Source: Nitrosopumilales archaeon (GTDB taxonomy: Archaea; Thermoproteota; Nitrososphaeria; Nitrososphaerales; Nitrososphaeraceae). Taken from it: a stretch of 10,065 nt of DNA. The notes under the pieces are model-generated. The model searched no databases. It was given only the letters and a program-made list of their open reading frames with translations, and was not told the origin of the DNA. The translations under genes were made by a program, and so were the position numbers. Position 1 is the stretch's first letter; each line of letters begins with the position of its first letter. The stretch is from NCBI GenBank assembly GCA_044507735.1, contig JBIQJB010000045.1:1-10065 (forward strand). Reading direction: 5' to 3'. Shown here one piece after another: positions 1 to 10,065 of this stretch.

Positions 1-97
1 GTTTGAATCGGACTATGGTAGGATTGAAAGCAGGCGGTAGCAGAAACTACCGAGGGAACGCTACCAAGTTTGAATCGGACTATGGTAGGATTGAAAG
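1..97 (+). CRISPR. End of a CRISPR array: two identical 30-bp repeats GTTTGAATCGGACTATGGTAGGATTGAAAG (1-30, 68-97) and one 37-bp spacer (31-67); array probably continues upstream of the window
   Basis: Exact direct repeats with typical repeat and spacer lengths. GTTT start and ATTGAAAG 3' handle are typical of Cas6-processed type I/III repeats, implying + orientation and that this is the trailer end. No cas genes in the window. Confidence 0.93.
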
Positions 98-364
98 ATT
101 TTTCGTTAACAAATGTTAATAATTTGCTGACATTCATCCTATACTGATTTATCGATCTACGTCTGTACCGTCGAAAATGCATAAACAAATGTAGGTGAGT
201 AGCCGATCTGCACGACTAGTTTTCCCTTTACAGAGGGTTTGTACTCACGTATCCGCCACGGACATGGTCTTGATTTTTCATGTAACGAAAGTCTCGTGTG
301 ACAAGACTTTGGTCACAGAAGAGCTGTCCAGACCTTTTTACAATGAGCGAATTGAATACAACGT

Positions 365-402
365 GTAAAACTATATAATTTGCCTCCTCAATAGAGGAGG
401 CA
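365..402 (+). promoter_or_regulatory. BRE/TATA-like promoter (GTAAAACTATATAA) followed by perfect inverted repeat TGCCTCCTC-AATA-GAGGAGGCA (381-402)
   Basis: Purine-rich BRE plus TATATAA lies about 25 bp upstream of ATG 402. The 9-bp perfect palindrome arms are directly visible. Confidence 0.5.
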
Positions 403-500
403 TGTCCGAAATCAACCGTTTGGATTCGGACTCGATATCTGGAGAATCAGGGAACCACCGGGCCCGCTACCTCTATATCTGACGCTCACAAATAGCCTGC

Positions 501-568
501 CGCTCAAATGATGATCTGTTATCCGTGGGAGCGAAAGCGATGAAATGCTTACGACGGTCTGATGAGTG
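501..568 (+). ncRNA. Archaeal C/D box sRNA (2'-O-methylation guide), predicted to target 23S rRNA
   Basis: Box C ATGATGA 508-514; box C' GCGATGA 537-543; box D CTGA 559-562; degenerate D' (GGGA 527-530 or GCGA 531-534); terminal stem CGCTCA 501-506 / TGAGTG 563-568. Guides TCTGTTATCC (515-524) and CTTACGACGGT (548-558) are complementary to conserved 23S GGAUAACAG(A/G) and ACCGUCGUGAG. TATA-like CTATAT at ~473-478. Confidence 0.85.
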
Positions 569-643
569 CTCTAACACAAGAGACAACAATTGTTTGGTTG
601 GAGCTTTGAAAAATATATGCATCCAAGCGCATACTCTTACCTG

Positions 644-1210
644 CTATGCGCCTATGAGCAGATCGTGCAGCTGCTTTAGTATCCTTGCAGTAGCGCCCCA
701 GATCACGTTGTGATTGTAGGTGAACTTGTATGCGCCTCGATCAAGCCCGTAGTGTTCAGTGTCCGGCTGCATGCTCCTTAGCGTCCCCATGAGAGGTATG
801 TCGATTACCGCTTCGACTTCGCTTGCCGCGGTCCTGTATTGCGGCAACATTTCCTGAACAGTTACAAACGGAACAACAAAGTGGTTCGAAGTCATTGTGA
901 ACACAGCGCGCAGGCTACCAGCTACTTGATCCGGTGTAAATGAAATCCCGATCTCTTCCTCAGTTTCCCTCAATGCGGTTGCAAGTAGAGTGCCGTCGCT
1001 TTCAACATACCTGCCTCCAGGAAAAGAGATCTCTCCCTTGTGCGCTTTCAGATTAGAGCTGCGCTTTGTAAGAAACACGTGTGGTTCATTATCATGGTAG
1101 TGAATTATCACAAGAACTGCCGCCGGTGTTGCAGAATCCGCGTCCGCCGCCACATAGGATCTTTCAGACAAAGCAGGCCGCAGAGCGGAGAGAATCTCAT
1201 CCTTGCGCAA
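644..1210 (-). CDS. Nudix hydrolase, CoA pyrophosphatase (NudL/NUDT7-like) family
   Basis: NuCoA-type motif LTKRSSNLKAHKGEISFPGG, Nudix box ..ATALRETEEEIG, C-terminal VIWGATA; TTG start. Confidence 0.92.
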   Translation of the reverse strand: MRKDEILSALRPALSERSYVAADADSATPAAVLVIIHYHDNEPHVFLTKRSSNLKAHKGEISFPGGRYVESDGTLLATALRETEEEIGISFTPDQVAGSLRAVFTMTSNHFVVPFVTVQEMLPQYRTAASEVEAVIDIPLMGTLRSMQPDTEHYGLDRGAYKFTYNHNVIWGATARILKQLHDLLIGA

Positions 1211-1301
1211 CGTCTGTCGAAACCGTCACAGCCAAATATATGCTCTAAGAGCATGCAACCTCTCATTTAATAATGCCGGGTGCCGCTTCTGTGGATTGGC
1301 G

Positions 1302-2063
1302 ATGAAGATATCTTACGAGCTGAACCCGCCCAAGATCGTCAAGGGTGAAAGGTTTGATCTGGCTCAGCTGAATGCCGATATAGAGGCGATGGTAGACAGA
1401 GCGTCGCAACTGTCAGGCCTTGTCAGCGACATTCACCTGACAGATTCTGTGCTTGGCATACCAAGAATCTCAAGCGTCACAGCCGCCCGCTACATTAAGG
1501 ATCACGTTGATGCAAAGATGAGCTGTAGCATCAGGGTGCGAGACCGCAACTTTACTTCATTGAGCCAAGTAGTTTGTGATGCAATACTTACAGGAGTTGA
1601 TAGTCTGCTCTTGTTGATGGGCGACGAGCCAGCGGACAGGTCTGGAGATTCAGGTCTGCGTCCGAGCACAGCAGTCAAGATGTTGAAAAAGGAACATTAT
1701 GATGTAAGCATCAAGCTTGACCTGTCCTTTCCAGCGAAAATCAAGGACAAGTCAAGCCCATCAATTCAAAACAAACTCCAAGCAAGACCGCACTCGCTTG
1801 TCACCCAGTCAATTTCCTCTTTGTCAGACCTTGGTGAGATTGTGGATTTGACCAAGCCTCTTGGTATCAGGGTTGCTGCTGTAGTGATGGTGCCTTCCGA
1901 AAAGAATAGGCAGTCAGCGTCGATAATCGGGCTTGACTGGTCGGCATACGAGAAAAACCCAGTCGACTTTGTAAGGCAGGCCGCTAGGATTGCAGATAAG
2001 GTCCTCCTCACATCTCCCAATAGCTTTGCTTCTGGCCTAGAGCTGCTAAAGCAGCTCAAGTAA
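1302..2063 (+). CDS. Methylenetetrahydrofolate reductase-like (MetF family) FAD-linked oxidoreductase
   Basis: N-terminal ISYELNPPK, IHLTDS, RVRDRN and LLLLMGD match MetF-family motifs. ATG 1302 follows a TATA-like TTTAATAA at ~1266; the longer 1203 start overlaps the Nudix gene and is unlikely. Confidence 0.75.
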   Translation: MKISYELNPPKIVKGERFDLAQLNADIEAMVDRASQLSGLVSDIHLTDSVLGIPRISSVTAARYIKDHVDAKMSCSIRVRDRNFTSLSQVVCDAILTGVDSLLLLMGDEPADRSGDSGLRPSTAVKMLKKEHYDVSIKLDLSFPAKIKDKSSPSIQNKLQARPHSLVTQSISSLSDLGEIVDLTKPLGIRVAAVVMVPSEKNRQSASIIGLDWSAYEKNPVDFVRQAARIADKVLLTSPNSFASGLELLKQLK

Positions 2064-2853
2064 CGCTGTTGTCCTCATCCTTGCCCACAGAAGATATCTC
2101 ACCTTTCATTGCATCAATGACCTGCCGGTAGTATGGCTGTAGATTTTCATCCTCCGGTAGACGAGGTCGGCGATAGTCGACCGTAATCACCTTTTTCACA
2201 GTTCCAGGCCTCTTTGTGAAAACCACAACCTTGTCGCCCAGAACTACGGATTCCAGGATGTTGTGGGTGATAAACATTATCGTCTTCTTCGTCCGCGCCC
2301 ATATCAGCTGTAGCTCAACTAACAGGAGGTCCCGAGTCTGACTGTCTAGTGCGGCAAACGGTTCATCCATCAGAAGCACTTCCGGGTCGATTGCAAGTGC
2401 TCTTGCTATGGCGACGCGCTGTTTCATGCCGCCCGACAGCTGGTACGTGTAAGCGTCAGCAAACTTGGTCAGTTGCATCATTTCTAGATAATGCATTGCG
2501 CGCTCGCGCCTCTTGTCTTTCGGGATCCCGGCCATCTTCAATCCAAACTCTACATTGTCCACTACCTTGAGCCATGGGAACAGCGCGTTTTCCTGAAAAA
2601 CCATGACGCGATCTGGGCCGGTTTCTGTCACAGGGTGGCCATCCAGTATGACCTCCCCTTCAGTTGGCCTGTCAAGTCCTGCCAGTATGTTCAGCAGAGT
2701 TGTCTTCCCGCAACCAGACGGCCCCACAAAGCAAACAAACTGCCCGTCGTCTATCGAGAGATTGATGCCCTTTACAGCAGTGATCAGCTTGGTTTCGTTT
2801 CCCTGTACGGCGTTGAACTGTTTGCCGATGTTTCGAACTTCAAGCTTGGCCAT
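2056..2853 (-). CDS. ABC transporter ATP-binding subunit, NitT/TauT (TauB/SsuB/NrtD-like) family
   Basis: Walker A GPSGCGKTT, Q-loop VFQENALFPW, signature LSGGMKQR, Walker B LLMDEPF, H-loop ITH. Confidence 0.95.
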   Translation of the reverse strand: MAKLEVRNIGKQFNAVQGNETKLITAVKGINLSIDDGQFVCFVGPSGCGKTTLLNILAGLDRPTEGEVILDGHPVTETGPDRVMVFQENALFPWLKVVDNVEFGLKMAGIPKDKRRERAMHYLEMMQLTKFADAYTYQLSGGMKQRVAIARALAIDPEVLLMDEPFAALDSQTRDLLLVELQLIWARTKKTIMFITHNILESVVLGDKVVVFTKRPGTVKKVITVDYRRPRLPEDENLQPYYRQVIDAMKGEISSVGKDEDNSVT

Positions 2854-2876
2854 CTTGTGTCCCTTCTACTTCTCCC

Positions 2877-3431
2877 CTACACCAAGTCGCTAGTGTCGCC
2901 AAACTGCTTCATCCTATTTATCCGCCGCCTGTCCAAGAACGTAATGATTGCGCCGGCTATTGCTACAGCCATGCCTACAGCGAGCAGCGATGTGAAACCG
3001 AGAGCGCCCATAGCTGTGGAGAGGTTGCTTCTGCTCAGTACGGTCTCATAATCATCTAACAACACTGAAACTTCAAGTGGCATGTCTGTCGGATTTGTAA
3101 GCGCAAGCGTGTAAACACCGGGTTCCCGTATCTCAAAAGTTTCAATCACGATGGGAGGATCGATGCTCTTTTCAATCAATATATCGCCGGAAGGATTTCT
3201 TATCTCGATTGCAACCTGCCCCTCAAATCCCGGGAATGCGACAACATAAGCAGCAGCGCTTGCGTTAACATTCTTTTGTATTTCAATAGAAGCGCCGGGC
3301 TCTACACTAAGCGTTTCTTCTTGCTGTACGCTGTCTACGAACTGCAATCCATAGTATGCAAGCATCGAAAAGCTTATGGCCACCATTGCCCCGCCTGCGA
3401 TCATCAATATCAGGCCCCTCTTTAGATGCAA
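2877..3431 (-). CDS. Membrane protein with N- and C-terminal TM helices flanking a beta-rich extracellular domain
   Basis: Two hydrophobic segments around a beta-strand-pattern domain (EPGVYTLALTN). TTG at 3431 preferred over 3515 because a minus-strand TTATATAA lies at ~3457-3464. Ends 23 bp before the ABC ATPase start. Confidence 0.78.
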   Translation of the reverse strand: MHLKRGLILMIAGGAMVAISFSMLAYYGLQFVDSVQQEETLSVEPGASIEIQKNVNASAAAYVVAFPGFEGQVAIEIRNPSGDILIEKSIDPPIVIETFEIREPGVYTLALTNPTDMPLEVSVLLDDYETVLSRSNLSTAMGALGFTSLLAVGMAVAIAGAIITFLDRRRINRMKQFGDTSDLV

Positions 3432-3856
3432 TCTGAAAATGCGTAAAGCCCAGTAATTATATAATCTTATCAAAGGTATTTCCGCTTTCACCAACAAGTC
3501 GTCGGTGTACAACACGTATTTGCAGATATGAAATTGATGGATAGGCGAGACAGAGACAAGGGATGACTATTCGTGCAGGAGAGCAGTGGAGAACTATTAA
3601 TTATCTTTCGATTTCGTTGCATATCAAGATACAGTCAGACCGGGAGTAATACTATATGCACCAATCTTGTAGATTGTAGACAGCTCCTCCTTGTTCTTTG
3701 GGTTCGGGTCCCGGTTCAAACCCCTGCATCACTTTTCCGTCTGGCAAAATCTACGCTGATTGGGGTAATCAATAGCTTCCTTGTTCGACGAGCTGGCAGA
3801 CCATGAAAATATGAAGCAGTTTGCATAACTCCTGAAATAATCTCCAAATATAAATT

Positions 3857-3898
3857 ATACTATCATATAGTATCTACTATCAGGTACTTTATATATAA
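3857..3898 (+). promoter_or_regulatory. Promoter of exported-protein cluster: palindrome ATACTAT-CAT-ATAGTAT (3857-3873), repeated half-site TACTATCA (3858-3865, 3875-3882), TATA TTTATATATAA (3888-3898)
   Basis: Perfect 7-bp inverted repeat, 8-bp direct repeat, and strong TATA box about 25-30 bp upstream of ATG 3921. Confidence 0.7.
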
Positions 3899-3920
3899 GA
3901 CTCCCACGATAGGAAATACC

Positions 3921-4542
3921 ATGACTCTCTCAAAGAAGAGAATTATGTATGCAACGGTATTGTCGGCAATCGCGGCATCCCTATTTTCGGTAGTGCTGCT
4001 GGTTGGCAATACTCAAAAAAGAGGCCGTTGAGAGTAGTTCGCTAGAGTCAGTAGCCGGTCCCGTCAGCATCATGGATAGGTTCGAAAAGGGCTATGCAAC
4101 AGACTTGATAGTGGGCAAGATAGAAACCGACAACATATCGGTAAAGCGCGGACAGACGTTGGAGATCCCCGTAACATTCGAACATCTAAGCAACACAAGC
4201 ACCAGCAAGGACGTAACGCTGACCAATTTCCATAACGCGTTCAGAAACTTCGCCCCGTCCGCAAATGAAGGGCTCGACGACGCTGAGTTCATGAAGCTAA
4301 TTCGCGAAAACGAATCTGTCAGAGGGGAAATAAAGATGGAAGAAGTCACAGTCTCGCCCTCTACGGTGACGATTTCACCAAAGGCAACAACTACTGTAAT
4401 CATGACAGTGACGGTGCCACAGGACCTCCCTGTAGAGATGACTGGCAAGTCCATAACTATCGGCCTAGGATTCGACATCTCGCCCGAATCGACCGAGATC
4501 CGGGGCGTTGGTCCTAGCGTGACTTTGGTGGTGACTGAGTAG
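3921..4542 (+). pseudogene. Frameshifted gene for an exported/membrane-anchored Ig-like protein (about 206 aa if A6 at 4015-4020 is read as A5)
   Basis: ATG 3921 reads MTLSKKRIMYATVLSAIAASLFSVVLLVGNTQKRGR* (basic N-region plus hydrophobic core) and stops at 4029-4031. Removing one A joins it to the 4003..4542 frame (..QKEAVESS..), which has Ig-like beta-strand patterns. Confidence 0.75.
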
Positions 4543-4544
4543 AA

Positions 4545-5495
4545 TTGACGAAAAAACTAGGCATAGTTGGCACATCTATCGCCGTCGCGATGATGGCGAT
4601 GTTGACCGCGCCCATGACAATCCAGTTCGCATTCGCGGACCAGCCGTACGTTGCAGGATACGGCATCGACGGAACCACTGTCAGCGACATAGGAGAAGCT
4701 TACATTCGACAGTACTTCACCGATGAAGACGGCAATAACAGCATAGATGAAGACCTGCTTTCAGTCCTTTCAATCGAAGGGACTACAGGAGGAGTGAGCG
4801 GAGTGTCAGGGTTCAACTATCAGGGCGTGCTTCAGTGGGACATTGACGGTTATATTTACACCAACGACCAAGTGTGGGGTCCGAACCAGGCAAAGACCTC
4901 CTACGGTGAGCAAGACAGCTTAATCGCGTTGCAAATGGTCCCAAAGAGCCAGTTCTCCAGAGCTACTACCGACATCTACTATAACGCTGGCCAGACTCAG
5001 GTGTACTTCGACCACGTGATCTACAAAACAGACGGAACCTCGTTCGGCAGCGCGAGCGTTCACTTGAAGAAGAGCTGGGAGCCGACAACGCGCTTCCTAT
5101 ACGGAAAGTGCACGGGCAGCGCCTGCTACAGCGGCAACCCTAGCAGCAACACCTTCAAGTTCTTCCAGTTTGGCATAGAAACTGAAGTGACAGAGCCGAC
5201 GAACTTCAAGGTCAAGCAGGACACAATCAGATACAAGCTTCAGGGCTCATCATCTTGGACAAACGTGAGCAGCAAGGACGCCTACCTGACCTACGGCGAC
5301 TCAGGCAACCTCGTGGGATGGTGGTTCGACAATACTAACGCACGACGTCTGGTTACGTTGGGAGGGTTCTCATTCTACGACGCCTATGCCAAGGCCCAGT
5401 TGACGGATGGCTCTTACAGTGCAGGAATTGTGGAATGGGACTATACAAACTGCGGCGGCCAGAGATGCCACACCCTGCCACAACAGCTGTGGTAG
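4545..5495 (+). CDS. Secreted beta-rich protein of unknown function
   Basis: 316-aa ORF with Sec signal ending AFA|D, rich in Tyr/Gly/Thr/Ser, two Cys pairs (CTGSAC, CGGQRC), many C-ending codons. Starts 2 bp after the upstream stop. Confidence 0.85.
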   Translation: MTKKLGIVGTSIAVAMMAMLTAPMTIQFAFADQPYVAGYGIDGTTVSDIGEAYIRQYFTDEDGNNSIDEDLLSVLSIEGTTGGVSGVSGFNYQGVLQWDIDGYIYTNDQVWGPNQAKTSYGEQDSLIALQMVPKSQFSRATTDIYYNAGQTQVYFDHVIYKTDGTSFGSASVHLKKSWEPTTRFLYGKCTGSACYSGNPSSNTFKFFQFGIETEVTEPTNFKVKQDTIRYKLQGSSSWTNVSSKDAYLTYGDSGNLVGWWFDNTNARRLVTLGGFSFYDAYAKAQLTDGSYSAGIVEWDYTNCGGQRCHTLPQQLW

Positions 5496-5515
5496 GGGCA
5501 CTTCCCCACTTTTTT
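5495..5515 (+). terminator. Hairpin plus oligo-T terminator GGGG-CACTT-CCCC-AC-TTTTTT
   Basis: 4-bp GC stem and T6 tract directly at the stop codon of 4545..5495. Confidence 0.65.
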
Positions 5516-5546
5516 GAAACAGACTATAGAACGGGACTGAGTAACC

Positions 5547-6191
5547 TTGAAATCGCACGGAAAGCTCTTGATAACAAAGACATTGTTCGACCGAAGTGTC
5601 GTGCTTACACTTGCATTACTCCTGCCTCTGACCTTTGGTGTTGGGAAGGTTATCGCTCAGGAATCCGATGCGGGTGCATCATCTTCTCTCCTTAAGTTTG
5701 AAAATGAGGAGCCATCACGCATTACAATAACGGCCGGCGAGACGATCACGTTGAAAGGCTCAGTTCAGAGTCTAATTGATGTGGAGATGACTGTGGAGTT
5801 GTCTCTCGTATCAGACGGGAGCGAATCCGGTGGCTGGGTAGTTGAGGAAATGGACCCCCCTTCGGATTTCCTTCTGCCGGCAACTGAAGGGGTTCCTTAT
5901 GAGTTCAAAGTCCGGTTTCTCGAACCGGGAAGCGTAAAGCTGCAGCCGAGTGCACGCATACTAGAAATCCCGAATAGGACAACCCCGATCGACTCAAATT
6001 CGCCAGACTGTCCAAGCTGTTTGGGAAGAGGATCAAACATTGTTGTGACCGAAGGAAACCCCCCAAATGATGAAATGCCTTTGATTCTGGCGGTCGGTGT
6101 TGCATTGCCTATAGCCGCTGGCGCGGCGATTTCTGGATGGTACTTTCTTCGAAAATCTAGGGCCGCAAGGCGACGTAATTCGCAGCTCTGA
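5547..6191 (+). CDS. Divergent AmoB-like (archaeal ammonia monooxygenase subunit B fold) membrane-anchored protein without copper-binding His residues
   Basis: Colinear with recalled archaeal AmoB motifs: AGETITLKGSVQSL ~ TGETLTLSGTLVSL; WVVEEMDPP ~ WEILARDPP; VPY; LEPG; LGRGSNIVV ~ LGPGQTVVV. Signal peptide and C-terminal TM plus basic tail. Start may be a few codons later. Confidence 0.75.
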   Translation: MKSHGKLLITKTLFDRSVVLTLALLLPLTFGVGKVIAQESDAGASSSLLKFENEEPSRITITAGETITLKGSVQSLIDVEMTVELSLVSDGSESGGWVVEEMDPPSDFLLPATEGVPYEFKVRFLEPGSVKLQPSARILEIPNRTTPIDSNSPDCPSCLGRGSNIVVTEGNPPNDEMPLILAVGVALPIAAGAAISGWYFLRKSRAARRRNSQL

Positions 6192-6383
6192 TTCGATTAG
6201 ATCATTTAGGCTTCCGGCAGGTCTCTCACAACTTCCTGAATCAAGCGGGTACACTTACGTGCTCGAAGAATGGATAAGGACTTTAGCCGCACCGATGGCT
6301 TCTCTCTTAAAAAGAATGCTCGCACCTATGTGAGACCTGAAACCTCTAGTCTATACATGACAGAGCCGTGTCGATCACAATAA

Positions 6384-7727
6384 TCATATAGAGATAGAAG
6401 GGCCAAGGTTCAAAGTATCAAATCTGACGTGCAAAGATTTGGCCACCTGTGCTTTAATGTGCTCAGGTATTCCACCATAACATTTGTTCAAAACTTCAGT
6501 GTTTTCCCAACCTCCCAAGCTTGCAACGTAGGCAAGAGACCAGTTGGTAGCCGCTAGGTAATATTGGGCCATTGTATGCCTAAATAGATGCAAGGGATGT
6601 CCGTTAAAGTATAATCTATCGCCTAGCGCGTAGATCCTAGTCTTTTCATTGAGCCAGCTTGATTTGTCAAGTTCTGAGAATATTTTCTTGAACCTGGTTG
6701 CCATCTTTGACATGAAGTAAGAAGCTTGCAGAGCGTTTGCCTTGTCGCTCTTGGCATCTTCAAAGAACAGGAATCTCCTTTCTTTTGGCAGCCTGTCGCG
6801 AGCAGTCTCGATAACTACCCTACACTCTTCTGTAGGATACTTGACCCACCACTTGCCTTCCCTTGTAAGATACCAATCACCACGCTTAACTTTCGGTTCA
6901 AATTGCTCGCTTCTGAACAGTGGTGAGAATGTGATCCTATCCCACCTCATTGAAGCCATTGCAAAAGCCCTTGCTCCGGTGTGGAGATCAATGTTCATAA
7001 AGCTCCAAGCTTCCCAGTCACCCTCAATCTCAAGGCGTTTGTTGATCCTGTCTATCTGCTCCGGCGTAAGCATGATGTCTTTGTACTCCCCAAGTCTTTC
7101 AGGCGTAGTTGACAGCCCGTACCTTCTGCCTTCGCCATGAGCGAAATTGATATTGTGCGCCGCCAAGAAGCTGCGGTAAGCGTTAATCGTGTTTGTCTTC
7201 TGCATTTGCGGATAAGCAGTATTGAACCAAGCAAGGAAATTCTGCCAATATTCAATCGCTATTTCCTTGCGCTTAGTACTATCTACTGGTACGCCGAAGC
7301 TTATGAGAATCTCAGGCATGATCTTTAGCTGGTCAGATATCACGTGAACTACATTTACCAAATAACGAATCCTGCGTGATGGTATTCCACCAGATTTGAG
7401 AAATGTTATCCATTTCTGTATCGATGGCAGTTGGTTGAACGGTTCACTTTCCAGCTGCCTACATTCATTTGCAAGCTGTTTTTGCAGCGAGATTACGATA
7501 TTGCCGTTGGCATCGCGCTTGATTCCCCACTTTTCCTCTTTTTCCATCTCTGAGAGATAACGTGAGACGGTACTGTGGTCCTTGCCAATGTCCACGCCGA
7601 TTTCTCTCGTTGTATAGTTGCCATTCTGGATACTGATTGCGATTGCTTCTTTGATCTTCTCCCTGTCCTTGACCTTCAACCCCTTGACCCTTAAGCGGCT
7701 CTTTCTTCTTACAAGTGCCTGAGCCAC
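6384..7727 (-). CDS. Tyrosine recombinase/integrase with N-terminal helix-turn-helix (about 447 aa)
   Basis: Catalytic motifs HTGAR (R), HLFRH (H-x-x-R), LGGW (W in place of second His), KCYG (Y). HTH YTTREIGVDIGKDHSTVSRYL. GTG 7727 preceded by SD-like GAGGTAGGGG; the extension to 7931 does not look protein-like. Confidence 0.9.
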   Translation of the reverse strand: MAQALVRRKSRLRVKGLKVKDREKIKEAIAISIQNGNYTTREIGVDIGKDHSTVSRYLSEMEKEEKWGIKRDANGNIVISLQKQLANECRQLESEPFNQLPSIQKWITFLKSGGIPSRRIRYLVNVVHVISDQLKIMPEILISFGVPVDSTKRKEIAIEYWQNFLAWFNTAYPQMQKTNTINAYRSFLAAHNINFAHGEGRRYGLSTTPERLGEYKDIMLTPEQIDRINKRLEIEGDWEAWSFMNIDLHTGARAFAMASMRWDRITFSPLFRSEQFEPKVKRGDWYLTREGKWWVKYPTEECRVVIETARDRLPKERRFLFFEDAKSDKANALQASYFMSKMATRFKKIFSELDKSSWLNEKTRIYALGDRLYFNGHPLHLFRHTMAQYYLAATNWSLAYVASLGGWENTEVLNKCYGGIPEHIKAQVAKSLHVRFDTLNLGPSISI

Positions 7728-7914
7728 TAGCCCCCTACCTCTTTTCTTGTTGCAGCCACACGTAGAACTGTCAGAAGCAGTGACGTGGTAGGGGGATAGA
7801 TATACCAGATAACAAATAATAAAGTCGGAAAAATTGTTAGTGTTACTTGTTGACCTCTCGGGTAGAAGTTTAGTGTCTGCACATTTTCGGGGCCAGCTTG
7901 ATTCTTCGCGCCTG

Positions 7915-7945
7915 TGCAACGATTTATGCAACGCTTTTGTTGCAT
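7915..7945. repeat. Three TGCAAC boxes at 12-bp spacing: direct TGCAACG (7915-7921, 7927-7933) and inverted ATGCAAC-GCTTTT-GTTGCAT (7926-7945)
   Basis: Read directly from the sequence; lies in the divergent intergenic region upstream of the integrase. Confidence 0.55.
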
Positions 7946-8014
7946 TGGACGCTCGAAGGGAGCGATTTTCTCACATATTTATTAGACTGTGAATGTATTC
8001 TGCTGCTAGATAAT

Positions 8015-8833
8015 ATGTCTCCACCCCCATACTTTTCAGCGGACTCTATCGACACGTACTATGAAGACCATGGAGATGTCAATTCGTATCCGCTCGTTCT
8101 CATTCATCCCATAGGCGGAAATATCCTAATTTGGAACAAAGAAATAGGACTTCTTCTGGAGAGCGGATATAGAGTAATTGCGTACGAGATCAGAGGCCAC
8201 AACAGAACTGGAATGGGGAGAGTGGGGGCATTCGCAATGCAAGACCTTGTCAACGACTTGCGACTGTTGTTAGAACATTTGAAAATAAAGAAATGCACTA
8301 TCATAGGGCATTCGATAGGGGGCATCATCGCATCAATGTATGCAACCCAATATCCAGACACTGTTGATGCAATCATTTTGATCAACTCCTCCCCCAAGAA
8401 ATTCCAAGAAAGAGACTTGGAGAAGCATTTCCGGACTCGAGAAATAGCAATAAGAAAAGGAATAGAGGCTTTGGCGGAACACAAGCTGAGTAGCTTTGAG
8501 GAGTCAAGGGATCTTTTTAAGGACAAGAAACACTCTGATTTTTTCAGACAGGTTTTCACAAAGACCTCAGTCGAAGGCTTTGTAGCAGCAACTTTGGCAC
8601 TGTACACCATACCGGGCAATGTCGTTGAAAGGCTCCGATCTTCAAATTGCAAAGTATTTGCCATAGTAGGAAGAGAAGATGACACTTTTATGCGACTCCT
8701 CAAGGAAACGAGTGAAGAAATGCCCAACTTGGAGGTGAAAGTTTTGGAAGGGAGTGATCACTGGGTAGTCATAGAAAAGCCAGATCAACTCTATGATATT
8801 TTGATCGACTTTCTCAGCAGGATCAATAGATGA
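8015..8833 (+). CDS. Alpha/beta-fold hydrolase (PcaD/MhpC-like)
   Basis: LVLIHP oxyanion region, YEIRGHNRT, nucleophile elbow GHSIGG, GREDD acid, GSDH catalytic His. ATG 8015 follows an AT-rich TATTTATT at ~7976. Confidence 0.92.
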   Translation: MSPPPYFSADSIDTYYEDHGDVNSYPLVLIHPIGGNILIWNKEIGLLLESGYRVIAYEIRGHNRTGMGRVGAFAMQDLVNDLRLLLEHLKIKKCTIIGHSIGGIIASMYATQYPDTVDAIILINSSPKKFQERDLEKHFRTREIAIRKGIEALAEHKLSSFEESRDLFKDKKHSDFFRQVFTKTSVEGFVAATLALYTIPGNVVERLRSSNCKVFAIVGREDDTFMRLLKETSEEMPNLEVKVLEGSDHWVVIEKPDQLYDILIDFLSRINR

Positions 8834-8936
8834 CTCAATATTCCATGCTGCTATTGGGACATTTTGGAGCTATTGATTTGTATATTGTAGATCTCGCCAT
8901 TGATCTATACTGTCCAACACTAGTGCCTGCGATTGC

Positions 8937-8965
8937 CAGGCGGGCCTGCCACCACACTTTTTTTT
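8937..8965 (+). terminator. Possible terminator: CAGG-CGGG-CCTG hairpin followed by T8 (8958-8965)
   Basis: Lies between the convergent hydrolase and dodecin genes; long oligo-T is typical of archaeal termination. Confidence 0.45.
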
Positions 8966-9109
8966 GATCGGTAACCTGATAGCGCATCGCAGGTTGCTGT
9001 TGCAGAACATTAGAACGGCATCTAGGGGACAGAAAGAGTCCGGATATTGATCGGCGTCATCCAAAAATGCGTCTGTAGATGTGTGGAGTGGCGCTTCAGA
9101 TGATAGATA

Positions 9110-9379
9110 TTAACGCCCTTCCCCTATGACTCCAAATGATAGTTTTATGCACGTCTTGTACCGAGTGATTCTACCGCTGTTCGGATCTATATCAGCAGTC
9201 ATACCATGAATCTTTATCCCACGGATATTGTGTATTGTTTTCTTGGCCTCATCTATTGCAGCTTGCGCAGCGTCTTCCCACCCTTTATCAGAAATTCCAA
9301 TTAGCTCGACAATCTTGGCGACTGTTGCCGGTGTTCTCGCAATAGTCTCCTCTGCTCTGGTTGCAGCTGTCATTGTCAT
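9110..9379 (-). CDS. Dodecin family flavin-binding protein
   Basis: VAKIVELIGISDKGWEDAAQAAIDEAKKTIHNIR...YKTCIKLSF matches the dodecin pattern including the flavin-stacking Trp. Start could be 9385, 9379 or 9373. Confidence 0.9.
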   Translation of the reverse strand: MTMTAATRAEETIARTPATVAKIVELIGISDKGWEDAAQAAIDEAKKTIHNIRGIKIHGMTADIDPNSGRITRYKTCIKLSFGVIGEGR

Positions 9380-9589
9380 ATGCATTATGATTTGTATTAC
9401 ATTATATTTAAGGGAAAAAATACAAACATCTAGCAGTCAGCATAATGGCACATTTCACCGCACAACGACTATATCAATGTCGCTAGATTTTCTTGGTCAG
9501 ACTTGTGAAATTGGTCAGAGAAATATTGCCCGAATACTGTTTGGCACAAGATAAAGAGGCAAACGGTGGCCGTACAAGGGCGCGTATCA

Positions 9590-9964
9590 TTATCCTATTC
9601 GGCTTGCCTTTTTGAGCAGATATTCTTTGAGCGCCACTGCATTGTTGAATTCTTCGTTCTTGGCACCATAGAGCAGTAGCACAGGAGTCCCGGAGTATAG
9701 TTGTCGAAGTATTAACTCAATTAGCTCCTTCTTGCAGTCAAGCTCTTTGAAATACCGCTTCTTGAATTCATTCCATCTGCCCGGATCGTGGCCAAACCAC
9801 TTTCTGAGCTCATCGCTTGGAGCTATGTCCTTTAGCCACAAGTCAATGGCCGCATCTTCCTTCTTGATTCCCCTCGCCCAAAGCCGATCTACAAATATCT
9901 TGAAGCTTTTTTCATGTCCAGCGACACCTTCAATATCATAGATTCTCTTTATTTCAAGCTCCAT
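9590..9964 (-). CDS. DUF488 (YeaO-like) family protein
   Basis: IKRIYD, VDRLWARGIKKE, WLKDIAPSDELRKWFGHD, F..RYFKEL, LLYGAK..FNNAVALKEYL. Start 9964 (alternative 9976) follows a minus-strand TTATAA at ~9993-9998. Confidence 0.92.
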   Translation of the reverse strand: MELEIKRIYDIEGVAGHEKSFKIFVDRLWARGIKKEDAAIDLWLKDIAPSDELRKWFGHDPGRWNEFKKRYFKELDCKKELIELILRQLYSGTPVLLLYGAKNEEFNNAVALKEYLLKKASRIG

Positions 9965-10065
9965 GCTGGATGACATAATAGCACATTGAAGATTATAAGT
10001 CATAAAATCCAAAAGCAAACACGTCGCATCCCGATCAGTTATTAGCAATTCTGACCATATATGTT

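Follow-up and report, generated by a model that had tools for sequence, protein, structure and literature searches.

Archaeal nitrification begins with ammonia monooxygenase (AMO), an enzyme with three core subunits; AmoB is one of them, and what its copper site does is still under debate. Canonical archaeal AmoB (PF04744; PDB entry 4o65, the crystal structure of the cupredoxin domain of Nitrosocaldus yellowstonii AmoB) is universal in AOA and consists of a signal peptide, a single cupredoxin-like beta-sandwich and one C-terminal TM helix. A divergent second amoB has been described in 'Ca. Nitrosopumilus piranensis' D3C, where it is remote from the amo cluster and, within a variable region, is surrounded by genes encoding secreted and membrane proteins; its product AmoB2 is reported by Bayer et al. 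(2016, PMC4839502) to keep the three His, to be 48% identical to AmoB1 and to have arisen within Nitrosopumilales. According to the account in PMC13058606, verrucomicrobial PmoB lacks the CuB ligands, and the C subunit is now regarded as the seat of the active site. The same account describes bacterial PmoD/AmoD as a cupredoxin domain with a C-terminal TM helix and Cys-ligated copper, of which it knows no homologue in AOA. The soluble beta-barrel of the Nmar_1504 type from Nitrosopumilus, as presented in bioRxiv 10.64898/2026.08.31.748207, shows that an AmoB-like cupredoxin domain can exist outside archaeal AMO and be put to another use.

Here we analysed an AmoB paralogue encoded on a contig of 10,065 nucleotides (the whole of this stretch is called the window in the following) of an archaeal genome, G000, that also carries an intact canonical amoB. 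The paralogue shares the overall layout of canonical AmoB but differs from it in lacking the three CuB His, in carrying a 14-residue insertion with a CxxC motif, in ending with a helix of variable sequence and a basic tail, and in being rare and apparently dispensable. As in the case of AmoB2 it represents a second, divergent amoB away from the amo cluster and in a variable region, but unlike AmoB2 as described, its product is 29% identical to AmoB, His-less, equipped with the CxxC insertion and placed outside the whole canonical clade. With verrucomicrobial PmoB it has in common that it is a B-subunit homologue without histidine brace; that protein, however, is presented in PMC13058606 as the sole, operon-encoded B subunit of a working enzyme, whereas the paralogue is extra, unlinked and patchy. 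The likeness to PmoD/AmoD, compared by description, is confined to architecture, both having conserved Cys and a cupredoxin-type domain outside the cytoplasm that is followed by one TM helix at the C-terminus, and PmoD is described as operon-linked and as using His and Met besides Cys, in contrast to a mature chain without His. Compared to the Nmar_1504 type as presented, the paralogue derives from the N-terminal copper-bearing AmoB domain, and it is membrane-anchored and unlinked.

Results and Discussion

The gene and its product show the following features:

5547..6191, + strand: AmoB paralogue gene, an intact ORF of 214 aa with TTG start and TGA stop (6189-6191)
5547..5657, + strand: predicted signal peptide, residues 1-37, with basic n-region, hydrophobic core at ~17-34 and VIA before the cut, aligned with canonical AmoB signal peptides
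5658..5660, + strand: Gln38 (CAG), aligned in A1 to the N-terminal His of mature AmoB, the first CuB ligand
5691..6050, + strand: cupredoxin-like beta-sandwich ectodomain, residues 49-168 (AF2 strands, pLDDT mostly >90; best fold match 4o65)
5937..5945, + strand: K131-L-Q133, replacing the HxH of the CuB site (BLASTP, alignment A1, hhalign)
5979..6020, + strand: family-specific 14-residue insertion TTPIDSNSPDCPSC, ending in C155-P-S-C158 (6009-6020), opposite a gap in canonical AmoB (BLASTP, hhalign)
6072..6140, + strand: C-terminal TM helix, residues ~176-198 (Kyte-Doolittle windows; AF2 helix 176-212)
6141..6188, + strand: basic tail, predicted to be cytoplasmic, with 6 K/R in the last 15 residues, in place of the invariant A-T-x-P-W-Q-V-I end of canonical AmoB

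The TTG start is backed by the aligned N-terminal motif M-(K/H)-(S/K)-H that P0002 and P0004 have in common. P0001, the database gene call for the same gene, starts at codon 8 instead. From the sequence pattern we infer cleavage after Ala37, between VIA and QE. An earlier note on this DNA, made from the letters, had proposed a signal peptide, a beta-sandwich and a C-terminal TM segment, which is borne out by two hydrophobic windows (residues ~17-38 and ~176-198, Kyte-Doolittle) and by the AF2 model with nine strands at residues 49-168, a helix at 176-212 and a mean pLDDT of 82.8. The positions it gave for the Gln codon, the KxQ motif and the CPSC motif proved exact, and its claim of a His-free mature chain agrees with our finding that the sole His is residue 4, in the N-region before the predicted cut. 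Its insertion ending in CPSC is also present, but is 14 residues long instead of about 12; in the model this block has a pLDDT of 92 and forms a short helical turn at 156-158. Cys occurs at 155 and 158 only, and none of the three Met of the mature protein is conserved.

The relationship to AmoB had been proposed from the archaeal AmoB consensus, and the canonical AmoB of G000 itself (L003:1459-2049) carries the corresponding segments AHGVQAQLQSRFVRIDNE and LEPGTYHVH. BLASTP aligned the two proteins of this genome with E 1e-18 and 51/178 identical residues (29%), with one 14-residue gap opposite the insertion, and a search of the genome with the paralogue matched its own amoB at E 3.0e-13. Comparison of 13 paralogues (A2) with 11 canonical AmoBs (A6) by hhalign gave a probability of 99.05 and E 2.1e-18 over 122 columns. 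The strength of these BLASTP and hhalign matches puts the colinearity of paralogue and AmoB far above chance, and G64, G71, W97, Y118 and G128 are core residues common to both (alignment A1). Another match in the same genome, on contig C47 (E 0.018), is a 149-aa acidic-tailed ORF without signal peptide and was taken as chance. The family lies beyond the reach of Pfam PF04744, which was hit neither by the paralogue at E <= 0.1 nor by 6 other family members at E <= 0.01 (0/7), whereas the canonical AmoB of G000 reaches it at E 9.9e-12. A word-based protein search returned the paralogue itself only, and the ESM Atlas yielded unnamed clusters only.

The fold points in the same direction as the profiles. 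The sole PDB match in a phmmer search was 4o65 (E 0.013), which was also ranked first by Foldseek with the paralogue model (E 2.4e-7) and by VIA-align (Z 13.2, rmsd 1.8 A, 105 residues, 27% identity), followed by PmoB (3rgb_A, Z 12.0) and, close behind, by generic Ig/MG domains (Z <= 11.5). The fold is not that of the thioredoxin-type CxxC oxidoreductases, as the model is an all-beta sandwich and all top fold matches listed are beta-sandwich domains. Judged by alignments and model, the protein at 5547-6191 is a true homologue and descendant of archaeal AmoB.

What sets it apart is the loss of the entire copper site that the earlier note had read from the letters. The three CuB His (H42, H137 and H139 of the canonical protein of G000) are invariant in 11/11 canonical AmoBs from four AOA families, and the colinear residues of the paralogue are Q38, K131 and Q133, because of which it is unable to build the CuB histidine brace. 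The second part of this claim, a replaced C-terminus, was confirmed as well: the end A-T-x-P-W-Q-V-I, likewise invariant in these 11/11 sequences from four families, is missing (TRPWQVI in the canonical proteins), and a variable TM helix, poorly conserved across the His-less family in alignment A1, is found instead together with the K/R-rich tail. CuB loss alone does not exclude membership in a monooxygenase, because verrucomicrobial PmoB as described lacks the ligands too and the active site is assigned to the C subunit (PMC13058606). As the paralogue has neither CuB ligands nor the invariant AMO-type tail, we read it as neither catalytic nor a regular AMO subunit.

To place the protein among its relatives we searched 1.84 billion representatives with HMMER and obtained 29 proteins at E <= 0.001, of which 12 besides the target carry the loop CxxC. 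At least 13 full-length homologues (30-48% identical) keep the fold core, 11 of them with the CxxC. In the 13-row alignment A2 both C155 and C158 are invariant and D149, S152 and P153 are conserved beside them, giving the insertion pattern I-D-x-x-S-P-x-C-x-x-C. The expected conservation of the motif was thus found, apart from one nested subgroup (P0011, P0014, P0015 and P0016) without the Cys pair and from P0003 with CxC. By sequence, the paralogue is a member of a diverse His-less family found in metagenomes, most members of which keep the Cys pair in the loop. In an unrooted tree of 42 rows with long branches the family is separated by a branch of length 1.36 (support 100/98) from all canonical and AmoB2-like rows, which places it outside the grouping of every canonical AmoB sampled. 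The AmoB2-like sequences P0026 and L081 end in an aromatic-basic tail and not in TRPWQVI, and nest inside the f13 canonical clade of the same unrooted tree (95/99). A full-text literature search found no description of such a His-less AmoB family.

These results lead us to lean, with some confidence from sequence and model, towards a non-catalytic, membrane-anchored and AmoB-derived ectodomain of the flexible genome, whose putative working part is the CxxC loop. It would be a type-I membrane protein with a Sec signal peptide cut after Ala37, one AmoB-type cupredoxin-like beta-sandwich outside the cell, and a single TM helix that is joined to this domain by a short linker and followed by a basic tail in the cytoplasm. 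The insertion lies in the hairpin that joins the final two strands. Going by strand order and topology alone, this hairpin would be at the tip pointing away from the membrane, at a considerable distance from the site that once bound copper. As the outer face is oxidising, C155 and C158 would most likely be linked by a local disulfide and in this way stiffen a loop exposed for recognition, so that the protein may act as an anchored binding or surface module, encoded by a gene that would be dispensable, move between lineages and often be lost.

The earlier note had put forward a surface anchor, a thiol- or metal-binding protein or an AMO modulator as candidate roles. The same Cys pair might also bind Cu(I) or another soft metal, in which case the protein would carry or buffer copper outside the cell for AMO, whose machinery is rich in copper. 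The invariance of C155 and C158 in A2 with D149, S152 and P153 at their side, the descent from a copper protein and the resemblance of a cupredoxin fold with one TM helix to PmoD as described (PMC13058606) speak for such thiol-based metal handling. However, only a two-thiolate site would be possible, because the mature chain has no His and its three Met are few and non-conserved; moreover, a CxxC on the outside of an aerobic cell would tend to be a disulfide, P0003 has CxC, the nested subgroup lacks the pair, and a rare and mostly broken gene is a poor fit to a role in the core energy enzyme. We regard metal handling as rather unlikely and the anchored binding module as the better description of the loop.

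How rare the gene is became clear from its distribution. The family-specific C-terminal half was found in 5/72 Nitrososphaera genomes. In 166 genomes from 17 other genera of the same family there was one doubtful match only (G526, E 9.3e-4, one stop), which was set aside as its translation lacks the family motif, and 0/400 other genomes of the phylum sample gave a strong profile match. In the order sample, canonical amoB was matched in 101 of the 111 genomes belonging to this family. Among the five species-genome copies that of G000 alone is intact, with a frame open across the whole profile. The G031 copy is truncated before the TM segment, G181 has one and G003 two frameshifts, and G467 retains an 82-aa remnant. 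Assembled reads of runs X6, X9 and X11 contain contigs identical to the window (none in X14), and since the 1-nt insertion that G031 has after 6162 is also present in a contig from X6, the G031-type allele exists in nature. A locus search with alignment A4 found one metagenome contig of 1,257 bp without gene context in addition to the G031 contig.

One could take the G000 copy for a still-unbroken remnant of a gene that is decaying across Nitrososphaera and has no present function, given that 4/5 genomic copies are disrupted, that the insertion of G031 recurs in X6 and that no RNA data set was found to contain the sequence. Such a relic is at odds with the open frame of G000 over the entire profile, with the at least 13 full-length homologues that keep the fold core (11 with CxxC) and with the changes between G000 and G031, which over codons 1-167 comprise 6 synonymous and 3 non-synonymous ones (dN/dS 0.17, binomial p 0.0099), with a single non-synonymous change inside the mature domain. 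The preference of the earlier note for a repurposed over a decaying copy thus held with regard to the conserved homologues and the dN/dS, but not with regard to the four broken copies. We consider a mere relic improbable; the role of the paralogue may nevertheless be of little weight, or none, given that 4/5 copies are broken.

The gene has the following neighbours:

4003..4542, + strand: first gene of a co-oriented trio, 179 aa, Fn3-like (PF06280, E 3.4e-6)
4545..5495, + strand: upstream co-oriented gene, 316 aa, secreted-looking and without family, within the segment shared with G031 at 96-100% identity
6384..7931, - strand: tyrosine-recombinase-like gene, 515 aa, one copy of a multi-copy element (weak PF00589 match, E 2.1e-4, below the cut-off; PHROG integrase, E 2e-4)

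The Fn3-like protein is unrelated to the AmoB family (hhalign), and a neighbouring 212-aa protein is not AmoB-like. The 316-aa gene was considered as a conserved operon partner but rejected, as the two genes are not linked in G003 and G181. An integrase had been reported beside the paralogue; a recombinase-like gene is indeed present, but it belongs to a multi-copy element with 8 matches in G000, 10 in G181 and 16 in G031 (5-16 in four relatives), many with stops, and is not the single-copy integrase of an island. Between G000 and G031, identity is 95-100% over the segment 4526-6450, compared to 66-82% for the recombinase gene and 85-89% for the amoB locus, and the flanks of the segment differ between the two genomes. 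Together with the patchy occurrence this substantiates the proposed setting in accessory, variable DNA. Viral contigs contained no relatives of the target, the recombinase, P0002, P0004 or P0008, PHROGs gave nothing for the target or three neighbours, and neither a direct att-type repeat bounding the segment nor an RNA gene (Rfam, ARAGORN) was detected within the window.

As the earlier note had stated, amoA and amoC are absent nearby: there is none on the 10-kb contig, and the loci of G000 sit on other contigs (amoA on C17 and C9; amoC on C4, C22, C36, C54 and C17). This says little by itself, because the canonical amoB of G000 is also 6-8 kb away from amoC and amoA. With two amoA and five amoC loci, subunit variants are common in G000, and the paralogue could accordingly be imagined to replace AmoB in some AMO protomers, so that a complex without CuB and of changed activity or regulation would result, in line with a proposal made for the multiple AmoC copies. 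In favour of this, its homology to AmoB is genuine and extends to the domain-plus-TM layout, some CuMMOs as described in PMC13058606 can do without CuB ligands, and a separate role has been suggested for the His-retaining AmoB2 (PMC4839502). Nevertheless, an alternative B subunit appears distinctly improbable in view of the non-conserved anchor that takes the place of the TM helix and tail found without variation in 11/11 canonical AmoBs, the 29% identity to AmoB, the position of the family outside the canonical clade (branch 1.36, support 100/98) and the occurrence in 5/72 genomes of the genus with four broken copies and no linkage to amo genes. Most doubtful of all is that the His-less CxxC family represents the archaeal counterpart of PmoD/AmoD, a tethered protein that would hold Cu(I) on its distal dithiol loop, service or tune AMO and spread among soil Nitrososphaera by mobile DNA, in which case copper handling for nitrification would be a transferable accessory trait.

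Conclusion

In summary, the AmoB paralogue is best understood as a probably non-catalytic, anchored ectodomain, and the His-less CxxC family lengthens the short list of AmoB derivatives, which so far includes AmoB2 and the Nmar_1504-type domain. Its ecological weight is likely limited, because the gene is rare and frequently decayed. The locus also shows AMO-derived genes travelling in the flexible genome of soil AOA, for which amoC carried by marine viruses offers a parallel. A conserved family that keeps the AmoB fold without the histidine brace, and with a cysteine loop elsewhere, provides a natural experiment on the uses of this fold without CuB.

Results and Discussion

The gene at 5547–6191 (+) begins with TTG and stays open for 214 codons, and the window that holds it is the entire contig C46 of genome G000 (2.33 Mb, 55 contigs, completeness 97%). 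The long start is backed by the N-terminal M-K-S-H, comparable to the M-H-S-H and M-H-K-H opening the homologues P0002 and P0004; a database gene call has an alternative start at codon 8. Hydrophobic windows lie at about 17–38 and 176–198, the C-terminal 15 residues include six K or R, and residue 4, the protein's sole His, precedes the hydrophobic core of a signal peptide whose cleavage would fall between VIA and QE judging from the sequence pattern. Cysteines are present at 155 and 158 and at no other position. Re-read from the DNA, the motifs located in the earlier note lie exactly where it had placed them:

5658–5660 (+), CAG codon of Q38
5937–5945 (+), K131-L-Q133
6009–6020 (+), C155-P-S-C158

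Pfam and NCBIfam searches assigned no family to this protein. Used as query against its own genome it matched the single PF04744 gene of G000 on contig C17 (E 3.0e-13). The canonical amoB of G000 (locus L003:1459–2049) reads AHGVQAQLQSRFVRIDNE... and ...LEPGTYHVH..., in line with the AmoB consensus given in the earlier note, and BLASTP aligned the paralogue to its product with E 1e-18 and 51 of 178 residues identical, the one 14-residue gap in AmoB facing TTPIDSNSPDCPSC of the paralogue. The same insertion appeared in a profile–profile comparison of 13 paralogues with 11 canonical AmoBs from four families of ammonia-oxidising archaea (AOA), which covered 122 columns with a probability of 99.05 and E 2.1e-18. 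When all PDB sequences were compared with the single paralogue, the sole match was 4o65 (E 0.013), the cupredoxin domain of Nitrosocaldus yellowstonii AmoB. The AlphaFold2 model (mean pLDDT 82.8, 19-row alignment as input) has nine strands within residues 49–168 and a helix at 176–212. Foldseek ranked 4o65 first (E 2.4e-7), with PmoB and bacterial AmoB chains at ranks 25–42 amid many Ig-like domains, and VIA-align (48,161 chains) placed 4o65_A first (Z 13.2, rmsd 1.8 Å, 105 residues, 27% identity) and PmoB 3rgb_A second (Z 12.0), followed by macroglobulin-type domains with Z ≤ 11.5. Taken by itself the fold match is barely above generic, and the homology is carried by the sequence and profile statistics. 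With several independent comparisons concurring, we regard it as established that the paralogue is an AmoB descendant; the relationship proposed in the earlier note thus held both against AmoB profiles and against the archaeal soluble domain.

The CuB ligands H42, H137 and H139 (G000 AmoB numbering) and the C-terminal A-T-x-P-W-Q-V-I are invariant in 11/11 canonical AmoBs, and three conserved His hold CuB in the cryo-EM structure of the N. maritimus enzyme, according to the preprint (bioRxiv 10.64898/2026.08.31.748207). In the paralogue the three aligned positions are Q38, K131 and Q133, which establishes the suspected loss of the copper site, and the C-terminus consists of a non-conserved hydrophobic helix and a basic tail. 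The CxxC insertion is present and does end in CPSC, but it measures 14 residues and not the roughly 12 first estimated. In the model it belongs to the hairpin that joins the long strand 128–141, starting at the former HxH, to the final strand 163–168, which leads into the TM helix; from the order of the strands, the CxxC loop is predicted at the membrane-distal tip, one strand's length from the old copper site. On the outside of an aerobic cell, a CxxC in such a short turn would most simply be a disulfide fixing an exposed loop; that the same two cysteines act as a Cu(I)-binding dithiol seems unlikely to us.

A HMMER search of 1.84 billion representative proteins with the target returned 29 matches at E ≤ 0.001, of which 25 were inspected by eye and all 29 by a script scan; 12 of the 29 had E ≤ 1e-10, and 4 had E ≤ 1e-30.

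Classes of the 29 proteins matched by the target
Target itself: P0001 (n = 1)
His-less with loop CxxC: P0002, P0004–P0010, P0012, P0013, P0017, P0021 (n = 12)
CxC replacing CxxC: P0003 (n = 1)
His-less domain without the Cys pair: P0011, P0014–P0016, P0023, P0024 (n = 6)
N-terminal fragments ending before the loop: P0019, P0020 (n = 2)
HxH kept: P0018, P0022, P0026 and the 842-aa fusion P0025 (n = 4)
Long multi-domain proteins, classed without residue-level inspection: P0027–P0029 (n = 3)

The loop motif is found in 12 His-less members besides the target; P0023 retains the N-terminal His. The 13 aligned rows of CxxC members keep both Cys without exception; as these rows were picked for having the motif, this shows conserved spacing and context (I-D-x-x-S-P-x-C-x-x-C), not motif frequency. 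Gln is common in the alignment at the predicted mature N-terminus and in place of the second His of HxH, and none of seven His-less members tested reached PF04744 in Pfam. Fusions of AmoB-derived domains with other modules were seen as well (L076 on G056:C100, P0025, P0014, P0016, P0029): a His-less protein of 302 aa has a second domain and ends in a PEF-like C-terminus, P0025 combines DUF6519 with a PF04744 domain bearing HxH, and the others carry the His-less domain N-terminally on longer proteins, among them P0029 with a BNR_2 match.

In an unrooted tree (IQ-TREE, LG+C20, 42 rows, 187 columns; without the fragments P0013, P0019–P0021 and P0024 and without P0027–P0029) one branch (length 1.36, support 100/98) separates all 18 His-less rows from the side that contains all canonical AmoBs of the four AOA families, the P0025 domain and the AmoB2-like pair P0026 and L081 (nested in the f13 clade, 95/99). 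By this unrooted tree with its long, undated His-less branches, the family is not a recent offshoot of Nitrososphaera amoB. The Cys-less P0011 and P0014–P0016 nest within the CxxC group, which suggests that the Cys pair was lost in this subgroup.

The family-specific C-terminal half (89 aa) matched six of 238 Nitrososphaeraceae genomes at E ≤ 0.001, namely G000, G031, G181, G003 and G467 (5/72 of the genus Nitrososphaera) and G526 from another genus; the G526 match (E 9.3e-4, one stop) was set aside, its translation being without the family motif. At E ≤ 1e-24 the paralogue profile matched four of the 238 (G000, G031, G003, G181) and G000 alone in a phylum-wide sample of 401 genomes. It matched 229 genomes in an order sample of 401, but via canonical amoB, and among the 150 matches listed just G000 and G181 reached past profile position 143. 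Tallies of canonical amoB take in the unpublished genomes G009, G025, G287 and G301, on which no statement about the paralogue rests.

The sole intact copy among the genomes found is that of G000. Compared with the window, the G031 copy has gained 3 nt in frame and 1 nt after 6162 and has lost 1 nt at 6048, and its frame stops after 179 residues, ahead of the TM helix; the paralogue is split over two frames in G181 (complete, single contig) and over three in G003, and G467 keeps an 82-residue remnant. As a contig of sequencing run X6 has the same insertion after 6162, this allele is not a one-assembly artefact. Nine sites separate G000 from G031 over codons 1–167. Three of the changes are non-synonymous (S3L and H4Y, both in the n-region, and E80D) and six synonymous; given the synonymous-site share, six or more synonymous changes among nine have a probability of 0.0099. 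The resulting dN/dS, from small counts and with transition bias ignored, is 0.17 and not near 1 as decay would have it. Set between the broken copies and this ratio, the reading of the paralogue as a relic is quite improbable. The stretch 4003–6400 was also found in 20 DNA runs (X1–X20) from 13 studies with very different habitat labels, with contigs of X6, X9 and X11 equal to the window sequence; either a cosmopolitan strain or carry-over between data sets would account for this.

G000 and G031 are 95–100% identical over 4526–6450, a segment with both the 316-aa gene and the paralogue, compared with 66–82% over the recombinase gene and 85–89% at the canonical amoB locus, and past the recombinase gene the flanks are unlike (alpha/beta hydrolase in G000, Cas3-like helicase and Csc2 in G031); the exchange or retention of this cargo is therefore far more recent than the divergence of the two genomes. 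The neighbour called an integrase in the earlier note (515 aa, 6384–7931, −) does give weak integrase signals (PF00589 E 2.1e-4, below cut-off; PHROG integrase E 2e-4), but it belongs to a multi-copy element with 8 matches in G000, 10 in G181, 5 each in G003 and G467 and 16 in G031, the long ones 77–89% identical and frequently with stops. This element may have caused contig breaks and rearrangements. Neither the recombinase-like nor the 316-aa gene adjoins the paralogue in G003 and G181, where in G181 an Hcp-like gene and large proteins without family are the neighbours, and the paralogue is therefore without a conserved partner gene.

Further observations concern the surroundings. The Hcp-like gene adjoining the broken G181 paralogue (L087 9915–10553, 212 aa) matches PF05638 with E 8.5e-41. 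Two identical 30-nt direct repeats at the contig edge (1–30 and 68–97, period 67 nt) look like the end of a CRISPR array, and in G031 the shared segment borders the Cas3-like helicase and Csc2 gene (L086 3669–7439). A 58-nt stretch (3606–3663) upstream of a 212-aa membrane-protein gene has an 86% identical counterpart in G031 immediately before the recombinase gene (L086 about 3597–3654) and could be a shared promoter or element end. The 212-aa protein (2877–3515, −) carries a TM at either end, the C-terminal one with a basic tail, and between them a probable beta-rich ectodomain; it had no family match in Pfam or NCBIfam and proved unrelated to the AmoB family by comparison. G000 has a single canonical amoB, five amoC-like loci (C4, C22, C36, C54, C17) and two full-length archaeal amoA loci (C17:115287–115835, E 3.4e-120; C9:29699–30247, E 1.9e-115); two amoA copies are unusual and could stem from an assembly of mixed strains.

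The closest counterpart described so far is AmoB2 of 'Ca. N. piranensis' D3C, whose gene is a second amoB that lies in a variable region together with secreted-protein genes; as described in that paper (PMC4839502) it keeps the three His and is 48% identical to AmoB1, whereas the paralogue has Q38/K131/Q133. PmoD/AmoD resembles the paralogue in architecture alone, and the Nmar_1504 domain is not built into AMO according to the 2026 preprint (bioRxiv 10.64898/2026.08.31.748207). Verrucomicrobial PmoB is a further comparator: it also is without CuB ligands and, following PMC13058606, the active site is now assigned to the C subunit, so that CuB loss alone is no bar to a monooxygenase role, but with its TM and tail replaced and non-conserved the paralogue is very doubtful as a substitute B subunit of AMO. 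In full-text searches of the literature outside subscription-only papers, and in passages of PMC10030591, PMC4084955 and PMC7603488, we found no description of a His-less AmoB paralogue.

Conclusion

The function of this AmoB descendant is inferred, not established. With no copper brace, no AMO-type tail, a generic anchor, a conserved insertion and a patchy occurrence, the paralogue would be a tethered, non-catalytic ectodomain, and we lean slightly towards an anchored binding module that works through this loop of the insertion.
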